Of a DNA stretch of 64,000 nt, positions 1 to 64,000 are shown piece by piece; within the stretch, counting starts at the first letter, position 1, and each line of letters opens with the position of its first letter. This stretch comes from Spirochaetia bacterium. GTDB lineage: Bacteria > Spirochaetota > Spirochaetia > CADAEX01. The notes beneath the pieces were generated by a model that had not been told where the DNA came from, ran no database searches, and saw nothing but the letters and a program-made list of their open reading frames with translations. The DNA is taken from the NCBI GenBank assembly GCA_963662265.2, contig CAXXHA010000013.1:1-64000 (forward strand). The letters run 5' to 3'. Position numbers and translations under genes: made by a program.

Positions 1-1371
1 ATTGTGAATTAATGATCCGCAGGAATACACCACATTGGGAACATATCCTTCTCTTTCTTCATCATTAGGTATTAAAAGAGGTTCTTCCAGCTGACAAATA
101 ACCTTTTCCGGATTTTCCAGATCAAGAAGAGTAATTCCCAGGCAGTATTCTCTCATTGGACCAACTCCATGTGTTATAAGCAGCCATCCTTTTTCTGATT
201 CAACCGGAGATCCGCAGTTTCCCATCTGAACGAATTCCCATGGATACTTTGGTTCCTCTATTATTTTTGCCTGCTGCCATTCCTGGATATTTTTCGAAAA
301 CATGATGTAATTACTCACACCGTCTATACGTGAGACCATTGCATATTGTCCATTTATTTTCCTGGGGAAAAGAGCCATCCCTTTGTTTTGTGCGCAGTTT
401 CCAAGCAGCGGCTTTACAGCAAAATGATAAAAATCCTTTGTTGTCAGTATTTTAGGCAATATGGCAAATCCATTGTAAGCAGTAAATGTGGCATAATAGT
501 TTACACTGCCATCTTCCTCTGTAAATTTAACAAATCTGGCATCTTCAATACCGTTTTTTTCTGCATCAGAAACAGGAAATATTACCCGTTCAGAAATAGC
601 TGTATCAAGAGAAAATGTTATTTCGTAATGAGCGTTTGCAAGCCAGACCAGAGAATTGATAACATTTTTCTTTGAGTATGATAATTTCACATCCTTAACA
701 CACTGATGTATACTTTCCTGGAGTTCATTATAGGAAAAATTTTCACCAAGCCTTTTCATTATCAGCTCAATAATATCTTTGTGTATATCCATTTCCTCCA
801 GTTTTATATTAAACTGATTTTTATTATATAATGATTTTTTTATAATTTCCGGTTGCTCCACATAATCATTGACCGGTTTAAAACTAATATTATTATTTTT
901 ATCTATTATTCCACTTCTGAACACTATTGAGGAAATATGTCCTTCTCCGGTTGCCCGGAAGCTGGCTATAATTCTTTTATCCCCTTCTTCAAGGTGAGAT
1001 TGATCAGGGTCTTCTATAATGGAGGGATTGAAGAACGCAGCAGATTCAATCGAATATTCGTGGGAGAAATATGAACCTATTAGAAGCTTTCTTTCCGGGG
1101 AAAGAGATTCCTGAGATACATTAAGATCCTTCAGAATATGTGCGATATAGTTGAAATGTCTGTCAAAAATCTTTGTAATGTTTCTATGTCTGTGTGCAAA
1201 GTGTCCCAGTGTCCGTTTAAGAATTTTTTTAACTTCATCCTCTGAAAGGGCAAGTACTTTTTTTATTATATATTCGCCTCTTTCATTTCCCCCCGGCAGG
1301 TAGAAGCGGGTGATGACCCTTTTAGGGTCGGGATAAAACCTGTTTGACATTCTTTTAACTGGTATTGCCAT
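1..1371 (-). CDS. Glycoside hydrolase family 130 (glycosidase/mannoside phosphorylase-like), 3' end outside window
   Basis: Absent from the ORF track because it has no stop in the window. ATG at 1371 (MAIPVKRMSNRFYPDPKRVITRFY) is in frame with C-terminal GH130 motifs WLLITHGVGPMREY and EREGYVPNVVYSCGSLIHN. Confidence 0.85.
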   Translation of the reverse strand, partial: MAIPVKRMSNRFYPDPKRVITRFYLPGGNERGEYIIKKVLALSEDEVKKILKRTLGHFAHRHRNITKIFDRHFNYIAHILKDLNVSQESLSPERKLLIGSYFSHEYSIESAAFFNPSIIEDPDQSHLEEGDKRIIASFRATGEGHISSIVFRSGIIDKNNNISFKPVNDYVEQPEIIKKSLYNKNQFNIKLEEMDIHKDIIELIMKRLGENFSYNELQESIHQCVKDVKLSYSKKNVINSLVWLANAHYEITFSLDTAISERVIFPVSDAEKNGIEDARFVKFTEEDGSVNYYATFTAYNGFAILPKILTTKDFYHFAVKPLLGNCAQNKGMALFPRKINGQYAMVSRIDGVSNYIMFSKNIQEWQQAKIIEEPKYPWEFVQMGNCGSPVESEKGWLLITHGVGPMREYCLGITLLDLENPEKVICQLEEPLLIPNDEEREGYVPNVVYSCGSLIHN

Positions 1372-1595
1372 AATGAATATGTTATCCTATTTTTTCTCTA
1401 TATTAAAAGTTATAATCTATAATAGTGCTAGTTACAATGAATCATAAGATTCTGTAGTCTTTTTTTTATGAATATTTGGCATGAAATACTTATATTATAA
1501 TTATTAACTGTAGAAGGTAATTAAAAACCAAATAACTTAAATTTCTGATATTTTTATTGGATATGGCGGAAATAAAATAATGGCGGTGAATTTTT

Positions 1596-2429
1596 GTGAA
1601 TAATAATGTTTTAAAAACGTTTAACAGTCTTGACTGCAGGATAAAAGATTTAATCAAATTTATTCTATTTGCAGCTTTTATGGTGTATATAATTGCCGAG
1701 GGGGCAGGAACTCTTCAGTATGACTGGCAATGGTTCCGGGTAAAACGGTATTTTTATAAATTCAACGAAACCGGGTTTTATCCAGGCCCCCTGATGAAAG
1801 GATTATTTGTTACAATTAAAATATCCTCTTTAAGTCTTGTTTTTACAGTTCTTATCGGGTTGGCTACTGCAGTTATGAGGCTCTCAAATTCTGTAATGTC
1901 CAGAATTACTGCCAGATTTTATCTTGAAGCTGTCCGGAATACACCACTTCTTATACAGCTGTTTTTTATATACTTTGTTGTCTCTCCGATTTTTAATTTT
2001 TCAGCATTTTTATCAGCTGTAATTGCTCTTTCACTTTTTGAAGGAGCTTATACTTCTGAAATTATCAGGGCGGGGATTCTGGCTGTTCCTCAGGGGCAGT
2101 GGGAAGCTGCTAAAAGTCTTGGAATGGGACAAGCTTCCATATATTTTAGAATAATCTTTCCGCAGTCATTGCGGCAGAGCCTTCCTATTCTGGTCAGTCA
2201 GATAATCTCACTTATTAAAGATTCCTCCCTTGTAAGTACAATTGCAATTTATGATCTCACGATGAGAGGGCAGGAAATTATTGCTGATACTTTTCTCACA
2301 TTTGAAATTTGGTTTACAGTTGCAGCTGTGTATCTTGTAATAACAACCACTTTAAGTGAAGTTGTAAACTACCTTGAAAAGAAGAATAATCGCAAAACAG
2401 GTAAAAAAATATTTGATTCTGAATGCTGA
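1596..2429 (+). CDS. Polar amino acid ABC transporter permease
   Basis: RNTPLLIQLF and AYTSEIIRAGILAVPQGQWEAAKSLG motifs of the HisM/GlnP family. Confidence 0.93.
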   Translation: MNNNVLKTFNSLDCRIKDLIKFILFAAFMVYIIAEGAGTLQYDWQWFRVKRYFYKFNETGFYPGPLMKGLFVTIKISSLSLVFTVLIGLATAVMRLSNSVMSRITARFYLEAVRNTPLLIQLFFIYFVVSPIFNFSAFLSAVIALSLFEGAYTSEIIRAGILAVPQGQWEAAKSLGMGQASIYFRIIFPQSLRQSLPILVSQIISLIKDSSLVSTIAIYDLTMRGQEIIADTFLTFEIWFTVAAVYLVITTTLSEVVNYLEKKNNRKTGKKIFDSEC

Positions 2430-2537
2430 ATCCCCTATCTTAGTAGTATAGATTAAATATTTGGGATATCGGCCGTATTTTTCCGGATGAGATATCATTC
2501 CCGGATAGGTTAATATCGTCTATCAAGGAGTTAAAAA

Positions 2538-3359
2538 GTGAAGAAAATATTATTTGCAGTATTGATTGCAGTAGCTTTGCTGATGGTTTCCTGTTCAGGT
2601 AAATCAGAATCAGCTGAGGAAAAGAAAGAAACAAGTCTTATTGATGAAATTCTGAAAAGAGGCACTCTGAAAGTAGGTATGTCGACATTTGTCCCATGGG
2701 CAATGAAAGATAAGGAAGGCACTCTTATTGGTTTTGAAATTGATGTAGCAAGACGTCTGGCAGAAGATATGGGTGTAGAAATAGAGTTTATCCCGACAAA
2801 ATGGTCAGGAATTATTCCGGCCCTTTTAACAGGTAAATTTGATGTAATAATCGGCGGAATGGGTATAAGGGCTGAAAGAAACCTTAAAGTGAATTTTTCA
2901 ATCCCTTATGATTATACAGGTATGTCTATAGTAGCAGACAGAAAAAGTGTTCCGGGATTTACTAAAATAGAAGATTTTAATAAAAAAGGGTTGGTAATTG
3001 CAGCAAGAATCGGTACAACAGCTGCGACTGCTGTTAAAAAAATCATGCCTGAAGCTGAATTAAAACTTTTTGATGATGAATCACAGGCTGTCCAGGAGCT
3101 TTTAAACGGAAGAGCTGATGCAGTAGTTGCATCAGCACCTCTTCCTGCATATCAGGCATTAAAGTATCCGGAAAAACTTTATCTCCCTTTTGATGACAAT
3201 TTTACAAAAGAGCCGATAGGTTTTGCACTTCGGAAAGGTGATGTTGATACACTGAATTTCTTTAACAGCTGGATAACTGTTGTTGAATCAGAGGGCTGGC
3301 TTGCTGAAACAAAGCACTATTGGTTTAATACCAGAGACTGGGCATCAAGAATAGAATAA
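2538..3359 (+). CDS. Polar amino acid ABC transporter substrate-binding lipoprotein
   Basis: Lipobox (MVSC), GFEIDVA...WSGIIPALLTGKFDVII (SBP_bac_3); AAGGAG RBS. Confidence 0.93.
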   Translation: MKKILFAVLIAVALLMVSCSGKSESAEEKKETSLIDEILKRGTLKVGMSTFVPWAMKDKEGTLIGFEIDVARRLAEDMGVEIEFIPTKWSGIIPALLTGKFDVIIGGMGIRAERNLKVNFSIPYDYTGMSIVADRKSVPGFTKIEDFNKKGLVIAARIGTTAATAVKKIMPEAELKLFDDESQAVQELLNGRADAVVASAPLPAYQALKYPEKLYLPFDDNFTKEPIGFALRKGDVDTLNFFNSWITVVESEGWLAETKHYWFNTRDWASRIE

Positions 3360-3387
3360 TTTAAACAAGAAATATAACGGATTATAT

Positions 3388-3422
3388 AAAAGCTGCAGAG
3401 TTTTAAGCTTTGCAGCTTTTTT
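3388..3422 (+). terminator. Intrinsic terminator/stabilising hairpin after SBP gene
   Basis: AAAAGCTGCAGAG...CTTTGCAGCTTTTTT. Confidence 0.7.
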
Positions 3423-3429
3423 AAATGAG

Positions 3430-4329
3430 TTGTTGCAAATGGGTAAGGCAGTGGAAAAAAAAGAACTGAAAATTACATGGCTTGATTATCTGATTTCTCT
3501 GATAATAATTGGGACAGTTGTCTTCATTTTTTACAGACTAAAGGCCGGGCTTAATTACAAGTGGAGATGGGAGGTTCTTCCTCAGTATATTATCAGGAGA
3601 AAATCTGACGGAAGCGGTGTTGTCCCCGGTTTATTGATGCAAGGATTTTTTGTAACACTGAAGATTAGTATATGGTCTACAATAATTGCTACGCTAATTG
3701 GTGTTGTAATGGGGGTTATAAGAAGCGGTTCCGGTTTTTTCTCGAAAATATCAGGCTGGCTCTATGTTCAGATTGTGAGAAATATTCCCCCCTTGGTTCT
3801 GGTTTTTATTTTTTACTTTTTTTTCAGCAGTTTTATTATTGATTTTTTCGGTATAGATGATTGGGTTTTAACTTTGACTCCCTCAGGAAGGAAAATCCTT
3901 GCTTTTTTATTTGTTTCCCCTTCTCGTTTCTCTTCTTTTATATCAGCTGTTATTGCAATGAGTATTTATGAAGGGGCTTATATTACAGAAATTGTCCGGG
4001 CCGGTATTAATTCTGTCGCCTCGGGGCAGTGGGAGGCATCCCGTGCGCTGGGTTTGAGCGGAAACCAGATTCTTCGGTATGTTGTTCTTCCCCAGGCGCT
4101 GCGGAATATTCTCCCCCCCCTGTCAGGGCAGTTCATTTCTACAATAAAAGACTCTGCTATTGTCTCTGTTATCTCGATTCAGGAGCTGACATTTCAGGGG
4201 CTTGAAATAATGGCAGCAACATATCTTACATTTGAAATATGGATTACTATAACAGTTCTTTATTTTGTCATGACTTTTACATGTTCTATTGCGTTTGAAA
4301 AGCTTTTTTTATATTTTAAGAGAAACTGA
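3430..4329 (+). CDS. Polar amino acid ABC transporter permease
   Basis: RNIPPLV, AYITEIVRAGINSVASGQWEASRALG; true start may be ATG 3439 or GTG 3451. Confidence 0.92.
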   Translation: MLQMGKAVEKKELKITWLDYLISLIIIGTVVFIFYRLKAGLNYKWRWEVLPQYIIRRKSDGSGVVPGLLMQGFFVTLKISIWSTIIATLIGVVMGVIRSGSGFFSKISGWLYVQIVRNIPPLVLVFIFYFFFSSFIIDFFGIDDWVLTLTPSGRKILAFLFVSPSRFSSFISAVIAMSIYEGAYITEIVRAGINSVASGQWEASRALGLSGNQILRYVVLPQALRNILPPLSGQFISTIKDSAIVSVISIQELTFQGLEIMAATYLTFEIWITITVLYFVMTFTCSIAFEKLFLYFKRN

Positions 4330-4404
4330 TTAATTAAGAGGGGATTATATCCCTTAATAAGTATATAATTGGTAAAAATAATTATGAAACAAAAGGGATA
4401 AGAC

Positions 4405-5367
4405 ATGATCTGGGCGGAATTTTCCATTACAGCTGTACTTGTAATATTTTTCGGTTATAAGCTTTCTGATAAAGCTGATAAGCTTGCAGAGATCAAAGGG
4501 TTCGGCAAAGGTGTCGTAGGATTTATTCTTCTTGGTTTTGCTACTTCTCTACCGGAACTGATTGCTACTGTGTCTTCTACTCTTCTTCTTGATAACCCTG
4601 ATCTCGGTGCAGGTAATATAATAGGAAGCAATAATGCAAACCTGTTTATCCTTGCTGTTTCCCTTCTTTTTGTACTTTCTCTGAGAAAAAAGAATAATGC
4701 GCTTGATGTTGAAAGTCTTGTTTCCCTTTCTTTCTGTTTTCTGACCGCATCTGTTTTTTTTGCCGCATTTCTTTTCGGAGGAAGACCTGTATTCGGAAAG
4801 GTCTCATTGTTCAGCATCCTTATGCTGATTTTCTTTTTTGCAAGTATATCAGCCCTTACACAGCACAGTTCTGATGAAGAAGGAGATGAAAGAGATCCCG
4901 GACATGCAGGGCCTGTTTTTTACACACTTCTTATCTTCTATATAATAGTGCTTGTTGTTGTAAGTTATTACCTTGCAGGTGTTGTCGAAAGGATCAGTAT
5001 TCTGACCGGATTGAGCTCATCTTCTGCAGGCGCGATATTTCTTGCATGGGCTACTTCTCTTCCTGAACTTGTTGTCACTATTTCTGCGATTATCATTGGA
5101 AGCAGTGAAATGGGTATCGGTAATATCCTTGGCAGCAATATTTTTAATTTTGCAATTCTTTCAATTGCTGATTTTCTTTCAAAAAGCAGTAAGTCTATCT
5201 ATGAGGCAGGTCCAGAAATTCCTGTTCTTACTGCAGTGCACTTTTTCATTCTTTCCATTCTTATGTACATGGTTTCAGCTAAAAAACTCCCCCGGTGGTG
5301 GAAGCTTTCCCCGCTTTCTATCCTGATTGCTGCTGTTTATATTGGGGGACTTCTTCTTATCCTGTAG
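4405..5367 (+). CDS. Sodium:calcium (CaCA/YrbG-like) antiporter
   Basis: Two alpha repeats ATSLPEL...GNIIGSN and ATSLPEL...GNILGSN. Confidence 0.9.
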   Translation: MIWAEFSITAVLVIFFGYKLSDKADKLAEIKGFGKGVVGFILLGFATSLPELIATVSSTLLLDNPDLGAGNIIGSNNANLFILAVSLLFVLSLRKKNNALDVESLVSLSFCFLTASVFFAAFLFGGRPVFGKVSLFSILMLIFFFASISALTQHSSDEEGDERDPGHAGPVFYTLLIFYIIVLVVVSYYLAGVVERISILTGLSSSSAGAIFLAWATSLPELVVTISAIIIGSSEMGIGNILGSNIFNFAILSIADFLSKSSKSIYEAGPEIPVLTAVHFFILSILMYMVSAKKLPRWWKLSPLSILIAAVYIGGLLLIL

Positions 5368-5592
5368 GTAAAAATCATCAGCAAGCTTGATTGCACTGGA
5401 TCAGACTGAAATGATATTCCCGCAGGTTCAGTTATCTGTTCTGTATTTTCTTTACGGATTTCCAATGCTTCTGTTTGATAAAGTGATTTTCTGTTGATAA
5501 TGTGAATCCTGCCACAATAAAGATACATTTTTGTAAATTAATGCAACTGTAAAGTTTATTAAGAAAACTGCCTCGATTTTTTTTCTTTTACC

Positions 5593-5620
5593 TTGACATT
5601 TTTCGGGGTGCTATTACAAT
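5593..5620 (+). promoter_or_regulatory. Sigma70-type promoter of V-ATPase operon
   Basis: TTGACA-N16-TACAAT, 35 nt upstream of the first ATG. Confidence 0.55.
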
Positions 5621-5655
5621 TGAATCATAAATAACGACTCTGTGCGAGGATTATA

Positions 5656-6276
5656 ATGGAAGTCCAACTTAAGGAACTAATTGAAAAAATTAAGAAAGAC
5701 GGCGTTGAAACAGCGGAAGGAAAAGCTTCTCAGATTGTAAAAGATGCGGAAGCTAAAGCTGCTGAAATTGTAGCAAAAGCAAACAATGACGCCGCTCAGA
5801 TTGTGGCAAAGGCAAAAGAAGATGCGGCAAAATCTGAGCAGACTGGCGAGGAAGCTTTAAAACAGGCAGGTAGAGACCTTGTTTTAAATCTTCAAACACA
5901 AATCACAGATCTTTTCAATGTAATTATTAAAGACGAAGTTGCATCAGCAATGGATGAAAAGGTTCTGGGTGAAACTATTGTTAAGCTGATCAGCTCCTGG
6001 AAAGGTGATGTGTCAAAAATTCAGGTTCTTGTGTCTGAAAATGATCTTAACAATGTAGAAAAAAATCTGAAAGCTAAGCTTGCTGATAAGATTAAAAAAG
6101 GTTTTGAAGTTAAAGCTTCCAAAAACCTTGATGCAGGATTTCTTGTTTCAGAAAAAGATGGTTCTGCTTATCATAATTTTTCAGCTGAAGGTATTGCAGA
6201 AGTATTATCAGATTATCTGAACCCCAAACTGGCAGCGCTTGTAAGCGATGGGGTCAAGGGTAAAGCGGAGGCATAA
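5656..6276 (+). CDS. atpE: V-type ATP synthase subunit E
   Basis: MEVQLKELIEKIKKDGV coiled-coil N-terminus; first gene of V-ATPase operon. Confidence 0.9.
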   Translation: MEVQLKELIEKIKKDGVETAEGKASQIVKDAEAKAAEIVAKANNDAAQIVAKAKEDAAKSEQTGEEALKQAGRDLVLNLQTQITDLFNVIIKDEVASAMDEKVLGETIVKLISSWKGDVSKIQVLVSENDLNNVEKNLKAKLADKIKKGFEVKASKNLDAGFLVSEKDGSAYHNFSAEGIAEVLSDYLNPKLAALVSDGVKGKAEA

Positions 6277-6279
6277 GCC

Positions 6280-6816
6280 TTGGCAAATCAGTATTACTAC
6301 ACAGTATCTTCTTTGCCCATGTTATTTCTGGATTCTGAAAAATTCATGTCACAAGAGGAATTTTTCGAATGCTGCGAAACTACTATCTCTGAAAAAGATT
6401 TCAACACACTCAAATCTGCAAAAATTCTACCTGAAGAAAATCCTGACAACAGTGTTCTTGTAAAATGGAATAACTGGGAAAAGAGTTTAAGGGATGAACT
6501 TGTAAAATTAAGAGCAGCTAAAAAAGGTGTTGACGCTGACAAATACTCAAGCGGTAATGCAGGGGAATCAGGTGTTTTTGAACTAGCGAGGGATGCATTT
6601 AATGCTTCAACACCTCTCGAAGCTGAAACACTTCTTAACAGGGGCAGATGGGAGTATCTTGAGATGCTTGAATCCGGTCATTTCTTTGACCTCGGAAAGC
6701 TGATTATCTATTATCTTCAGCTTCAGATTCTTGAAAGAAAATCTCAGATCAACCACGAAAAAGGACAGCAGAATTTTAAAACCCTTTATTCGACAATTCT
6801 TGGAAAAGAAGAGTAA
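6280..6816 (+). CDS. V-type ATPase subunit C-like (DUF2764 family)
   Basis: YYYTVSSLPML start and HFFDLGKLIIYYLQLQILER; lies between subunits E and A. Confidence 0.8.
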   Translation: MANQYYYTVSSLPMLFLDSEKFMSQEEFFECCETTISEKDFNTLKSAKILPEENPDNSVLVKWNNWEKSLRDELVKLRAAKKGVDADKYSSGNAGESGVFELARDAFNASTPLEAETLLNRGRWEYLEMLESGHFFDLGKLIIYYLQLQILERKSQINHEKGQQNFKTLYSTILGKEE

Positions 6817-6874
6817 TAAAAATAAATTTTTGTTTTTAGGGTAAAAGAAGGACTGATTGTTGTAGAGGTAATTT

Positions 6875-8656
6875 ATGAATAAGAGTACAGGAAAGGTTGT
6901 CGGTGTAAACGGCAACATGGTAACTATCGAGGTTGAAGGTGAAGTCCTGATGAACGAAGTGGGGTATATCAAGGTAAATACCCCTGAAGGAGAAAAAAGC
7001 CTAAAGTCCGAGGTTATCCGAATTAACGGAAGCAATGCGGACCTGCAGGTCTTTGAAATGACCCGGGGAATCGGGATAGGCGACAGTGTGGAACTTACAC
7101 AGAACATGCTTGCCGTATCTCTCGGACCCGGTCTTCTCGGTAAAGTATATGACGGTCTTCAGAACCCGCTCCCTGAACTTGCAGAGGAATGCGGATTCTT
7201 CCTTGACAGGGGGGTATATCTCCCTGCGCTTCCAGAGGAAGTAAAATGGAAATTTACACCTGCTGTAAAAGCAGGCGATACAGTTGCAAGAGCAGATACA
7301 GTAGGAACAGTGCCTGAAGGTATTTTTAACCACAGGATTATGGTTCCTTTCAATATGTATGATACATATACAGTTAAATCAGTAGCAGCTGAAGGTGAAT
7401 ACACAGTTAATGATAAAATTGCAGAAATTGAAGATTCAAAAGGCAATGTTTATCCTCTGACAATGAAGTTTGAATGGCCGGTAAAAAGAGCAATTAATGC
7501 ATATGCAGAAAGACTCAAACCGGTAGATCCAATGGTAACAAAGGTAAGACTTGTAGATACATTCATGCCTGTTGCCAAGGGCGGTACATACTGTATCCCT
7601 GGTCCTTTCGGTGCCGGGAAAACAGTACTTCAGCAGATTACAAGTAAGAACGCTGAGGTTGATATAGTAATTATTGCTGCCTGCGGTGAACGAGCAGGGG
7701 AAGTTGTAGAAACTCTTAAAGAGTTCCCTGAACTTACAGACCCTAAAACAGGCAGATCTCTCATGGAGAGAACAATTATTATCTGTAATACAAGTTCAAT
7801 GCCTGTAGCTGCACGAGAAGCATCTGTATATACAGCTGTAACTCTCGGTGAGTACTACAGGCAGATGGGACTTAGTGTTCTTCTTCTTGCAGACTCAACA
7901 TCACGTTGGGCACAGGCGATGAGGGAGATGTCAGGACGTCTCGAAGAGATTCCCGGTGAAGAAGCATTCCCTGCTTATCTTGAATCAGTTATTGCTTCTT
8001 TCTATGAAAGGGCAGGTCTTGTAAGACTTAAAGACGGTACAGAAGGATCTGTTACAATCGGAGGAACAGTATCTCCTGCAGGCGGTAACTTTGAGGAACC
8101 TGTAACTCAGGCGACTCTTAAGGTAGTAGGTGCATTCCACGGTCTTTCAAGAGAGAGATCTGATGCTAGAAAGTATCCTGCGATCCACCCGCTTGAAAGC
8201 TGGAGTAAATACAAAGGTTCTGTAGATGCTGAAAAGACAGAATATGCAAGAGATATTCTTTTCAGAGGAAACGATGTTGGTCAGATGATGAAGGTTGTTG
8301 GTGAAGAAGGTACAAGTACTGATGACTATATCCTCTTCTTAAAGAGTGATCTTCTTGATTCAGTTTATCTTCAGCAGAACTCATTTGATGCAGTCGATAA
8401 TGCTGTAACTGTTGAGAGACAGAGACACATTTTTGAAGTAATCCTGAAAATTCTTTCTGCTAAATTCGATTTTACAGTTAAAGATGAAGCAAGACAGTAT
8501 TTTAATAATATGAGACAGCTCTTCCTTGACTATAACGGTACTCTCTGGGGTTCCGAGGATTTTAAAGCGAAAGAAAAAGAGTTACTTGAACATATTTCTT
8601 CTAAGCAGATTGGTGTTGAAGAAAACGCGGCTGAGCTGCTGGCAAATAATAATTAA
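6875..8656 (+). CDS. atpA: V-type ATP synthase subunit A
   Basis: Walker A GPFGAGKT, ACGERAGE, ADSTSRWAQA, PGEEAFPAYL. Confidence 0.97.
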   Translation: MNKSTGKVVGVNGNMVTIEVEGEVLMNEVGYIKVNTPEGEKSLKSEVIRINGSNADLQVFEMTRGIGIGDSVELTQNMLAVSLGPGLLGKVYDGLQNPLPELAEECGFFLDRGVYLPALPEEVKWKFTPAVKAGDTVARADTVGTVPEGIFNHRIMVPFNMYDTYTVKSVAAEGEYTVNDKIAEIEDSKGNVYPLTMKFEWPVKRAINAYAERLKPVDPMVTKVRLVDTFMPVAKGGTYCIPGPFGAGKTVLQQITSKNAEVDIVIIAACGERAGEVVETLKEFPELTDPKTGRSLMERTIIICNTSSMPVAAREASVYTAVTLGEYYRQMGLSVLLLADSTSRWAQAMREMSGRLEEIPGEEAFPAYLESVIASFYERAGLVRLKDGTEGSVTIGGTVSPAGGNFEEPVTQATLKVVGAFHGLSRERSDARKYPAIHPLESWSKYKGSVDAEKTEYARDILFRGNDVGQMMKVVGEEGTSTDDYILFLKSDLLDSVYLQQNSFDAVDNAVTVERQRHIFEVILKILSAKFDFTVKDEARQYFNNMRQLFLDYNGTLWGSEDFKAKEKELLEHISSKQIGVEENAAELLANNN

Positions 8657-8668
8657 GGGGCAGAAGGA

Positions 8669-9970
8669 ATGCGTAAGGTTTACAGTAAAATAGAATCAAT
8701 TGCAGGAAACGTAATTACAGTTACTGCTGACGGGGTAAAGTATGATGACCTTGCTGAAGTAAGTTCAGCTCACGGTAAATCACTTGCCCAGGTCATCAGG
8801 CTTAACGGTGATAAGGTTGCCCTTCAGGTTTTTGCAGGTGGTAGAGGTATTTCAACAGGTGATGAAGTAAGATTCCTTAACCATCCAATGCAGGTTTCCT
8901 TTTCAGAAAATCTTCTCGGAAGAATTTTTGACGGGGGGGGGAAACCAAGAGATAATGGACCTGAACTTAAAGATAACATGATTGAGATCGGGGGTCCTTC
9001 AGTTAACCCTGCAAAAAGAATTATTCCGGTTAACATGGTAAGAACTGGTATCCCTATGATTGATGTATTCAACTCTCTTGTTGAATCTCAGAAACTTCCT
9101 ATTTTCTCATCTTCAGGGGAACCATACAATGAACTCCTTGCACGAATTGCGATGCAGGCGGAAGTTGATATGATTATCCTTGGTGGTATGGGACTTAAAT
9201 ATGATGACTATCTCTTCTTTAAAGATACACTTGAAGAGGGTGGAGCATTAAGTAGAACAACATTCTTTGTTCATACAGCTTCTGACCCGATTGTTGAGTG
9301 TCTTCTTGTACCTGATATGTCTCTTGCAGTAGCAGAAAAATTTGCTCTTGAAGGTAAAAAAGTACTTGTACTTCTTACTGACATGACAAACTTTGCAGAT
9401 GCTATGAAAGAGGTTGCGATCACTATGGAACAGGTGCCTTCCAACCGAGGTTATCCTGGAGACCTTTACTCACAGCTTGCATCCCGATATGAGAAAGCTG
9501 TTGACTTTGAAGGAGCAGGATCTATTACAATCCTTGCAGTAACAACTATGCCTGGTGATGATGTAACTCACCCTGTACCTGATAACACAGGATATATTAC
9601 AGAGGGACAGTTCTATCTTAAGAACGGAAGGATTGAGCCTTTCGGTTCACTTTCCAGGCTTAAACAGCAGGTTAATAAAGACACAAGAGAAGACCATAGA
9701 GCTCTCATGGATGGAATGATCAAACTGTATGCGGCATACAAGGAATCACTTGAAAAGAAATCAATGGGTTTCAGAATGTCAGACTGGGATACAAAACTCC
9801 TTGAATACGGTGCTACTTTCGAAAGAGAACTCATGGACCTTTCTGTAAATATTCCTCTTGAAAAAGCTCTTGATAAGGGCTGGGAAATATTTGCCAAGTG
9901 TTTCAAACCTGAGGAAACAGGTATGCGATCAGAACTCCTTAATAAGTTCTGGCCGAAGGAAGAGAAATAG
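8669..9970 (+). CDS. atpB: V-type ATP synthase subunit B
   Basis: [35 protein letters not shown]. Confidence 0.97.
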
Positions 9971-9973
9971 AAT

Positions 9974-10570
9974 ATGGCAAATATCAAACTGACTAAGAAT
10001 GAACTCAAGAAACAGAAAGATGCCCTCAAAAGATATACAAGGTTCCTTCCGACTCTTATGCTCAAGAAACAGCAGCTCCAGCTTGTTATGAGACAGGTTG
10101 AGTCTGAAATCAAGGATAAGAAAGCGGAAAGAGATAAGTTTGAAGAAAATGTTTTTTCATGGGTAGATGTTTTCGGTGAAGAGGTCGGTTTTGATAAGCT
10201 TGTAAAAGTAAAATCTCTCGAAATAGAAGATGGTAATATCGCAGGTGTTGATATCCCGATATTTAAAGGCATAGAATTCGATTTTACCGAATACAATATT
10301 TTTGAAATGCCTTTATGGGTAGATGCGGCAGTAGACAATGTATCCAAGCTTCTTGCTTTTGATGAAGAGGTAAAGGTACTTGAAAGGCAGCTTTTCCTTC
10401 TCGGAGAAGAGCTCAGGACCACCACTCAGAGAGTAAATCTCTTTGAAAAAGTTAAGATTCCTGAATCAAAGAATAATATCCGAATGATTCAGATCTATCT
10501 TGGTGACCAGCAGACTGCTGCTGTAGTACGGGGGAAAATGGCTAAAAATAAACTGGTGAAGGTGTCGTAG
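9974..10570 (+). CDS. atpD: V-type ATP synthase subunit D
   Basis: LPTLMLKKQQL, TTQRVNLFEKVKIP. Confidence 0.95.
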   Translation: MANIKLTKNELKKQKDALKRYTRFLPTLMLKKQQLQLVMRQVESEIKDKKAERDKFEENVFSWVDVFGEEVGFDKLVKVKSLEIEDGNIAGVDIPIFKGIEFDFTEYNIFEMPLWVDAAVDNVSKLLAFDEEVKVLERQLFLLGEELRTTTQRVNLFEKVKIPESKNNIRMIQIYLGDQQTAAVVRGKMAKNKLVKVS

Positions 10571-10572
10571 CT

Positions 10573-12378
10573 ATGATAGTAAAGATGAAGAAAGTTTCCC
10601 TTGTTGTTCTCGATTCTGAAAGAACCAGTGCACTTGATAAGCTCCGGGACCTCGGTGTTATGCACATTGAGAGGGAGTATAGATCAAGTGATGGCCTTAC
10701 ATCTCTTATCGAAAAAAAGGCTCTCTTTGAAAGATCTCTCTTTTCACTGAAAGGTGATGAAGAGAAGGATCCTGTAAAGATGAAGTCTTTTTCAGATGCA
10801 GAAGATGCTGTTGAAGAGGTTAATGCTGTTCTTGAAAAAATCAGAATACTGGGCGAAGAAAAGGAAAAGATAAAAAAAGATATCCTTAACCTGGAACCCT
10901 GGGGCGATTTCAATCCTGCAGACATAATTGAGCTTGGAAGTAAAGGGATTGACCTTGGATTTTATGAGCTTACAAACGAAGTATTTTCAAAAGTATCGGG
11001 TGAAATAGAATTTTTCCCGGTAAAACAGATAAAAAATCTGCATTATATTGCAGTTCTTGAAACAGAAAAAAGTAGAGAACTTTTTGCTGAACTTGGAACT
11101 GATGCTGAAGCTGTAACGCTTCCTGAATCAGGGCTTGAAGTACTTAAATCAGCTCTTGCTGAAAAAGCAGCTGATATTGAGAAAGCGGAAAAAGAACTCG
11201 AAGCTCTTTCTGTTAAGAAACAGGTTATAGCAGACGGAGTTGAAGAACTTGACAGTAGAATCGGCTTCGAAGAAGTTAATGCTGATATGGGTCTTGAAGA
11301 TGTTTTTGCATATATTTCAGGATATGTACCTGTTGACAGAATTGATGATCTTAAGAAAGGCGCTGCTGAGAGTAGCTGGGCGTTAGCTCTTAAAGATCCT
11401 GAAGAGGAAGAGCAGCCACCGACACTCTTGAGAAATCCTAAATGGGTTACTATGATCAAATCACTGTTCAGTTTCCTGGATATTACTCCAGGATACAGAG
11501 AAGCAGACATAAGTATGTTTTTTCTTATGTTTTTCACAGTATTTGTTGCAATGATTGTCGGGGATGCAGGCTACGGTCTTGTTTTTCTTGGAATGACAGT
11601 TCTGTTCAAGATTAAGATTAAAAACATGCCGGGGCAGGTTTTTGCCCTGTTGTTTGTTTTAAGTTTTGCAACGGTAGTATGGGGTGTAATAACGGGAACG
11701 TGGTTCGGTTCATCTGAGCTTGCCAAAATCCCTGTTTTAAGCATGTTTATAATACCTGAAATTGCAAGTTTCGGGCCTGAAGATACAAGCGGTCTTATTA
11801 AAGAGATCTGTTTTTATCTTGGAATGGCTCACCTGATGATAGGGCTTTTAATAAGTTTTATCAGAAAAATGCCTTCTCTTGTTGCAATCGCTGAACTCGG
11901 CTGGATGCTAATCCTTGTCGCAGCATATTTTGCAGCACGGTTCTTTGTTCTGGCATCTCCTATGAGCAGTCTGACTATGCCAATTTTTATCGCTGGTTTT
12001 GTGCTTGTAGTGCTGTTTTCAGAACAGAGCGGGAATGTGTTTAAAGGAATACTTATGGGAGTTGCATGGTCCCCTATGAAGATTCTTGACAGTGTTACAA
12101 TGTTCTCAAACCTTGTTTCCTATATAAGACTCTTTGCTGTAGGACTTGCAACAGTTGCTGTTGCCCAGAGTTTTAATGCAATGGCATCAGGTTTTGAAGG
12201 GATTACCGGTATGATAATTTCTGCGGTTATCCTATTTGTTGCACATGCATTTAATATGTGCCTTGCTCTGCTTTCAATAATTGTTCATGGTGTACGTCTT
12301 AATACACTTGAATTTGGAGGCGCAGTAGGACTTGAATGGAGCGGTTACGGCTATACTCCATTTAAGAAGATTAAATAA
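10573..12378 (+). CDS. atpI: V-type ATP synthase subunit I
   Basis: GDAGYG, SYIRLFAVGLA, HGVRLNTLEF. Confidence 0.95.
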   Translation: MIVKMKKVSLVVLDSERTSALDKLRDLGVMHIEREYRSSDGLTSLIEKKALFERSLFSLKGDEEKDPVKMKSFSDAEDAVEEVNAVLEKIRILGEEKEKIKKDILNLEPWGDFNPADIIELGSKGIDLGFYELTNEVFSKVSGEIEFFPVKQIKNLHYIAVLETEKSRELFAELGTDAEAVTLPESGLEVLKSALAEKAADIEKAEKELEALSVKKQVIADGVEELDSRIGFEEVNADMGLEDVFAYISGYVPVDRIDDLKKGAAESSWALALKDPEEEEQPPTLLRNPKWVTMIKSLFSFLDITPGYREADISMFFLMFFTVFVAMIVGDAGYGLVFLGMTVLFKIKIKNMPGQVFALLFVLSFATVVWGVITGTWFGSSELAKIPVLSMFIIPEIASFGPEDTSGLIKEICFYLGMAHLMIGLLISFIRKMPSLVAIAELGWMLILVAAYFAARFFVLASPMSSLTMPIFIAGFVLVVLFSEQSGNVFKGILMGVAWSPMKILDSVTMFSNLVSYIRLFAVGLATVAVAQSFNAMASGFEGITGMIISAVILFVAHAFNMCLALLSIIVHGVRLNTLEFGGAVGLEWSGYGYTPFKKIK

Positions 12379-12550
12379 TATCCGCTTCTGTAAGAAACAG
12401 TAACGGATAAATATCTTACTGAAAAAGTTCAGTTAAAGATAAAATTCAGCAGCTGAAAGTAATCAGCCGGCTGATATAAAATATTAACTAAAAGAAAGGA
12501 AGCATATATCCTGGATTAAGGATAAAAGCTTCAACTTGAAGGAGTTATAT

Positions 12551-12979
12551 ATGACTTTAGGACAGATGGGAATTGCAGCAGCTTTTGCTCTTGCAGCAGC
12601 AGGTTCAGCTATAGGTATCGGTACTGCAGGTATGGCAGCTATCGGTGCATGGAAAAGATGTTATGCTCAGAATAAACCGGCACCATTCTTGCTTCTTGCT
12701 TTTGTTGGTGCACCATTTACACAGACAATTTACGGTATGATCCTCATGGGTCAGCTCCAGGGTGTTGCTGAAACAGCAGATCCTGGTCTTCTTCTCGGTG
12801 CTGGTATCTTCGGTGGTATCGGGATGGGTATGTCAGCATGGTTTCAGGGAGCTGCAGGTGCAGCTGCATCAGATGCTCTTACAAGCACAGGAAAAGGTTT
12901 CAGTAACTACCTTATTATCCTCGGTCTTGTAGAGTCTGTAGCGCTCTTCGTAATGGTATTCCTCATGGGTATTCTCTAG
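12551..12979 (+). CDS. atpK: V-type ATP synthase subunit K (proteolipid)
   Basis: 4-TM proteolipid with PFTQTIYG, WFQG, VESVALF; ATG 12551 follows AAGGAG. Confidence 0.95.
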   Translation: MTLGQMGIAAAFALAAAGSAIGIGTAGMAAIGAWKRCYAQNKPAPFLLLAFVGAPFTQTIYGMILMGQLQGVAETADPGLLLGAGIFGGIGMGMSAWFQGAAGAAASDALTSTGKGFSNYLIILGLVESVALFVMVFLMGIL

Positions 12980-13066
12980 GAGAATATCTTGTAGAAAATA
13001 CCTGATGAGTATTTTAGACATATTAAATAATATCTGATTGTCAAAAATCAGATATTTATAAATGAT

Positions 13067-13103
13067 AAAAAGCAGGGTGGAATAATTCTACCCTGCTTTT
13101 TTT
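13067..13103 (+). terminator. Intrinsic terminator of V-ATPase operon
   Basis: AAAAGCAGGGTGG...CTACCCTGCTTTTTTT. Confidence 0.75.
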
Positions 13104-13214
13104 AGATACAGGATGTATCTCACTTGTCCCGAAGGATGAGGGGATGCCGGGTGTGCATGGATGCACAATGACGAGGCGAGTACAGTATGTATCTCTCTTG
13201 TCCCGAAGCATGGA
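13104..13214 (+). repeat. Intergenic GGA-loop hairpin element (dispersed repeat family)
   Basis: AGATAC-AGGAT-GTATCT, TCCC-GAAGGATGAG-GGGA, GTGCA-TGGA-TGCAC; internal duplication of GTATCTC.CTTGTCCCGAAG. Confidence 0.55.
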
Positions 13215-13514
13215 AAAATACCAATATGTCCGGCAAGCTCTGTTGATATAAATATGCGCCCCTCAAAACTGTGCCGGGGCAGCTTGGCAACCGGGTATTT
13301 TCCTGTTTTTATGTATAGACATTTTACATGCATTTTTTTGTCTATATCCTTTTTATTTTCGATAAAATATTATAGAATACCTGATTAATAAATACTTGAA
13401 ATTATTACACTGTATCTTATGCTTAATTAGGGTGGGTACTAAATAACTTATACAGAAGCTGAAGACAGTAGAATCGTATCTGGTATTTTACCAATTATAT
13501 TACGGGAGGTTGTT

Positions 13515-14414
13515 ATGAAACTATCAAGCCTTCTGAACCCGGACAACATACTTATTGGAAGCAACGCCCGGACTAAAGAAGACGCAATTATTGAAATCTA
13601 CAGACAGATTAAAAAGAACTACAGATTCAGAATGGATACTGCATTGATCAAGAAAACTATCCAGGAGAGGGAAAGTCTGGGTGGTACATCATTTGAAAGC
13701 GGTATTGCTGTTCCACATGCAAGGCTTGATGATTTTGATGATCTTCTTATTGGTATTCTCATTCCTGAATCTCCTATAGATGATAATGGTATTAAGCTGG
13801 AAATGATTGTGCTGATACTTACATCAAAGGCAGTTTCAAATATTTATCTGAATACTCTGGCATCATTTGTAAAACTTTCACGGGACAGTGAACTGTTTAA
13901 GCAGATTACATTGCTTAAAAGTGGAGATGAAGTTGTTTCTTTTGTTGAAAAACAGAATATAAAGGTAAAGGAAGAGGTTTTTGTAGAGAATATTATGTCG
14001 GAGGAGGTAATTTCTCTTCCCCCGAGTGCTACTATAAGAGAGCTTGCAGATACTTTTTATAAGCATAAGATCGGATATGTTCCTGTTATAACTGAAGAAG
14101 GCGACATGGTTGGTGAAATAAACCTGGTAATGCTGATTAAAGAGGGTATTCCTGATTATGCTGCCCAGCTTGGTCACCTTAAATTTCTTAAGACATTTGA
14201 GCCTCTCGAACGACTTTTCAGAATGGAGGATGATATCCAGATAAAGGATATTATGAAAGAGTCTTCTGTATTTTTTAAGAAAGAAACTACAATCATTGAA
14301 GCTGCGCTGGAATTTACAAACAGAAAGAGACGTCATATTCCTGTTATCGAAGATGGAAAAGTTGTGGGGATTGTTGCTCTTGCAGATATTCTTAATAAGA
14401 TACTAAGGAGTTAA
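13515..14414 (+). CDS. PTS EIIA(Ntr/Fru)-like domain + CBS pair protein
   Basis: ERESLGGT...GIAVPHAR (phospho-His motif) followed by two CBS repeats. Confidence 0.88.
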   Translation: MKLSSLLNPDNILIGSNARTKEDAIIEIYRQIKKNYRFRMDTALIKKTIQERESLGGTSFESGIAVPHARLDDFDDLLIGILIPESPIDDNGIKLEMIVLILTSKAVSNIYLNTLASFVKLSRDSELFKQITLLKSGDEVVSFVEKQNIKVKEEVFVENIMSEEVISLPPSATIRELADTFYKHKIGYVPVITEEGDMVGEINLVMLIKEGIPDYAAQLGHLKFLKTFEPLERLFRMEDDIQIKDIMKESSVFFKKETTIIEAALEFTNRKRRHIPVIEDGKVVGIVALADILNKILRS

Positions 14415-14420
14415 TGTTTT

Positions 14421-15695
14421 ATGTCTATGATGTTTATTGCCCTGGCAATATTTTTTGTTCTATATATAATAATTTCCACCGAGATGATCAATAAGACTGT
14501 TATAGCTCTTTTCGGTGCATCAATATTTCTTGTACTTCATATAATAGGGGAGGAAGAAGCTTTTCATCATATTGACTGGAATGTAATTTTTCTTCTTGTA
14601 AGCATGATGATTATTGTGGGAATAACAAAGAATACAGGTCTTTTTCAGTATATTGCTATCAAGGCTGCAAAATTCGCAAAAGGTGAGCCAGTTACAATTC
14701 TTATTCTACTTTCACTTATATGCGCAGTTTTTTCAGCAATGCTTGACAATGTAACTACAGTTCTGATTATTGTGCCTGTTACAATACTCATTGCAGTTGA
14801 GCTTGGAATATCTCCTATTCCATTTGTTATAAGTATAGCAATTGCATCGAATATCGGGGGAGCTGCAACTCTGATAGGGGATCCGCCCAATATCATGATC
14901 GGCAGTGCGTCAGGTCTTGATTTTATGCAGTTTATTGTAAATCTGGGGCCTCCTATTGTTATTTGTCTTGTTTTCTTTACTCTTATCGAGATTCTGATAT
15001 TCCGTAAGAAGCTGAGAGTTTCTACAGAACGAAAGGCCAGAATCATGGAATTTGATGAATCAAAGACTCTTGAGGATATTCCGCTTCTTATCAAATGCCT
15101 GTCAGTTCTTGCTCTGGTAATTTCAGGATTTCTCCTTCATGGATTTCTTCATCTGGAAGCATCTGTGATTGCCATGTTCGGTGCATCTCTTCTAATGCTT
15201 ATTACAGGTGTTAAGGAAGTTGATGAAGTTCTCAGGGAAATAGAATGGGGTACAATATTCTTTTTTGTAGGTCTTTTCATTCTTGTAGGGGGGCTTGTTG
15301 AGACCGGGGCAATCAAGATTGCTGCTGAATATATACTGGGCCTGACTAAAGGTGATATAGCGAGTACATCAATTCTTATTGTCTGGGTATCAGGTATTTT
15401 CAGTGCTTTTGTTGATAACATTCCATATGTTGCTACAATGATCCCTCTTGTCAATGATATAGGAAATACACTTGGCAGCGAAGCAATAGTTCCGGTATGG
15501 TGGTCTCTTGCTCTCGGGTCATGCCTGGGTGGAAACGGAACGCTTGTAGGCGCTTCTGCCAATGTTGTTTCGGCAGGTCTTGCGGCAAAGAGTGGATACA
15601 AGATCAGCTTTCTGGAATTTACAAAATACGGTTTCGGATTCATGCTTGTGACCCTGGCAATATCAACTGTATATGTAATGTTTGTGTTTTTATAA
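14421..15695 (+). CDS. ArsB/NhaD (IT superfamily) ion transporter
   Basis: LDNVTT, SNIGGAATLIGDPPN, VDNIPYV, GGNGTLVGASAN. Confidence 0.9.
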   Translation: MSMMFIALAIFFVLYIIISTEMINKTVIALFGASIFLVLHIIGEEEAFHHIDWNVIFLLVSMMIIVGITKNTGLFQYIAIKAAKFAKGEPVTILILLSLICAVFSAMLDNVTTVLIIVPVTILIAVELGISPIPFVISIAIASNIGGAATLIGDPPNIMIGSASGLDFMQFIVNLGPPIVICLVFFTLIEILIFRKKLRVSTERKARIMEFDESKTLEDIPLLIKCLSVLALVISGFLLHGFLHLEASVIAMFGASLLMLITGVKEVDEVLREIEWGTIFFFVGLFILVGGLVETGAIKIAAEYILGLTKGDIASTSILIVWVSGIFSAFVDNIPYVATMIPLVNDIGNTLGSEAIVPVWWSLALGSCLGGNGTLVGASANVVSAGLAAKSGYKISFLEFTKYGFGFMLVTLAISTVYVMFVFL

Positions 15696-15818
15696 AAATA
15701 ATAATAAAGGTGTATAAAAAAGTATACACCTTTATGGTTTTTCTTTTTACAAAAGTTGAAGACGAATATTAACTTGTTGTATTGTAAGGATTTATAAAAG
15801 CGGAAAAATACTTAATGT

Positions 15819-15834
15819 TGGCACGTATATTGCA
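15819..15834 (+). promoter_or_regulatory. Sigma-54 (-24/-12) promoter
   Basis: Consensus TGGCAC-GTATA-TTGCA, about 44 nt upstream of GTG 15878. Confidence 0.75.
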
Positions 15835-15877
15835 ATGATATTTAAGATTGATTTTGTGCTTTTTAAGGAGTTTTCCT

Positions 15878-16501
15878 GTGGAGAAAGTTGTTGCTGCTTT
15901 CAGCAATATTTATAATACAACCAGACTTGAAGAATTAAAGACAGAGCTTGTCAGAAAAACAATTCATATGACAATATCGCTGATTCCTCTGCTTGCTGCA
16001 ATTGACAGAGGGTTTGCTTTTGCACTTCTTGCAGGCGGGATAGTAATTTATACATATTCAGAAATACTGAGAAGCGAAGGGCGTTCAATAGCGCTTATCG
16101 CAGGAATAAAAGAGCTTGCGCTCAGAGAAAGGGACCGTGATCATTTTGCGATGGGACCTGTTACTCTTGCGATGGGAGCAATGGCGGCACTTTTCTTTTA
16201 TCCTCAGCCGGCAGCAGCTGTTGCAATTTATGCACTTGCGTTTGGAGACGGATTTGCAAGTCTTGCAGGGAAGTTTGCAGGAAGAAAAAAGATACCGTTT
16301 TCCGGTGGAAAAACATATATCGGTAGTCTTGCCTGTTTTGCTGCAGTTTTCTTTACAAGCTACAGAATTACCGGAAGCATGATTAATTCACTGCTTATTG
16401 CTTCAATTGCCACATTAACTGAACTTCTTCCTCTTGGAGATTTTGATAACCTCCTTCTTCCGATTGTTACAGGATACACAGCTACAGTACTAATGTACTG
16501 A
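15878..16501 (+). CDS. Dolichol/phytol kinase-like CTP-dependent membrane kinase (SEC59/CTP_transf_1 clan)
   Basis: ELVRKTIH, FGDGFASLAG, GKTYIGS, DNLLLP; GTG start after AAGGAG. Confidence 0.82.
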   Translation: MEKVVAAFSNIYNTTRLEELKTELVRKTIHMTISLIPLLAAIDRGFAFALLAGGIVIYTYSEILRSEGRSIALIAGIKELALRERDRDHFAMGPVTLAMGAMAALFFYPQPAAAVAIYALAFGDGFASLAGKFAGRKKIPFSGGKTYIGSLACFAAVFFTSYRITGSMINSLLIASIATLTELLPLGDFDNLLLPIVTGYTATVLMY

Positions 16502-16764
16502 AAAATATTCACAGATAAAATAAAGATAAAACCGGAATCCAGTATTCCGGTTTATTAAGTTTAGAATAGGGATCTGACTTAAAATAATGGGATTTAGCAC
16601 TGCCTTTGGTAATACAGGGGCAGTGCTTTTAAATTCATGATGGTGATTTTAAAGTTATAATTATATTATATCTCAGGCTCATAAGTTCATGTTTCCAGGT
16701 ACCTTTGCAGGGTTCAGATATTTCATTTGAAAATAACAGATATTATCCCTTGCGCACAGACAGG

Positions 16765-17556
16765 TTAGTACCATGAATATATCTGATGTACTTTATTTGA
16801 AAAGATCAGTGTGCCTGTTATAAGAAGAATCAGGCCGGAAATAAAGATGACTGGTTCTGTCAAAAAGAATGTTATTTCCCTTCCTGTGAAAACAAGCAGC
16901 ATGCTTAAGGAAAGGGTAAGATACTCCCTGTTACCGGACTGAAAATAATTAAAAATATAAATAAGTACAGTTAGGCATTCGATAGAGAGGATGGAAAAAG
17001 CGAAATAAGTAAAATAACCAGGCTGCTGTATCATTGTTGACAGTTTGTAGGTCGAGAACGGAATTGATGATGACAGCATGTAGGATATCAGGATTATTAC
17101 AGCTGCTCCTGTCTCTGTTTTTTTTGTATCAGCATCTGATGTGAAAAAAGCCGCCATAAATAGTGATGACAGGCCGAAAAATTTACCGAAATAACATACC
17201 CGGGATGCATATATGTTATAGTATTCAGGTATCTTGAAATAGGTGAATACTGCAATATATGATCGTGAAAGGTCAAAAACCAGGCTTATCAGGAAAAGAG
17301 AGTAAAAGAATATTTCCGAGCTGTTTGTTTTTAAAAAAGAAAAGCGGAGAATGAAAAGACTTACAGCTGCAAAAAGAAGTAGAATAACAGGCATGAAAAA
17401 ATCCGGAGAATATAAAATAACTGAAAATGGTATATCTGTTCTTTCCTGAATTATGAAAGGAAAAGATGAAGTCAGTGCTGTTATAATAAAAAGGGTAAAA
17501 GTTGATATTAGAAGGAAAATATTCCGCCTGGTTATTGTCATGTATAAATAATACAA
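16765..17556 (-). CDS. Hypothetical multi-pass membrane protein
   Basis: 263-aa ORF with about 7-8 hydrophobic segments. Confidence 0.7.
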   Translation of the reverse strand: MYYLYMTITRRNIFLLISTFTLFIITALTSSFPFIIQERTDIPFSVILYSPDFFMPVILLLFAAVSLFILRFSFLKTNSSEIFFYSLFLISLVFDLSRSYIAVFTYFKIPEYYNIYASRVCYFGKFFGLSSLFMAAFFTSDADTKKTETGAAVIILISYMLSSSIPFSTYKLSTMIQQPGYFTYFAFSILSIECLTVLIYIFNYFQSGNREYLTLSLSMLLVFTGREITFFLTEPVIFISGLILLITGTLIFSNKVHQIYSWY

Positions 17557-17743
17557 TAAATCCGGGAAAAATCTATCACGATGCGGTAAAAAAAATTTAT
17601 AAAAGGGCTAAATTGTACGATAAATAAAGTAATTGTGAGGAGTCTTGATAAAAACTTGTTTATCAGGAGCATTAGAGACTTTCCATCAGGAAAGTGCCCG
17701 ATAGCCGATTAAAAAGCGTTATAAAAACGTTATAGGAGATAAT

Positions 17744-18421
17744 ATGCGAAGGATAGGTCTGTGTTTATTTATACTGTTTTTCAGCGCTGCTGGATTATTT
17801 GCCGGTGATATAGCGAATTTTGTTAATCTTGGTTTTTCAGATAATTCTGAGCTTTTTATGTTTGTTCAGTACGGTGCTACCGACAGTGAAATATATTCTG
17901 AACTCTATACTGTCAATGTCAGGAAAAACTCCTATGTTAAAGAGGGTCTGGTTAAGAAGAGTTTCAGCCCTGCATCTACTTCGCAGGAAGACGGAACAGG
18001 AGCTCTTTACAGTTCTATAGCAGCTGTTTCAGATTATGCTTCCAGGAATAAGATTGATTTTTTAAAGAAAGGCAGATGTCTTTATCTCAATATCAATGGA
18101 AATGATGGTAAAAAAGTCAGTTTCAGGGATTTTAAAACAGGTAAAATTTATGATGTTTCTCTTTCCCAGAATGTGACAGGTTCTGGTCAGTCTGCATCTG
18201 CATCTTTCGGTATTTTTCTGGATATCACTGACCAGGGTGGAAGGAAAAATAATTTCAGAGTTGGTAATCCCTCTTTTGCCAGGAAAGGTATTAGTAATTA
18301 CAGCATAAAAAAGGTTATTCTCTCTCCGGATGAAAAAGGACTTGTTTTTGTTATTGAGAAAAAGGTTGAAAACAAGGATAGTGTTTCTGTCAGGTATATG
18401 ATTGAAACTCTCCGGTTTTAG
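17744..18421 (+). CDS. Secreted protein, DUF2259-like
   Basis: Signal peptide then GDIANFVNLGFS...FMFVQYG; AGGAG RBS. Confidence 0.7.
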   Translation: MRRIGLCLFILFFSAAGLFAGDIANFVNLGFSDNSELFMFVQYGATDSEIYSELYTVNVRKNSYVKEGLVKKSFSPASTSQEDGTGALYSSIAAVSDYASRNKIDFLKKGRCLYLNINGNDGKKVSFRDFKTGKIYDVSLSQNVTGSGQSASASFGIFLDITDQGGRKNNFRVGNPSFARKGISNYSIKKVILSPDEKGLVFVIEKKVENKDSVSVRYMIETLRF

Positions 18422-18423
18422 AT

Positions 18424-19500
18424 GTGCGTCTTTTTATAAAACTATCCAGTATTCTGCAAATCCTGTTGTTTTTTACAGGATGTTTCGGTCATTCTCCTGA
18501 AACAACAGTTTCGGGAGAAAGTGATGTAATAAAATATTATCAGTTAGGCAGTTTCCCTTCTGAAGTTGATAATATCCCTTCTGATTCCGGGGAACTTCTG
18601 CCCTGGACAGAACAGGTCCGTGTAGCTGATTATACTGCAGCTGAAAATACTCTTCACCTGGCATTGAACAATACAGGCATTCTTACAATTCCTCTCAATG
18701 ATCCGTCACCTGAAAAGATTGATTTAATTCAGGACGATTCATTCTTTTCCGGAAATACTGTCAAGTCGCTTTTTTATTACGAAAACAGTATTTTCTGTCA
18801 TATTTATCATGATACATTTTTCTCTTCTGATTATTCAGTTTTTTCTGAATCACCGTTAATCAGGCTGGATAAGGAAGAAAAAGATTTTATATCTGAATTC
18901 AGCAGAACTAATCTTCCTGACAGGTGGGAAGCTGTTGATTTTGTATATTCTGAAAATAAATGGATTTCTTCGTGGAAGCATTCGGATGAGAAAAGCAGCA
19001 GTTTCAGGTATTTTTCACATGATATTCAGGGGGAAGATGTATCAGAGATCCTTGAGTCTGAATATCGGGCAAGCCTTGCTGTTTGCGGCAACAGGGACAG
19101 TTCAGACCCAGTTATTGTTGAAATCCTTGACTTTGTGCGGGAGAAATCCGGAGCTGTTAATATGACAGATATTTCTGTTAAATATATTGACTGTATAGCT
19201 CCGGAGAATCACCGTTTTTCAGATCCTTCTGTTCCTCCCGGAAGCTATATGTTTGTTCCTGTTTATAAAAACAGCAGTCATGTGTGGTTTCTTGTCGGGA
19301 ATGATGTATACAGGATGGAGGAGAACGGAGAAAAAGAAAAGATTCTGCTTGATCCTCTTCCTGCCGGGTTCATTTATACAGGAATATGCTGTGAAAACAG
19401 CAGAATTTATCTTTTCTGGGAATATCAGTCCTTTTTTAAAACAGGAAAATCCGGATTTTTAATAATTGATGAAAAAAGGGTTGATAAAAATACTATTTAA
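18424..19500 (+). CDS. Hypothetical lipoprotein
   Basis: FFTGC lipobox-like motif, 358 aa, coupled to upstream gene. Confidence 0.65.
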   Translation: MRLFIKLSSILQILLFFTGCFGHSPETTVSGESDVIKYYQLGSFPSEVDNIPSDSGELLPWTEQVRVADYTAAENTLHLALNNTGILTIPLNDPSPEKIDLIQDDSFFSGNTVKSLFYYENSIFCHIYHDTFFSSDYSVFSESPLIRLDKEEKDFISEFSRTNLPDRWEAVDFVYSENKWISSWKHSDEKSSSFRYFSHDIQGEDVSEILESEYRASLAVCGNRDSSDPVIVEILDFVREKSGAVNMTDISVKYIDCIAPENHRFSDPSVPPGSYMFVPVYKNSSHVWFLVGNDVYRMEENGEKEKILLDPLPAGFIYTGICCENSRIYLFWEYQSFFKTGKSGFLIIDEKRVDKNTI

Positions 19501-19519
19501 GATATTAATTATTCTAGAG

Positions 19520-20170
19520 ATGAAAATAAAAAGATTATTACTGACAATTTTAATTATCTGTTTATTCCCTTTAGGAGCTTTTGCTTTTGAGATTAAATCG
19601 CTGAGCCTCGAGGGGGGGCCTCTCTTTATGCTTAATACAGATGACGAAGGTGCTCCTTCTCCGATTCTTCCTAATATCGGCATAGCCGGTGAAATTGAAA
19701 GCGGAGCAGGATATTTCCTTCCATCATTAAATATAAGCTGGAATTATTACCAGCTGTCGGAAGAGGATCCTGAAGTTGTTCAGCCTGCAGAAATTGAATA
19801 TGCAGATTCTCTTCTGCTCATGAATATTCTGATTGATTTTCCGTATTCCATGCGTTACAGCGTTAAAAACAACCTGATGCTGGGATGGCTTGCTTCTCCT
19901 GCTTTAATGATTAAAGTTCCCCTGAAGGCATGGGGAGAAGGGGACAGTCAGAGGAGTGATATACTCGGATACTTTTACGGAGGAAGGTTTATTTTTCTTG
20001 AAACAGGCGGATACCTTCTCTGGAGATACTCGGAAAAAAACAGTTTTAAGACTTCACTTTCCCTTTACCTTCCTGTTTATCATCTCTGGGACGGCCGTCC
20101 TTTTCTTGATGAGATGATGGTGCGGCTGGGAGTAGGATTTTCATTTGATCTGAAAAAAAGCAATAAATAA
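19520..20170 (+). CDS. Hypothetical exported/outer-membrane beta-barrel-like protein
   Basis: Signal peptide (GAFA|F), aromatic beta-strands, C-terminal RLGVGFSF; ATG 19520 preferred to 19466. Confidence 0.6.
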   Translation: MKIKRLLLTILIICLFPLGAFAFEIKSLSLEGGPLFMLNTDDEGAPSPILPNIGIAGEIESGAGYFLPSLNISWNYYQLSEEDPEVVQPAEIEYADSLLLMNILIDFPYSMRYSVKNNLMLGWLASPALMIKVPLKAWGEGDSQRSDILGYFYGGRFIFLETGGYLLWRYSEKNSFKTSLSLYLPVYHLWDGRPFLDEMMVRLGVGFSFDLKKSNK

Positions 20171-20187
20171 AAAAGCTATAGAGAAAT

Positions 20188-20217
20188 AAAAAAGCGGGAT
20201 TCTGTCCCGCTTTTTTT
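20188..20217. terminator. Bidirectional intrinsic terminator
   Basis: AAAAAAGCGGGA-TTCTG-TCCCGCTTTTTTT between convergent genes. Confidence 0.8.
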
Positions 20218-20240
20218 ATTTTAAATATATGGTAATTGTT

Positions 20241-21473
20241 TTAGATAAAATCCTTTATATCAATTTCTTTCTGTATATTCTCAAATCTTGCAACAAGCAT
20301 TGCAGATAAACCGGCAGTCATTACATCGAGAAGAACGCTGAAGCTCAGGAGGAATGGAAGTACCGGGCTGAAAATCAGAAAACCGTCTTCTATTCCATGT
20401 CCGTATGCTGAACAGATCAGAGCAAGCGCTGTTACTGTGCCTGCAGCAGGAACAGTGCAGAGAATAAATGAGCAGAGAAAAACTGCTGTCAAAAGCCATA
20501 ATATCTGTGTGAGTGTGATTCCGATTCCTGAATAGGAATTAAGTATCATGATAAAGCAGACTGAAGTAACCATGGCAGTTCCTGCCCGGCCGAAAACAGT
20601 AAACAGGGATATTGTTACAGAGCCTGACTGTCTCGGTACTCCCAAATTCTCATGACCGTGTTTAATAAGTATGTTATTTGCAAGGTAGTTGTCACCTGTA
20701 AGGAAACCTGTAAGTGCTGCACCTGTAAGGGCAAAGATATATTTATAAGGTTTTTCCTTCATTCCAAGTATGTATAAAATCGCCGGAAAAATTAGAAAGA
20801 TCAGAAATACTGTGTTTGTGAGGAGAATCAGGAAAAGCTGTTTATATAAGGCAATGTGCTGTATGGATGAAATCTTAAAAACCATGATTGCTGAAAAAAC
20901 AATGATTCCTGGAGCCATTATTTCCAGTATGAAGCTGTTTATATGGAAAAAAATCCGGTTCAGAGAATCAAACAGCTGTACTACAGGTTTTGTTGCAGTC
21001 CTGTCATAATTAAGATTCAGCCCGATGAGAAATGCCAGGAAAATAATCGGGAGAATGAAATTTCCGCTGCTGTTGAAAACTGAAAAAAGATTTGACGGAA
21101 ATATTTCAAGGAGCTGTTCCTTGAATGTCATAATATTTAATGTTTCTTTTTTTTCAAGAAGTACCGGGATTCTGTCCGGTGAAAAAATTAATGTGCTTAA
21201 AATTCCAGTTACAGTCAGCAGGAGTGTGGAGACTACAAGTGCAATAATTGATTTCCAGTGTATTGAAAGAAATCTTCTGCTGTTAAGCAGTTCATGAACA
21301 GCGATAGTCAGTGAAAAAAACAAAAGCGGATAAAAACAATATTTACCAAGGCTGACAAAGACTTCAGAAACCGGTGTCAGGAATTTTAATGCAACCTGAT
21401 AATTATCTGAAAAAATAAATGCAAAGACTGTTCCGATTATTATAGCTATTAAATATTTAATCCATATTTTCAT
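20241..21473 (-). CDS. Dicarboxylate/amino acid:cation symporter (DAACS, divergent)
   Basis: MKIWIKYLIA start, IFPSNLF, GRAGTAM, LLDVMTA; SDF-family topology. Confidence 0.8.
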   Translation of the reverse strand: MKIWIKYLIAIIIGTVFAFIFSDNYQVALKFLTPVSEVFVSLGKYCFYPLLFFSLTIAVHELLNSRRFLSIHWKSIIALVVSTLLLTVTGILSTLIFSPDRIPVLLEKKETLNIMTFKEQLLEIFPSNLFSVFNSSGNFILPIIFLAFLIGLNLNYDRTATKPVVQLFDSLNRIFFHINSFILEIMAPGIIVFSAIMVFKISSIQHIALYKQLFLILLTNTVFLIFLIFPAILYILGMKEKPYKYIFALTGAALTGFLTGDNYLANNILIKHGHENLGVPRQSGSVTISLFTVFGRAGTAMVTSVCFIMILNSYSGIGITLTQILWLLTAVFLCSFILCTVPAAGTVTALALICSAYGHGIEDGFLIFSPVLPFLLSFSVLLDVMTAGLSAMLVARFENIQKEIDIKDFI

Positions 21474-21602
21474 AATAAAACAATATAATAATAACACTCT
21501 CCAAGTCAATCAAATTGATATATATTCATAACTTATGCAGATATGGGAGTAAATAATTGTCAGATTTTTTGTTTTACTGTCGGAGCTGCTTAAATGCTGT
21601 TT

Positions 21603-22253
21603 TTATTGTTTTCCTGCAAAGGGTTTGAAAAAGGAATTCATCTGAAGCTGTTTCAACCATTTGCCTCCGATTTTCTTTTCTTTCTGCAGCAGGTTGAAAA
21701 AGAATTCTGCAAATTGTTCCGGTTCGTCGTAGTTGTTTTCAACTCCGTATATAAGAAGTGAATCACTGCTGTTTTTCAAAGCTGAATTGATAAATGCTCT
21801 GTAGACAGTTGTAAACATCTCATCCCTGTTTTTTGCATTTAAAATGAGATAGAGATGGGACTGCGGTTTTTTGCCGAGTTCATTGATAATTTCTTTTGTT
21901 ATTGTAACAAGACTTCTGAAGTAGAAGTCTATGGATTTCTGGATTTCAATATGTGACTGAGTTATAAAGGATTCTGATGCAGCAGGGGGTGTAAAAACAA
22001 CAGCTGCTGTGCTGAAGTCTGAAGTTTGTTTTGACTGCAGTATGATGTTTTTAGGTGATATGGTAGAAAAGCAGTTCCAGTCCAGTCTTGAAAGTTTCTG
22101 TTCAGAAGTATCTTTTTCTGTTTCCTGTTCTTCTGAAAGCGGATTTTTATTTACAACTGTCTGGATAACTTTGTAATTATTCAGCAGGAAAATATCTGTT
22201 ATTTTTTTCCCGCAACGGGAATCCTGGTCAGCAATTAATATTGAGTTATTCAT
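21603..22253 (-). CDS. Hypothetical protein, degenerate SDR/Rossmann-like
   Basis: ILIADQDSRCGKKI N-terminus and DWN motif; no YxxxK. Confidence 0.6.
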   Translation of the reverse strand: MNNSILIADQDSRCGKKITDIFLLNNYKVIQTVVNKNPLSEEQETEKDTSEQKLSRLDWNCFSTISPKNIILQSKQTSDFSTAAVVFTPPAASESFITQSHIEIQKSIDFYFRSLVTITKEIINELGKKPQSHLYLILNAKNRDEMFTTVYRAFINSALKNSSDSLLIYGVENNYDEPEQFAEFFFNLLQKEKKIGGKWLKQLQMNSFFKPFAGKQ

Positions 22254-22504
22254 CCTGAAGTGATTTTATATTTATTTTCAATTGATTGTCAATCAATAAC
22301 AGCCGGCTGGAGACTCTGCAGAATTTAAATTGAATTACGGCTGAAACGGCAGATGATTTTTATATTTCCGGATGTTGTGATTTTATCTTTTTTAAAGTAT
22401 TTTATTTGTGTGAATCTGCTACTGGTTTTGTTTCAGACAGTGTTTCTGAACACAGTACTGCAGATTGTTTACAAGTCTGATAATTGTAAGTCCGGAGGGT
22501 AGTT

Positions 22505-24148
22505 ATGAAAATAGCATTGGCGCAGATCAATACAACAATTGGTGATTTTGAAGCAAACAGGGAAAAAATTCTTGATTATACAAAAAAGGCTCTTTCTGCA
22601 GGCGCGGAAATAGCATTGTTTCCCGAACTCTCAATCTGCGGTTATCCTCCGCTTGATCTTCTTGATCAGAGTGCTTTCTATGAAAAAAATGTTGAATCAC
22701 TCAGGTGGCTTCAGAAAAGAATTCCTTCAGGTATTGCTGCAGTTGTCGGTCATGTAGGGGAGAATAGCAGTTTTTCCGGAAAACCCTATTATAATTGTGC
22801 AACCGTAATAAAAGACATGGAAATCATACATACACAGGAAAAGACTCTGCTTCCCACTTACGATGTTTTTGATGAGTCAAGATATTTTGAATCTTCATCA
22901 GAAAGAAAGGTTTTTAAATATAATGGAAAAAAAATCGGAATAGCTATTTGTGAGGATTTATGGTGCCAGTCATCAGTCGGGAAACAGGAAAGGTACCAGC
23001 TTGATCCTGTAAAAGAACTTCTCGATAAAGGGGCTGAAATTATTATTTCCCCTTCTGCATCACCTTTCTTTGCGGGAAAGACAACAGACAGGCTTGATCT
23101 TCTCGGTACAATATCGAGAAGAGGGGAAGTTGATGTTGTATATGTTAATTCCATTGGTGGTAATGACAGTATTATTTTTGACGGCAACTCAATGATCACA
23201 GACAGCAGGGGAAATCTGATTCTTCAGGGTAAGAGCTTTGAAGAGGACCTGATTATTTATGATACAGATACTGAATATTCCCCTGTCGGACTAAGAGAGG
23301 ATTATTACGGTGATATTGAGAAAGCCCTGATAACCGGGCTGAGAGATTACCTTGGGAAATGCGGATTTTCAAAAGTTCATCTTGGTCTTTCAGGCGGTGT
23401 AGATTCAGCTATTATCGCTGTTCTTGCGGTGAAAGCTCTTGGTAAGGATAATGTGCGGGTTTTTGCACTGCCGTCTGAGTTTTCATCAGAGGGAAGTGTT
23501 TCCGATGCACAGAAATTGTCAGATAATCTCGGACTTAAACTTGATATGATAAAAATCAAGCCGCTATATGAAAGTTATCTTGAGTCCCTTGCCCCGTTTT
23601 TTGAAGGAAGGCCTTTTGACCTTGCTGAGGAAAACCTCCAGGCCAGAATCAGGGGGACTCTGATGATGGGGTATTCAAATAAATTCAATTCACTGCTCCT
23701 GACTACCGGGAACAAGAGCGAGCTTTCTACCGGCTACTGCACACTATACGGTGATATGGCAGGGGGGCTTGGTGTAATAGGAGACCTCTTCAAGACAGAT
23801 GTTTACGGCTTGTGCAGGTATATAAATGAAAGAGACGGTGAGGTAATTCCTGTATCAATTCTGGATAAGGCCCCGTCTGCAGAACTCCGTCCTGACCAGA
23901 AGGATGAAGATTCCCTTCCTCCCTATGATCTTCTTGATAGAATACTGACGCTTTATATTCTTGAAAACAGGTCAAAAGGGGAAATTGTCAAAAAGGGATA
24001 TGATCCTGATACTGTTGAATTTATTATCAAACTTGTTGCCAGATGCGAATACAAGAGGATACAGGCTCCTCTGGTTCTCAAGATATCGCAGAGAGCTTTC
24101 GGGATAGGGCGGAGGGTTCCTCTTGCCAGAAAGATTTATGAATCCTGA
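22505..24148 (+). CDS. nadE: Glutamine-dependent NAD+ synthetase
   Basis: Nitrilase domain (FPEL, ICEDLW) plus LGLSGGVDS, ENLQARIRG, TGNKSE, PSAEL. Confidence 0.96.
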   Translation: MKIALAQINTTIGDFEANREKILDYTKKALSAGAEIALFPELSICGYPPLDLLDQSAFYEKNVESLRWLQKRIPSGIAAVVGHVGENSSFSGKPYYNCATVIKDMEIIHTQEKTLLPTYDVFDESRYFESSSERKVFKYNGKKIGIAICEDLWCQSSVGKQERYQLDPVKELLDKGAEIIISPSASPFFAGKTTDRLDLLGTISRRGEVDVVYVNSIGGNDSIIFDGNSMITDSRGNLILQGKSFEEDLIIYDTDTEYSPVGLREDYYGDIEKALITGLRDYLGKCGFSKVHLGLSGGVDSAIIAVLAVKALGKDNVRVFALPSEFSSEGSVSDAQKLSDNLGLKLDMIKIKPLYESYLESLAPFFEGRPFDLAEENLQARIRGTLMMGYSNKFNSLLLTTGNKSELSTGYCTLYGDMAGGLGVIGDLFKTDVYGLCRYINERDGEVIPVSILDKAPSAELRPDQKDEDSLPPYDLLDRILTLYILENRSKGEIVKKGYDPDTVEFIIKLVARCEYKRIQAPLVLKISQRAFGIGRRVPLARKIYES

Positions 24149-24299
24149 TTTCCCTAAATGCTGCCGGCTTTGTGCAGCGCATTTTTCTGAAGTATCCGGT
24201 CATTGAGATTGTTTACTGTATTCAGATAAAAAAAGGGACAGCCAGTTCAGATTACTTCTGTTCCGGCAGTCCCTTTTTTATTGATTTATCCGGGATATA

Positions 24300-26096
24300 T
24301 CAGGATAGCTTGAATTTATTGATTTCGGTATCCAGTTTTTTGATAAAAACATCATTGTTTTTTGTCTGTTCAATCAATGTGTTCATTGATTCTTTGATAT
24401 TTACTGTAAAGTTGTTTATCTTTGCTATTGCTTCCTCTGTCATTTTTTTATTTGACTTGAGATCCTGAAGAATAGATCCTATGCTCATACTTCGTTTATT
24501 TGTATCAAGAGCACTGTTTTCTATTGATTTTGTTATGCTGGACAGGTTTGAAGAGGATTCTGTTATTTCTCCTGTACCTGAAGACATTTCATTCATGTTG
24601 GCAGCTATTTCTGAAAAAGCATTGATAAAGCGCTGCATTTTGCTGTTTATATTTTCAAATGAATCCCTGCTGTCGTTTGAAGCAGTTTCAGCTGTTTGTA
24701 TTTTATCTGTAATTATTGTCAGAAGAGAGCTGATCTTGTTTGAGTTGTCTGAAGTTGATTCGGCAAGTTTCCTGATTTCATCAGCAACAACTGCAAATCC
24801 TTTTCCATATTCACCTGCATGGGCAGCTTCTATCGATGCATTCATTGCAAGAAGGTTTGTCTGGCTTGCAATACTGTTGATTATTTCAAGGATTTCATAC
24901 ATATCAGATGCATGCTTGGATATATCTGAAACAATATTCCTTGTCTGCTCAATTCGTTCTCCCCCTTCTTCTGCTGTTTCGAGAAGGTTCTTGCTTTCCT
25001 GCTGGTTTTTGGAAGCAATTGAAGAAACATTGTTTATTGTTGCGGAAAGCTCTTCAAGTGCAGCTGAAGTCTGGCTTACTGCTGTTGCCTGGTCTTCAAT
25101 CTGGTTTGTAAGGCTGCTTATGTTTGTGCTTATTACTTCGGATGATTCAGAAGTGGTCTCTATTGAATTTGACAGCCCTTTAAACTGCACTTCCACAGTT
25201 GAAAGCAGATTAGTTATATTCAGGATATCATCAGATGTTCTGTTTGCAGAATCAATGACTCTTTCACTTATTCTTACAGTGTTTCCTGAAGCATCTTTAA
25301 CTTCAAAAATCAGTTTTTTTAAGTTATCAATAGCTCTCTTGAAGTTGGAAGAGAATTTTCCGATTTCATCATCTTTTTTATAATCTGGTACATATGTAAG
25401 GTCTCCTTCCGCTATTTTTGAAGTTGAGTTGATAATCATCTTTACTGGTTTTGAAAGTGAATTCGCAATTCTAATAGAAAATACTATTGAGAACAGGATA
25501 CTTAATATAATAAGCAGTATTGTTATGTTCTGGGATATTGCCTGAATTCTATGAGCTTGTTGAATTCTGGTATCAAGTTCTTTTTTTATTTTAACAACGA
25601 TCGAGTCTATCTCCTCTTGAAGTCTTTGAGATAAGGGCGCAAAGCTCATTTTTTTATATGTGTCTCCATAACTTTTACCTCTATGGATATACGCGCCTGC
25701 CATTGTAGTCCCTTCATCAAAAAAACTTTGGTACATGGGAGTCGATGCGTAAAAATAATCTGTAATATAATCAAAATCAGTTCCGACCAGGCTGTTTGCA
25801 ACTTCAAGCATTTTTTCTAAAGTATCTGTTGCAGTTTGTTCTGCTTCACCAAGCTGTGCATAATCCTTGGAAAGTGATGCACTGTAATAGTGAAGTTCTA
25901 TTGATTTGATATTTTTCTGTATATCAAGGAGGTTGATTGTTACAGGAACAAGTTGTCTGGTAATGTAGTTTATAGTTTTTATATTCTTTTTGCTTGAATA
26001 AAGCATAAAAGATAATGATATCATAAATATAAGCAACAGAACTGAACAATTTAGAAGTATTTTACTTTTAAAGGTTTTGAAGCCATGTCTTTTCAT
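24300..26096 (-). CDS. Methyl-accepting chemotaxis protein
   Basis: TM-sensor-TM-HAMP plus [38 protein letters not shown]. Confidence 0.95.
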
Positions 26097-27360
26097 TTTA
26101 ATTAACCCTCTTGTATAAAGTAGATATATTGTACCTTATCTTTTTGAAATTGGCACGCAACTTCTTTTATTGTTGTGCCGTTTGAGTACCTGAATGGATA
26201 AAAAAAACTCCGGGTCTTCCGGAGTTTTTAAGATTATAGTTATTGCTTATGTAATTCTTTATGAAAGCTTGAATTTATTGATTTCGGTATCCAGCTTTTT
26301 AATGAAATCATCATTGTTTTTTGTCTGTTCGATCAATGTGTTCATTGATTCTTTGATATTTACTGTAAAGTTGTTTATCTTTGCTATTGCTTCCTCTGTC
26401 ATTTTTTCATTTGACTTGAGATCCTGAAGAATAGATCCTATGCTCATACTTCGTTTATTTGTATCAAGAGCACTGTTTTCTATTGATTTTGTTATGCTGG
26501 ACAGGTTTGAAGAGGATTCTGTTATTTCTCCTGTACCTGAAGACATTTCATTCATGTTGGCAGCTATTTCTGAAAAAGCATTGATAAAGCGCTGCATTTT
26601 GCTGTTTATATTTTCAAATGAATCCCTGCTGTCGTTTGAAGCAGTTTCAGCTGTTTGTATTTTATCTGTAATTATTGTCAGAAGAGAGCTGATCTTGTTT
26701 GAGTTGTCTGAAGTTGATTCGGCAAGTTTCCTGATTTCATCAGCAACAACTGCAAATCCTTTTCCATATTCACCTGCATGGGCAGCTTCTATCGATGCAT
26801 TCATTGCAAGAAGGTTTGTCTGGCTTGCAATACTGTTGATTATTTCAAGGATTTCATACATATCAGATGCATGCTTGGATATATCTGAAACAATATTCCT
26901 TGTCTGCTCAATTCGTTCTCCCCCTTCTTCTGCTGTTTCGAGAAGGTTCTTGCTTTCCTGCTGGTTTTTGGAAGCAATTGAAGAAACATTGTTTATTGTT
27001 GCGGAAAGCTCTTCAAGTGCAGCTGAAGTCTGGCTTACTGCTGTTGCCTGGTCTTCAATCTGGTTTGTAAGGCTGCTTATGTTTGTGCTTATTACTTCGG
27101 ATGATTCAGAAGTGGTCTCTATTGAATTTGACAGCCCTTTAAACTGCACTTCCACAGTTGAAAGCAGATTAGTTATATTCAGGATATCATCAGATGTTCT
27201 GTTTGCAGAATCAATGACTCTTTCACTTATTCTTACAGTGTTTCCTGAAGCATCTTTAACTTCAAAAATCAGTTTTTTTAAGTTATCAATAGCTCTCTTG
27301 AAGTTGGAAGAGAATTTTCCGATTTCATCATCTTTTTTATAATCTGGTACATATGTGAGG
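24305..27360. repeat. ~1.1 kb direct repeat (24305-25400 / 26264-27360), offset 1959
   Basis: Identical 300-aa antisense ORF translations at 24481 and 26440; core 24450-25397 appears identical to 26409-27356. Confidence 0.9.
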
Positions 27361-28055
27361 TCCCCGTCAGCAATTTTGGATGTTGATTTGATAATAAGTT
27401 CAATCGGTTTTGACAGAGAATTTGCTATTCTGAATGATATAAATACGGCAATTGCTATACTGAGGATAACAAGTATGAGAATAATTTTCTGAGATATGCT
27501 CTGAAGTTTTTCCGCCTTCCTTATCTGTAGGTTCAGGTTTTCCTTGAGTTTCATTGCTATTGTATCGATTTCTCCCTGAAGCCTGATTGAAAGAGGGGCA
27601 AACGCCATTCTCCTGTAGCTGTTGCCGTGATAATCGCCTTTTTCAATATAGGCCATAGCCATTTTCTTGCCTTCGTTGTAGTAGGTGTCATATACCTCTT
27701 CCGAAGAGGTGAAATAGGCTGAAATATCTGAGAATGCAGAATTCTGAAGAGTATTACCTACTGTTTTCATTTTTTCCTTTAAAGTATCAAAAACATTTTT
27801 TGAAGTTTCCAGCCATATCTCTTCGTGTGAAAGCGAAGCGCTGTAAAAAAGCAGTTCAATTTCTTTAATATCTTTCTGAATATCAAGAAGGTCGATTGTA
27901 ACAGGGACAAGTTTGTTTGTTATGTAATTAATTGTGTTGAGATTTTTCCTGCTTGAATAAATCATAAAAGATAATGAAACAAGAAAAATAATCAGGAGAA
28001 TAGTGCATCCTCCGAGAATTTTGCTTTTAAAAGTTTTAACCTGAAATATCCTCAT
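26259..28055 (-). CDS. Methyl-accepting chemotaxis protein (tandem paralog)
   Basis: Same signalling domain as 24300..26096, divergent periplasmic sensor. Confidence 0.95.
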
Positions 28056-28405
28056 GTTGTTTCCTCTGTAATCCCCCGAAGTTCGAGTATGTCGTTAAAT
28101 TCTGTTTAGATAAATCCTTATTATAGATAATTTTTTTAATTTGCTTATTCTACAACAGATTTCAAATTAGTGCGATTTTTTTATTAAAAATTATTAAATG
28201 ATTATTATAAGCGTGAATTCGGAGTATTTGTAACCTTTTTAATATTCATTATTAAATAAAAAAGGGGAATAGAATATCCCCTTTTTCCATGGTTTTTAAA
28301 CACAGGTTCTGTTAAGGTCAAGGATCAGTCAGATCCTGAAAACGCTTATCTTAACCTGAAGAATATATTTAAACAGGTATCAGTTATCTGCCAGTGTACT
28401 GGCTC

Positions 28406-29746
28406 CTAGCGTTCGGAAATTGGTACATATTTCCTTTTTTCGGAAACATTCTTATATGCCGGTCTTATAATTCTTCCACCGCTTACAATTTCTTCAAGCC
28501 TGTGAGCTGCCCATCCGGCCATTCTTGCGATTGCGAAAATTGGAGTATAGAGTGCTGTCGGTATATTAAGCATTCTGTAGACAAAGCCTGAATAGAAATC
28601 TACATTGGCGGATATGACTTTTTCAAATCCCCTTTCACTGAACATTGCATCGGGAGTGAGTTTCTCAACACTCATATAAAGGTTGAATTCTTTCTCCATT
28701 CCCTTTGCTGCAGCCAGTTCACGTGCTTTCTGCTTGAGAAGCACAGCTCTGGGATCAGATTTTGTGTAAATTGCATGTCCGTAACCGTAAATAAGGCCGG
28801 CCTTGTCAAATGCCTCTTTTCTGATGATTTTTCCAAGGTAGGATTTGATTTCATCTTCATCATTCCAGTCACCCACATTTTCCATTATATTATCCATCAT
28901 TCTGAGTGCTTTTTTATTTGCACCCCCGTGTCTTGGCCCTTTCATTGAACAGAGAGCTGCTGCAATAGCTGCATATGTGTCAGTATTTGTGGATGTTACT
29001 ACATGGTTTGTGAATGTGGAGTTGTTACCTCCCCCGTGTTCGGCGTGAAGAATAAGCGCAAGGTCGAGAACCTGTTTTTCCAGTTCTGTGAAATGACTGT
29101 CAGGCCTTATCAGGTGAAGCAGGTTTCCGGCAGTTCCAATTCCCTGTTTCGGTCTGTGTATATAAAGGCTTTTTCCGTCATGGTAGTGTGATTTTGCCTG
29201 ATATCCATAGGCTGCCATGGTGGGAAGTCTTGCAATCAGTTCAAGACACTGCCTTGTTACATTTTCAACACTGATGTCATCTGCCTGGCTGTCATAGGAA
29301 TATGATACAAGAACACTTCTTGCCAGTTTATTCATAATATCCCTGCTGGGAGCTCTCATTATCATATCTTCGGCAAAGCCGTCAGGAAGATCTCTGAAGG
29401 AATCAAGAAGCATATTGAACTCTTCCAGTTCGGAAGCTGTAGGAAATTCTCCGAAAATAAGGAAATAAGCAGTTTCTTCAAAGCCGTTTCTGTTTTCTGA
29501 AATTATGTTGGTTACAATTTCATTTATATTTACTCCTCTGTAAAGAAGCCTTCCCTCGTCAGGAACCCGTTCCCCTTCATCAAAAATATACCCGTGTACA
29601 TCCCCTATTTCTGTGAGACCTACAAGAACTCCTGATTCATCCTTGTTTCTTAAGCCTCTTTTTACATTATATTTTGTGTAAAGAGCTGGATCTATTTTAT
29701 TTCTCTGAGCAATTTTTTCATCAAGTTTTTTTATAAAATCTGTCAT
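28406..29746 (-). CDS. gltA: Citrate synthase (citrate/2-methylcitrate synthase family)
   Basis: HAEHGGGNNST, GPRHGGAN, GYGHAIY, DPRA, ANVDFYSG: full catalytic triad. Confidence 0.93.
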   Translation of the reverse strand: MTDFIKKLDEKIAQRNKIDPALYTKYNVKRGLRNKDESGVLVGLTEIGDVHGYIFDEGERVPDEGRLLYRGVNINEIVTNIISENRNGFEETAYFLIFGEFPTASELEEFNMLLDSFRDLPDGFAEDMIMRAPSRDIMNKLARSVLVSYSYDSQADDISVENVTRQCLELIARLPTMAAYGYQAKSHYHDGKSLYIHRPKQGIGTAGNLLHLIRPDSHFTELEKQVLDLALILHAEHGGGNNSTFTNHVVTSTNTDTYAAIAAALCSMKGPRHGGANKKALRMMDNIMENVGDWNDEDEIKSYLGKIIRKEAFDKAGLIYGYGHAIYTKSDPRAVLLKQKARELAAAKGMEKEFNLYMSVEKLTPDAMFSERGFEKVISANVDFYSGFVYRMLNIPTALYTPIFAIARMAGWAAHRLEEIVSGGRIIRPAYKNVSEKRKYVPISER

Positions 29747-29789
29747 AAAGGAAGCCTCCTGAGAATTCCTAACTGTAGATTAAGATTTC

Positions 29790-29806
29790 CATAAATTATG
29801 GTTATG
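29790..29806. promoter_or_regulatory. Putative LysR-type operator upstream of gltA
   Basis: CATAA-N7-TTATG. Confidence 0.4.
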
Positions 29807-30188
29807 TTTTAATTGTACAATACTAATATATAATTCTTAATCAGTACAGTTGTTTTCGACATTTGCTCATTTTCAGTTTTATGTTGAAAAGAGGCTGTTT
29901 TGTAAAAATTATTCTATTTATAAAAGGATATTATTTTCAGAAGAATATTGGGTGATTATTCCTGTCATATCAGCTGTTTGAAATGATTTTTGCCATGTTT
30001 GGCTGGCTGTTTCATTAAGCTCCACTTATATTTTCATTGAAATAAAAAAAATAGTTTTTTTAATGATCTTTTTGCTGAAAATAATGCAATTATCTGCCTG
30101 TTTATCAGTATTCTTTATATTATTACTTTCAGTTCATGTATGTATTGAAATGTTTAGAAAATGTTAAAAAACAGGAAAATAAGGGGTT

Positions 30189-30258
30189 TTTAATAACCGA
30201 GGGTTATTAAAGATATGAATATAAATAAGTTGACTTTATGTATGAATTAATCTAAGTT
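30189..30258 (+). promoter_or_regulatory. LysR-type operator plus sigma70 promoter of CS-like operon
   Basis: Perfect palindrome TTTAATAACC-GAG-GGTTATTAAA (30189-30211) then TTGACT-N17-TAAGTT (30230-30258). Confidence 0.6.
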
Positions 30259-30353
30259 TTGGTTGACTTTAATAAAGCTGATTATTACCTGAATATCGTA
30301 GCTTGAAAAAACATTTTGATAAAAGGGTATTAACTTTTATAGGAGGAGAAAGA

Positions 30354-31250
30354 ATGGATCGTAAACCATTGATCCAGCGAAAGACAATGATCTCTTACAA
30401 AACTGAAGAAAAAACAGTTTTAAGAGGTTATAATGTAAGCGATCTTGCAGAAGCTGGTTACACATTTGCTGACGGATTATTTATCCTTTACCAGGGTAGA
30501 ATCCCTTCAGAAAACGAAAGAAGAATGCTCGATTATGAGCTCGGAGAATTCCTCGAGCACTCAATGTCACCTTCAGCTGTTTCTTCAATAGCTGTAATTA
30601 ACGGACATCCAATGCTTCCAGCTGCTGTTGCTGCTTCAATCATGACTTTTGGTGGAGCTCACGGACCAGGAGCACAGCACGGATACATGCTTAAAAAATA
30701 TCTCGACAGAGCTGCTGACCAGGGTAAAACTCCTGAAGAAGTTGCTGTTGAGTGTGTTAACGAATACATGGACTCAGGCAGAGCTGTTATGGGTATGGGC
30801 CAGCCACAGCACCTTGACGGTGACCCTCGAGCGGAACCAACTCACCTTACACAGGAAGCACTCGGAGTAGACGGTGTATACCTCAAATTCCAGAGAGCTC
30901 TTGAAGAAAAATTCTATGCAAGAAGAGCAGAAGAAGGAAGAAGCTATGTTGCTGTAAACATGGTTGGTGCTGGTAACACAGCTCTTGCTGATATCGGATT
31001 TGCTCCTAACGCTGCATGGGCTCTTGGCTGTACAGTACGAGGATACAGCTGTGCTGCACACGCTCTCTACACTCTTAAGAAAGGTAGAGCATGGGCTGCT
31101 TCAAGAAATGAGCCGATGGTTCAGATGCTTGACCTTGCTATGATCAAGTATGTTGGTCCGGAAGACAGGGCTGTTCCTTCACAGGATGAAAGAGCAGAAT
31201 ATGCTAAAAAACAGTTAGAATCAGGAGAATTTAGAAGATGGCTGATATAA
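30354..31250 (+). CDS. Citrate synthase-fold (citryl-CoA lyase-like) protein A
   Basis: LRGYNVSDL, EHSMSPSA, FGGAHGPG, GMGQPQH..DPRA, VNMVGA; ATG 30354 after AGGAGG. Confidence 0.78.
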   Translation: MDRKPLIQRKTMISYKTEEKTVLRGYNVSDLAEAGYTFADGLFILYQGRIPSENERRMLDYELGEFLEHSMSPSAVSSIAVINGHPMLPAAVAASIMTFGGAHGPGAQHGYMLKKYLDRAADQGKTPEEVAVECVNEYMDSGRAVMGMGQPQHLDGDPRAEPTHLTQEALGVDGVYLKFQRALEEKFYARRAEEGRSYVAVNMVGAGNTALADIGFAPNAAWALGCTVRGYSCAAHALYTLKKGRAWAASRNEPMVQMLDLAMIKYVGPEDRAVPSQDERAEYAKKQLESGEFRRWLI

Positions 31251-32308
31251 AACACTCTGATCCAAGAATCGCACAGATGAAATTTGTCAAAAGGAAAGTT
31301 GAAGGTACTCTCAACGATCCTAGACTTAGATATGATTATTCAAACAGAGAAGTTGGAACACTTCCACCAGATGACAGAGAAGGATTCAAATGGGTTTCTG
31401 AAGTAGCATACAAAAACATCCACAGAATCGTTTCCAGAGGTTATGACACAACAGAAGTTGTAGAAGCTGGATATGGTATGACTGATGTTCTTTTTATCGA
31501 CTACCAGGCTCGAATTCCTTTCGTAGAAGAAAGAGAAGTTCTTGACTACCTTCTTGTTGTAATGCTTGATGATGGTCTTTCAAATCCTGCAGTTCTTGCA
31601 AGAGCTATTGCAAGAGGTAAGAACTACATTACACAGTCATGTGGTGGTTCAGTACTTGCTTTTGGTCACGCATATGCTTCTTTCGATGCAACAGGTAAAA
31701 TGCTTAACAAATACCTTGCTAAAGTAGAAGAAGAAGGTATGAGCGTTGCTGATGCTGCTGCTCTTCTTGTAAAAGAAAATGCAAAAGAAGATCACCTCGG
31801 TATTTCAGACAGATACCTTAAAGATCCTACAGCAAGAAAAATGCTTGACTTTGTTGAGAAAAAACTTCCTGCAGTAAAAGAAATCAAATATGTTCCTTTC
31901 ATGAAAGAAGTTGTAAAAGCTGCTAAAGCACAGCTTGGTAATGTTGATGTTGATATTATCGGTGCTATGACCGCTGCAATGATGGATCTTGATTTCTCAC
32001 CTGAAGCTGCTTGGTGTATCATGTCAGTAACAAGAGCTTTCGGAGCTTCTGCTCACGCTATCGAAGAACTCGAAAGAGAAAGCTTTGACTACCTTGGTTC
32101 ACAGCTCACTCCAAAAGAATGGTATGACGGACCAGCTGACAGAGAAGTACCATCACTTGACACAAGAAACGGTTTTGCTGGTGCACAGGCTACAACTGCT
32201 AAAGAATGGCAGGATGCCTGGAAGGAAAAAGAGAAACTTTTCGGATCAGGATATGCAATTAAATTTTATATCGAAGATCCTAGAAAAGCTGCAACTTCTA
32301 GAAAATAA
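31238..32308 (+). CDS. Citrate synthase-fold (citryl-CoA lyase-like) protein B, degenerate
   Basis: SRGYDTTEV, DDGLSNPA, FGHAY, KDP, DIIGAM, TRAFGASAHAIEE; overlaps gene A by 13 nt. Confidence 0.72.
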   Translation: MADIKHSDPRIAQMKFVKRKVEGTLNDPRLRYDYSNREVGTLPPDDREGFKWVSEVAYKNIHRIVSRGYDTTEVVEAGYGMTDVLFIDYQARIPFVEEREVLDYLLVVMLDDGLSNPAVLARAIARGKNYITQSCGGSVLAFGHAYASFDATGKMLNKYLAKVEEEGMSVADAAALLVKENAKEDHLGISDRYLKDPTARKMLDFVEKKLPAVKEIKYVPFMKEVVKAAKAQLGNVDVDIIGAMTAAMMDLDFSPEAAWCIMSVTRAFGASAHAIEELERESFDYLGSQLTPKEWYDGPADREVPSLDTRNGFAGAQATTAKEWQDAWKEKEKLFGSGYAIKFYIEDPRKAATSRK

Positions 32309-32323
32309 TAATTTTTTTATTAT

Positions 32324-32349
32324 AAGTCCCCTGTTCTCAGGGGACTTTT
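32324..32349 (+). terminator. Hairpin/terminator after CS-like pair
   Basis: AAGTCCCCTG-TTCT-CAGGGGACTTTT. Confidence 0.65.
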
Positions 32350-32519
32350 CTTCTCGATTCAGAGGATGGACTTTTTCCTTATGAATGCTTTTAAAATAAA
32401 AAAATTGTTTTATGAGATAATGCAGGAACCGGATAATTCCTCAGAAAAGAAAGAAAAACCAATAATAAAACCCTGATTATCTTTATCAGGGTTGAGGTGC
32501 GTTAAGGAGACTTGAAAAT

Positions 32520-33914
32520 ATGGCTGAAAATGTAAAAGATCTGTACGACAGAGCCAGAAAAGCATTCGAAGTAATCGAATTCTGGCCACAGGATAGAGTA
32601 GATGAAATGGTAGCTGCTGTTGCATGGAAACTCCAGACAAAAGCTGTTGCTGAAGATGTTGCTAAAATTGCTCATGAAGAATCAGGAATGGGTGTTTATG
32701 AGCACAAAGTAAGAAAACACGGCAAGATTAAAGGTATCATGTTTGAAATGAAAGGCAAGAAAACTTGCGGTCTTATCAAAGATGATAAAGAAAGAGGAAT
32801 CAAGACTTATGCAAAACCAATGGGTGTTGTTGCAAATGTTGTTCCTTGTACTAACCCTACAATTACAACAGCTTTTATCGGTCTTTCTCTTCTTAAAACA
32901 AGAAATGCGATGATCTGTTCACCGCACCCAAGAACAAAGCAGTCAACTGCTAAAACAGTTAAATACGGAAGAGAGGCTCTCAAAGCTATCGGTGCTCCTG
33001 AAGACCTTTTCCTCTGCATTGAAGAACCTTCAAATGAAAAAACTGTAGAACTCATGTCAATTTCTGACTATGCTGTTGCTACTGGCGGTAAAGCTCTTAT
33101 TAAAGTAGTACACGCTGCAGGTACTCCAAGTGTAACTGTAGGTGCTGGTAATGTTAGAGCTATCATCGATCCTTCAGCTGACCTTGTGAAAGCTGCTACA
33201 TGCGTAATGCAGTCAAAAACTTTTGACAATGCAACTTCATGTTCATCAGAAAACGCTGTTTCACTCCACGAATCAATCTATGATGCTGGTATCGAAGAGC
33301 TCAAGAAAGTTGGCGGATACATGTGTACTTCTGAAGAGAGAGAAAAACTCAGAGCTGTTATGTGGCCTGACGGACATACTCTCAACAGAGACATTGTTGC
33401 TAAACCTGCTCTTACAATTGCAGAAATGGCTGGTATTGCAGTACCTGAAAACACAAAATTCATCATGGTTGAAGGTCAGAAAATCGGACCTGAAGACATG
33501 TTTTCAAACGAAAAACTTTCACTCGTACTCACAGTATGGAAATGGAATGATTTCGACACAGAAATGAAAACTCTCCTTGAAAACCTCAAGTTCTCAGGAA
33601 TCGGACACTCATGTGCTCTCCACTCAGCTAAACCTGAACAGTGGGAAAAACTTGCTGAGTTCATTCCTACAGGTAGAGTTAACATCAACATGCCTAACAC
33701 AATCGTAAACAGCGGTAGTTTCTTCGCTGGTCACGAGTACACAACAACAATCGGTTGCGGTACATGGACTGGAAACAGCCACAGTGACAACATCAACTAC
33801 AGACACTTCATGAACACAACTAGAATGGCTGTTCCAATAGAAGAGTATGTACCAACTGATGAAGAAGTTTACGGTGACAACCTTGCTAAATGCAAAGAAC
33901 TTTTCGGTGAATAA
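32520..33914 (+). CDS. CoA-acylating aldehyde dehydrogenase (SauS/SucD-like)
   Basis: PCTNP, VGAGNV, SKTFDNATSCSSEN (catalytic Cys), EKLS, GHS, GCGTWTGNSHSDN. Confidence 0.88.
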   Translation: MAENVKDLYDRARKAFEVIEFWPQDRVDEMVAAVAWKLQTKAVAEDVAKIAHEESGMGVYEHKVRKHGKIKGIMFEMKGKKTCGLIKDDKERGIKTYAKPMGVVANVVPCTNPTITTAFIGLSLLKTRNAMICSPHPRTKQSTAKTVKYGREALKAIGAPEDLFLCIEEPSNEKTVELMSISDYAVATGGKALIKVVHAAGTPSVTVGAGNVRAIIDPSADLVKAATCVMQSKTFDNATSCSSENAVSLHESIYDAGIEELKKVGGYMCTSEEREKLRAVMWPDGHTLNRDIVAKPALTIAEMAGIAVPENTKFIMVEGQKIGPEDMFSNEKLSLVLTVWKWNDFDTEMKTLLENLKFSGIGHSCALHSAKPEQWEKLAEFIPTGRVNINMPNTIVNSGSFFAGHEYTTTIGCGTWTGNSHSDNINYRHFMNTTRMAVPIEEYVPTDEEVYGDNLAKCKELFGE

Positions 33915-33937
33915 TATTTACTGATAAATATTTTATT

Positions 33938-33970
33938 ATACCCCGGTTATATTTACCGGGGTATTTTTTT
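33938..33970 (+). terminator. Intrinsic terminator
   Basis: ATACCCCGGT...ACCGGGGTATTTTTTT. Confidence 0.75.
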
Positions 33971-34081
33971 ACTTACTTTATGTATGACACCTGTATATAC
34001 GGAACAGGTTGTACTGATCTGGCCATGAATATGATAATGTCTCATATCTTGGAATTGAATATAAAATAACGGGATAAAATA

Positions 34082-34786
34082 ATGGAAATAAAAGCTGTAA
34101 TATTTGATTTTGTTCAGACACTGGGCACTGCTGCAGAAGGGTATAAAGCTGCTGAAAAGAATTCACAGGAAAAATTATATGAAAAGCTGAAGATTGATGA
34201 CTGGGACAGTTATAAAGATATATACAGGAAAGAGCGAAAGGAGCATTTTTTGAAATCTGATTTTTCAAGAAAAAATGTATGGCTTAAGATATGTTCTATT
34301 TATAAGCTGGAGCCGGATAATGAGTTTCTTGATAATCTTGAAAATGAATACTGGGAAATTGTGCAGAAAAGCATGAAACTGTTTCCTGAAACACTGAAAG
34401 TTCTGGCTGAACTGAAAAAGAAATATAAATTGGGGATGATTACTAATTCGCAGAAAGACGGAAGCACAAGGGCTCTTGATTCTGAGGATTATAATGAAAT
34501 GTCAGAATATTTTGATCATATTATAATTTCTGCTGAAGGCGATATTCCTGCAAAACCTGATCCTGTTCCGTTTAATATGATGCTTGAAAAAATGAAAATA
34601 AATGCTGACGAGGCAGTTTTTGTCGGTGATGACCTGAGGGTTGATATCGAAGGAAGCATAAATGCAGGGATGAAAGCTGTGTGGCTGAAGCATTATTCTG
34701 TAAAAAGAAACTGGCCTGAGTGCAGTTTTGATATTCCTGTGATTGATAACCTTGAAAAATTGTATGATATCGATAAATTAATGTAA
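34082..34786 (+). CDS. HAD-superfamily hydrolase
   Basis: IFDFVQTL motif I, ITNS, KPDP, VGDDLRVDIEG. Confidence 0.88.
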   Translation: MEIKAVIFDFVQTLGTAAEGYKAAEKNSQEKLYEKLKIDDWDSYKDIYRKERKEHFLKSDFSRKNVWLKICSIYKLEPDNEFLDNLENEYWEIVQKSMKLFPETLKVLAELKKKYKLGMITNSQKDGSTRALDSEDYNEMSEYFDHIIISAEGDIPAKPDPVPFNMMLEKMKINADEAVFVGDDLRVDIEGSINAGMKAVWLKHYSVKRNWPECSFDIPVIDNLEKLYDIDKLM

Positions 34787-34832
34787 AAAGACTTGACTAG
34801 TGGTAAAGTAATCATTAACATGAATATTGGTT

Positions 34833-35738
34833 ATGAATCTTTACCATTTAAAGACTTTTTATTATACAGCTAAGTATAAGAGCCTGACTAAGGCTGCTGA
34901 CGTCCTCTGTATCACACAGCCTGCTGTTACAAAGCAGATAAAGCAGCTGCAGAGTCATTATGAAATAAAATTTCTCGACATTATCGGTAAGAAAGTTGTT
35001 CTTACCGATGCGGGGAAGCATCTGTACACAATTGCCGATAAGATATTTGATATGGAAAGCCAGGCAGAGGAAAGTATAAGAGATTTTCAGAATTTTACTA
35101 AGGGTAAAATCAATATTCTTTCCTGTGAAAGTTTCGGAGCTTATTATATTCCATATATTATCAGATATTATAATATCACAAATCCTGATATAAACATTTC
35201 AATGCAGATAAGCAGGAATGATGATATTATTGAAAATACTGCTGAACTTAACAATGATATCGGATTTATCTCGAAACCAATACAGAATCCCAAGATATCT
35301 GTGCACGAAATTCTCGAAGATGATATTGTTTTTATTGCAAGTCCGAAATATGAACTCAGCCGTCGTGATACATTGATTCCTGAAGATCTCAAAGGCTGTA
35401 ATATGATTGTTCATGAGCAGGGATCTGTTACACGAAAAGTTGCCGACAACTTGATTAGAAAAAATAATATTGACCTTAATATCAGTTATGAAATATCAAA
35501 CAGCGAAGCAATTAAAAGGCTTGTTCAGCAGGATCTTGGTGTTGCCTTTATTTCAAAGAACATGGTATCTGAAGAGGTTAAAAGCGGTAAGCTGGTAGCA
35601 GTTCCGGTTGAGGAAAAAGGGTTTAAAAGAAAATACTATATGATACATCACAGCGAAAAGTATTTTTCAAAACCGCTCAAAGATCTTTTTGACCTGATTC
35701 TTCAATGGTCAAAGATATACCCGACACCAATGTTTTAA
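34833..35738 (+). CDS. LysR family transcriptional regulator (CysL-like)
   Basis: HTH SLTKAADVLCITQPAVTKQIKQL; HEQGSVTR, SNSEAIKRLV. Confidence 0.92.
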   Translation: MNLYHLKTFYYTAKYKSLTKAADVLCITQPAVTKQIKQLQSHYEIKFLDIIGKKVVLTDAGKHLYTIADKIFDMESQAEESIRDFQNFTKGKINILSCESFGAYYIPYIIRYYNITNPDINISMQISRNDDIIENTAELNNDIGFISKPIQNPKISVHEILEDDIVFIASPKYELSRRDTLIPEDLKGCNMIVHEQGSVTRKVADNLIRKNNIDLNISYEISNSEAIKRLVQQDLGVAFISKNMVSEEVKSGKLVAVPVEEKGFKRKYYMIHHSEKYFSKPLKDLFDLILQWSKIYPTPMF

Positions 35739-35838
35739 AAACACGATGTTTTCCCCCAAAGGGGACATGTGGTCTGCCGGACAGCTATTGATAGCGGTTG
35801 GGCTGATGAAAAAACAGGACTTTTTTTCATCATGGGGA
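35738..35838 (+). repeat. Intergenic GGA-loop hairpin element (dispersed repeat family)
   Basis: AAAAC-ACGAT-GTTTT, TCCCC..GGGGAC, GATGAAAAAA-CAGGAC-TTTTTTTCATC; resembles 60781-60870. Confidence 0.55.
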
Positions 35839-35954
35839 AAGGGTTTAACTGATAAAAAAGAGTAAATTACAAAGATTTTTATAAACCTTTCTGAAGATGA
35901 TCTTCAGAAAGGTTATTTTTTGCACAGCGGAAAATAAACATTGGTTCAGGATAA

Positions 35955-36458
35955 TCAGATAATTCCTCTTTTTTTAAGAATTGAAAATTCCAGTTCAAAA
36001 CTGTCTGTAAAGTAGTTTTTTCCTATAAGAGATTCAATTTCCTCGATAGAAAAAAATCTGCCGTCGACAACTTCATCATTATCTATTTTAAAAGGGCCGT
36101 TATAAATTGTTGTATAAAGCATGGCAACTTCAGTTTCTGTAGTGTTTTCATGTATATATTTGAAAAGGAAATCAAGACTGGCAGGTTTTATTCCAAGTTC
36201 TTCTTCCGCTTCTCTTAAAACCGCTTCTTCGGGAATTTCTCCTGCTCCCACATGTCCCCCGACAGCAGTATCCCAGAGTCCCGGGTAGAGATCTTTTGAA
36301 TCAGATCTTTTCTGAAGAAAAATATCACCTCTGTCATTGAAAATCTCGATATGAACAACCATCTGAATAAGGGATTTATCTTCATGACATTTTGACCTCG
36401 GAGCAACTCCTGCAGGATTCCCGTCAAGATCGACTAATTGCAGCATTTCATCTTTCAT
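35955..36458 (-). CDS. NUDIX hydrolase (IDI-like/YfcD)
   Basis: LQKRS..KDLYPGLWD, GGHVGAGE...AVLREAEEELG. Confidence 0.88.
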   Translation of the reverse strand: MKDEMLQLVDLDGNPAGVAPRSKCHEDKSLIQMVVHIEIFNDRGDIFLQKRSDSKDLYPGLWDTAVGGHVGAGEIPEEAVLREAEEELGIKPASLDFLFKYIHENTTETEVAMLYTTIYNGPFKIDNDEVVDGRFFSIEEIESLIGKNYFTDSFELEFSILKKRGII

Positions 36459-36582
36459 AAATATATTTTAGCAAAAATAAACAGAAGTTCATATCAAAAT
36501 AAAAAAAGCTGCCGACCGGTGAAGGAAGACAGCTTTGAAAATATTCCAAACTGGAATGTTGGATTTGAATAAATATTTAAAC

Positions 36583-37526
36583 CTAACTGATTCCGAGAAG
36601 TTTTATAGCTCCGATATACATTGCCATTGAAACCATCATTGCAATAAGAGGTGTTGTAATCCAACCGATAACGATATTGGTAAGAGTTTTAAGGTTGATT
36701 GTTTTTACACCTTTTACAAATCCGATACCAAGTACACCACCTACAATAGCTTGTGATGAAGATACAGGAACACCAACAATAGCATATATATTGAGAATAA
36801 TAGACATAGAAAGTACAGCTACAAATGCACTGAACGGGTCAAGCTTTACTAGCTTTTCACCTACAGTCTGCATAACTCTTTTACTGTATGTTATAGCACC
36901 GAGACAGATACTTAATGATCCGATAATAAGTGCCTGGGGAATGTTAAGAAGACCTGTTTCGATATAAATACCTGTTACATTTGCAACATTGTTCGCACCG
37001 AGTGAATATGCTCCGTAACACCCTACAACTATGAGAACCAATCCTGAGTACAGAGTCCTGCTGAAAAATATTAAGTTTCAGTTTTGCAAGAAGCTTACTT
37101 AAGAGAGGGTAAAGTATCAGAGTTGCAATAACACATCCAACCGGAGTTCCATACCCAGCATGCAAATACTTTAGGTAGTTTTGAAAGGTCAACATGACCT
37201 ATGATAATACCAATACCGATAATTGCTCCAACCATAGCCTGTGATGTTGATACAGGAAGGTTTAAATATGTCATTACAGTTACTGTTAATGCAGCAGCAA
37301 GTGCAGTTATGAAAGCTGTATTAAGGTTCTGCTCAACGAGACCGCTCAAAGTATGCATACCTGCAGCGCCCTGGAGTATTGAACCAAGAATAATCATAAT
37401 ACACAGCCAGAAAAGAGCAGTCTTGAACTTGACCATTCTTGAGAATACTGCTGTTCCAAATATATTTGCAGAGTCATTGGCACCCAATGACCAACCCATA
37501 AATATCCCGCTTAATAGCCTGAACAT
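36583..37526 (-). pseudogene. PiT-family inorganic phosphate transporter, split by two +1 frameshifts (may be sequencing error)
   Basis: GANDSAN, PVSTSQ, GANNVAN, PVSSSQ spread over three frames; single extra bases near 37151 and 37037. Confidence 0.8.
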
Positions 37527-37529
37527 TTA

Positions 37530-38174
37530 TTAAATCTTCCTTTTGATGATTGCGAGTTCAATTCTGTCAGATACATCTTCAGCAAGGTCTGAGATGTTAC
37601 CGATAGCAATTATTACTTCCTTAAGCTGCATTTTTTCTGCAAGATCCATATCTGTGCTGTAGATATCTCTGATAAGTGCTCTTTCAGCAGCATCTGATTC
37701 TCTTTCTTTATCACAAACATCTTCACATTTGTTTAAAAGATCTTCTTCTTTGAAAAGACAGAAAGCAGCTTCTTTTGTGAGGTTGTATGCATCAATGTTT
37801 ACATTAATAAGATCGATAAATCTTGCTTTGTAGTTTTCAGGAACTTTGATGTTCTGAAAAAAGATAATGTTACAAACAGACTGGAATGTGTTTGGTAATG
37901 TGTCGAAAGATTCGAGAAGACCGAGGATATCACCTCTTGATTCAGGTACAAGCGCTTTTTTGTAGAGCTCAAGAATTACAGATCTTCTTTCTGTGTCAGC
38001 TTCATGCTCTGCTGCGTGTACATCTTCCACTGCGTCTGCAAGTGATGCGTCAGCATCTTTGTTGATAAGGTCTGCGACAGTTTTTTTGAAAACGTCTCTT
38101 GTTTTATCAGTTTTTTCAAAATAGGTCTGAATTTTTGAAAAAATTGATTCCTGTTTTTTCCATAATTTTGCCAT
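37530..38174 (-). CDS. DUF47 / PhoU-like PiT accessory protein
   Basis: EHEADTERR, RGDILGL, ERESD, ISDLAEDVSDRI; directly upstream of PiT. Confidence 0.88.
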   Translation of the reverse strand: MAKLWKKQESIFSKIQTYFEKTDKTRDVFKKTVADLINKDADASLADAVEDVHAAEHEADTERRSVILELYKKALVPESRGDILGLLESFDTLPNTFQSVCNIIFFQNIKVPENYKARFIDLINVNIDAYNLTKEAAFCLFKEEDLLNKCEDVCDKERESDAAERALIRDIYSTDMDLAEKMQLKEVIIAIGNISDLAEDVSDRIELAIIKRKI

Positions 38175-38265
38175 AGAGATTGCTCCTTCTTTTTTATTGT
38201 TCCTATATAAATTATGGATTTTAACTATTTTGGGAAAAAATGTCCAGAGATAAAAGATAATATTT

Positions 38266-38280
38266 ATAACCGATAGTTAT
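38266..38280. promoter_or_regulatory. Putative LysR-type operator
   Basis: ATAAC-CGATA-GTTAT, near-identical to 30193-30207 ATAAC-CGAGG-GTTAT. Confidence 0.5.
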
Positions 38281-38334
38281 CAGTTTTTTCAATAGGCTTC
38301 TATACAGAAATGATGATTTTTCATAAAATAATGT

Positions 38335-40095
38335 ATGGGATATTTTCTTAGATACAGGCTTAATTTAAAGATATTTCTTTCATTCATTTCAATTATAATA
38401 ATAACCACGATAACAGCTCTGAGTATCGGGTATTCAACTATGAAAAAATCTATTGAACAGGAGCATATGCTGAGACTGGATGACAGTCTTAGTGCTTATT
38501 TCAATGAGCTGAAATTCAAGCAGGATGAATGTTATGCAGCTGTTAAAAATCTTTCTGAAGATTCTGATATAGCCCATCTTGTTGCTACAAAGAACAGGCG
38601 CGGTCTTGAAAAAAGCCTTGGACATTTTTACAGTATGGGGCTTTTTGATATTATTGAAGTTGAGGATGAGAACGGGGCTGTTCTTATCAGGGCACATGAT
38701 CCTGAAAAAAGCGGTGATTTGAAGATATACCAGAAGATAATAAAGGAAGGGCTTAAGGGGCAGACTGTTGTCGGGTATGAAAGCGGGAAGTCCGGTATTG
38801 CGATAAGAGCTGTTGCGCCTGTTTCAATGAATGGCAAGATAACAGGACTCCTGATGTTCGGAAAGCTGTTTTCAGAGGATTTTGTCAGCAAAATAAAAAA
38901 GCTGACCGGTCTTGAAAGCGGTATATATAGAAACGGCAGCAAAATAATATCGACTTATGATGGTATAGATGTTTTAACTGAAAAGCAGATTGAAGAACTT
39001 AAAAAAGCCGGGACTCTTATTTTAAGGAAGGAAGAAAATAAAAACAGCTGTCTTTATAAATTCCAGGCACTCTACAGCGACAGGGATAAATTCTGGGGAG
39101 CTATTTCACTGCGGCTTGTGGAAAAAGATACTGAGCTGTATTTCTCATACACGGGAAGCCTTCTTTTTCTGATGATTATGATAGGTTTTTTCCTTTCTCT
39201 GTTTACCTATATTATTCTGGCGGCAAATATTAATCATTCACTCGAAAAAATAATAAACGGTATTAATAACTTCAATATAAGCAATGAAGGCGCACTGATT
39301 GATGTTCATTCTAATGATGAATTCAGGACAATAGCTGAAAGTATAAATAATCTTTCAATCAAGCTGTATAATTACAATAAGAAAGTGACAAAACTTCAGG
39401 ATGATATGATAAAGTCTGCAAAACTTGCTGCTGTCGGGCAGATGTCTGCCGGTCTTGCCCATGAGATAAGGAATCCTTTGAGTTCCGTAAAAATGATGTC
39501 ACAGATAATAAGAAGCCGGTATCTTAAGAACGGGGAAGGGATTAGTGAAATCTCAACAGTTCTTGAAGAGATTGACAGAATTAATAACCTGATATCAGAT
39601 CTTCTTGAATTTTCCAAACCCGGCCCCATGAATTTCAGCAAAAATGATATCAATGATATTATAAGGAAAGTACTCAATCTGTATAAATATAATATTGAAC
39701 ATCAGAAAATAGCTGTAGAAACTTCTCTTGATGATAATATACCTCTATCCTGTCTTGATAATGAAAAAATCAAACTCTGTCTTATCAATTTTACTGTCAA
39801 TGCAATCCAGGCAATGCATGACGGCGGAGTCCTGAAAGTAGAGTCAAAGCTTGATAACATCCGGATTAGGATTAAAATAAGTAATACAGGTAAAAAAATA
39901 CCTGAGAAAGACATTGAAAAAATATTTGAACCGTTCTTTACTACAAAAAAAGAGGGAACAGGCCTCGGGCTTGCAATGACTAAACTGATAATTGAACGGC
40001 ATTATGGTACGGTTTCAGTCGAAAGCAGTGAAAAATTGACTGTTTTTGAGATTGTTCTTCCGCTGAAACTAGATGATTATATTACTATAGTATAG
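38335..40095 (+). CDS. Sensor histidine kinase (Cache-like periplasmic domain, HAMP)
   Basis: H-box LAHEIRNPL, NAIQAM, FEPFFTTK, GTGLGL. Confidence 0.93.
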   Translation: MGYFLRYRLNLKIFLSFISIIIITTITALSIGYSTMKKSIEQEHMLRLDDSLSAYFNELKFKQDECYAAVKNLSEDSDIAHLVATKNRRGLEKSLGHFYSMGLFDIIEVEDENGAVLIRAHDPEKSGDLKIYQKIIKEGLKGQTVVGYESGKSGIAIRAVAPVSMNGKITGLLMFGKLFSEDFVSKIKKLTGLESGIYRNGSKIISTYDGIDVLTEKQIEELKKAGTLILRKEENKNSCLYKFQALYSDRDKFWGAISLRLVEKDTELYFSYTGSLLFLMIMIGFFLSLFTYIILAANINHSLEKIINGINNFNISNEGALIDVHSNDEFRTIAESINNLSIKLYNYNKKVTKLQDDMIKSAKLAAVGQMSAGLAHEIRNPLSSVKMMSQIIRSRYLKNGEGISEISTVLEEIDRINNLISDLLEFSKPGPMNFSKNDINDIIRKVLNLYKYNIEHQKIAVETSLDDNIPLSCLDNEKIKLCLINFTVNAIQAMHDGGVLKVESKLDNIRIRIKISNTGKKIPEKDIEKIFEPFFTTKKEGTGLGLAMTKLIIERHYGTVSVESSEKLTVFEIVLPLKLDDYITIV

Positions 40096-40107
40096 GAGAA
40101 TATCTTT

Positions 40108-41519
40108 ATGGCTGCAGTACTTGTTATAGATGATGAAAAAAGTATACAGAAAAGTTTTACACAGTTGTTCAGCAACAAGTTTGAAGTACTCAATGCATAC
40201 AACGGCAAGGAGGGGCTTGAAATCCTGGACAGTCATGAGGTTGATCTTGTTTTTCTTGATTACATGATGCCTGGAGAAGATGGTCTTGAAATACTGGAAA
40301 AAATCAAGAAAAAGGAACCGGGGATTCCTGTGGTCATGATTACTGCCCATGGAAGTTTTGAGACAATAATAAAGTCTACATCACTGGGGGCTTACGATTA
40401 TCTGGAAAAACCGCTTGATATAGATAAGATTGAAATACTGGCGAAAAGAGCTGTTGAATCGAGGAAAATCTGTAAATATGTAAACACAATACGGGCTGAA
40501 AATATAAAAAACTATAACCTCAAGATGATTGTAGGTAATTCAGAGCCTATGCAGAATGTTTTTAAGGCGATCGGTAGGCTTGTTAATAATGATGTTTCTG
40601 TCCTTGTTACAGGCGAGAGCGGTACAGGAAAAGAACTTATTGCAAAGGCGCTTCATTACAACGGCAAACGGAAAAATGAGCCTTTTGTTGCTGTTAACTG
40701 TTCAGGCCTTACTGAGACACTTCTTGATAATGAACTCTTCGGACATGAGCCCCAGGCTTTTACCGGCGCTGTAACAATGAAGAGCGGTAAATTTGAAGCT
40801 GCAGGCGAGGGCACAATTTTTCTTGATGAAATCGGAGACATGCCGCTTAATATCCAGACAAAGCTTCTCCGTGTTCTTCAGGAAAAGGGAATTTCAGAGG
40901 CTTGGAGGCCTGAAGACAATAAAGCTCCGTGCAAGAGTGATTGCAGCGACAAACAGAAATCTTTCGGAAGAGGTTGAAAAAGGGAATTTCAGAGAGGACC
41001 TTTTTTACAGGATCAGTGTTGCTCCCCTGAGACTCCCCCCGTTAAGAGAGCGGAAAGGCGATATCTCCGCTGCTTGTTGATTTTTTTCTGAACAAGGCAT
41101 CAGGCAAAATAGGAAAACAGGTTACCCAGGTTTCAGAAAATCTTATGAAAAACCTCATGGAACACAGCTGGCCCGGTAATGTTCGTGAACTTGAAAACCT
41201 TATCACAAGCTTCTGCATTAATGCCCAGGGAGAGGTTCTTACAAGTTCAGATTTCCCCACAGTTGATATCCGTGAAAGGGAAACAGACCCAGATAAAAAT
41301 GCGGATAAGGGCGATCTCATGGCCAGTGTAATTGACCAGTATTTTGAAAACAGTGATGAGAATGAAAATCTTCTCCCATCTCTCTATGAGGAAATGGAAA
41401 GAAAAATGATTGAGAAAGCTGCTGTGAAATTCAACAATAATAAATCACTCATGGCCAAATATCTGGGAATAAGCCGGGTTACTCTGCAGAAAAAAATGAG
41501 TTCAGGTCCGCAGGAATAA
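40108..41519 (+). pseudogene. Sigma-54-dependent response regulator (NtrC/AtoC family), two +1 frameshifts (may be sequencing error)
   Basis: [41 protein letters not shown] and Fis-HTH across three frames; extra G near 40888 and extra T near 41066. Confidence 0.85.
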
Positions 41520-41538
41520 CAACCAGCCTGTCGGTTTC

Positions 41539-41630
41539 TGTTAAACCATTTTTCATTTAATAACATTTTTTAAACCTCACAATGTAAAAAAACTTATCAT
41601 CATCTGATAAAACTGTTAACATTTTTTACT
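41539..41630. promoter_or_regulatory. Putative bEBP enhancer (UAS) sites
   Basis: Three TGT(T/A)AA-N5-TT..C(A/T)-like boxes at 41539, 41583 and 41614, 120-210 nt upstream of the sigma54 promoter. Confidence 0.4.
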
Positions 41631-41751
41631 GATCCGCCTGCTTGCCTGGAAAGCCCTGTTTTTGGCAATGAAATTTATTATTTCATATAAATCTTTTATA
41701 TATAATAAGTTATGAAATTAATTAAAAATATTTAAAAATTATGCAATAAAC

Positions 41752-41767
41752 TGGCACATCTTATGCA
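41752..41767 (+). promoter_or_regulatory. Sigma-54 (-24/-12) promoter
   Basis: TGGCAC-ATCTT-ATGCA downstream of a bEBP gene, preceded by an AT-rich tract. Confidence 0.75.
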
Positions 41768-41802
41768 TATATGTCTCTGAAGGGGTTTCAAGGAGACAAA
41801 TT

Positions 41803-42439
41803 ATGGGAACTGTTTATTCTTCAGAAAAAAAGAAAGCAGGATTATTTTTCAGGAAAAAAAAATATCAGACAGATGACTGTTTCGGAAGGGCTCGAAATTG
41901 TGAGTTCGATCGTTGATGCAATGGATGGGAGCAGTGAAGGTTCTGATAATTTTGTTACAGCCAACAAAATTCTTGAGCTGGAAAACCAGTTTGAAAGTTA
42001 TGAGAAATCCTTTTTGAAAGCTGTTGAGGAAAGACGGTGTCTTCCTGCATGCTGGGAGGAAATCTGGAAAATTAACAGGGCACTTAAAGAACTTGTTAAT
42101 CATTTTTCTATGATTTTCAACAAGGAACAGATTTTCAGAAGTTCTGATTCATATTCTGTTTTTTATGATTACCAGAAAAGATTTCTTGATAATGTAAAAT
42201 CTTTTTTCACTGATTACCTCAGTAACAGAAAATATGTTTATGAAATTCTTCTTAATAACCAGCTTGAACTTAAAAATTTCATGAAACTTTATTTCAGCAG
42301 AATCAATTCTGTCAGCAGTGATAATATTGCAGCAGTTGAATCACAGCTCAGAATTCTTGAATTGTTTGAAAAGGTAAATGAAATCAATGACAGAATTCAG
42401 AATTCCCTGAGCAAGATATATGTATCAACAGGGATCTAG
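41803..42439 (+). CDS. Hypothetical helical protein, remote DUF47/PhoU-like; probable +1 frameshift in A9 run (41854-41862)
   Basis: AGGAGA RBS + ATG 41803 (MGTVYSSEKKKAGLFFRKK) joins the long frame if one A is removed; the ORF-track ATG 41771 lies upstream of the expected sigma54 TSS. Confidence 0.55.
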
Positions 42440-42683
42440 AAGATTTAAGAAACTGATCGGGATTAGATGATCAGGATTCTGCATTTTAAAAAGGCAGCAT
42501 AACAGCTGTTTTACTAAGGTTGTTTCCCGGTTTGTTAAACCGGTAAGCTATAGAGTTGTTCCTAGGGATCAGAAGATTCGTTGAATATGATGGTCTCTGA
42601 TAAATACCGGAATGATTGCGAGTTCCGGTATTTATCACACTTTTTATTGAGGCAGAAAATAATGCCTGCTGAGGAGAATAATA

Positions 42684-43292
42684 ATGTCAGTTAATGGACG
42701 TAATATAGATATACCGTTATCAGGAGCTTTTTTCTGGAAAAGAGTAAAGCTTGAAAAAATTGCAGAAGATTTCATCGATAAAGTGATCGGCATTGCCGAA
42801 TGTGTGGAGAAGGCTGAAAATATCGACACTATGGAATCTTCTTTTAATGAACTGTCTGATTACTATTACGGAGTAATGGAATCACTTGAAAAATACAGCC
42901 TTCCATTCTGGTGGGAAGATTTTTTCAATGTAGAAAACGAATTAAAATCTCTCGTTTCTCAACTTATTTTCTATTCAAATAATATTAATTTTATTGAAAT
43001 GAAAACCCCTTTCGAAGAAATGATTGAGCGGGAGATTTTGATTCTAAAAGATATAAAGAGTTTTTTTAAAGTCATGATGTCAGGTAAGGAGGGTATTGCC
43101 CCCGTGAAGGAAAGTCTTTTCAGTCACGAAAAAGAGTTTTCAGAAATATTGAAAGCTGTTTCGCAGGATTCAGAAAACAGGGATAAGGATGTTCTCTATT
43201 TTCCGGTTGTAAATATTTTTGAAAGAATCAGTAGAATTAACGAAAACATTTCAGAGTCGCTTGGTAAAATAACCATGGGTGCGGCAGTCTGA
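42684..43292 (+). CDS. Hypothetical helical protein, paralog of upstream gene (remote DUF47-like)
   Basis: LPFWWEDFF vs LPACWEEIW; IFERISRINENISESLGKI vs LFEKVNEINDRIQNSLSKI; GAGGAG RBS. Confidence 0.7.
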   Translation: MSVNGRNIDIPLSGAFFWKRVKLEKIAEDFIDKVIGIAECVEKAENIDTMESSFNELSDYYYGVMESLEKYSLPFWWEDFFNVENELKSLVSQLIFYSNNINFIEMKTPFEEMIEREILILKDIKSFFKVMMSGKEGIAPVKESLFSHEKEFSEILKAVSQDSENRDKDVLYFPVVNIFERISRINENISESLGKITMGAAV

Positions 43293-43310
43293 TGCTACAG
43301 GAGAGATAAA

Positions 43311-44978
43311 ATGAGTATCTGGAATATTTTTGCCCTTATCGGGGGACTTGCAATATTTCTGCATGGGATGATTATGATGAATAAGAATCTCACCTCAATA
43401 GCAGGTGAGAAGATGAAGTCTGTAATGCTTACTCTCACCAAGGGAAAGGTGAGGGGGTATCTTACAGGGCTTGGTATAACAATGGTTAACCAGTCATCAT
43501 CTGCAACAACTGTTCTTGAAGCAGCTCTTGTCGGAGCAGGGCTTCTTACTTTCCAGCAGTCCCTTGCAGTAACTCTTGGTGCAGAGCTTGGATCAACATT
43601 TCTTCCACAGCTTGTTGCTTTCCCCTCTATCACCAAATTTTCAACGATTATTATTGCAATCGGTTTTTTTGCTTCGATATCAACAAAGACAAAGAAAGGA
43701 AAACATACTGCAATGACAATCCTTGGATTTGGTCTTCTGTTTATGGGTATGGACATGATGTCAGGTTCATTGAAACCTTTAAGATCATACCAGCCTTTTC
43801 TTGATCTTATGATGAAAGTTGAAGCGCCAATTCTCGGTATTATTGTTGGTGTACTCTTTACAATGATTATCCAGTCTTCAGGAGCAACAACAGGTCTCAC
43901 AATTGCAATGGCAATGGCTGGCACAATTTCACTTGAACAGGCTGTACCTATAAACCTGGGTGCTGCGGTTGGAACATGTATCACAGCTGTTCTCGGAAGT
44001 CTTGCCCTCAACTGGGAGGCGAAAAGATCTGCTTATATTCATATCCTGTTTCAGCTGATTGGAGTTGTATGGATTTTTATCCTTCTGACAATTCCTTATC
44101 AGGGTGAAAGGCTTTATATCTGGCTTGTTAAATTGTTCTGCCTTAAAGTTCTTGGAACAGACAGCCTTGCAAGGCAGATTGCAATGGCATTTACATTCAT
44201 GCCTGCAATAAACCATGTAATTGTATTTCCGACCCTTAAATGGATTGTAATGTTTTTTGACAGGATATGTCCGCCGCGTGAAGCTGATAAACCTTTCGGG
44301 GCAAAATATGTTCATGATAGCCTGATAGAAGAAAGTGTTGATCTTTCACTTGAAATGGCTAAGAAGGAAATTGTTCGGGTTGCTGAAATTATTACAGAAA
44401 TGTTTGATGGTGTTAAAAAAGCCTTCAACAGCAAGGATGAAAAAGTCGTATATGATATATGCCAGGAGGACTCAAAAGTAGACCTTCTTCACAGAACAAT
44501 TATACCTTTTCTTGCCAAAATATCTCAGCAGGAACTTGAAAAGAAAGAATCTGAAAGAAGCATGAATTACCTTTATATTGAGAATGAACTTGAATCAATA
44601 GGTGATGTTATTGATAAAAACATCATGCCGCTTGCAGGAAAAATGATTGAACATAATCTTACCTTCTCTGAAGAGGGATTCAAGGAACTTGATCATCTTC
44701 ATAAGAAGGTTATGAAAAACCTTAATCTTCTGCTTGAAGCGTTAAGGGATGAGGATCCAGTTATTGCCAAGAAAATAAGGGAAAAATATGCAGACCTTGA
44801 CAGCGAAAACTATAAAGATCTTCATATTGAAAGACTTCATCTCGGCCTCAAGGAGTCTCTTCAGACATCTTCGATCCATCTTGATCTTCTCAACTATCTG
44901 ACTCTTATCAATGGTCATATACTTTATGTTGCAGAAAGGATCATGTGGCTTGATTCATCAGTGAAGAAAGCTGTTTAA
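43311..44978 (+). CDS. Na/Pi cotransporter (NptA/YjbB family) with C-terminal PhoU domains
   Basis: QSSSATT and QSSGATT repeats, ELESIGD. Confidence 0.92.
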   Translation: MSIWNIFALIGGLAIFLHGMIMMNKNLTSIAGEKMKSVMLTLTKGKVRGYLTGLGITMVNQSSSATTVLEAALVGAGLLTFQQSLAVTLGAELGSTFLPQLVAFPSITKFSTIIIAIGFFASISTKTKKGKHTAMTILGFGLLFMGMDMMSGSLKPLRSYQPFLDLMMKVEAPILGIIVGVLFTMIIQSSGATTGLTIAMAMAGTISLEQAVPINLGAAVGTCITAVLGSLALNWEAKRSAYIHILFQLIGVVWIFILLTIPYQGERLYIWLVKLFCLKVLGTDSLARQIAMAFTFMPAINHVIVFPTLKWIVMFFDRICPPREADKPFGAKYVHDSLIEESVDLSLEMAKKEIVRVAEIITEMFDGVKKAFNSKDEKVVYDICQEDSKVDLLHRTIIPFLAKISQQELEKKESERSMNYLYIENELESIGDVIDKNIMPLAGKMIEHNLTFSEEGFKELDHLHKKVMKNLNLLLEALRDEDPVIAKKIREKYADLDSENYKDLHIERLHLGLKESLQTSSIHLDLLNYLTLINGHILYVAERIMWLDSSVKKAV

Positions 44979-45053
44979 TTAAAGATTCTGAAAAACAAAA
45001 CTTGCGGTGGTGCAGGTGGTTTTACGGAAAACAGGTTAGGGAAATATATAAAT

Positions 45054-45097
45054 AAAAGCTGCAGTGAGGGGATATCTCCAAACTGCAGCTTTTTTTT
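45054..45097. terminator. Bidirectional intrinsic terminator
   Basis: AAAAGCTGCAGT...ACTGCAGCTTTTTTTT. Confidence 0.75.
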
Positions 45098-45136
45098 GAT
45101 AGTTTCTGAATTTGTATAAAATAGAACTGGCAAACA

Positions 45137-46702
45137 TCAGAAAGGTATTATTTCCATAAAATTATCAGGCTTACCCTCATTTATTCTCCATTCTTTTTGT
45201 GTCACCGATTTTCTGAAATTCCTGTCATGACTTACAACAAGCAGGGCGCATTCAATTTTAATGAGCGCTTCTTCAAATGATACTATAGAGTTTATATCCA
45301 TGTGATTAAGCGGTTCATCAAGAATAATAAGATATGGATTTCTCAATATCCCTTCAGACAGGATCAGCTTTTTCCATTCTCCCGGACTGGGAGAATGAGT
45401 TTCCATAATTTTGGATGCATCTGACCCCAGTCTTGAAAAATTTGAATAAAGCATCCCTTTTTCGCTGTCAGGAAGCAGGCGAATCCTGTTTAAAAGCATC
45501 TCTTTTTCCTTTTTACCAGGCTCCTGCGGAATATAGAGTATTCTGTCTCTTTCAGTCTCAGACTGTTCTAAAATGTGATTAATGAGTGTTGTTTTTCCTG
45601 TTCCGTTATTGCCTGTTATTGATATCTTTTCTCCAGGTTTCTGTACAAGATCGGGGAAAGACAGGTTTCTGCTCCCCAGGCTGATTGTTCCCTGTTTTAT
45701 GCTTACAATACTGTCTCTACGGCATTTGATGTCTGATATTGTGATTCCAGCCTTTGACTCGGAATGAATATTTATTTCAGACAGCTGTTTTTCCTTTTTT
45801 CTTATTCTGCCGTCTATCTGCTTGTACAGCTTGCCTGCATGTCCGTCTTTTCCCGTAAGGCGGGCAAGATCTATTTTTGCCTTGGCATCATGGTCTTTTC
45901 CTGAAATCCCTTTTTTTGATCTCTGCCTGTCTGCGTTGTCAGCCTTGTTTCTTCTCTGTCCAGATTCTGCTTTCAGTTTAATAATTTCAGATTTTATTTT
46001 TTTATAATTATTTCTGCTGCTTTCCCTTTCGAGTTCCAGCTGCCTCAGTACTTCCGTGACAGAGCCTCTCCTGTATTCTGCAGATCCGTTTTCAATTAAA
46101 ATTGTATTGCTGCAGAGTCTGTCGACAGGTACCCTGTCATGGCTGACTATGAGCCCTGTTCCTTCAAAAAAGGAAAGAGCTTCTGTTATTATCATGCGGC
46201 CTTCTTCATCCAGGTGATTGAATGGTTCATCCATTGCAAGTATGTCCGGATTCCGGTAAAGGGCGCATGCTGTCTGGAGCCGTTTTTTCTCACCTTCGCT
46301 CAGAGCAGCTGATAATTCAGCCGGGGATTCTGAAAACCTGTTTGATGAATCATAAAAAATATCAAACCATTCCTTTTTGATTTTAAGAAGGGATGCGAGT
46401 TTTCCTGCATCAGATCCCCTTTCAAAGAATGAATAAAAGAAATCAGAAAGATCCGGCTCATCTATTTGAAATTCCTGGCTGCAGTAAAAGAAACTCCCTG
46501 TTTTCTTTATGCTTCCGGATGTGGGAGCAAGTGTTCCTTCCATCAGTTTCAAAAGAGTTGATTTCCCTGATCCGTTATTCCCGCAGACAGCTGTCCATCC
46601 TCTGCCAACAGAGGCGGAGAAATTGTCTATTATGTAATTATTCAGACCCGGGTAAGTAAATGAAAGATTTGAAATTTTAATTGATGTATTGTTTTCGGGC
46701 AT
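45137..46702 (-). CDS. ABC-F family ATPase (ribosome-associated, possible antibiotic resistance factor)
   Basis: Two NBDs (GNNGSGKST/DEPFNHLD; GNNGTGKTT/DEPLNHMD), basic linker, no TM segments. Confidence 0.85.
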   Translation of the reverse strand: MPENNTSIKISNLSFTYPGLNNYIIDNFSASVGRGWTAVCGNNGSGKSTLLKLMEGTLAPTSGSIKKTGSFFYCSQEFQIDEPDLSDFFYSFFERGSDAGKLASLLKIKKEWFDIFYDSSNRFSESPAELSAALSEGEKKRLQTACALYRNPDILAMDEPFNHLDEEGRMIITEALSFFEGTGLIVSHDRVPVDRLCSNTILIENGSAEYRRGSVTEVLRQLELERESSRNNYKKIKSEIIKLKAESGQRRNKADNADRQRSKKGISGKDHDAKAKIDLARLTGKDGHAGKLYKQIDGRIRKKEKQLSEINIHSESKAGITISDIKCRRDSIVSIKQGTISLGSRNLSFPDLVQKPGEKISITGNNGTGKTTLINHILEQSETERDRILYIPQEPGKKEKEMLLNRIRLLPDSEKGMLYSNFSRLGSDASKIMETHSPSPGEWKKLILSEGILRNPYLIILDEPLNHMDINSIVSFEEALIKIECALLVVSHDRNFRKSVTQKEWRINEGKPDNFMEIIPF

Positions 46703-46721
46703 AGTGCATCTCCTTTTGTTG

Positions 46722-46880
46722 AAAAAGCGGCACTTCAGTTACCCTGATGTTCTGTATGTGATAAAGGGTAAAGAAGAAAATATGGAGAAAGAAACTGCCG
46801 CACCTGCTCTCTGTAATTATTTTTGAGAAAGGCTGTCTGTTTCTGACTCTTTTATCTTCTCATTATCCCTGAATACTCCT
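46722..46880 (-). promoter_or_regulatory. Putative ribosome-mediated attenuator with micro-uORF MRR* (46852-46863)
   Basis: AGGAG...AGGGATA-ATG AGA AGA TAA, then GCGGCA...TGCCGC-TTTTT hairpin just before the ABC-F RBS. Confidence 0.6.
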
Positions 46881-47024
46881 GATATTTTCTTGATGTGATT
46901 CTGATAAAACATATAACGTTCTTAAATAATAATCAACTATTAATATGCAGTGAAATAATAAAAGTTGACAGGAGCAATAATATAGTGGACAATGTCCAAT
47001 AAAAGGTTTTGAAAGGAGATTTCA

Positions 47025-47945
47025 ATGGTAAATCTTGAAGTTATTGAAAAAATCAGAAGTTTTAACAGGTTTTATACAAAAATACTTGGATTGGTTGATA
47101 ATAAGATTTTAAAAACAGATTATTCACTGCTTGAATCCAGGATATTATTTGAACTCTATTATCAGGAAAAAATGACATCAAGCGATATTGTGAAAGAATT
47201 AAACATAGATCCGTCATATTTAAGCAGGATAATTAAGAAATTTGAAAAGGAAGGATTGCTTGAAAAACAAAGATGCAGTAATGACTCAAGGAAACAGATT
47301 ATAAATCTTACTGATAATGGAAAGGATGTATATTTGCATCTGCAGGATATATCCAATGATCATATAAAGTCTCTGATTGATGATCTTTCAGAAAAAAACA
47401 GAAACAGACTGATTGAAAGTATGAATAGTGTCAGATCAATTCTGAGTGAAGATGAAGATACTGGCTTGATTACAATAAGAAATCACAGAACAGGCGATGT
47501 CGGATATCTTGTTCATCAGCATGCGTTGTTCTATTCCCGTGAATATGGTTTTGATATTTCTTTTGAATCCTATGTTGCACGGCCGATGCTTGATTTCATA
47601 GAAAATTACAATGAAAAAACGGAACATTTATGGGTTGTTGAAAAAAACAACAGAATAATGGGTTCTATTGCAATTGTAAATGTTGATGATGAAACTGCAC
47701 AGTTAAGATGGTTCCTTCTGGAACCGGAAGTCTGCGGGAAGGGACTCGGGAAAAAACTTCTTAAAACAGCTGTAGATTTCTGTAATGAGAAAAAATATAA
47801 AAAAATTATTCTTTTGACTATGAGTGAATTACTTACTGCCAGAGCTTTATATGCACGGTATGGTTTTAAACTAAAAGAAGCAGAAAAACATGAAATATGG
47901 GGACGCCTGCTTGAAGAGGAACTCTGGGAGCTTGAACTTAATTAA
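47025..47945 (+). CDS. MarR-HTH / GNAT acetyltransferase fusion
   Basis: IRSFNRFYT, DPSYLSRI, AQLRWFLLEP, GKGLGKKL; palindrome TGGAC-AAT-GTCCA at 46986. Confidence 0.9.
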   Translation: MVNLEVIEKIRSFNRFYTKILGLVDNKILKTDYSLLESRILFELYYQEKMTSSDIVKELNIDPSYLSRIIKKFEKEGLLEKQRCSNDSRKQIINLTDNGKDVYLHLQDISNDHIKSLIDDLSEKNRNRLIESMNSVRSILSEDEDTGLITIRNHRTGDVGYLVHQHALFYSREYGFDISFESYVARPMLDFIENYNEKTEHLWVVEKNNRIMGSIAIVNVDDETAQLRWFLLEPEVCGKGLGKKLLKTAVDFCNEKKYKKIILLTMSELLTARALYARYGFKLKEAEKHEIWGRLLEEELWELELN

Positions 47946-47948
47946 ATA

Positions 47949-50564
47949 TTAATCTGTTTTAATAACTATATCCGCAGTTTTAAGTTCTTTTCCGCTTACT
48001 TTCAGTTTTATCTCTCCCGCTTTCTCATCTGACTGAACAAGCACAACCAGCTGACCTGAGAAAAGCCTCATTTCAGGTTTGTGGAAAAGATCAAGCGATG
48101 CGGAATCCCCGTTACATGCAGCCCTGTATTTTCCGGCCCCCGACACCCTGAATGAGATTGAATTGTCTGCAAGGGGGCAGAAATTTCCCTCACTGTCTAC
48201 GGCTGAAACCGTGACAAAGCTTATATCCCTGCCGTCTGATCTGATAACTGATCTGTCAGCTTCGAGTTTAAGCTCTGCAGGTTTTCCTGCTGTTTTTATG
48301 ATTTTTTCAGCTGCAGCTTTTCCCTCCCTGTCATATGCAACTGCTTTCAGTTCTCCCGCCTCATAGACTGTGTCTGTCCATCTCAGCCTGTATCTGTCAA
48401 GTCTTGAATTCCTGTCCTTTTTCCTGATCCCCTGACTCTTCCCGTTTATGAAGAGTTCAGCGCTGTCATAGCTTGTATATACAAACACAGGTGTTTTTTC
48501 CCCCTCTCTGCCTGCCCAGTTCCAGTGGGGAAGTATGTGAAGGGTGGGGGATTTTTTATTCCATACGCTCCTGTAGAGGTAGTATCTGTCTTTTGGTATT
48601 CCTGCCAGATCGCAGATTCCGAAGTATGAACTCCTCGAAGGCCACTCATCATCATATGGAGTCGGCTCCCCGAGATAGTCGAAGCCGGTCCAGACAAACT
48701 GCCCGATAAGCCAGCTCCTGTCATCAGAACAGGCAAAATCCTCATCCGGAATGTTTGACCAGTGGCATGCTTCAAGGTCGTATGATGAGCACTGTAGGTC
48801 CTCATACTTGGCCATTTTTTTCTCAATAGAAGGGAATTTATATATTCCCCTTGAGCTTACAGTCGATGCAGTTTCAGATCCCAGTATTAATCCCTGAGGG
48901 AATTTTTCATAAGCCTCTTCATAGAGATGTACCCTGTAGTTCATTCCCGGAAGCTCTATCTCTGCCCCGAAACCTGAATTCATTACAGCTTCTACCTGGT
49001 CCATTCCCACAGTTACCGGCCGGGTGGGATCTTCCCTGTGGAATAATTCCTGAAGATATTTTACCAGTTTTTTCCCTTCCGTTGTGAGCTGGTCAGGGAT
49101 TTCGTTGCCGCAGCTGTACATTACAACCGATGGGTGGTTTCTTACCCTTCCTGTGAGGTTTACTATATCTTTTTCCGCCCAGCTGTTAAAAAGAAGGTTA
49201 TAGCCGTTTTTCATCTTCGGTGTTTCCCATTCATCAAAGCTTTCAGCCATAAACATGAATCCCATTTCATCACACATCTCAAGCATGCATGGAGTAGGCA
49301 TGTTATGGGATGACCTGATTGAATCACAGCCCATGTCTTTCATAATCTCAAGCTGCCTTCTTACCGCAGATTCATTGACTGCAGCACCCAGTGCCCCAAG
49401 GTCATGATGGAGGCACACCCCTTTGAACTTTCTCACCCCGCCGTTGAGTTCGAATCCTTTTTCAGCTGAAAAGCTGATCTTCCTTATCCCGAACCTTATT
49501 ATCTGTCTGTCTATTTCAATTCCCTCATTAAAGAGTGAAAGTTCAGCAGTATAGAGATCCGGGGTTTCCGGGCTCCAGAGATCAGGAAAGGGGATTTCAA
49601 GGATCTGTTCAATTATGTTTTTTTTCCTGTCATTATCCTGCAGGTTGTTTCCTGTTTCTATGCTGTTCCCTGTTTCATTCATTTTTTTACTGCAGCAGGG
49701 AGTCTCTATATTTTTAATCCGGCAGGGACTATCATCAGCAGTTTCTCTGGTATTGCTTAAGGATTTATAAGTTTCCGATTTTATCCCTTCATTACCTGCT
49801 TCTGTCTGTACAGAGATTCCCGATGTTCTTTTATTGCTGTTTTTATCGAATATGACAGTATTGAGTTCCAGACAGCTTCCGCAGACTTCCGACTGTATTC
49901 TAACAAATGCTTTTTCTTCTGATATTTCAGGGGTTGTTACAAATGTTCCCCATTTCCTGAAGCCGTATGCAGGTTCTTCAATCAAATAGACATTCCTGTA
50001 CAGCCCCGCGCCGGGATACCAACGTGATGCCTGCTCCCTGTTCTCTAGCCTCACTGCGATAATATTTTTCCCCTTCCTGATAAGGGATGTTATATCAAAG
50101 TAAAAATAGGAATACCCGTACGGCCATGTACCTGCTTTTTTCCCGTTTATATAGACTTCAGCATTGCTCATTGCCCCGTCAAACTGAATTATAATTCTTT
50201 TACCTCTGCCCGGTTTTCCGGAAGATCTGAAAATAAACCTGTACCATCCTGATCCGATATGGGGAAGTCCTCCTGTCCTTCCTGTTTTCACAGAAGGGAT
50301 TTCTTCTGTATTCTGAAGTATTGCGACATCCTGTATATCATTTTTCTCATTAAATGGACCTGTAATTGCCCAGTCATGTGGCACATTTATATCTTCCCAT
50401 CCGGAATCATTGTAAAACAGAGATTCAGCATTCCCTGCAATCGGATCTCCTTTCCTGAATTTCCATCCTTTTTCAAGTTTGAAGATCTGTCTGTGATGGT
50501 TTGATTCCGGGCAGATTTCAAGGTGTTTTTCTGAGATTGCGGTATTGGAAATATTCTTTTTCAT
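47949..50564 (-). CDS. Glycoside hydrolase family 2 (beta-galactosidase-like)
   Basis: VPHDWAI, RWYPGAGLYR, GVCLHHDLG, RNHPSVVMYSCGNE, GSETAS, WTGFDYLGEP. Confidence 0.93.
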   Translation of the reverse strand: MKKNISNTAISEKHLEICPESNHHRQIFKLEKGWKFRKGDPIAGNAESLFYNDSGWEDINVPHDWAITGPFNEKNDIQDVAILQNTEEIPSVKTGRTGGLPHIGSGWYRFIFRSSGKPGRGKRIIIQFDGAMSNAEVYINGKKAGTWPYGYSYFYFDITSLIRKGKNIIAVRLENREQASRWYPGAGLYRNVYLIEEPAYGFRKWGTFVTTPEISEEKAFVRIQSEVCGSCLELNTVIFDKNSNKRTSGISVQTEAGNEGIKSETYKSLSNTRETADDSPCRIKNIETPCCSKKMNETGNSIETGNNLQDNDRKKNIIEQILEIPFPDLWSPETPDLYTAELSLFNEGIEIDRQIIRFGIRKISFSAEKGFELNGGVRKFKGVCLHHDLGALGAAVNESAVRRQLEIMKDMGCDSIRSSHNMPTPCMLEMCDEMGFMFMAESFDEWETPKMKNGYNLLFNSWAEKDIVNLTGRVRNHPSVVMYSCGNEIPDQLTTEGKKLVKYLQELFHREDPTRPVTVGMDQVEAVMNSGFGAEIELPGMNYRVHLYEEAYEKFPQGLILGSETASTVSSRGIYKFPSIEKKMAKYEDLQCSSYDLEACHWSNIPDEDFACSDDRSWLIGQFVWTGFDYLGEPTPYDDEWPSRSSYFGICDLAGIPKDRYYLYRSVWNKKSPTLHILPHWNWAGREGEKTPVFVYTSYDSAELFINGKSQGIRKKDRNSRLDRYRLRWTDTVYEAGELKAVAYDREGKAAAEKIIKTAGKPAELKLEADRSVIRSDGRDISFVTVSAVDSEGNFCPLADNSISFRVSGAGKYRAACNGDSASLDLFHKPEMRLFSGQLVVLVQSDEKAGEIKLKVSGKELKTADIVIKTD

Positions 50565-50718
50565 TTGATATCCGGTTGTTTTTGTTTAAGAAAGATCAGG
50601 CTGACCTTTGTTAATTATAAGCGTTCAGGATGGTAAAGGAAAATTAATTATCTGATAAATATTTTGTAAAATTCTACAGGATAATACTGTTATCTGATTA
50701 TGCAGTATCAGATCTAAA

Positions 50719-51618
50719 TCATAATAAAACAGAAATTACAAAAACTGCTGAATAAATAAAAACAAACTCAAGAAACAGATCAGAAATAATATTCATTGAG
50801 AACCCCTTTGTTTCTGCGTTCAGTCCTTTTTTAAAGAGTTTTGTCAGTTTTTTTATTGCCAGAAAAAGATAAACAGGTATGCCGAAAAGCTGGTAAGCTG
50901 TGATATAACCCATGATGACCGCATATATGACTGAAGCTGCAGCAGCAAGTGATTCGAAGATGATAATGTACCTGGAAAATGTTTCACCGGAAATTATTGA
51001 AAGTGTTTTTCTTCCCGCTTCCCTGTCTCCTGTCATGTCGCATGTATTGTTTACTGTAAGAATCTGTGCAACTGTGAAAAACAGGGGAAGTGATGCAGTA
51101 AATGAAGAAGCTGTGAATGTGCCTGTCTGTACAAAGCAGACAAGCATAAAAAGAACTGTTCCCAGAAATCCCCCTGCTGCGATTTCTCCGAAAGGGGTGA
51201 ATGATATGGGTCTCGGCCCTGCTGTATAGAAGAAGCCGACTGCCATGGAAAAAGCTCCTAGCGGGATAAGCACAAGCCCCTTCCAGAACGCAAGAACAGT
51301 TCCCGTTACAGCTGCAAGAAAAAAAAGTGAAAGAGCTGTAATAAGAGCATTTCCCGGGTCGACATTTTCATGGATAAGTACTTTATCTTTTTCCATGTTG
51401 TGTTTTTTATTGTCAACACCTTTAAGATAATCGAAATATGTATTGAATGCAGTTGTTCCCATATCAATGCAGAGAACAGCAGCCAGCATAAGAAGGGCGG
51501 CTCCTGTATTGAATGTTATTCCGATTGAATACATATAAGCTGTTGCAGCTGCATAGGTTCCTATACTTACTATTTTTGTCCTGATTTCTATTATTGAATA
51601 AAACTGTTTCAGATTCAT
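50719..51618 (-). CDS. menA: 1,4-dihydroxy-2-naphthoate prenyltransferase (MenA/DmkA-like)
   Basis: FNTYFDYLKGVD, YTAGPRPIS, NNTCDMTGDREAGRKTL. Confidence 0.85.
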   Translation of the reverse strand: MNLKQFYSIIEIRTKIVSIGTYAAATAYMYSIGITFNTGAALLMLAAVLCIDMGTTAFNTYFDYLKGVDNKKHNMEKDKVLIHENVDPGNALITALSLFFLAAVTGTVLAFWKGLVLIPLGAFSMAVGFFYTAGPRPISFTPFGEIAAGGFLGTVLFMLVCFVQTGTFTASSFTASLPLFFTVAQILTVNNTCDMTGDREAGRKTLSIISGETFSRYIIIFESLAAAASVIYAVIMGYITAYQLFGIPVYLFLAIKKLTKLFKKGLNAETKGFSMNIISDLFLEFVFIYSAVFVISVLL

Positions 51619-51654
51619 ATGATTATTTTGATTTTCTGTTTACTGAAGACTGAT

Positions 51655-51682
51655 AAAAAAACCGGGATATTTCCCGGTTTTT
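51655..51682 (-). terminator. Intrinsic terminator after secreted protein gene
   Basis: AAAAAACCGGGA-TATT-TCCCGGTTTTT. Confidence 0.65.
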
Positions 51683-51686
51683 ATTG

Positions 51687-52403
51687 TTATCTTTTTACAG
51701 CATCAAGGTCGCCTGATATGGTCAGAATATTTCCTTTCAGTTCTGCCTTCAGAGTACCTTTCCAGTAATACATTGATTCAGGAGAAGCCCCGTCCTTGAA
51801 TATTTTACCTGTTTTTTTACCGCTTCCGGGAGCAACTTCTTTTCCTCCCGGTATAGAAGAATTCCAGACCTTTTTCCAGTCAACTTTATCTGCCATACCG
51901 TTTGAAGAGAAGTCTTTTGAAATAACCTGAGGTTTCCCTCTTGGAATGAATCCTATTGCTCTCTTTTCAAATGATCCGTCAGGCAGTGAGATGTTGCCGT
52001 TTCTATCTGTAATAATTTTATAAGCTGTCCCCCTGTGTGTATACTGTATTGTTATTACACCGTTTACATTTTTTGCATTAAGATTGTCGATTTTTGCCTG
52101 TTCAGAACCTGCAACACCGAAAAGAAAAAGTCCCCTCAATCCATCTGCAAGGGCATTTTTCCCTTTTACATCGTATCGATACGGCTGAAACATTTCTGTT
52201 GATTTTTTTATTGAAGCACCCGAGACAGCGTCATAGTGGTCTTTATCAGCTGCCATGTATCTTATAGGTCCTTTAAATGAAAAGTAACTTGTTTTTGTCT
52301 TGCCTGAAACATCTACCTGGTAATCTATTGAAAGATCAGCAGCAAAAACAAATCCTCCGAGCAGAAACATTAATAATACTGTTATCAGAATTTTATTTTT
52401 CAC
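51687..52403 (-). CDS. Secreted protein with ApbE flavinylation motif (DAVSGAS)
   Basis: GTG 52403 after GGAGG; signal peptide ending VFA; DAVSGAS encoded at 52212-52232. Confidence 0.7.
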   Translation of the reverse strand: MKNKILITVLLMFLLGGFVFAADLSIDYQVDVSGKTKTSYFSFKGPIRYMAADKDHYDAVSGASIKKSTEMFQPYRYDVKGKNALADGLRGLFLFGVAGSEQAKIDNLNAKNVNGVITIQYTHRGTAYKIITDRNGNISLPDGSFEKRAIGFIPRGKPQVISKDFSSNGMADKVDWKKVWNSSIPGGKEVAPGSGKKTGKIFKDGASPESMYYWKGTLKAELKGNILTISGDLDAVKR

Positions 52404-52621
52404 TTCTACAACCTCCATGATTTTTTGATTGTTGATAATAAAATTATTCAACGATTATTGATATATGTCAATTATTTTCCTATTATTTCTATAGGAATAA
52501 GGCTTAAATGTGTTAAATATACTGGACTTTTCATCCTTCGCATTTGATAATTATTATATTGAACTGTATCAGTTTAAAAATAATTGAATATTATGAAAAA
52601 GAAATTATATATGGAGGCTGT

Positions 52622-54817
52622 ATGGATACCAGGAAAATTGTAATACTTGGCGGCGGTTATGCCGGTATAGAGGCTGCCGGGAAACTATATAAACACTTCA
52701 GGAAAGACAAATCTGTTGAAATAACTGTAATTGACAGGAATACATATCATACACTCATGACAGAGCTGCATGAAGTTGCCGGTTCCAGGGTAGTCCCTGA
52801 TTCTGTGATGATAAGCTACGAAAGAATTTTTTCCGGAACAGATATAAAGCTTGTCAGTGATAATATAATTGGAATTGATTATGAGAAAAAGATACTTGTT
52901 TCTGATTTGAATCGTTATGAATATGATTATCTGATATTGGGAACAGGGGGTGCTCCTGAATTTTTTGATCTTCCCGGAATACAGGAAAATTCATTTTCTC
53001 TCTGGTCTCTTGAGGATGCAGTCAAAATCAGGGAGCATATTGAGGAGCAGTTCCGTCTTGCCGCAAAAGAACCTGATAAAGACAAAAGGGAAAAGATGCT
53101 GACATTCACGGTTGCAGGAGCAGGGTTTACAGGTATAGAGCTGATAGGCGAGATTGCAGAAAGAAAAGATATACTGTGCAGGAGATATCATATAGATGCA
53201 AGTTGTGTAAACCTGATTGTGATTGAAGCACTTGATTCGATTCTGCCGATTATTGAAGAAAATCTGAGAGCAAAAGCGTTTAAGTATATGAGAAAAAAGG
53301 GAATTCAGGTATTTCTCGGGAAAAGAATACTTGAAGTTTCAGATGGAAGCGTTGTTCTTGATGATGGGACAGAAATTGATGCAGGTACTTTTGTCTGGAC
53401 CTGTGGTATTCATGGATCTGAATTTACTTCCCGCATTGATATAGAAAAAGGGAGCGAAGCATTCGGTAAATGCAGCATTGCATCGGCAAGCGGAATACAC
53501 GGTATGAGCGGAAGCAGGTTTGAAGTAGATGAGATCAGGTTAGTGGCAAAGAGGGGGAGGATACTTGTCAATAAATTCATGCAGACTCCTGATCATCCTG
53601 ATATCTATGCTGTCGGTGATAATATGTGGTTTATTGAAGATGAAAAGCCCCTTCCCCAGATTGTTGAGACAGCACTTCAGACAGGTAAAACAGCAGCTGA
53701 AAATATAATTGCAGATATAAAAGGTCTGGAAAAGAAAGCCTTTAAATCAAACTATCACGGGTTCATGGTCTCAATAGGGAGCAGATATGCTGTTTCAAAT
53801 GCAGGAGGGCTGAAGCTTTCCGGTTTTTTTGCGATGGCTATGAAGCATATTGTCAATCTTCATTATCTTTTCGGTCTTGCCGGCCTGAATACTGTATGGG
53901 GGTACCTGAAACATGAGTTTTTCGATATGAAAGACAGGCGGACTTTTATCGGTGAACACCTTTCATGGAAGATTCAGGGTTGGTGGGGAGTTCCTCTCCG
54001 GCTCTGGCTGGGTATTATGTGGCTTGCCGAAGGTGCCAATAAGATTGGTGAGGGATGGCTCTCTTTTTCTTCAGGCTCAAAATCCGGATGGATGTTCAGC
54101 CCGGGAGTAATACAGAGAGGTGTTGAAGTTGCACCTGATGCAGTAGGTTCAGCGACAGGAGCAGCGGAAGGAGCGGCTGAGTATGCTGCAGATGTGGTAA
54201 CAGCAGCGACAGGAGCAGCGGAAGGAGCGGCTGAATATGCGGCAGATGCGGTAACCGCAGCGACAGGAGCAGCGGAAGGAGCGGCTGAATATGCGGCAGA
54301 TGTGGTAACCGCAGCGACAGGAGCAGCAGAAGGTGCTGTTGAAATAGCAGCAGATCATATTGCCTGGGCATTCGGTAAAATATGGGATACAGGCAAATCA
54401 ATTATTCCGTATGATTCCTTTATTGTTACATGGTTCAGGGAAACTTTCATGGATAACATGATGGCTTATATCAGTTATCCCCTGTTTCAGTTAATGATAG
54501 TTTCAGTTGAAATTGCTATAGGGCTTGCCCTTCTGGGCGGACTTTTTACATGGCTTGTAGCTGCAGGATCTATCGCAATGTGCGGTGTATTTATACTTTC
54601 CGGAATGTTCAGCTGGGATCAGCTCTGGTTTGTATTTGGAGCTTTTCTCCTTCTCGGCGGTGCAGGCAGGAGTTTCGGGTTTGATCACTGGGTAATGCCT
54701 TTTATTAAAAGACTGTGGAATGCTTCATCAATAGCCAGGAAAACTCATCTCTATATAAATGAACCTGTCAGCAGAAAGAAGGGTAAAATAAACAAGGCTG
54801 AAGGAAAAAATAAATAA
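52622..54817 (+). CDS. ndh: Type II NADH:quinone oxidoreductase with C-terminal DoxX/TQO-like membrane domain (Ndh2/EET-like)
   Basis: GGGYAG, GAGFTGIE, YAVGD, PQIVETALQ; C-terminal LRLWLG...EIAIGLALLGG...GAGRSFGFD; ATG 52622 after GGAGG. Confidence 0.88.
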   Translation: MDTRKIVILGGGYAGIEAAGKLYKHFRKDKSVEITVIDRNTYHTLMTELHEVAGSRVVPDSVMISYERIFSGTDIKLVSDNIIGIDYEKKILVSDLNRYEYDYLILGTGGAPEFFDLPGIQENSFSLWSLEDAVKIREHIEEQFRLAAKEPDKDKREKMLTFTVAGAGFTGIELIGEIAERKDILCRRYHIDASCVNLIVIEALDSILPIIEENLRAKAFKYMRKKGIQVFLGKRILEVSDGSVVLDDGTEIDAGTFVWTCGIHGSEFTSRIDIEKGSEAFGKCSIASASGIHGMSGSRFEVDEIRLVAKRGRILVNKFMQTPDHPDIYAVGDNMWFIEDEKPLPQIVETALQTGKTAAENIIADIKGLEKKAFKSNYHGFMVSIGSRYAVSNAGGLKLSGFFAMAMKHIVNLHYLFGLAGLNTVWGYLKHEFFDMKDRRTFIGEHLSWKIQGWWGVPLRLWLGIMWLAEGANKIGEGWLSFSSGSKSGWMFSPGVIQRGVEVAPDAVGSATGAAEGAAEYAADVVTAATGAAEGAAEYAADAVTAATGAAEGAAEYAADVVTAATGAAEGAVEIAADHIAWAFGKIWDTGKSIIPYDSFIVTWFRETFMDNMMAYISYPLFQLMIVSVEIAIGLALLGGLFTWLVAAGSIAMCGVFILSGMFSWDQLWFVFGAFLLLGGAGRSFGFDHWVMPFIKRLWNASSIARKTHLYINEPVSRKKGKINKAEGKNK
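54131..54356 (+). repeat. 54-bp in-frame tandem repeat (~4 copies; 18 aa ATGAAEGAAEYAADVVTA)
   Basis: AGCGACAGGAGCAGC recurs at 54151, 54205, 54259 and 54313. Confidence 0.95.
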
Positions 54818-54834
54818 ATACAAGGACTGGATAT

Positions 54835-55800
54835 TTGGTTAACGCAGTTTTAAACAGACTACATTTGGAAAAGGATCTTGAAAAGGTAAGGGAAGTAATC
54901 CTTTCTGCTTCTGATGATTCAATTCCTGTTGTCAGGGAATGTATTGAATCAATTGTTGCTTCAGGCGGGAAAATGCTCCGCCCTTTGTTTCTGATATTAT
55001 CATCCCGGATAGGGGGTGCTGACCCTGAGAGGGTCTACCGGCTTGCTGCTGGAATTGAGCTTCTTCATATATCTTCCCTTATTCATGATGATATTATTGA
55101 TAACTCCAGTAAAAGAAGGGGAATCCCCGCAGTACACAAAGTATATGGTGTAAAAAACGGAGTACTTCTGGGCGATTATTTTTTCTCACAAAGCATATCG
55201 CTTCTGACAGAAAAAATGATGATGGAAAACAGTTCTGCCGCTGCAAAGACTGTTTCGAGGATTTGTGAGAGCGAGATACTGCAGAATATTGAGAATGCGG
55301 AAAAAGACTTCAGGTTAAGGACTTATATAAGGCATATTACCGGGAAAACTGCTGTGCTTTTTATTCTCAGTTTCCATCTGGGAGCTGTTGAGGGGGGATG
55401 CTCAGGAGAGCTGCAGTCAGTATTCAGAAAGATCGGATATAATACCGGGATTGCTTTCCAGATTATAGACGACATACTTGATTTTACAGGCAGGGAAAAC
55501 AAGGTCGGAAAACCTGTGGGAAATGATCTGAGAAACGGAATTATAACTGCGCCTGCGATTTTTGCAGTACAGGAAGATCCTTCAATGGTTAATCTGCTGA
55601 GCTCTTCCAATCTCTTTAATAAAAGCAAAATAAATAAATTTATCAGTATGACAGTAAAGAACGGAGCAATTGGAAGATCCCGAAAACTGGCTTCCTCCTA
55701 CACTGACAGGGCAATAAAAGAGATAGGTAACCTGCCTGAAGGGAATGTTAAAACTGCACTACATGAACTTGTAAGCTCCCTTCTTGTCAGGGATTATTAA
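54835..55800 (+). CDS. Polyprenyl diphosphate synthase (HepT/DmkB-like)
   Basis: GGKMLRP, HDDIIDNSSKRRG, KTA, FQIIDDILD, GKPVGNDL. Confidence 0.92.
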   Translation: MVNAVLNRLHLEKDLEKVREVILSASDDSIPVVRECIESIVASGGKMLRPLFLILSSRIGGADPERVYRLAAGIELLHISSLIHDDIIDNSSKRRGIPAVHKVYGVKNGVLLGDYFFSQSISLLTEKMMMENSSAAAKTVSRICESEILQNIENAEKDFRLRTYIRHITGKTAVLFILSFHLGAVEGGCSGELQSVFRKIGYNTGIAFQIIDDILDFTGRENKVGKPVGNDLRNGIITAPAIFAVQEDPSMVNLLSSSNLFNKSKINKFISMTVKNGAIGRSRKLASSYTDRAIKEIGNLPEGNVKTALHELVSSLLVRDY

Positions 55801-56000
55801 TTCAGGGAGACAGCTGTACAGGGTATTTCCCTCCTCTGTTTTTCTCTGAATAATTTTCAGTTTTATATACATGATCTTCAGCCAGTTTTTGTTTTTCAGT
55901 ATTTTCTGATTGATTTCAAAATTAGAAATAAGAACTGCTGGATTAATAAAAAATGAGCAGATATGTCTGTCATTTAATATTAAAAAGAAAGGAAAGATTT

Positions 56001-56654
56001 ATGAATATTTCAGATATAATCAATAAAAGGCATGCTGTTAAAAGTTTTGATCCTGACAGGACGATAGAGCTTGATAAAATAAAGCAGCTTGAAAAAATAT
56101 TAAGGCTCAGCCCTTCATCAGTAAATCTTCAGCCCTGGCATTATATTATTGCAGGTACACAAGAGGGAAAGAAGCTGATAGCGGAATCAGCAACAGGCCA
56201 GTTCGCATATAACAGGGATAAAATACTCAACGCTTCTCTTGTTGTTGTCTTCTGTTCAAAGAAATCTCTTGATGATGAATATCTTAAAGGATTGATTGAG
56301 CAGGAGGATAAGGACGGCAGGTTTAAAGATGACAGGGCAAGGGAAGTTCAGTATGGTGTTAAATCCGGTTTTTCAGATCTGCACCGTAAAGAATTCCATG
56401 ACCCGGAAGAGTGGATGAAGCGCCAGGTTTATCTTTCTGCCGGTTTTTTTCTCATGGGTGCAGCTTCCCTTGATATTGATACCTGTCCCATGGAGGGATT
56501 TGACAGCAGAAAGCTGGATAAGCTTCTCAGTTTAAATAAAAGGGGATTTGAATCTTCTGTTATTGTTGCTGCAGGATACAGAAGCAGCGATGATTTTAAC
56601 GCATCTCTGCCTAAATCCAGACTGCCTTCAGATTCAGTTATAACAAGGATCTGA
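56001..56654 (+). CDS. nfsB: Oxygen-insensitive NAD(P)H nitroreductase (NfsB-like)
   Basis: RHAVKSFD, SPSSVNLQPWH, QVYL, CPMEGFD, DFNASLPKSRL. Confidence 0.88.
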   Translation: MNISDIINKRHAVKSFDPDRTIELDKIKQLEKILRLSPSSVNLQPWHYIIAGTQEGKKLIAESATGQFAYNRDKILNASLVVVFCSKKSLDDEYLKGLIEQEDKDGRFKDDRAREVQYGVKSGFSDLHRKEFHDPEEWMKRQVYLSAGFFLMGAASLDIDTCPMEGFDSRKLDKLLSLNKRGFESSVIVAAGYRSSDDFNASLPKSRLPSDSVITRI

Positions 56655-56692
56655 AAAGCCGCTTTTACGGGAGACTTAAACAATACAATCTG

Positions 56693-57361
56693 TCAGATCA
56701 GACTGTTGAGCAGTTTTTTATCTTTTATTCTGATTCCGGGATATCCAGTACCAATTGCTTCTTCAGAAGCAAGTTCTTTCAATACCCTGTTGAGATGTCT
56801 GACTGATGTTCCCAGCATGGAAGCCAGGACCTCTTTTTCCGGTAGAATAATCACATTGCTGCTGCCTGATTCAGGACGAGTCATTATATAGAGTGCAAAT
56901 CTTGATTTTACCGGAAGAATATGGCCAAGTATCAATGAGGTTGAAAAGTAAAGTTTATCGACAAGCTGCTCAATAATAAATCTCAGAAAAACAGGATCTT
57001 CAAGACCGTGTTTCCTTACTTTATCCATTGGTATACCAAGAAGAACAGATGGTGCTGTTGTCATTACTGCAGTGGAGGCAGGATTGTTATTCAATATTTC
57101 CACATCCCCGAGTGCAGTAAGCGGTTTTGAGATTGCGACAACAGCCAGGGTCCCGTTTGCATTGTAATGAGCACATCTCAGTTCCCCTTCCACAAGGAGG
57201 TAGAACATTGGAATTTCTTCCTGCTCCGGGAAGATTGTTTTATAGGATTCAAATCTGTACATTTTCATGTTTTCAATGAGAACTGAGTTGAGAATATTTT
57301 TCAGACTGTATTTATCTGTATAATAATCAATTGTTTTGCCGGTGGTTTTCTCTTTTTCCAA
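56693..57361 (-). CDS. Crp/Fnr family transcriptional regulator (YeiL-like)
   Basis: cNMP domain (LGDVE) plus HTH LASMLGTSVRHLNRVL. Confidence 0.88.
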   Translation of the reverse strand: MEKEKTTGKTIDYYTDKYSLKNILNSVLIENMKMYRFESYKTIFPEQEEIPMFYLLVEGELRCAHYNANGTLAVVAISKPLTALGDVEILNNNPASTAVMTTAPSVLLGIPMDKVRKHGLEDPVFLRFIIEQLVDKLYFSTSLILGHILPVKSRFALYIMTRPESGSSNVIILPEKEVLASMLGTSVRHLNRVLKELASEEAIGTGYPGIRIKDKKLLNSLI

Positions 57362-57477
57362 TTTAATATTCTTCCCTTAAATATCTCCGGATTGTTCCGG
57401 TAGTTAAATATTACTGTTTCCCGCAGTTTTTACCTGTTCTGCTTTTTTCCACTATATCATTATAACAGAAGTCATAA

Positions 57478-57491
57478 AGGACAAATGTCCT
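57478..57491. promoter_or_regulatory. Palindromic operator, probably for the adjacent Crp/Fnr regulator
   Basis: AGGACA-AA-TGTCCT in the divergent intergenic region. Confidence 0.45.
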
Positions 57492-57545
57492 GTATAAAGA
57501 AACGAGCTCCCTGTATATTCAAATTATAACTGCAGCAGGAGGCGG

Positions 57546-57869
57546 TTGGTAATGTTTAGAAAAATACCATTATTTATATCTTTTATTATGGTGGAAAAGT
57601 CAGAGTCTGCGGAATCAGGTAATAAACTAGATAATAAACTAGATAATAAACTAGATAATAAACTAGATAATAAACTAGATAATAAACTAGATAATAAACT
57701 AGATAATAAACTAGATAATAAACTAGATAATAAACTAGATAATAAACTAGATAATCCTGCAGAACTGGACAGCGGAAAAAAATACTCCCATTATTCAGAT
57801 ATTGCAGAGGGAAATGCCCTGAATGATGCGGAACGGGAAGCAAAGTCATTGCTGTACAGGATGGTTTGA
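57546..57869 (+). CDS. Small hypothetical protein with (NKLD)11 repeat
   Basis: AGGAGG RBS; the repeat keeps frame; downstream hairpin at 57876-57900. Confidence 0.45.
   Translation: MVMFRKIPLFISFIMVEKSESAESGNKLDNKLDNKLDNKLDNKLDNKLDNKLDNKLDNKLDNKLDNKLDNPAELDSGKKYSHYSDIAEGNALNDAEREAKSLLYRMV
57621..57755 (+). repeat. 12-bp tandem repeat (AATAAACTAGAT) x11
   Basis: Perfect copies 57621-57752. Confidence 0.97.
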
Positions 57870-57929
57870 TTTAAAAACAGCTGCCAGTTTTCAGGCAGCT
57901 GTGTGGTTTCTTTATTTAATATTAAAGAG

Positions 57930-58793
57930 TTATATTTTAATTCTGTTAATATTAATGCCTTCAGACTGGACTGCTCTTGAATATTTTATTCCCGGTTTTC
58001 CGAAGACAAGAACACCCCCTATAATGTGGTCTTCCGGAATTCCCAGCTTTTTCCTGAGGTAGGGAGCTATTTCTGTCAGTACCCATTTGACCATTCCGTT
58101 CCAGAGGGTTGCAATTCCTGATGCATTTGCTGCCAGTTCAAAGTAGCTCAGGGATATTATGCAGTCTTCCATGGCAGTTGTTGCTGATTCAGGGGCAGAT
58201 GCAATAACCATATGCGGCGCTCCGCGGAAAAGTACATCGATATTCTTTTTCAGCCACAGAACCTGGAATTTTGCAAGAAGAGGAAGGTTCCTGTTTTTAT
58301 TACCCCTGTCTGCTTCATCCCTGATTGCAGAATAGAAAAGTTCCTTTAATTTGTGGAAGTCCTCTTTGTTGTCAGACACGGAAAGCAGGACACTGTTGTC
58401 ATTGTGACCTGTCGGTGCATAGGAGGCAGATTCCAGAAGAGTACTGATCTGCTCATCTGTGAGATTTTCATCTTTGTATTTTCGTACAGATCTTCTGGTT
58501 TTTATCATCCTGTTCAGAAGATCCGGGTCAGGTAGTCTGTTTTCTACCGGCAGGCTTTCATCCGGATTCTTTCCGAATATGGATATAGCCCCTTCAGGGC
58601 AGACAGCCAGGCAGTGCTGGCACCTTATGCAGTGGTTTTCCTTACCATCTTTGAGGTAAGGGTATTCCCCCATTACAATTATCATTGACGGGCAGTCCTG
58701 GGCGCAGAGCCCGCATCCTGTGCATTTTTCTTCATTAATTTCAAAATCAAGCATGAAGAATATGATAATGTTTTTATTTTTCTTTTCAAGCAT
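57930..58793 (-). CDS. Nitroreductase with N-terminal 2x[4Fe-4S] ferredoxin domain
   Basis: CTGCGLCAQDCP, CIRCQHCLAVCP, RRSVRKY, APTGHN; alternative start 58754. Confidence 0.92.
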   Translation of the reverse strand: MLEKKNKNIIIFFMLDFEINEEKCTGCGLCAQDCPSMIIVMGEYPYLKDGKENHCIRCQHCLAVCPEGAISIFGKNPDESLPVENRLPDPDLLNRMIKTRRSVRKYKDENLTDEQISTLLESASYAPTGHNDNSVLLSVSDNKEDFHKLKELFYSAIRDEADRGNKNRNLPLLAKFQVLWLKKNIDVLFRGAPHMVIASAPESATTAMEDCIISLSYFELAANASGIATLWNGMVKWVLTEIAPYLRKKLGIPEDHIIGGVLVFGKPGIKYSRAVQSEGININRIKI

Positions 58794-59025
58794 TATCAGG
58801 CTCTATTCGGATAAAAAAGACAGGGAGAGTATGCTGTTTAAGAATATCCAGGTTTTAAACCCCTTGTTGCCTCTGTTCTAAATACGTTTTCACACTGCAG
58901 CAGAGGGATTCCGCGGTTTGTGAATAATATGTTCAGTCAGGTTTTTGTTGATCAGACCTTCCGGCTTTTTGTGCCGGATGATACAGGGGGCATTATAAAA
59001 TGTTTTCAGTCGTTTTTGGATTAAT

Positions 59026-59463
59026 TTATACCCTCCGGCACCTTGTACAGCCGAGGACATGAAGGTGGTTTTTTCTCTTCGCAGTGCTGCCGTCAGGCAG
59101 GGGTTCAGCATTATTGACTATGAAATATCTGCCCATAACATAGCCGTTTAACGGGATTTCCTTTTTGCATACAGGGCATATCCGCTTTTCTGTCCCTCCC
59201 GGCGGTATGCAGTGGGGACAGCCGTATACTTCCATCAGTTTTTCAACACCGCCCGGATATCTGCCGTCAGATCCAGGTTTGACAGGATAGGTTGCTGATT
59301 TCACCTTTTCCCCTTTTTCCAGTCCTGAACCGCAGAGGGGGCAGAAGTTGCTGAATATATTCTCTTTTTCCTGCTTTTCCGGGTAATTCTGTTTCTGTAT
59401 TCTTGAAAAACTGATGAGTGCCAGCATTATTAGTATTAAAAGTGCAATTACAAGATATTCCAT
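59026..59463 (-). CDS. Membrane-anchored protein with four CxxC motifs
   Basis: N-terminal TM; CPLC, CPHC, CPVC, CTRC. Confidence 0.7.
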   Translation of the reverse strand: MEYLVIALLILIMLALISFSRIQKQNYPEKQEKENIFSNFCPLCGSGLEKGEKVKSATYPVKPGSDGRYPGGVEKLMEVYGCPHCIPPGGTEKRICPVCKKEIPLNGYVMGRYFIVNNAEPLPDGSTAKRKNHLHVLGCTRCRRV

Positions 59464-59651
59464 TTGATTTATTATTCGGCATATTTGTGCACAGATATTA
59501 AATCAGAGCAGTCTTGTTTCCTTAATTATTGATGGATTCGGTATATTTATGATTCATATTAAAGCTGAAAGGCGTATTAAAGTTTTTTCTATTGCTGTAA
59601 ATCATTTTAAATATTAGAGTTTGTACAATAAACATTAAAAAGAGAATATTT

Positions 59652-60332
59652 ATGGGTAAATTATATATAGTTGCGACTCCGATAGGGAATCTTTCAGATA
59701 TCACATTCAGGGCTGTTGAAGTCCTTAAAGAGGTTGATGTTATTGCATGTGAGGATACCAGGCATTCATCAAAGCTTTTAAACCACTACGGGATTAAGAA
59801 GCAGCTGATAAGCTATTATGCAGCAAATGAAGCGCCGGGGATTGCTAAAATTATATCATTTCTGGAAAATGGCAAGGATGTTGCGTATGTAAGTGATGCC
59901 GGTACACCCGGGATAAGTGATCCGGGAAGCACTCTCGTCAGAAAAGTGCGTAAAGAGGGTTTTGAAATTGTTCCTGTACCGGGAGTTTCTGCAATGGCTG
60001 CTCTTATAAGTGTAAGCGGAGTTGCCGGGAGAGGCATTCTTTTTGACGGATTTCCTTCCCCGAAGAAGGGGAAAAGAAGGAAAAGGGTAAAAGAACTTCT
60101 TGAAAGGGATGAAAGTTTTATAATGTATGAATCTCCGTACAGGATTGTAAAGCTTCTTGAAGATATAAATGAGCTTGATTCTGAGCGGATTGTTGTCATT
60201 GGAAGGGAGCTAACCAAGAAGTTTGAGGAAATAATAACCGGAACAGCTTCTGAAATCCTTGACAATTTTTCCGGAAGGGGTAAAATTCAAGGTGAGTTCG
60301 TAATTATTGTAACTGAGAAAAAATATGATTAA
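59652..60332 (+). CDS. rsmI: 16S rRNA (cytidine1402-2'-O)-methyltransferase
   Basis: LYIVATPIGNL, ACEDTR, SDAGTPGISDPG, YESPYR, RELTK. Confidence 0.95.
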   Translation: MGKLYIVATPIGNLSDITFRAVEVLKEVDVIACEDTRHSSKLLNHYGIKKQLISYYAANEAPGIAKIISFLENGKDVAYVSDAGTPGISDPGSTLVRKVRKEGFEIVPVPGVSAMAALISVSGVAGRGILFDGFPSPKKGKRRKRVKELLERDESFIMYESPYRIVKLLEDINELDSERIVVIGRELTKKFEEIITGTASEILDNFSGRGKIQGEFVIIVTEKKYD

Positions 60333-60357
60333 ATTTCATGCAGATATATGACGATAT
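60330..60357 (+). promoter_or_regulatory. Sigma-28 (FliA) promoter of flgM
   Basis: TAAA-N16-GACGATAT. Confidence 0.6.
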
Positions 60358-60380
60358 TGTTAGTGTAAGGATGGTGAAGA

Positions 60381-60665
60381 ATGACTATTGATAAACTTGG
60401 ATCAATTAACCCGATACAGAACTACAATAAGAGTGAAAAAACTGGTAAAGCTGCACCAAAAGCTGAACGCGATTCCATAAGTGTTTCTTCCGAAGCCAGA
60501 GCAATGGGTGAAGTCTTTCAGGTTGCTGAAGCTGTAAGGGAAACTCCTGATATCAGAATGGACAGAGTTGAAGAGGTCCGTGCCAAACTTAATGATCCTG
60601 ATTATATCAACGACACAGTAATCAATAGTGTAGCTGATAAAATAATGGATATGTTTAATATATAA
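60381..60665 (+). CDS. flgM: Anti-sigma-28 factor FlgM
   Basis: DSISVSSEA...PDIRMDRVEEVRAKL...Y...VADKI. Confidence 0.88.
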   Translation: MTIDKLGSINPIQNYNKSEKTGKAAPKAERDSISVSSEARAMGEVFQVAEAVRETPDIRMDRVEEVRAKLNDPDYINDTVINSVADKIMDMFNI

Positions 60666-60724
60666 TATTATTATTTAATTGTAATGAAGGGCAGAGAATG
60701 GGTTTTATTCTCTGCTTTTTTTTT

Positions 60725-60890
60725 GAAAACAGGACGTTTTCATGCCGGACCCAGCCAGGATGGCGGATAGGGCCGGCGAGAAACAGGACGTTTTCCCCCC
60801 TGAAGGGGACGATGATGCCGGGCCCAGCCAGGACGGCGGATAGGGCCGGCGACAAAACAGGACTTTTGTATGCCGGGGCCAGCCATGGAT
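60725..60890 (+). repeat. GC-rich array of AGGA-loop hairpins (CsrB-like / REP-like)
   Basis: Three AAACAGGAC(G)TTTT and two GCCAGGA(T/C)GGCGGATAGGGCCGGCGA units. Confidence 0.7.
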
Positions 60891-61106
60891 ATAATACATG
60901 TCAGGGGTGCACCTGTCCCGGGAAACGATAGTGATGCAGGTTTATTTAACTGTACCGGAACAGCTGATGTTCTTTAAGGTGTTTGTGTACAGCCCTGGCG
61001 GTAAACAATAGGTTTGTCTGCCATACTGCGTGATAAAATTTCCATGCGGGATAAAATGCCCTTGTGGTATAATAAATCAGAACCTGTTTAAGATATAAAG
61101 TAGGGG

Positions 61107-62216
61107 TTGCATGTTATGATGCTGGATATTAATACAAAAATTATAAGCGGAAGAACAAAGAAAGAAGCTGTTTCTTTCAGCCTGAAGAAAAAAAGCAAAA
61201 GAATCCTTCTTGTTGCAGATCCTTCTGCAGATCAGGCGCTAATAAAAACTTTTACCGGGGATCTTTTGAGGACAGGTGCTGACTGTGTTGTTTATGATGA
61301 TATCCCTTCCAAGCCTACAAGCAGGATTATAGAAAATATTTCTGATATGATTACAAAAGGATTTATTGAAACAGTAGCTGCTGTGGGGGGGATGAAAACC
61401 CTGAATACCGCAAAAACAGCAACAGCTGCTGCAGGATGCGGAATTCCTGTAGATGATATACTTGATACCGAGAAAGTTCCACACTTTGCAAGTAATCTTG
61501 ATTATATTGAAATCCCGACATCCATGCGGAATCCTCTGATGTTTACCCCTTATGCTTCTGTTGTGGATGGACGAAACAGGAGCGTGAAATATATTGATAC
61601 AGGTATTGTTCCCTCTCTTGTTATCAGTGATCCTGATTTATGTGATTCACTTTCAGGAGTTGTCTTCAATTCTATTGTATTTGAACTTGTTCTGAGTGCT
61701 TTTGAAGGAACTGCGTCCCGTAAAAAAAGCTATTTTTCTGATTCTCTCAATAAATGTGCCCTTAACGAGATCCTCAATTCCGAGTATGGTATTAAGTCGG
61801 ACAGAGCTTCTGAGGTTGCTGTTTCTGTAAACATGGCGCAGGCATCTACCGGTCCCGGAATAGGATTTTTCCTGAGCAGTTACCTTAATTCAAGGTCTTC
61901 TGTTCCAAAAGCTGTTATTTCGGTTATATTGATGCCATGGATACTTGAATGGTATTTTAAAAGATACCCTGTTCTGATTGAGACTGTTAAATATATTATT
62001 CCCGGCAGTGAGGAAATGAACAGTGAGGATTTTCTCCAGCTTCTCAGGAAAAAGATAAGCATGAAGGGGCTTCCTCTGAGACTGTCGGAAACAGGTGTGA
62101 ATAAGGATATTTTTTCCTATGTCCTGTCGTCTCTGGAACAGCTTAATTCCTCCTGTGCACTGCCGTCGGAGATTTCCGAGGATGAGGTTTCAGAGATACT
62201 GCGGAAAGCATTTTAG
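61107..62216 (+). CDS. Iron-containing alcohol dehydrogenase-fold protein (degenerate)
   Basis: ILLVADP, VYDDI, VAAVGG, EIPT, DPDL, GLPLRLSETGV; His ligands missing. Confidence 0.75.
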   Translation: MHVMMLDINTKIISGRTKKEAVSFSLKKKSKRILLVADPSADQALIKTFTGDLLRTGADCVVYDDIPSKPTSRIIENISDMITKGFIETVAAVGGMKTLNTAKTATAAAGCGIPVDDILDTEKVPHFASNLDYIEIPTSMRNPLMFTPYASVVDGRNRSVKYIDTGIVPSLVISDPDLCDSLSGVVFNSIVFELVLSAFEGTASRKKSYFSDSLNKCALNEILNSEYGIKSDRASEVAVSVNMAQASTGPGIGFFLSSYLNSRSSVPKAVISVILMPWILEWYFKRYPVLIETVKYIIPGSEEMNSEDFLQLLRKKISMKGLPLRLSETGVNKDIFSYVLSSLEQLNSSCALPSEISEDEVSEILRKAF

Positions 62217-62233
62217 TCAGGAAGAGATTAGAT

Positions 62234-63016
62234 ATGTACTTTACACTCAGAAAGCTTAATAAAATGAATTTCCGCCTGCGGTGCGATAAAATTTCCCTGA
62301 TACTTAAAAAAGCAGAAGAAGATGTAAGCCGCGGAAGAATGCCTGATCTACCGTATATAAAATCTGTATGCGAATCTGCACTCGAAGACCTTGAAAAGCA
62401 CAGCGCTGCTGCTGTTGCAGGAGAACTTGGAAAAATAGAATCCGGCAGTATTTCTGCCAAGGAACTGCTTTTTTCCATAAACAGTATCAGGTATATTTTC
62501 CTCTCTGAAATAGGGCGGGACCCTGCTGAGTGGGATCTTGCAACATATTCCGACAAGGCAGATTCCTCTGAACGGAAAATACTGAATATAAACGTTTATC
62601 TTGATAATATCAGATCCCCTTTTAATGTCGGGTCAGTATTCAGGACAGCTGAATCTTTCTGTTTCAATAAAATATTTCTTTCTGAATTTACCCCTTCTCC
62701 TGAACAGAACAGAGCCAGAAGAAGTTCGATGGGGACATCCGAGATTGTTGACTGGGAAAGATCTGATGTCAGGTCTCTTCCGGGCCCGGTCTTTGCACTT
62801 GAGCTTGGTGGTGATCCTGTCGGGGATTTTAATTTCCCGGAATCCGGGACTGTTGTGATCGGGTCTGAAGAGCTTGGAGTAAGCCCTGAAGCAATGAGCA
62901 GGGCTGCGAGCGAGGGGGGGGTTGTCACAATTCCGCTTTACGGACTCAAGTCATCTGTAAACGTAGGGGTTGCTTTTGGAATACTTGCCCATAACTGGGT
63001 ATCCCGGGTAATCTGA
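62234..63016 (+). CDS. TrmH/SpoU family RNA methyltransferase
   Basis: LDNIRSPFNVGSVFRTA, GSEELGV, IPLYGLKSSVNVGVA. Confidence 0.9.
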   Translation: MYFTLRKLNKMNFRLRCDKISLILKKAEEDVSRGRMPDLPYIKSVCESALEDLEKHSAAAVAGELGKIESGSISAKELLFSINSIRYIFLSEIGRDPAEWDLATYSDKADSSERKILNINVYLDNIRSPFNVGSVFRTAESFCFNKIFLSEFTPSPEQNRARRSSMGTSEIVDWERSDVRSLPGPVFALELGGDPVGDFNFPESGTVVIGSEELGVSPEAMSRAASEGGVVTIPLYGLKSSVNVGVAFGILAHNWVSRVI

Positions 63017-63247
63017 TATACTGTTTCGGGAATATGGCGATATTGAATCAGTGCCGGACATAAAGTACTCCGATGTAACTGAATAACCTGAACAGCATGC
63101 TGTCAATATCAAACCAGTGCCGTATCCTGGATACTTACAGAGTATTAAAAAATTGAATGATTATTATTTCTTTCTCAAGAAAATATAAAAAAGAAACCCC
63201 GGCAATAAACCGGGGCCTGTTTTATTTATATTCAGATGCTGTCAATA

Positions 63248-64000
63248 TTACTGGATTTCTGCATTCTGCTTTTCAAAAGCTTCCGCAAGTCTTTCACGTA
63301 TAATATTAAGCTGATCTTCTGTTCTTATTTTGAATTTTCTCAGTATATCTTTTGATATCTGCTCGAAAACTATCTCATCTGATTCAAGATTTGCTATCAC
63401 ATTTGCGAGATAAATTGCCTCGACTGTTCCCTTCATTTCCGGGCTTGCGAGATGAGGTTCATGGTGATATTTTATCGCTTCAATCAGCTGGTCAGGGAAA
63501 TTCCATTTTTCAGCAATTAAAGCTCCTATTTCGGCATGGTTGAGTCCCGCGGAAAGGTCTTCGAAAAGATCCCTGTCAATTTCCCTTTCCCTGCACAGTG
63601 CTGAAATCTTTTCAAGCAGAACAGGATGAGCATTGAAAAATATAATCTTTCCTATGTCATGGAGAATCCCGCCGACATATACATCATCCAGTATATCCTT
63701 GCTGTTGACCAGATATGTTTTTGCAAGGTTGTATGCATAGAATGCTGTCCTGTTTGCATGGTCCCAATGTTCCTTGAGAGCTTTCTTGAGTATTTTCTGT
63801 GTTCCGTAGGAATAGAGCAGTGTTTTGAGGCCCCGGAGGCCTACCATTTTAACTGCTTCGGCAATATTATCAACTTTCTTTGCAAGCATAAACTGCGCAG
63901 AGTTGACAAGTTTAAGAAGGTCTGCAGTCAGAGATATATCCATTGCTATGTGTTTTGCAATATCTGCTATTTCTGATTCAGGGTCATCAATCATTTTCTG
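63248..64000 (-). CDS. HDOD/HD domain protein, 5' end outside window
   Basis: LLKLVNSA, GILHDIGK, HAEIGALIAEKWNFP, YHH. Confidence 0.88.
   Translation of the reverse strand, partial: QKMIDDPESEIADIAKHIAMDISLTADLLKLVNSAQFMLAKKVDNIAEAVKMVGLRGLKTLLYSYGTQKILKKALKEHWDHANRTAFYAYNLAKTYLVNSKDILDDVYVGGILHDIGKIIFFNAHPVLLEKISALCREREIDRDLFEDLSAGLNHAEIGALIAEKWNFPDQLIEAIKYHHEPHLASPEMKGTVEAIYLANVIANLESDEIVFEQISKDILRKFKIRTEDQLNIIRERLAEAFEKQNAEIQ

What the first reader, a model, noticed from the sequence alone, without database searches (positions are those of the whole stretch)
30354..34786. Rewired citrate-synthase-fold heteromer plus SauS-like acylating aldehyde dehydrogenase: candidate new catabolic pathway
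Seen: two overlapping CS/citryl-CoA-lyase-fold genes divergent from a canonical gltA. Protein A keeps EH and GAHG but has GMGQ for GFGH and NMV for NVD, so the catalytic Asp is lost. Protein B has DD, GHAY, GISD and DII, so the triad is largely lost. Neither should be an ordinary citrate synthase. Next come a CoA-acylating ALDH with motifs I recall from sulfoacetaldehyde dehydrogenase SauS (SKTFDNATSCSSEN, GCGTW.GN..SDN, TR.AVPIEE.VP), a HAD hydrolase and a LysR. Codon usage in the first three genes (TTC/AAC/TAC/CAC, GCT/ACA/CTT) looks like that of highly expressed genes. Inference: an A/B enzyme acting on an unusual acyl-CoA (e.g. sulfo-, phosphono- or hydroxy-acetyl-CoA, or succinyl-CoA) produced or consumed by the ALDH. 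The substrate is unknown.
Basis: partly seen in the sequence, partly recalled or inferred. Interest (0 to 1): 0.85.

Follow-up and report, generated by a model that had tools for sequence, protein, structure and literature searches.

The report
CoA-dependent phosphonate breakdown gene module
Two paired, rewired citrate-synthase-fold proteins and a CoA-acylating aldehyde dehydrogenase most likely form an undescribed route by which anaerobic bacteria break the carbon-phosphorus bond of the common natural phosphonate 2-aminoethylphosphonate.

Summary
Genes A (30354-31250) and B (31238-32308) are citryl-CoA-lyase-fold paralogs that lack the catalytic Asp. A SauS-like CoA-acylating ALDH, an atypical HAD and a LysR follow.

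In 80 loci from several phyla, B follows A in 75 of 75 scorable loci and the ALDH lies downstream in 60 of 62. Outside one spirochaete family, 44 of 63 loci carry phosphonate-catabolism genes (PhnW, PbfA, PbfG/HpnZ-like ADH, AEP transporter). All of these enzymes make phosphonoacetaldehyde.

Of 49-50 genomes carrying A/B, none has PhnX or PhnY over cut-off and 2 have PhnA. The window's own genome has PhnW and PbfA elsewhere, and no PhnX or PhnA was found.

Two single-gene sister clades (about 30% identical to A) sit in the same kind of cluster. One is paired with the same ALDH family. The other is paired with a non-acylating ALDH plus a CoA-transferase.

Best reading (about 0.6): phosphonoacetaldehyde is converted to phosphonoacetyl-CoA, and the A/B heteromer cleaves its C-P bond to give acetyl-CoA and phosphate. 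The HAD's role is open. My literature searches found no description of this route. All of it is inference from sequence and gene context; nothing has been assayed.

The parts
30354..31250 (+). Gene A (298 aa): the likely catalytic subunit, with a citryl-CoA-lyase fold. In citrate synthase numbering it keeps His274 (H69), His238 (H103), Arg329 (R159) and Arg401 (R229). It has Gln150 for His320, Val204 for Asp375 and Glu253 for Arg421.
   Evidence: A is 68-97% identical across phyla (mean column identity 81%).
31238..32308 (+). Gene B (356 aa): a paralog of A with a degenerate active site (Asp for His274, Tyr for His238, Ser for His320, Thr for Arg329, Ile for Asp375). It has an N-terminal extension and a conserved C-terminal tail. 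It is the likely non-catalytic partner in an A/B heterodimer.
   Evidence: B follows A in 75 of 75 loci. Complex model ipSAE 0.80 against a best control of 0.00. B is sister to A in the tree (SH-aLRT 91).
32324..32347 (+). Terminator-like hairpin followed by a T-rich tail, between B and the ALDH.
   Evidence: This is a consensus scan only. In other phyla B and the ALDH lie 6-60 nt apart.
32520..33914 (+). CoA-acylating aldehyde dehydrogenase (464 aa), a sister family of SauS and SucD. Proposed role: phosphonoacetaldehyde + CoA + NAD+ gives phosphonoacetyl-CoA.
   Evidence: SauS model 470.1 bits against 600; AdhE 391; EutE-type 325. (best solved chain is SucD 8cei, E 9.1e-89; the Cys of the query motif ...DNATSCSSEN aligns with ...DNGIICSSEQ of 8cei; that this Cys is catalytic is recalled). 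Downstream of A/B in 60 of 62 loci.
33938..33964 (+). Terminator-like hairpin followed by a T run, after the ALDH.
34082..34786 (+). Subfamily-IA HAD hydrolase (234 aa) with motif I reading FDF[V/G/D]QT. The nucleophilic Asp is present but the Asp+2 position is not conserved. Its role in the module is unresolved.
   Evidence: Present in 41 of 55 scorable loci and 42 of 49 A/B genomes. Absent from all sister-clade loci.
34827..35738 (+). LysR-family regulator. Its hits include the model for LysR regulators associated with AEP catabolism, below cut-off.
   Evidence: TIGR03339, 173.7 bits against 341.1. Found in 21 of 80 loci. A 46%-identical paralog lies near the genome's PbfA.
36583..38174 (-). 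PHO4-type phosphate transporter, split by two frameshifts in this assembly, plus a PhoU_div/DUF47 protein. This may be an associated phosphate-handling pair.
   Evidence: The same pair recurs near A/B in loci from other phyla (clusters c14 in 7 loci and c17 in 6 loci).

Best explanation
A, B, the ALDH and the HAD, with the LysR regulator, form a catabolic module for phosphonoacetaldehyde (PAA). PAA is the common intermediate made from 2-aminoethylphosphonate by PhnW, from (R)-1-hydroxy-2-aminoethylphosphonate by PbfA, and from 2-hydroxyethylphosphonate by PbfG-type dehydrogenases. The module stands in for the two known PAA sinks, PhnX and PhnY+PhnA.

Step 1 (inferred). The SauS/SucD-like acylating ALDH oxidises PAA to phosphonoacetyl-CoA.

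Step 2 (inferred). The A/B heterodimer binds this thioester in A's citryl-CoA-lyase-type site. That site keeps the His that polarises the thioester carbonyl (H69) and three cationic residues of the former oxaloacetate pocket (H103, R159, R229). It has lost the Asp that moves the alpha-proton. The enzyme cleaves the C-P bond, with the acetyl-CoA enolate as leaving group, and gives acetyl-CoA and phosphate. B is a degenerate paralog that completes the dimer and probably part of A's site.

What is shown and what is not:
- Shown: the gene content, its conservation, its context and the residue pattern.
- Inferred: both chemical steps.
- Not assigned: the role of the HAD.
For: (1) The module is conserved.
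- B follows A in 75 of 75 loci.
- The ALDH lies downstream in 60 of 62 loci.
- The HAD is present in 41 of 55 loci.
- The 80 loci come from Spirochaetia, Opitutia, Anaerolineales, Planctomycetes, Desulfobacterales, Syntrophales and others.

(2) The context is phosphonate catabolism. Of the 63 loci without the citrate synthase neighbour, 44 hold at least one phosphonate marker cluster. Cluster representatives pass the NCBIfam cut-offs:
- PhnW-AepZ, 411.7 bits against 360.8.
- PbfA, 717.2 against 525.
- HpnZ_proposed, 358 against 328.1.
- PhnS2, 502.7 against 392.75.
- PhnU2, 713.7 against 593.25.
A pf00107 Zn-ADH called PbfG was recently shown to be a HEP dehydrogenase that makes PAA, and it normally clusters with phnX or phnY-phnA (PMC13576164, passages read).

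(3) The known PAA sinks are missing.
- Among 49 A/B genomes, PhnW or PbfA passes cut-off in 36, while PhnX passes in 0 of 49.
- Among 50 genomes, PhnY passes in 0 and PhnA in 2.
- The window's own genome (90.6% complete) has PhnW (409.2 bits against 360.8) and PbfA (682.2 against 525) at other loci. Its best PhnX hit is 48.5 bits against 220, and no PhnA was found.
- Among 40 relatives, the only PhnX over cut-off sits beside a PhnW in a genome without A/B.

(4) Sister clades repeat the pattern independently.
- The single-gene clade A' (about 30% identical to A) is followed by the same ALDH family (52-60% identical) in 13 of 15 scorable metagenome loci. These loci hold bona fide PhnW and PbfA.
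- Clade A'' is preceded by a family-I CoA-transferase in 8 of 10 scorable loci and followed by a non-acylating ALDH in 6 of 10. Locus L126 also holds PhnS2T2U2, PhnW (501.5 bits) and PbfA (733.8 bits).
- So there are two different ways of making an acyl-CoA from PAA, and the CCL-like protein is the constant partner. The CoA-transferase also precedes A in the A/B-type locus L043.
- A, B, A' and A'' form one clade (SH-aLRT 99).

(5) The residue pattern fits C-P cleavage rather than C-H or C-C chemistry.

(6) The A/B complex model scores ipSAE 0.80. The best of 3 controls scored 0.00. That mark was reached by 58 of 80 solved complexes and 2 of 110 mismatched pairs. The runs share at least 88% of their contacts, and the partner's pLDDT is at least 85. 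A's motif residues 67-71 and 152-159 lie in the interface.

(7) Codon bias ranks A, B and the ALDH in the top 5% of the genome's ORFs.

(8) A malonyl-CoA decarboxylase homolog follows the ALDH in 3 sister loci, which hints at a malonyl-CoA-like intermediate.
Against: - No enzyme has been assayed. Phosphonoacetyl-CoA has not been observed as a metabolite in any paper I found.
- The window locus itself holds no phosphonate gene. The link rests on other loci and on genome content.
- Thirteen of 49 A/B genomes show neither PhnW nor PbfA over cut-off.
- Nineteen of 63 non-citrate-synthase loci have no marker. Many of these contigs are short.
- The HAD co-occurs in 42 of 49 genomes and lacks Asp+2. 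It could therefore be the C-P hydrolase, or an obligatory partner.
- A PhnA-like protein (213-229 bits, below cut-off) recurs in 12 loci and could cleave the bond there.
- A has lost the residue expected to protonate the enolate.
- Loss of the Asp is common elsewhere in the CCL-like superfamily.
- The complex model may pass by likeness to solved citrate synthase/CCL homodimers.
- MAGs are incomplete, so 'not found' does not show absence.
- Terminator-like hairpins separate A-B, the ALDH and HAD-LysR in the window.
Confidence: 0.6

Rival explanations
1. The HAD is the C-P hydrolase. In one form it acts like phosphonatase on phosphonoacetaldehyde, giving acetaldehyde that the ALDH turns into acetyl-CoA. 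In another form it acts on phosphonoacetyl-CoA, with A/B serving only to bind or polarise the thioester, or doing something else.
For: - A HAD ortholog is present in 42 of 49 A/B genomes and 41 of 55 loci.
- Motif I is FDF[V/G/D]QT, so the Asp+2 general acid/base of ordinary phosphatases is not conserved. From memory, phosphonatase also lacks it.
- A has Gln where the sister clades keep His ('HHPQH'), and only A/B-type loci carry the HAD.
Against: - Sister clades A' and A'' keep the CCL-like gene plus an acyl-CoA-forming enzyme set with no HAD in any locus.
- A CoA-transferase with a non-acylating ALDH makes no sense for an acetaldehyde route.
- The ALDH is nearest to SauS and SucD, which take anionic substrates, not to EutE or AdhE.
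- The HAD has the lowest codon bias of the cluster (percentile 1.2).
- It scores only 20.5 bits on the phosphonatase model. Its structural neighbours are generic: YfnB, NANP and dehalogenases.
Confidence: 0.13
2. A/B removes or transfers the CoA, acting as a thioesterase or transferase that gives phosphonoacetate. A PhnA-type hydrolase then cleaves the phosphonoacetate.
For: PhnA or PhnA-like genes lie in 12 of the loci examined, often right after the HAD. Citrate synthases do hydrolyse citryl-CoA.
Against: - PhnA passes cut-off in 2 of 50 A/B genomes, and a PhnA-like protein is present in 5 more. None was found in the window's genome.
- A CoA-transferase placed directly before the CCL-like gene means the thioester is made for it. 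Undoing it would be futile.
Confidence: 0.07
3. The module degrades sulfonates: sulfoacetaldehyde goes to sulfoacetyl-CoA by a SauS-type ALDH, and A/B then desulfonates it to acetyl-CoA and sulfite.
For: The ALDH's best NCBIfam model is SauS (470.1 bits; 493.4 bits for the sister-locus ALDH). The chemistry would be analogous.
Against: - Both scores are under the 600-bit cut-off.
- Every recurrent neighbour family that I annotated, and that points to a substrate, is phosphonate-specific, several of them above equivalog cut-offs.
- No taurine, isethionate or sulfite gene turned up among the clusters annotated. Not every neighbour was annotated.
Confidence: 0.05
4. A/B is an ordinary citryl-CoA lyase, or a citrate-synthase accessory, working with the adjacent gltA-type citrate synthase.
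For: Fold homology. The gene is divergent from a true citrate synthase in the window.
Against: - The catalytic Asp and His320 are absent in A, and almost the whole set is lost in B.
- Scores of 117 and 92 bits fall below the 212-bit cut-off.
- The citrate synthase neighbour is found in only 17 of 80 loci, all Spirochaetia or Spirochaetes records.
Confidence: 0.02

Closest known systems
Citryl-CoA lyase (Ccl of Hydrogenobacter thermophilus, PDB 6hxp) and the CCL module of ATP-citrate lyase
   Same: Same fold and the closest solved relative (E 1.2e-18 for A, 2.4e-11 for B). Both are dimeric, and both have a site built to stabilise the acetyl-CoA enolate as a leaving group.
   Different: - The catalytic Asp is replaced by Val or Ile in both A and B.
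- His320 is Gln in A.
- The enzyme is an obligate pair of two paralogs, one of them degenerate.
- It has a C-terminal extension.
- It scores below the NCBIfam cut-offs.
- It forms a separate clade (SH-aLRT 99).
- Its context is phosphonate genes. I did not search for citryl-CoA synthetase.
Hydrolytic AEP pathways: PhnW-PhnX (phosphonatase) and PhnW-PhnY-PhnA
   Same: The upstream enzymes (PhnW, PbfA, PbfG/HpnZ-like), transporters (PhnS2T2U2, phn_DUF6) and regulators are the same. All converge on phosphonoacetaldehyde, and the end products are a C2 unit and phosphate.
   Different: - PhnX and PhnY were not found in 49-50 genomes.
- PhnA was found in 2 of 50.
- Here the carbonyl that activates the C-P bond would be a CoA thioester rather than an iminium (PhnX) or a Zn-bound carboxylate (PhnA).
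- The product would be acetyl-CoA rather than acetaldehyde or acetate.
SauS, acylating sulfoacetaldehyde dehydrogenase, and SucD (8cei)
   Same: The ALDH's best family model is SauS and its best solved relative is SucD. Both are CoA-acylating enzymes that take small anionic aldehydes.
   Different: It scores 470 bits against a 600-bit cut-off. Its genomic context is phosphonate, not sulfonate or succinate.
Malonate decarboxylase, malonyl-CoA decarboxylase and citrate lyase (CitF/CitE) cycles. This analogy is from memory.
   Same: The logic is the same in clade A'': a CoA-transferase loads the acid using the acetyl thioester that the cleavage step regenerates. Phosphonoacetyl-CoA is the phosphono analog of malonyl-CoA. 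An MCD homolog sits in 3 sister loci.
   Different: The group that leaves is phosphate rather than CO2 or oxaloacetate. The cleaving protein has a citrate synthase fold, not an MCD, MdcD/E or CitE fold.

Membership tests
Citryl-CoA lyase (NCBIfam PRK06224 models; 6hxp) | Citrate synthase/CCL fold homology | tested here: met
   PF00285 scores 45.6 bits (A) and 30.2 bits (B) against 27. 6hxp matches at E 1.2e-18 and 2.4e-11.
Citryl-CoA lyase (NCBIfam PRK06224 models; 6hxp) | Score over the curated family cut-off | tested here: not met
   The best model is NF004869: A 117 bits and B 92.4 bits against 212.
Citryl-CoA lyase / citrate synthase | Catalytic Asp (Asp375 in pig citrate synthase numbering, recalled) in the NVD motif | tested here: not met
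   The HMMER alignments to 6hxp put N-M-V (A) and D-I-I (B) opposite N-V-D. Position 204 of A is Val or Ile in all 18 aligned orthologs.
Citryl-CoA lyase / citrate synthase | Catalytic His of the GxGH motif (His320, recalled numbering) | tested here: not met
   A has GMGQ, with Q150 invariant. B has LGIS.
Citryl-CoA lyase | Works with a citryl-CoA synthetase (CcsAB) or within an ACL | not tested
   None of the recurrent neighbour clusters that I annotated was an SCS-like family. I did not search the genome for CcsAB.
SauS (acylating sulfoacetaldehyde dehydrogenase, NF047625) | Score over the equivalog cut-off | tested here: not met
   470.1 bits against 600. The sister-locus ALDH scores 493.4 bits.
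SauS | CoA-acylating ALDH architecture with the active-site Cys | tested here: met
   Full-length alignments to SucD 8cei and to AdhE N-domains. The Cys of the query motif ...DNATSCSSEN aligns with ...DNGIICSSEQ of 8cei. That this Cys is catalytic is recalled.
SauS | Sulfonate-catabolic gene context | tested here: not met
   The recurrent neighbours that I annotated, and that point to a substrate, are phosphonate families. No sulfonate family was seen among them. Not all neighbours were annotated.
Hydrolytic AEP / phosphonoacetaldehyde catabolism | A PAA-producing enzyme (PhnW, PbfA or PbfG-type) in the locus or genome | tested here: met
   The own genome has PhnW at 409.2 bits against 360.8 and PbfA at 682.2 against 525. 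Of 49 A/B genomes, 36 have one of the two over cut-off. Of 63 loci, 44 carry a marker.
Hydrolytic AEP / phosphonoacetaldehyde catabolism | A known C-P hydrolase (PhnX, or PhnY+PhnA) | tested here: not met
   PhnX passes cut-off in 0 of 49 genomes, and the own genome's best hit is 48.5 bits against 220. PhnY passes in 0 of 50. PhnA passes in 2 of 50, with none in the own genome.
HAD phosphatase (DxD type) | Asp nucleophile plus the Asp+2 general acid/base in motif I | tested here: not met
   The nucleophile D9 is invariant. Position +2 is Val, Gly or Asp across 32 sequences. It is not among the invariant columns.
Phosphonatase PhnX (TIGR01422) | Score over cut-off for the window's HAD | tested here: not met
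   20.5 bits against 220 (hit C13:34322-34687).

The most novel reading that the evidence does not exclude
The C-P cleavage is not a plain hydrolysis. The phosphoryl group of phosphonoacetyl-CoA would pass to an enzyme residue, either the invariant His153 of A or the Asp nucleophile of the Asp+2-less HAD, and from there to an acceptor. Anaerobes would then conserve part of the large free energy of a beta-carbonyl C-P bond. That would be substrate-level phosphorylation fed by a phosphonate, on top of the ATP obtainable from acetyl-CoA.
Probability: 0.07. Interest if true: 0.95.

Novelty: new variant of a known kind. Interest (0 to 1): 0.82.

Why it matters
2-Aminoethylphosphonate is the most abundant natural phosphonate. 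Only two sinks for its central intermediate, phosphonoacetaldehyde, are described: PhnX and PhnY-PhnA.

If this reading is right, three things follow.
- There is a third, CoA-dependent branch with a new metabolite, phosphonoacetyl-CoA.
- There is a new mechanistic class of C-P-cleaving enzyme, one that uses a citrate-synthase-fold site to expel an acetyl-CoA enolate.
- The branch would be the route used by many uncultured anaerobes in the gut, rumen, sediments and digesters. These include Spirochaetia, Desulfobacterales, Syntrophales, Anaerolineales, Planctomycetes and Opitutia.

Genome-based phosphorus-cycle surveys score such organisms as unable to finish AEP degradation. The route yields acetyl-CoA directly, so AEP could serve as a source of carbon and energy as well as phosphorus.

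It would also give a function to a tightly conserved protein family that is currently annotated as 'citrate synthase', 'citryl-CoA lyase' or 'hypothetical'. The prediction can be tested directly with three or four recombinant proteins.

Tried and rejected
Steps that gave nothing usable:
- **Fused forms of A** (lengths 'longer'): none found. The tool itself rates this as weak evidence.
- **AlphaFold2 model of A alone**: mean pLDDT 50.9, from 18 near-identical sequences. It was not usable, so I ran no fold search on it.
- **HAD structure** (pLDDT 91.2) and Foldseek against PDB: only generic subfamily-IA HADs came back (YfnB, NANP, PH0459, haloacid dehalogenases). This gives no clue to the substrate.
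- **Rfam scan of 29000-36500**: nothing near a gathering score.
- **Promoter and terminator scan**: consensus matches only.

RNA libraries. Four metatranscriptome runs from four studies hold short contigs that are 90-100% like A, the start of B and the ALDH. One run also has a contig on the LysR.
- These are Logan contigs, so they show neither strand nor expression level, and DNA carry-over cannot be excluded.
- The runs were found using A through the ALDH, so the uncovered citrate synthase and HAD mean nothing.
- I count this as no more than a hint of transcription.

Readings considered and dropped:
- A/B as a partner of the neighbouring citrate synthase. The neighbour is lineage-specific.
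- A beta-alanine / malonate-semialdehyde route. The MCD homolog occurs in only 3 closely related loci.
- A biosynthetic role. No PEP mutase appeared among the neighbour clusters I annotated, while transporters and catabolic regulators dominate.

Literature. Ten searches found no paper describing phosphonoacetyl-CoA in catabolism, a CoA-dependent PAA route, or CCL-like proteins in phosphonate clusters.
- The term 'phosphonoacetyl-CoA' occurs in one preprint (10.64898/2026.01.15.699783, passages read). There it is a predicted BKACE product that was not detected.
- The library lacks most subscription journals, and supplements were closed and not consulted. Prior description elsewhere cannot be excluded.

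Limits on the counts:
- The marker counts rest on single-linkage clusters. Only one representative of each cluster was scanned against NCBIfam.
- A stricter tblastn count gave 40 of 80 loci with a marker.

Full report
**What is in the window.** Searches give six genes.
- A true citrate synthase at 28406-29746 on the minus strand (NF010635, 693.9 bits against a cut-off of 426).
- Gene A on the plus strand. The ORF starts at 30303, but the ATG at 30354 sits behind GGAGGAG, so A is 298 aa.
- Gene B at 31238-32308, 356 aa, overlapping A by 13 nt.
- An aldehyde dehydrogenase at 32520-33914.
- A HAD hydrolase at 34082-34786.
- A LysR regulator at 34827-35738.

A and B match Pfam Citrate_synt (45.6 and 30.2 bits against a cut-off of 27). 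Their closest solved relative is citryl-CoA lyase 6hxp (E 1.2e-18 and 2.4e-11). They score far below the NCBIfam citryl-CoA-lyase cut-offs (117 and 92.4 bits against 212).

The ALDH's best model is the acylating sulfoacetaldehyde dehydrogenase SauS, at 470.1 bits against a cut-off of 600. AdhE follows at 391 bits and EutE-type at 325. Its best solved relative is SucD 8cei (E 9.1e-89).

The codon remark is right. I measured the share of C-ending Phe/Asn/Tyr/His codons and ranked each gene among 1890 genomic ORFs. A is at percentile 97.5, B at 95.4 and the ALDH at 99.8. The HAD is at 1.2 and the LysR at 8.4.

**Residue mapping.** The citrate synthase residue numbers used here (His238, His274, His320, Arg329, Asp375, Arg401, Arg421) are recalled from textbook pig citrate synthase. 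The alignments are.

| CS residue | A | B |
|---|---|---|
| His274 | H69 (kept) | Asp |
| His238 | H103 (kept) | Tyr |
| Arg329 | R159 (kept) | Thr |
| Arg401 | R229 (kept) | Arg (kept) |
| His320 | Gln150 | Ser |
| Asp375 | Val204 | Ile |
| Arg421 | Glu253 | not aligned reliably |

One point of conflict: a MAFFT alignment to the window's citrate synthase shifts the NVD register by two positions. I follow the HMMER alignments to the closer CCL.

A is extremely conserved, at 68-97% identity across phyla, with a mean column identity of 81% over 18 diverse sequences. B is less so, with a mean column identity of 62%.

**Heteromer.**
- B follows A in 75 of 75 loci that have at least 1.1 kb of downstream sequence.
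- A complex model of A+B scores ipSAE 0.80 against a best of 0.00 among three controls. That mark was reached by 58 of 80 solved complexes and 2 of 110 mismatched pairs. The runs share at least 88% of their contacts, and the partner's pLDDT is at least 85.
- About 310 residue pairs touch, and they include A's motif residues 67-71 and 152-159.
- Citrate synthases and CCLs are solved as homodimers, so the pass may reflect that likeness. It supports binding but does not show it.
- In a quick ML tree A and B are sisters (SH-aLRT 91). B is therefore a degenerate duplicate of A.

**Distribution and neighbourhood.** A pattern scan of one genome per species found 233 relatives and kept 80 loci. They come from Spirochaetia, Opitutia/Puniceicoccaceae, Anaerolineales/Chloroflexota, Planctomycetes, Sedimentisphaerales, Desulfobacterales, Syntrophales and others. 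Nearly all are MAGs.
- The ALDH lies downstream in 60 of 62 scorable loci. One of the 60 is split, and L071 and L085 lack it.
- The HAD is present in 41 of 55 scorable loci.
- The LysR is present in 21 of 80.
- The citrate synthase is present in only 17 of 80, all Spirochaetia or Spirochaetes records.

I clustered the neighbouring ORFs and scanned one representative per cluster. This gave:

| Neighbour | Loci | Bits vs cut-off |
|---|---|---|
| PhnW-AepZ | 24 | 411.7 vs 360.8 |
| HpnZ_proposed Zn-ADH | 15 | 358 vs 328.1 |
| phn_DUF6 | 11 | below cut-off |
| PbfA | 9 | 717.2 vs 525 |
| PhnA / PhnA-like | 7 | — |
| PhnX-like HAD | 5 | below cut-off |
| PhnU2 | 4 | 713.7 vs 593.25 |
| PhnS2 | 4 | 502.7 vs 392.75 |

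GntR/UTRA and RpiR regulators and MFS and TRAP transporters were also present. In all, 44 of the 63 loci without the citrate synthase neighbour hold at least one of these markers. A stricter tblastn count gave 40 of 80.

A 2026 paper (PMC13576164, passages read) shows that a pf00107 Zn-dehydrogenase, PbfG, oxidises 2-hydroxyethylphosphonate to phosphonoacetaldehyde. It also notes that the gene normally clusters with phnX or phnY-phnA. The Zn-ADH seen here is probably of that kind. I did not compare the sequences.

**The missing-enzyme argument.** All three neighbour enzymes make phosphonoacetaldehyde. I searched 49 A/B-carrying genomes, or 50 with the window's own.
- PhnW passes cut-off in 33 and PbfA in 29. 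One or the other passes in 36 of 49.
- PhnX passes in 0 of 49. Twelve genomes have a PhnX-like protein at 105-118 bits.
- PhnY passes in 0 of 50.
- PhnA passes in 2 of 50, with a PhnA-like protein at 213-229 bits in 5 more.

The window's own genome (90.6% complete) behaves the same way.
- It has PhnW (409.2 bits against 360.8) with a TAXI-TRAP binding protein and a GntR/UTRA regulator.
- It has PbfA (682.2 bits against 525) with a TAXI binding protein and a LysR 46% identical to the window's. Both lie on other contigs.
- Its best PhnX hit is 48.5 bits against 220, and no PhnA was found.

Among 40 relatives, strong A matches occur in 17 of 19 genomes of the window's family and in none of 21 other families. 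PhnW occurs in 16 of those 19 and in two others. The only PhnX over cut-off lies beside a PhnW in a genome without A/B. Related genomes are not independent, and MAGs are incomplete.

**Sister clades.** A search of 1.84 billion representatives found 545 proteins at E <= 0.001 and only 23 at E <= 1e-30. So A is a tight family. Its nearest full-length relatives are 30-42% identical. They read 'HHPQH' where A reads 'GQPQH', they also lack the Asp, and they share A's C-terminal extension.

A metagenome scan with these relatives gave 52 loci.
- **Clade A'** (23 loci, a single CCL-like gene). It is followed by the same acylating ALDH family (52-60% identical; SauS model 493.4 bits) in 13 of 15 loci with at least 1 kb downstream. 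The clusters hold PhnW (487.3 bits against 400.8), PbfA (711.5 bits), phn_DUF6, HpnZ-like and PhnA-like genes.
- **Clade A''** (15 loci). It is preceded by the two subunits of a family-I CoA-transferase in 8 of 10 loci with at least 1 kb upstream. It is followed by a non-acylating ALDH (PF00171, 518-528 bits) in 6 of 10. Locus L126 adds PhnS2T2U2, PhnW (501.5 bits) and PbfA (733.8 bits).
- The CoA-transferase also precedes A' in L116, L117 and L119, and precedes A in the A/B-type locus L043.
- No HAD ortholog occurs in any sister locus (tblastn, E <= 0.01).
- A, B, A' and A'' form one clade apart from the other CCL-like proteins (SH-aLRT 99, quick tree).

**Inference.** An acylating ALDH and the pair 'ALDH plus CoA-transferase' are two ways to turn an aldehyde into an acyl-CoA. 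The CCL-like protein is the constant element downstream of both. It sits in clusters whose other enzymes make phosphonoacetaldehyde and which lack every known C-P hydrolase. In clade A'' clusters, no other candidate for C-P cleavage was seen among the genes I annotated in L125 and L126.

The most economical reading is that the CCL-like enzyme takes phosphonoacetyl-CoA and cleaves the C-P bond to give acetyl-CoA and phosphate. With a CoA-transferase, the acetyl-CoA made would reload the next phosphonoacetate. That is the logic of the malonate decarboxylase and citrate lyase cycles (recalled).

The known hydrolases for beta-carbonyl phosphonates all expel a stabilised carbanion: an enamine in PhnX, a metal-bound enolate in PhnA and in phosphonopyruvate hydrolase (recalled). 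A citrate-synthase-fold site is specialised to stabilise the acetyl-CoA enolate. A keeps the carbonyl-polarising His and three cationic residues of the old oxaloacetate pocket, which could hold a phosphonate. It has lost the proton-shuttling Asp. This fits, but it is inference.

A malonyl-CoA decarboxylase homolog (PF05292, 344 bits) follows the ALDH in three closely related sister loci. That is a further hint at a malonyl-CoA-like intermediate.

**Open points.**
- *The HAD.* It is a real member of the A/B-type module, present in 42 of 49 genomes and sometimes unlinked. Its motif I is FDF[V/G/D]QT, with the nucleophile present and Asp+2 not conserved. That is unusual for a phosphomonoesterase. 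Only the A/B type, where His320 has become Gln, carries it. It may accept or hydrolyse an activated phosphoryl group, or it may be the real hydrolase. Its low codon bias and its absence from the sister clades argue for an accessory role.
- *The PhnA-like subfamily.* It recurs in 12 loci and is unexplained.
- *Operon structure.* In the window, terminator-like hairpins follow B, the ALDH and the LysR. The module may therefore be several transcription units here. In other phyla the genes are nearly contiguous.
- *Phosphate handling.* A PhoU_div/PHO4 phosphate-transporter pair lies next to the cluster and recurs near A/B in other phyla. This fits phosphate release.

**Expression.** Four metatranscriptome runs from four studies hold short contigs 90-100% like A, B and the ALDH. 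Contigs cannot show transcription, so this is only a hint.

**Literature.** Ten full-text searches found no description of this route.
- A 2023 review of phosphonate degradation (PMC10574752, term search of the text) has no 'citrate synthase' and no 'acylating'. 'CoA' appears only in a reference.
- The PbfF paper (PMC12366243, passages) and the PbfG paper (PMC13576164, passages) do not mention CoA.
- 'Phosphonoacetyl-CoA' appears only as a predicted BKACE product that was not detected (10.64898/2026.01.15.699783, passages).
- The library omits most subscription journals, and supplements were closed.

**Verdict.** The window holds a member of a widespread, undescribed, CoA-dependent branch of phosphonoacetaldehyde catabolism. 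I put about 0.9 on the module serving phosphonoacetaldehyde catabolism, about 0.8 on phosphonoacetyl-CoA being the intermediate, and about 0.6 on the whole statement including C-P cleavage by A/B.

Noticed in passing
window 36583-37526 (-): The PHO4-family phosphate transporter gene is read in three frames (-3, -1, -2). The intact 313-aa ortholog in L011 is 87-96% identical over the pieces. So there are two frameshifts, from either a pseudogene or an assembly error.
   Followed up: partly
window 36583-38174; L011, L012, L014, L057, L065, L076, L084, L086, L089: A PhoU_div (DUF47) plus PHO4 phosphate-transporter pair recurs near A/B loci in several phyla (clusters c14 in 7 loci and c17 in 6 loci). 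It may handle the phosphate that the pathway releases.
   Followed up: partly
window 24300-26096 and 26259-28055 (-): Two tandem 598-aa methyl-accepting chemotaxis protein paralogs (HAMP + MCPsignal) lie just beyond the citrate synthase. Their ligand is unknown.
   Followed up: no
L102:9245-10651, L103 and L104:9633-11078: A malonyl-CoA decarboxylase homolog (PF05292, 344 bits) lies directly after the SauS-like ALDH, in a PhnW-PbfA-CCL-like cluster. It is followed by phn_DUF6 and an Amidohydro_3 protein. It occurs in only these 3 related loci.
   Followed up: partly
L108:8385-9479; also L110, L026, L034, L048, L052, L053, L063, L064, L074: A short PhnA-like subfamily (about 364 aa, 213-229 bits against the PhnA cut-off of 407.55) recurs beside the HAD or ALDH in both A/B-type and A'-type clusters. 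Its function is unknown.
   Followed up: partly
L102-L105 (e.g. L104:5663-6949), L033, L067: A PLP enzyme like glutamate-1-semialdehyde aminomutase (347.7 bits, below the hemL cut-off) sits between PbfA and the CCL-like gene. It may be a further aminophosphonate-converting enzyme.
   Followed up: no
G024:C1:1699955-1701016: In a relative without A/B, the PhnW match lies in a 624-aa open frame. That suggests a fusion protein, possibly the biosynthetic cytidylyltransferase-aminotransferase type (that type is recalled).
   Followed up: no
window 32469-32493: A 9-bp-stem hairpin sits immediately before the ALDH ribosome-binding site. Together with the terminator-like hairpin at 32324-32347, it suggests separate or attenuated control of the ALDH. 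No Rfam family matched it.
   Followed up: partly
G000:C35:235247-236590 and G000:C35:65972-67336: The own genome holds a second PbfA-like gene (49% identical to the PbfA representative) and a second acylating ALDH paralog (43% identical to the window's ALDH). Neither was annotated further.
   Followed up: no
G086 (L085 and C1:4735058-4739519): In one Desulfobacterales genome, A/B lies with PhnX-like, HpnZ and phn_DUF6 genes but without the ALDH. PhnW and the HAD ortholog lie 2.6 Mb away with a 2.7-kb gap between them. So the module can be split across two loci.
   Followed up: partly

Follow-up and report, generated by a model that had tools for sequence, protein, structure and literature searches.

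Does a compact gene cluster in a spirochaete encode a relative of the flavin-based electron-export chain of Listeria, and if so, where would the electrons go? The original prediction, made for a 64,000-nt stretch of DNA from a Spirochaetia bacterium (here called the window), was that four divergently arranged genes form a Listeria-type locus in a probable spirochaete. All four open reading frames are present (Table 1), with identities assessed using Pfam and NCBIfam, and the named relatives of two of the products, a secreted protein (SEC) and a dehydrogenase with a membrane domain (Ndh-DoxX), are all Spirochaetota. On balance, we lean slightly towards the view that the locus is a spirochaete, periplasm-directed version of the Listeria chain (FLEET), and SEC may represent a new class of ApbE substrate.

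Table 1. Features of the divergent locus and its neighbours (positions in the window).
Feature	Position	Strand	Remarks
MenA-like (DmkA-like) UbiA-family aromatic prenyltransferase, 299 aa	50719..51618	-	Pfam UbiA
SEC, secreted, ~238 aa, candidate ApbE substrate	51687..52403	-	ORF open up to 52451
DAVSGAS motif in SEC	52212..52232	-	residues 74-80 of the 254-aa ORF; full match to ApbE motif
TTGATATATGTCAA, FNR/Crp-like palindrome	52458..52471	+	in the 218 bp that separate the divergent genes SEC and ndh
Ndh-DoxX: NDH-2 with DoxX-like four-helix membrane domain	52622..54817	+	ORF open from 52544
54-bp tandem repeat, 3.8 copies, within Ndh-DoxX	54150..54355	+	encodes Ala-rich acidic loop
HepT/DmkB-like long-chain polyprenyl diphosphate synthase, 321 aa	54835..55800	+	Pfam polyprenyl_synt
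NfsB-type NAD(P)H nitroreductase	55953..56654	+	neighbour; NF008275, 300 bits (cut-off 227)
Crp/Fnr-family regulator	56693..57361	-	cNMP_binding and HTH_Crp_2

The N-terminal part of Ndh-DoxX (residues 1 to about 418) matches Pyr_redox_2 in Pfam (E = 1.4e-35) and several solved NDH-2 structures (4NWZ, E = 5e-66; 9PXK, 2e-62; 5NA1, 1.5e-52). Judged by these matches it is a true NDH-2; the match to sulfide:quinone reductase reached only 5.8e-7. The membrane domain, encoded at 53876-54817, has a weak DoxX match (19.2 bits against a Pfam cut-off of 23.6), and PF07681 (DoxX) is precomputed on many homologues, so the fusion of an NDH-2 to a DoxX-like membrane domain holds as predicted. The probable start codon is the ATG at 52622, since it is preceded by GGAGG and homologues start likewise. 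The loop encoded by the 54-bp repeat lies between membrane helices 1 and 2 and contains DVVTAAT and DAVTAAT, which resemble ApbE motifs with Ala replacing Gly. Such motifs occur 150 times in the loops of Ndh-DoxX homologues, spread over 58 of 100 loops, as compared to a mean of 2.5 and a maximum of seven in composition-preserving shuffles. The same Ala-type motif is found in a clostridial Ndh that aligns with the spirochaete protein over its full length (36% identity, E = 3e-137).

SEC matched no family in Pfam or NCBIfam. Its start is probably the GTG at 52403, given that family members are ~238 aa long and that GGAGG lies upstream; signal peptide cleavage apparently falls at VFA/ADL, for a mature length of ~217 aa. 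The AlphaFold model is confident (pLDDT 90.7), and our structure search found no solved structure resembling it. Searches of 23 family members with FMN_bind, DUF2271 and DUF3570 gave no matches at E values up to 10, consistent with the idea that a protein unrelated to PplA, carrying a conserved ApbE-type motif, stands in PplA's place. SEC has 243 relatives, every named one from Spirochaetota, and a set of 1.84 billion representatives yielded 160 clusters of its family at the 50% identity level; it apparently founds a small, undescribed, spirochaete-only family. A signal-like N-terminus is present in 105 of 115 distant representatives of at least 180 aa.

The constant part of this family, across 27-97% identity, is the seven-residue motif, which corresponds to the ApbE motif D-x-x-[ST]-G-A-[ST] as given in section 8 of a review (PMC12052999). 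The strict form (D..[ST]GA[ST]), which the original prediction had picked out in the secreted protein, is present in 113 of the 120 family members examined (119 have a looser form) and in 90 of the 115 distant representatives, and D74, A79 and S80 do not vary across 23 aligned sequences, for which the mean column identity is 54%. As judged from these alignments, conservation of the motif is not due to chance, and Ser80 is the predicted FMN acceptor. It had also been suggested that ApbE would act in trans or be replaced. Indeed, there is no ApbE within the 64-kb window, and the sole ApbE found in the genome is a lipoprotein encoded on contig C41. From motif, localisation and gene context, we infer that this enzyme flavinylates SEC. 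The genome's ApbE already has ordinary clients, namely RnfG, RnfD, another pair of RnfD-like and FMN_bind proteins, and an FMN_bind protein encoded next to FeoB, so its presence is not specific evidence for SEC.

Other ApbE substrates offer a measure of how unusual SEC would be. TP0171 (Tp15) of Treponema pallidum is a soluble periplasmic lipoprotein of 143 aa whose FMN-binding domain is of the NqrC type; periplasmic Ftp/ApbE flavinylates it at D-x-x-S/T-G-A-T/S, on Thr114 (PMC4436053). Like TP0171, SEC is predicted to be an exported spirochaete protein with an ApbE-type motif and an undescribed role; unlike TP0171, it is ~217 aa long when mature, has no FMN_bind match, and carries the motif close to its N-terminus, where Ser would be the acceptor. 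DUF2271 and DUF3570 were found as ApbE substrates through gene context (PMC8238504, section 7), and Flavodoxin_4 and FMN_red are also substrates (PMC11334425). SEC resembles these four in being a non-FMN_bind protein with a conserved [S/T]GA[S/T] and an association with ApbE, but matches none of them and is apparently restricted to Spirochaetota.

The two remaining genes had been likened to dmkA and dmkB. Their families and their clostridial homologues agree with this, but both fall below the curated equivalog cut-offs. The prenyltransferase matches UbiA (Pfam, E = 1.7e-25), its top NCBIfam models are DHNA polyprenyltransferases, all under cut-off (NF009926, 154 bits versus 316), and it is 29% identical to the MenA-like protein of an Acetoanaerobium locus (E = 2e-24). 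The polyprenyl synthase (Pfam, E = 2.4e-61) is nearest to HepT, scores 228.5 bits with TIGR02748 (cut-off 456.6), and is 30% identical to the clostridial synthase (E = 1e-38); a gene of this kind lies immediately 3' of Ndh-DoxX in all 65 metagenome loci with sufficient flank. A search of the 90.6%-complete genome for men and mqn genes, proposed with the original prediction, found no DHNA pathway genes and no early futalosine genes, so the quinone head group would need scavenging, a dependence that would parallel that of Lactiplantibacillus plantarum, which needs added DHNA (PMC9888254). Given that neither MenG nor cytochrome bd was found over cut-off in the genome, aerobic respiration is an unlikely role for the quinone.

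The FLEET locus of Listeria monocytogenes comprises dmkA, dmkB, fmnB, pplA, ndh2, eetA, eetB and fmnA; it is covered in papers that cite Light et al. 2018 (PMC8837199, PMC8238504). The spirochaete has counterparts to several of these: its NDH-2 likewise ends in an integral membrane domain, it has dedicated genes for a MenA-like prenyltransferase and a HepT-like polyprenyl synthase, and it encodes a flavin transferase of the ApbE family and an exported protein with a flavinylation motif. In contrast to Listeria, the spirochaete's ApbE is unlinked to the locus, SEC is unrelated to PplA/FMN_bind and has a fold without a known match, and the host is a diderm, such that the most likely end point of the chain is the periplasm rather than the extracellular one implied by the original label. 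The sequence bridge to FLEET is an uncharacterised locus of Acetoanaerobium noterae (NZ_CP154629.1, L153) with the order ndh, pps, menA-like, two-repeat lipoprotein, ApbE. Its Ndh and the spirochaete Ndh are collinear through 723 columns, which take in the membrane domain and the loop motifs (DAVSAAT/DAVTAAT), and its polyprenyl synthase and MenA-like genes are homologous to the spirochaete ones; unlike the spirochaete locus, it is one co-directional cluster with ApbE and the repeat lipoprotein, and it contains no SEC homologue. The spirochaete Ndh also shares anchoring by transmembrane helices with 'Clade D' NDH-2, linked to extracellular electron transport in Bacillota (PMC13524794, Nat Microbiol 2026); the likeness is one of features. 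That paper defines the clade on Bacillota only, and the stem 'spiroch' occurs in it 0 times.

We propose a path that begins with NADH oxidation at the cytoplasmic NDH-2 domain of Ndh-DoxX. Electrons would then pass to a prenylated naphthoquinone-type carrier, built on a scavenged head group by the MenA-like prenyltransferase together with the neighbouring polyprenyl-diphosphate synthase. The quinol would be re-oxidised at the fused DoxX-like domain, whose Ala-rich, basic-residue-poor loop presumably faces the periplasm and may itself bear ApbE-attached FMN. From there, electrons would move to SEC, flavinylated on Ser80 by the single lipoprotein ApbE, which would reduce a periplasmic acceptor; this could be Fe(III) or an anchored fumarate-reductase-like enzyme. 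On this view, PplA's job is taken over by SEC, with an unrelated fold.

Gene context supports this path in part. The membrane-anchored NDH-2, the clostridial collinearity and the ApbE in trans fit a Listeria-type gene set, but linkage of the four genes, expected to be conserved, is rare: all four are together in just four of 64 SEC loci. Ndh-DoxX lies within 8 kb of SEC in 11 of the 64, and about 50 have no recognisable redox neighbour; conversely, SEC adjoins Ndh-DoxX in just four of 80 Ndh-centred loci. A possible, if rather less probable, alternative is that SEC is an ApbE-flavinylated general periplasmic carrier for any membrane flavin complex (Rnf, Nqr-like) or periplasmic flavoenzyme, with its adjacency to Ndh-DoxX reflecting shared regulation. 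Indeed, a 301-genome sample of the phylum has SEC in 10 genomes and Ndh-DoxX in 11, with both only in the window's own genome, suggesting that each can work without the other, and distant SEC homologues occur in nine genomes where Ndh-DoxX was not found, suggesting that SEC is not tied to Ndh-DoxX alone. A SEC ORF was obtained in 10 of 11 loci around distant homologues; SEC follows rnfCDGEA(B) in two of the 11 and adjoins fumarate-reductase-like lipoprotein reductases with FMN_bind and FAD_binding_2 in four. Fumarate-reductase-like genes lie next to SEC in another locus (L046), about 50 of the 64 SEC loci lack an ndh in the vicinity, and the window's genome has an Rnf operon (contig C11). Against a general carrier, the divergent SEC/ndh order recurs with SECs only 33-36% identical, and Ndh-DoxX is encoded elsewhere in 48 of 50 genomes that have close SEC relatives without an adjacent ndh, as compared to 11 of 301 in the phylum sample; ApbE is also encoded in 48 of those 50. 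Moreover, the divergent slot held here by SEC is occupied in other lineages by an FMN_bind-like lipoprotein or ApbE; among 42 Ndh-DoxX loci whose upstream flank is 3 kb or longer, 23 have one of these or SEC next to ndh. In 14 of 50 SEC genomes, ApbE is no more than 3 kb away from Ndh-DoxX (listed positions compared by hand), and four Sphaerochaeta/Pleomorphochaeta-type loci combine SEC and ndh with ApbE, a NusG_II protein and an FMN_bind-like lipoprotein of three repeats.

We consider it improbable that SEC is not flavinylated, its motif being a structural or ligand-binding loop and the locus an NDH-2 module that does no more than reduce quinone for redox balance. SEC lacks both a match to a known flavin-binding domain and a structural relative, and the strict motif is missing from 25 of the 115 distant representatives, in which Gly is replaced by Q, H, K or E. 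The acceptor in SEC is always Ser, whereas Thr is reportedly preferred by ApbE (PMC12052999), which counts against a chain through flavinylated SEC. Nonetheless, an exposed seven-residue motif by itself suffices for ApbE in flavin-tagging (PMC12052999, section 8), and DUF2271 and DUF3570, recognised along the same lines, were later confirmed as substrates (PMC8238504, section 7). The constancy of the motif in an exported protein whose gene recurs next to those for ApbE, Rnf, FMN_bind proteins and Ndh-DoxX also argues for flavinylation.

DoxX/DoxD proteins of other organisms have proposed roles in thiol, sulfur or oxidative-stress metabolism. That the DoxX-like domain and quinone serve such membrane chemistry rather than electron export to periplasmic flavoproteins is very unlikely: the DoxX/DoxD-like features of the fused domain and the nitroreductase and disulfide-reductase genes described below would fit, but the N-terminal domain is far nearer to NDH-2 than to sulfide:quinone reductase, Ndh is collinear with that of an ApbE-containing clostridial locus, and ApbE or FMN_bind-like genes are among those that so often adjoin ndh.

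The palindrome in the divergent intergenic region is the sole match in the 64-kb window to TTGAYNNNNRTCAA, which we take to be an FNR/Crp-type consensus (0.87 matches expected for the whole window). It is kept in the closest relative (L005), where the Crp/Fnr-family gene and the NfsB-type nitroreductase gene are both syntenic, and is found in none of 60 other ndh upstream regions. The Crp/Fnr-family protein is a possible regulator of the divergent promoter; in 12 of 80 metagenome loci, Ndh-DoxX likewise has a Crp-family gene nearby. Besides the nitroreductase, a ferredoxin-nitroreductase fusion is encoded nearby, and a CoA-disulfide-reductase-like gene lies near a paralogous module on contig C32.

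The locus consists of two divergent gene pairs, and all four open reading frames from which the original prediction was built are present in the window sequence, exactly where it placed them. The gene for the secreted protein (hereafter SEC) probably begins at the GTG at 52403 and ndh at the ATG at 52622, since each of these codons has GGAGG upstream and gives a protein whose length fits its relatives; with these starts, the divergent intergenic region is 218 bp.

Genes of the divergent locus, with window positions and the matches on which their names rest
Feature	Position	Strand	Basis
UbiA-family prenyltransferase, MenA-like	50719-51618	-	Pfam; closest curated families are DHNA polyprenyltransferases, each scoring under its cut-off
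SEC	ORF 51687-52451	-	no Pfam or NCBIfam match; DAVSGAS at residues 74-80
Ndh-DoxX	ORF 52544-54817	+	pyridine-nucleotide-disulfide oxidoreductase domain and weak C-terminal DoxX match
Polyprenyl synthase, closest to HepT	54835-55800	+	polyprenyl_synt domain

The outer genes of the two pairs answer to the dedicated MenA-like (DmkA) and HepT-like (DmkB) genes of a Listeria-type locus, as their UbiA and polyprenyl_synt domains and homology to both counterparts in Acetoanaerobium noterae indicate. The first encodes a member of the UbiA superfamily closest to MenA, for which a substrate can be predicted only: its best NCBIfam match, NF009926, scores 154.4 bits against a cut-off of 316, and TIGR00751 scores 58.2 bits against 102.15, below the equivalog cut-off for DHNA polyprenyltransferases. 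The second encodes a trans-polyprenyl synthase with a putative HepT-like chain length, scoring 228.5 bits against TIGR02748 (heptaprenyl diphosphate synthase II), where the equivalog cut-off is 456.55.

Ndh-DoxX is, as predicted, a type II NADH dehydrogenase (NDH-2) whose C-terminal domain is integral to the membrane. Over residues 1-418 it matches the solved NDH-2s of Caldalkalibacillus (4NWZ; E 5e-66), Bacillus subtilis (9PXK; E 2e-62) and Staphylococcus aureus (5NA1; E 1.5e-52), and its sequence contains two dinucleotide-binding motifs, GGGYAG and GAGFTG. We reject a reading of the N-terminal domain as a sulfide:quinone reductase, for which the best E is just 5.8e-7, against 5e-66 for NDH-2. 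The C-terminal ~310 residues form a membrane domain with one hydrophobic helix, a loop, three more helices and a tail rich in lysine and arginine, and the whole protein is collinear with a clostridial Ndh. DoxX (PF07681) matches the window protein weakly, at 19.2 bits against a Pfam gathering cut-off of 23.6, and is precomputed on many homologues; in ESM Atlas, the features of stored homologues include DoxX/DoxD clusters at 0.77-0.82, which, being below 0.9, serve as a lead only. Fusions of this architecture, 650-790 aa long, are common in Spirochaetota, for example in Marispirochaeta, Sediminispirochaeta and Treponema.

The loop after helix 1 (around residues 505-585 of the 731-aa window protein) is ~110-130 residues long, rich in alanine, acidic and nearly without basic residues. 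With an NDH-2 domain that has to lie in the cytoplasm, this loop would be periplasmic by the positive-inside rule. In the window it is encoded by a 54-bp tandem repeat (3.8 copies, 54150-54355) that reads DVVTAAT, DAVTAAT and DVVTAAT. The motif recognised by the flavin transferase ApbE is D-x-x-[S/T]-G-A-[S/T], and these seven residues suffice in tagging experiments, where serine is a poorer acceptor than threonine and replacement of the glycine by alanine cuts the flavinylation yield to about half (PMC12052999). The D-x-x-S/T-A-A-S/T motifs of the loop thus resemble the ApbE motif with alanine for glycine, and may be candidate ApbE sites. Among the loops of 100 homologues, D..[ST][GSA]A[ST] matches 150 times, in 58 proteins, whereas composition-keeping shuffles of the same loops give a mean of 2.5 matches and a maximum of 7; a looser form, [DE]..[STA][GSA]A[ST], matches 98 of the 100 loops. 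Separate events are fewer than these counts suggest, since neither tandem copies nor related sequences are independent of one another. The copy number of the repeat differs between relatives, from 0 to 6 motif copies, with D-x-x-S/T-A-A-S/T retained.

SEC was predicted to be an exported protein that bears an ApbE motif, and both parts of that prediction are supported. The protein has a signal peptide, judged by eye to be cleaved at MKNKILITVLLMFLLGGFVFA/ADL, which would leave residues 38-254 of the open reading frame as mature SEC, and its relatives are likewise ~238 aa proteins with a signal peptide, some of them with a lipobox; a crude test finds a signal-like N-terminus in 105 of 115 representatives. 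D..[ST]GA[ST] occurs in 113 of 120 close members. Among the 115 representatives of at least 180 aa, 90 have the strict motif and 100 a looser form, the remainder carrying Q, H, K or E at the position of the glycine. HRGTAY and GPIRY are further conserved stretches of SEC. A collection clustered at 90% identity holds 243 relatives, and all named sources are Spirochaetota; at 50% identity, the family comprises 160 clusters among 1.84 billion representatives.

The prediction that SEC is not of the PplA type also holds: the protein has no FMN_bind match, and its comparison with the clostridial lipoprotein gives an E of 0.92. More broadly, none of the known substrate domains FMN_bind, NqrB/RnfD, DUF2271, DUF3570, Flavodoxin_4 and FMN_red matched any of 23 family members at E values up to 10. 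The AlphaFold model of SEC is confident (pLDDT 90.7, pTM 0.81), and a Foldseek search of the PDB with this model found no solved look-alike (best E 0.086). Attempts to name the fold gave alignments far too weak for the purpose, with a best Z of 4.1 in a wide VIA-align search (rmsd 3.7 Å over 84 aligned residues) and merely 3.0-3.6 for PAS-like folds. We therefore regard the SEC family as a candidate new class of ApbE substrate, without a relative among solved structures; flavinylation of SEC would be expected from its motif. A complex prediction for SEC with the DoxX-like domain scored 0.00, a value that bears on binding in neither direction.

A protein search of a plasmid collection returned a single match, in the clostridium A. 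noterae (NZ_CP154629.1). The Ndh of this species (671 aa) aligns with that of the window over 723 columns, membrane domain included (36% identity, E 3e-137), and shares the loop motif. Its polyprenyl synthase and MenA-like protein are also homologous to those of the window (30% identity, E 1e-38, and 29% identity, E 2e-24, respectively), and the MenA-like gene is followed by genes for a two-repeat lipoprotein and then a lipoprotein ApbE (Pfam E 3.5e-69). The gene content of this locus is that of the Listeria flavin-based electron-export locus (FLEET), as given by papers that cite Light et al. 2018, and our comparison of the window with Listeria runs through the Acetoanaerobium locus rather than through Listeria sequences themselves. 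Unlike FLEET, the window's locus has no PplA-type FMN_bind lipoprotein. The 2.63-Mb A. noterae record, labelled a plasmid and bearing four annotated features, has the appearance of a chromosome or chromid, and the FLEET-like locus is not among its annotations.

Méheust et al. use "EET system" as an operational term for an NDH-2 with a transmembrane helix encoded within an ApbE or FMN-bind gene cluster (PMC8238504), and in 2026 the transmembrane NDH-2s of Bacillota were named "clade D" and linked to extracellular electron transport (PMC13524794). We found no description of such a system in spirochaetes in the literature searched; the main text of PMC8238504 has no instance of the string "spiroch".

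The genes around Ndh-DoxX were compared in 80 loci that a search of metagenomes with its membrane domain retrieved. A polyprenyl synthase directly follows ndh in all 65 loci with enough downstream DNA, so that ndh and the synthase constitute a fixed pair. Upstream, the picture is more varied. Among the 42 loci with at least 3 kb of upstream DNA, the neighbour of ndh in 23 is ApbE, SEC or a repeat lipoprotein that weakly resembles FMN_bind; a further 18 have none of the three and one has a MenA-like gene only. Which flavinylation-related gene occupies the divergent slot beside ndh differs from lineage to lineage. An unrelated helicase is the upstream neighbour in 15 of the 80 loci. The commonest divergent neighbour, in 23 of the 80, is a three-repeat lipoprotein (as at loci L029, L031, L035 and L068) with repeats of ~125 aa that each have a DDIAGA[ST]-like motif at the end. 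Its similarity to FMN_bind is weak, at 27.6 bits in L031, with no match in L138, and it may be a divergent, multi-flavinylated analogue of PplA.

Seen from SEC, the association with Ndh-DoxX is looser. Among 64 SEC loci from species-representative genomes, Ndh-DoxX lies within 8 kb in at least 11, a lower bound because several loci are short, or in 12 if a weak NDH-2-only match in L037 is counted. Linkage of all four genes, proposed as a check on the original prediction, does recur in the closest relative (L005) and in L060, L063 and L066, but these are just 4 of the 64 loci. Three arrangements can be distinguished. The first is that of the window and of L005. In the second, SEC stands beside ndh-pps(-menA), where pps is the polyprenyl synthase gene, followed by rnfCDGE, and SEC is 33-36% identical to that of the window. 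In the third, of a Sphaerochaeta/Pleomorphochaeta type, the genes beside ndh-pps encode SEC, ApbE, a NusG_II protein, a membrane protein without annotation and an FMN_bind-like lipoprotein of three repeats; no homologue of the NusG_II protein, the membrane protein or the repeat lipoprotein was found in the window's genome. Counting ApbE (L020) and fumarate-reductase-like genes (L046), 14 of the 64 loci have a flavin or quinone neighbour and ~50 have none.

Distant SEC homologues extend these associations. Ten of 11 loci fetched around them gave a SEC open reading frame, with glycine or serine at the fifth motif position in nine and DAVSNAS in the other. At two loci (L154 and L158), SEC is the last gene after rnfC-D-G-E-A(-B) on the same strand, and at four (L156, L160, L162 and L163) it adjoins lipoproteins of the flavinylated fumarate-reductase type, in which FMN_bind and FAD_binding_2 domains are combined. 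These contexts link SEC to extracytosolic redox systems based on flavin generally, and not just to Ndh-DoxX. The RnfG of L154, 374 aa long, has two FMN_bind stretches.

Where ndh does not adjoin SEC, it is usually encoded elsewhere. We searched 50 of the 52 such genomes, omitting L067 and also L009, which is from the same organism as L008. Ndh-DoxX is encoded elsewhere in 48 of the 50 and ApbE is encoded in 48, with the two less than 3 kb apart in 14 by hand comparison of positions. Cultured relatives with both SEC and Ndh-DoxX include Breznakiella homolactica RmG30 (L036) and Pleomorphochaeta sp. DL1XJH-081 (L068). In a phylum-wide sample of 301 genomes, SEC was found in ten and Ndh-DoxX in 11, and the window's own genome alone has both; the other nine SEC genomes, in which Ndh-DoxX was not found, are all of one family, and their SEC proteins are the distant homologues (27-36% identity) around which the 11 loci above were fetched. 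The phylum-wide distribution speaks against an obligate coupling of SEC and Ndh-DoxX.

The window's genome (90.6% complete) encodes a single ApbE (301.6 bits), with a lipobox, in a housekeeping context on another contig (C41, 15204-16229). As the original prediction held, ApbE would therefore act on this locus in trans, if at all. Ordinary ApbE clients are also present, namely Rnf (contig C11), a pair of RnfD-like and FMN_bind proteins (C16) and an FMN_bind protein next to FeoB (C1). The search for menaquinone genes was successful in part: late quinone genes lie on contig C32, but no MenB or MqnA/MqnD-family protein was found in the genome, nor any MenD or MenG over cut-off. On C32 (997-8905), a second Ndh-DoxX and synthase pair (65% and 45% identical to those of the window) is divergent from an operon that encodes a menaquinone decarboxylase of the futalosine type (TIGR03701, with 643 bits where the cut-off is 496), UbiX, a prenyltransferase resembling UbiA (under the cut-offs of the MqnP models), and an ABC binding protein and permease of the SsuA-like kind. 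Two sets of late quinone steps, with no head-group pathway found, fit precursor scavenging, and the SsuA-like transporter is a possible precursor importer. Scavenging of a quinone precursor, DHNA, is reported in Lactiplantibacillus plantarum (PMC9888254). No cytochrome bd was found in this 90.6% complete genome.

Two further proteins of the genome touch on the same themes. One, on contig C1 (78361-79478), is an exported FMN_bind protein with a DDVSGAT motif, the client just mentioned; to one side of it are a small secreted protein and FeoB, and to the other is a periplasmic binding protein. Such pairing of flavinylation with iron uptake has been described by Méheust et al. (PMC8238504). The other, on contig C34 (37349-38683), is an FAD_binding_2 enzyme resembling fumarate and urocanate reductases. 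It carries a signal anchor at its N-terminus, lacks its own FMN_bind domain, and might accept electrons from SEC in the periplasm.

The original prediction was of a compact chain from NADH through a quinone to periplasmic, covalently bound FMN, in which a secreted protein other than PplA takes the place of PplA. We likewise read the locus as encoding a FLEET-like chain. Electrons from NADH would enter the FAD of the NDH-2 domain and pass to a prenylated naphthoquinone, the head group of which would be scavenged. The quinol would be oxidised at the DoxX-like domain, possibly through FMN bound to the loop, and the electrons would then move to SEC-FMN in the periplasm and onward to a final acceptor. 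Gene identities, homology to an ApbE-containing locus of Bacillota, conservation of the motif and the counts of gene context stand as results here, while flavinylation, topology, the type of quinone, the route of the electrons and their acceptor are inferences. This scheme combines a known type of pathway with a candidate new family of ApbE substrates.

A bolder proposal, which we think rather unlikely, makes SEC the founder of a new structural class of periplasmic electron carriers flavinylated by ApbE, the functional counterpart of periplasmic c-type cytochromes in cytochrome-less spirochaetes. SEC would receive its electrons from FMNs covalently bound to the D-x-x-S/T-A-A-S/T sites of the Ndh loop, and the loop would be the missing step from quinol to flavoprotein in FLEET-type pathways. 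That step would apply in Bacillota too, given that the loop of the clostridial Ndh has this motif as well.

Spirochaetes, whether free-living or host-associated, are usually regarded as plain fermenters that lack respiratory quinones and cytochromes. If the FLEET-like reading is correct, a quinone-linked flavin route for disposal of NADH electrons in the periplasm would alter how spirochaete redox balance and iron reduction are understood, and would bear on the frequent enrichment of spirochaetes on electrodes and iron oxides; one such enrichment has been observed, with no claim at the level of genes (PMC13374861). SEC would add another class of ApbE substrate, one whose fold has no solved relative, and the Ndh loop motifs would provide a concrete candidate for the way in which electrons pass from quinol to extracytosolic flavoproteins in systems of the FLEET type.

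The divergent promoter between SEC and ndh contains TTGATATATGTCAA (52458-52471), the sole FNR/Crp-like palindrome of its form within the window. A gene for a Crp-family regulator lies at 56693-57361. The box is kept in the closest relative (L005) and in none of 60 other ndh upstream regions, and we therefore do not take it to be a feature of the family. Further along, an open reading frame at 57546-57869 that matches no family consists largely of ~11 tandem KLDN repeats, and a long open reading frame covers the same repeat on the opposite strand.

Follow-up and report, generated by a model that had tools for sequence, protein, structure and literature searches.

Tandem flavinylation-like motifs in the predicted periplasmic loop of a spirochaete Ndh2-type NADH dehydrogenase

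The ndh gene (52622..54817, forward strand, 731 amino acids plus stop) of the 64,000-nucleotide stretch of Spirochaetia DNA analysed here, referred to below as the window, codes for an Ndh2 of the extracellular electron transfer (EET) type, in which a type II NADH:quinone oxidoreductase (NDH-2) is fused to a four-helix membrane domain. We consider it fairly probable that the product is the spirochaete form of the EET Ndh2 and that it carries a flavinylated loop array which passes electrons outward. The evidence comprises the architecture of the gene, the topology of its product, the conservation and the variable number of the loop motifs and the linkage of apbE to ndh in related genomes.

Architecture and topology of the ndh product

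In the list of open reading frames the ndh frame extends from 52544 to 54817 on the plus strand, and since the N-termini of the homologs read MDTRKIV, the ATG at 52622 is the likely start codon. Residues 1-434 (52622..53923) form the catalytic domain, which ends in amphipathic helices. Pfam recognised this part as Pyr_redox_2 (1.4e-35) and Pyr_redox (6.4e-10), and phmmer matched it to the NDH-2 of Caldalkalibacillus thermarum (PDB 4nwz; E 7.4e-67). Foldseek matched 4nwz and 5kmp at E values of about 1e-37 to 1e-38, with TM-scores of 0.91-0.92 on the target. Judged by sequence and predicted fold, the product is a homolog of type II NADH:quinone oxidoreductases.

Both hydropathy and AlphaFold2 gave four helices after residue 453. 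TM1 (residues 453-476, 53978..54049), which is directly preceded by the K/R-rich stretch DMKDRRTF..., is followed by a long acidic loop (residues 477-618, 54050..54475), by TM2-TM4 (residues 619-680, 54476..54661; AlphaFold2 helices 619-639, 643-659 and 665-678) and by a K/R-rich C-terminal tail, predicted to be cytoplasmic (residues 681-731, 54662..54814). TM2-TM4 resemble the DoxD/DoxX family; the Pfam DoxX match of the window protein (residues 642-685, E 0.002) is weak and, at 19.2 bits, falls short of the cut-off of 23.6; many of the homologs have a precomputed PF07681 or PF04173 assignment. The transmembrane domain is conserved in at least 551 database proteins at E <= 0.001 (8000 candidates scored), and among Clostridia the Ndh-TM proteins of Clostridium homopropionicum, Caldanaerobacter and Caloramator are homologous to the window Ndh. 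Marispirochaeta and Sediminispirochaeta species were also found among the homologs.

The NADH-binding domain is necessarily cytoplasmic. Lysine and arginine account for 4 of the 18 residues ahead of TM1 and for 12 of the 51 residues of the tail; the loop contains 19 D+E versus 5 K+R over its 142 residues. Because the NADH domain is cytoplasmic, a single helix precedes the loop and the charges follow the positive-inside rule, the motif-bearing loop was placed outside the cytoplasm, that is, on the predicted extracytoplasmic side, where ApbE acts. The periplasmic location expected in the preliminary description of this DNA thus agrees with the charge counts and the domain logic, as a prediction.

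The central part of the loop is predicted to be disordered, AlphaFold2 giving pLDDT values below 50 across residues 504-586. The Pfam and NCBIfam profiles found neither FMN_bind (PF04205) nor any other domain on it. Since there is no FMN_bind match and the segment is predicted to be disordered, a flavin attached to the loop would be exposed to the solvent. The loop had earlier been pictured as a flexible multi-FMN 'wire'. The flexibility is in line with the predicted disorder, while an ordered wire goes too far; tethered mobile flavins are preferred over an ordered chain because the loop is predicted to be disordered and has no flavin-binding fold.

The 54-bp repeat and the conservation of its motifs

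Four 54-bp units (54137..54352) lie in frame with ndh, each coding for 18 amino acids and for one flavinylation-like motif (Tandem Repeats Finder: 54150-54355, period 54, 3.8 copies, 92% matches, score 333). Unit 1, starting at 54137, reads DAVGSAT (putative acceptor T512) followed by GAAEGAAEYAA. Units 2 and 3 begin with DVVTAAT at 54191 (T530) and with DAVTAAT at 54245 (T548), and unit 4, from 54299, is made up of DVVTAAT (T566) and GAAEGAVEIAA. The array, bracketed beforehand at 54131-54356, is therefore real, and it is situated, as had been proposed, between transmembrane segments, i.e. between the first AlphaFold2 helix and the three C-terminal ones. The copy number of four is that of the assembly as given, the public short-read contigs ending at about 54179 and resuming at about 54273, with none spanning the array.

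According to the JBC 2025 review PMC12052999 and to eLife 2021, the motif recognised by ApbE is D-x-x-[ST]-G-A-[ST]. This canonical form is absent from the window Ndh loop: position 5 is Ala or Ser in all four motifs and never Gly, as first described, and DAVGSAT departs from the canonical form at two positions (Gly at 4, Ser at 5). Published replacements of G by A in a flavinylation motif retained approx. 50% of the flavinylation, replacements of D by A had minor effects, and a seven-residue tag was enough for the modification (PMC12052999).

Orthologs keep the motif at the same place, so that, of the refuting outcomes named in the preliminary description, neither a lack of the motif in orthologs nor, on prediction, a cytoplasmic loop came about. 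At least one [DE]..[ST][GAS]A[ST] was present in 97 of the 107 unique spirochaete ortholog loops, with 0 to 9 copies per loop, versus a mean of 4.7 loops (maximum 12) after shuffling. The same loops contained 326 [ST]AA[ST] cores, compared with 35.3 +/- 5.8 (maximum 50) in 200 composition-preserving shuffles; the shuffle statistics are inflated through tandem duplication inside the proteins. The motif of the loop exceeds chance. A pattern anchored on Asp undercounts the sites (43 of 120 proteins gave no match), many of them beginning with Glu or Ala. The acceptor Ser/Thr is present at all 326 cores by definition and the preceding residue is always Ala. Upstream of the cores, position -3 is D in 180 and E in 80, position -2 is A in 264, and position -1 is V in 171 and T in 81 cases. 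This profile matches D-[AG]-x-[ST]-G-A-[ST] save for the Gly.

The number of motifs changes by whole units. Leaving the array aside, relatives with 96-99% identity have 3, 4 or 5 copies of the 18-residue unit, in agreement with the suggested change of site number by repeat expansion and contraction. A fixed 18-residue helical period as the purpose of the repeat was ruled out, since the motifs of orthologs are spaced anywhere between 7 and 26 residues apart, most often 18, 22 or 14-15.

Such an array might also be an unmodified flexible, acidic and Ala-rich linker, the length of which drifts by slippage and the motif of which reflects a low-complexity unit or a structural preference. The loop is 33% Ala and predicted to be disordered, the copies vary freely, the loop is missing in two orthologs (L003 and L078), so that the protein as such can do without it, and [ST]AA[ST] is missing in 8 of the 107 loops. 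The canonical Gly is nearly always replaced in spirochaetes, where its position is occupied by Ala in 349 and by Gly in only 18 of 403 [ST]xA[ST] sites, which counts against flavinylation. However, composition predicts the motif in far fewer loops than the 97 observed, and the motif is retained while the spacers and the unit lengths diverge between lineages. The Clostridia-type homologs argue against a mere linker as well: they have a single site in a short, non-repetitive loop, and in 111 of the 114 unique loops one or more [ST]xA[ST] follow TM1 at a constant distance. The canonical [ST]GA[ST] is found in 53 of these 114 loops, with 55 sites observed versus 1.9 in shuffled sequences. Considering also the linkage of apbE to ndh described below, the linker explanation seems unlikely to us. 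Flavinylation of the loop motifs by ApbE is the reading that we regard as rather probable.

ApbE and the genes around ndh

The source genome codes for one ApbE (contig 41, 15309-16145, E 7.1e-90), which is not on the ndh contig. Its sequence bears a signal peptide and the lipobox LISSGC, indicating a periplasmic lipoprotein. RnfG/RnfD-like proteins with canonical motifs in the same genome require ApbE anyway, which, like its place on another contig, counts against the loop as a substrate. ApbE was found in 16 of 16 genomes with the Ndh-TM protein versus 293 of 401 in the phylum sample, and in 62 of 63 versus 236 of 300 in the Clostridia sample. Since ApbE is common (73-79% of the sampled genomes) and related genomes are not independent, the co-occurrence is weak evidence.

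The position of apbE was compared in 80 related ndh loci, and in 17 of them the gene lies within 10 kb of ndh; nine of the linked loci were scanned with Pfam, which bore this out in eight. Three arrangements occur: apbE may lie immediately upstream in divergent orientation, directly follow the synthase gene, or stand some 3 kb upstream. In Clostridia, at least 27 of the 63 genomes with the Ndh-TM domain have apbE within about 6 kb on the same contig, a floor value which covers only the best ApbE places listed. The adjacency of apbE is already known for EET loci, which counts against it as special evidence. For 5 of the 17 linked loci, the presence of apbE could be explained by a neighbouring gene for a PplA-like or canonical-motif protein. 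The other 12 are without a PplA-like or canonical-motif ORF, four of these spanning under 6 kb.

The Ser/Thr residues of the loop may be modified otherwise, by O-glycosylation or phosphorylation, or the motif may bind a ligand non-covalently, the likeness to ApbE sites then being convergent. Conserved hydroxyl residues in an exposed periplasmic loop would fit this, and the consistent departure from the canonical Gly could mean that a different enzyme reads the motif. However, a scan of nine loci, covering 66 ORFs near ndh, met no glycosyltransferase or kinase, whereas ApbE recurs there. Forms with G and with A alternate inside one array, as in ortholog L028 (DAASGAT, DAATGAT, DAASAAT, DAASGAT, DAASGAT); the loop of P0023 likewise has DIVSGAS beside three DAVSAAS. 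The canonical sites in nearly half of the Clostridia-type loops also argue against another enzyme, and we think this explanation very unlikely. Modification by ApbE remains the preferred reading.

Eighteen bases past the ndh stop a polyprenyl synthase (DmkB-like) gene begins (54835..55800, plus strand; Pfam polyprenyl_synt 2.4e-61), and a homolog is directly downstream of ndh in 70 of the 80 related loci. A UbiA-family prenyltransferase (DmkA/MenA-like; Pfam UbiA 1.7e-25) is encoded at 50719..51618 on the minus strand. Divergent from ndh, also on the minus strand, is the gene of a secreted 254-aa protein (51687..52451), the true start of which is probably Met17 at about 52403. It contains a canonical DAVSGAS and is a candidate flavinylated electron acceptor. 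It has no Pfam or NCBIfam match and its family is without a name, and D..[ST][GS]AS is kept in one copy in 115 of its 120 homologs, which adjoin ndh in L033 and L041. The AlphaFold2 model (pLDDT 92.4) had no PDB match by Foldseek at E <= 0.001; in VIA-align the best Z was 4.1, and the PAS-like rows, near Z 3, are too weak to name the fold. The NCBIfam profiles detected no PplA homolog in the window. PplA-like genes occur in 10 of the 80 related loci, among them homologs adjoining ndh in L016 and L011 (NF041941, E 2.1e-40 and 5e-10, below the curated cut-off); the PplA-like proteins of L011 and L014 have SGV[ST] variants.

Such partners raise the question of whether the loop motifs are docking or decoy sites that bring ApbE, or else a flavinylated protein (the 254-aa neighbour or one like PplA), to the Ndh2 complex and are themselves not efficiently modified. 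The motifs combine likeness to the ApbE site with a weakening G-to-A change, and some loci also contain genes for partner flavoproteins whose sites are canonical. Against this, the Ala and the acceptor Ser/Thr stand at every core and would be needless for mere docking, and most loci have no partner gene nearby. We therefore hold docking to be highly improbable, and the proposal below takes the motifs as sites of FMN attachment.

Proposed electron path and comparison with known systems

In the proposed path, the cytoplasmic NDH-2 domain would reduce (demethyl)menaquinone made via the neighbouring UbiA and polyprenyl synthase genes, and the fused DoxD/DoxX-like domain would be the membrane anchor. 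Encoded by the 54-bp repeat, four variant ApbE motifs, D-x-V-[T/G]-[A/S]-A-T, would lie in the periplasmic TM1-TM2 loop, and the ApbE of contig 41 would use FAD to attach FMN to the final Thr of some or all of them (T512/T530/T548/T566). Quinol could then reduce the loop-tethered flavins where the membrane domain faces outward, and these would in turn reduce periplasmic acceptors, for which the adjacent DAVSGAS protein is a candidate. Repeat units gained or lost would alter the number of flavin sites.

A more far-reaching version of the model is offered tentatively, as a possibility that we do not favour over its contrary. Ndh2 may be the missing membrane-to-outside link of flavin-based EET, its own quinol being re-oxidised by loop-tethered FMN at the DoxD-like outer face. 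The loop would then represent a new, fold-less class of ApbE substrates, with one site in the Clostridia-type proteins and a slippage-expanded set of 2 to 9 in spirochaetes, where the majority of loci lack a PplA-like gene in the vicinity and the repeat number would set the reach or capacity of the shuttle. To our knowledge, it is not settled in the published model of flavin-based EET how electrons get from the quinone pool to PplA. Flavin attached at a conserved site of the outer Ndh2 loop would supply a concrete, testable step in EET. If the sites are modified, ApbE also accepts a bare motif when it stands on the disordered loop of a membrane enzyme, Ala is tolerated at the 'invariant' Gly position, motif searches based on FMN_bind miss a whole substrate class, and the array shows how, in nature, slippage at a repeat can tune how many redox cofactors a protein carries.

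In most of the natural ApbE substrates characterised so far, the FMN sits in a folded pocket. The substrates named in PMC12052999 and eLife 2021 are the FMN_bind domains of NqrC, RnfG, NosR, PceC and PplA, as well as NqrB/RnfD, DUF2271 and DUF3570 proteins. The window loop shares with them six of the seven motif positions (including Asp, Ala and the acceptor Thr), the predicted extracytoplasmic location and an ApbE in the genome, but it has Ala/Ser for Gly, no folded pocket and the motif in tandem. Modification of a short motif in an unstructured segment by ApbE is described for the Flavin-tag of Tong et al., with the bound FMN spectrally like free FMN (PMC12052999 and PMC9400968), and FMN_red proteins are flavinylated on an unstructured C-terminal extension (Huang et al. 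2024, mSystems). The Flavin-tag is engineered, the FMN_red extension docks in a pre-existing flavin site, and both have the canonical Gly, unlike the window loop.

In multi-flavinylated proteins the repeated element is an entire FMN-binding domain, present as many as 13 times (Meheust 2021 and BBA Adv 2023, PMC10339131). They have in common with the window Ndh several predicted covalent FMN sites per extracytoplasmic polypeptide, proposed to extend electron transfer; the window array differs in that the repeated element is an 18-aa unit with a bare motif, within the NADH dehydrogenase itself. The DoxD/DoxX families (PF04173, PF07681) have a similar four-helix membrane domain, whereas that of the window is fused to an NDH-2, split by the long motif loop and scores below the cut-off.

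Light et al. (2018) are said to have described an Ndh2 encoded in the flavin-based EET (FLEET) locus of Listeria monocytogenes, a locus that lactic acid bacteria reportedly share. Meheust et al. 2021 (PMC8238504) recognise an EET system where a flavinylation-associated gene cluster contains an NDH-2 that has a transmembrane helix. In the literature searched, the flavinylated EET component is PplA or reductases, and no report of Ndh2 flavinylation was found there. The comparison of the window Ndh with the FLEET Ndh2 (Lmo2638 of Listeria and the L. plantarum enzyme) was made through the locus and the Clostridia homologs. Shared features are an NDH-2 with a C-terminal membrane domain and a UbiA prenyltransferase and polyprenyl synthase encoded alongside; in some related loci, PplA homologs and apbE are present as well. 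What sets the window Ndh2 apart is the four-site array of its loop and its host, a spirochaete with a periplasm.

The ndh gene and the topology of its repeat-bearing loop

The region 54131-54356 lies within the ndh ORF (52544-54817, + strand). From the N-termini of homologs (MDTRKIVILGGGYAG) the start was assigned to the ATG at 52622, which gives a protein of 731 aa, and residue numbers are counted from this codon. Using Tandem Repeats Finder, 3.8 copies of a 54-bp unit were located at 54150-54355 (92% matches, score 333). The in-frame translation gave four 18-aa units on the + strand, starting at 54137 (DAVGSAT), 54191 (DVVTAAT), 54245 (DAVTAAT) and 54299 (DVVTAAT), the motif being followed by GAAEGAAEYAA in the first three and by GAAEGAVEIAA in the last. 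The preliminary description of four flavinylation-like motifs built from a 54-bp repeat inside Ndh was accurate, with the correction that in DAVGSAT two motif positions, and not one, are non-canonical. A short ORF elsewhere in the window (57546-57869) consists of a 12-bp unit repeated in tandem about 12 times, reading NKLD on the + strand and YLVY-type on the - strand, and had no family match.

Residues 1-400 constitute a type II NADH dehydrogenase: Pfam Pyr_redox_2 was matched with E 1.4e-35 and, using phmmer, the NDH-2 structure 4nwz from Caldalkalibacillus thermarum with E 7.4e-67. The AlphaFold2 model, obtained from a 73-sequence alignment (mean pLDDT 78.7), could be superposed on solved NDH-2 structures with a TM-score of 0.91 on the target. 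C-terminal to the usual NDH-2 amphipathic helices there are four transmembrane helices (453-476, 619-639, 643-659 and 665-678); this part has a weak DoxX match (E 0.002, under the Pfam cut-off), and precomputed DoxX or DoxD matches are found on many homologs. The repeat is carried by the 142-residue loop from TM1 to TM2, predicted to be disordered at residues 504-586, where the model is unconfident (pLDDT below 50). Since the NADH-binding domain must be cytoplasmic and is separated from the loop by a single helix, and Lys and Arg are distributed accordingly (4 per 18 residues before TM1, 12 per 51 in the C-terminal tail, and 5, against 19 Asp and Glu, in the 142 residues of the loop), an N-in, C-in four-helix topology with a periplasmic loop is predicted. 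This agrees with the outer-face location suggested earlier.

Conservation of the motif and variation of the repeat number

With the C-terminal part of Ndh as query, 8000 candidates were scored, of which 551 had E <= 0.001. The best 120 were NDH-2 plus TM proteins, and every named one was labelled spirochaete. Loops could be extracted from 116 of 121 sequences (107 unique loops). The [ST]AA[ST] core occurred 326 times (35.3 +/- 5.8 in composition-preserving shuffles), with at least one in 99 of the 107 loops and 0 to 9 per loop. Among the 326 sites the core [ST]-A-A-[ST] is preceded by D/E (260), A (264) and V/T/A (296), in this order, and followed by G/A/D/E, a context that reads as the ApbE motif apart from Gly. 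The seven-residue form [DE]..[ST][GAS]A[ST] was present in 97 of the 107 loops versus 4.7 expected, so the motif is kept at the same position in the orthologs. Since unit lengths and spacers vary among lineages while the motif stays, it is the motif and not the repeat that is conserved.

At position 5 the spirochaete loops have Ala in 349 cases and Gly in 18. Of the 80 related loci taken from named genomes, one is from Clostridium homopropionicum and the other 79 are from MAGs or isolates of spirochaete type; one array (L028) mixes both forms (DAASGAT, DAATGAT, DAASAAT, DAASGAT, DAASGAT), and Ser, Asn or Glu occupies position 5 in other loops (L009, L013). The Ndh-TM orthologs of a Spirochaetaceae MAG (L003:77-1831) and a Sphaerochaeta-labelled MAG (L078:2-1354) are without any TM1-TM2 loop, thus the loop is an insertion dispensable to the enzyme. 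These loop-free orthologs speak for an unmodified linker and the conserved motif speaks against it; this reading is unlikely.

In a second search, started from the Clostridium protein, the best 120 of 691 matches gave 114 unique loops. [ST]xA[ST] stood at a fixed offset past TM1 in 111 of them, and the canonical [ST]GA[ST] core was present in 53 (55 observed versus 1.9 in shuffles). Clostridia-type enzymes have one such site, which is often canonical; in spirochaetes it is multiplied and Ala-substituted. The flavinylation-like site in this loop is thus a family-wide trait.

The supposed expansion or contraction of the repeat was supported between strains: the homolog P0002, with 99% identity over the aligned part, has three 18-aa units and P0001 (96%) has five, against four in the window, and these arrays differ by exactly whole 18-aa blocks. 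Public contigs are interrupted within the array.

Gene neighbourhood and linkage to apbE

A polyprenyl synthase gene (+ strand, Pfam 2.4e-61) begins 18 bases past the ndh stop codon. Upstream and divergent lie a UbiA prenyltransferase and a 254-aa secreted protein with the canonical motif DAVSGAS (51687-52451, - strand); the remaining genes within 15 kb look unrelated. This arrangement resembles the gene set of the flavin-based extracellular electron transfer (EET) locus known from Listeria. Meheust et al. 2021 (PMC8238504) take as the mark of an EET system an NDH-2 that has a TM helix and lies inside a flavinylation-associated cluster.

Directly downstream of the ndh-synthase pair (55953-58793), the window also holds a Crp-type regulator and two genes of the nitroreductase family, of which one has a 4Fe-4S dicluster at the N-terminus; a nitroreductase is near ndh in L011 too. 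A sigma-54 activator is found in two ORFs on the + strand (40108-41519), receiver and AAA at 40108-40977, AAA lid and Fis-type HTH at 41145-41519; the split may reflect a frameshift, a pseudogene or an error in the assembly.

The 254-aa protein belongs to an unnamed spirochaete family; all 243 of its database matches are 'hypothetical', and it had no Pfam or NCBIfam match. A single D-x-x-[ST]-[GS]-A-S motif is kept in 115 of 120 family members. The AlphaFold2 model was confident (pLDDT 92.4), and Foldseek found no PDB relative at E <= 0.001 (best VIA Z 4.1, weak PAS-like rows). These proteins probably represent a new family of ApbE substrates.

The same genome has one ApbE, with a lipoprotein signal (contig 41), RnfG/NqrC-like and RnfD/NqrB-like frames bearing canonical motifs, and a second ndh-polyprenyl-synthase operon (contig 32, 5887-8902; 66% identical), whose shorter loop has DAVSAAS once and DAIASAS before it.

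In 17 of the 80 loci apbE was no more than 10 kb away from ndh, versus about one expected (estimated for a 20-kb window and a genome of ~3 Mb). Pfam confirmed apbE in eight of the nine loci scanned and gave no FMN_bind match among their 66 ORFs. PplA-like lipoproteins could be read among unannotated neighbours in L011 and L014 (DTISGVS, DSISGVT) and L016 (two DAVTGAT), which partly alters the picture of the linkage; the NCBIfam PplA matches of L016 (E 2.1e-40) and L011 (E 5e-10) are both under the curated cut-off. Neighbours that are PplA-like or otherwise have a canonical motif occurred in 10 of the 80 loci; none was seen in 12 of the 17 apbE-linked loci, four of these 12 being shorter than 6 kb.

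ApbE was present in 16 of 16 genomes with the domain versus 293 of 401 in the phylum sample, and in 62 of 63 Clostridia genomes with the domain versus 236 of 300 scored (301-genome sample); in the exception, G429, the assembly is fragmented and the gene lies on its contig number 282. The distance between apbE and the gene is within ~6 kb in at least 27 of these 63 genomes. The associations are real, yet they make weak tests, since ApbE is common, related genomes are non-independent, and apbE is a known member of the EET locus.

Just upstream of apbE-ndh, small NusG_II-domain proteins, each preceded by an NYN/OST-HTH gene, were noted in L016:7124-7549, L020:8282-8644 and L048:2673-3176. In L009:11477-16737 amine-oxidase-like, FAD_binding_2/Succ_DH_flav_C, Fer2_3, Fer4 and CCG-domain genes stand between the synthase gene and apbE, as if a fumarate-reductase-like module had been inserted into the EET locus.

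Putative flavinylation of the loop

The seven residues D-x-x-[S/T]-G-A-[S/T] suffice for ApbE; D-to-A has minor effects, and with G-to-A or A-to-V flavinylation falls to about 50% (PMC12052999). In tagged proteins, modification takes place on unstructured termini and loops (PMC12052999 and PMC9400968), and in FMN_red proteins on an unstructured C-terminal extension (Huang et al. 2024, mSystems). No statement on Ndh2 flavinylation was found in the searched literature on flavinylation, ApbE and EET; subscription papers may hold one.

The periplasmic ApbE would transfer FMN to T530, T548 and T566; for T512 this is less certain. On the outer side of the DoxD-like domain, the flavins so tethered would oxidise quinol and pass the electrons to periplasmic partners, e.g. 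the 254-aa protein. We consider this sequence of events somewhat probable. Apart from the unmodified linker, the motif might also be a site of another modification or of a ligand, which seems quite improbable, or serve as docking or decoy, which we regard as slightly less probable still. The flavinylated-loop interpretation of the preliminary description is retained in part: every computable check (topology, ortholog motifs) was positive, and FMN attachment is putative. Compared with known systems, the ndh loop may be described, with partial support, as a variant form of ApbE flavinylation in the Ndh2 family of EET.
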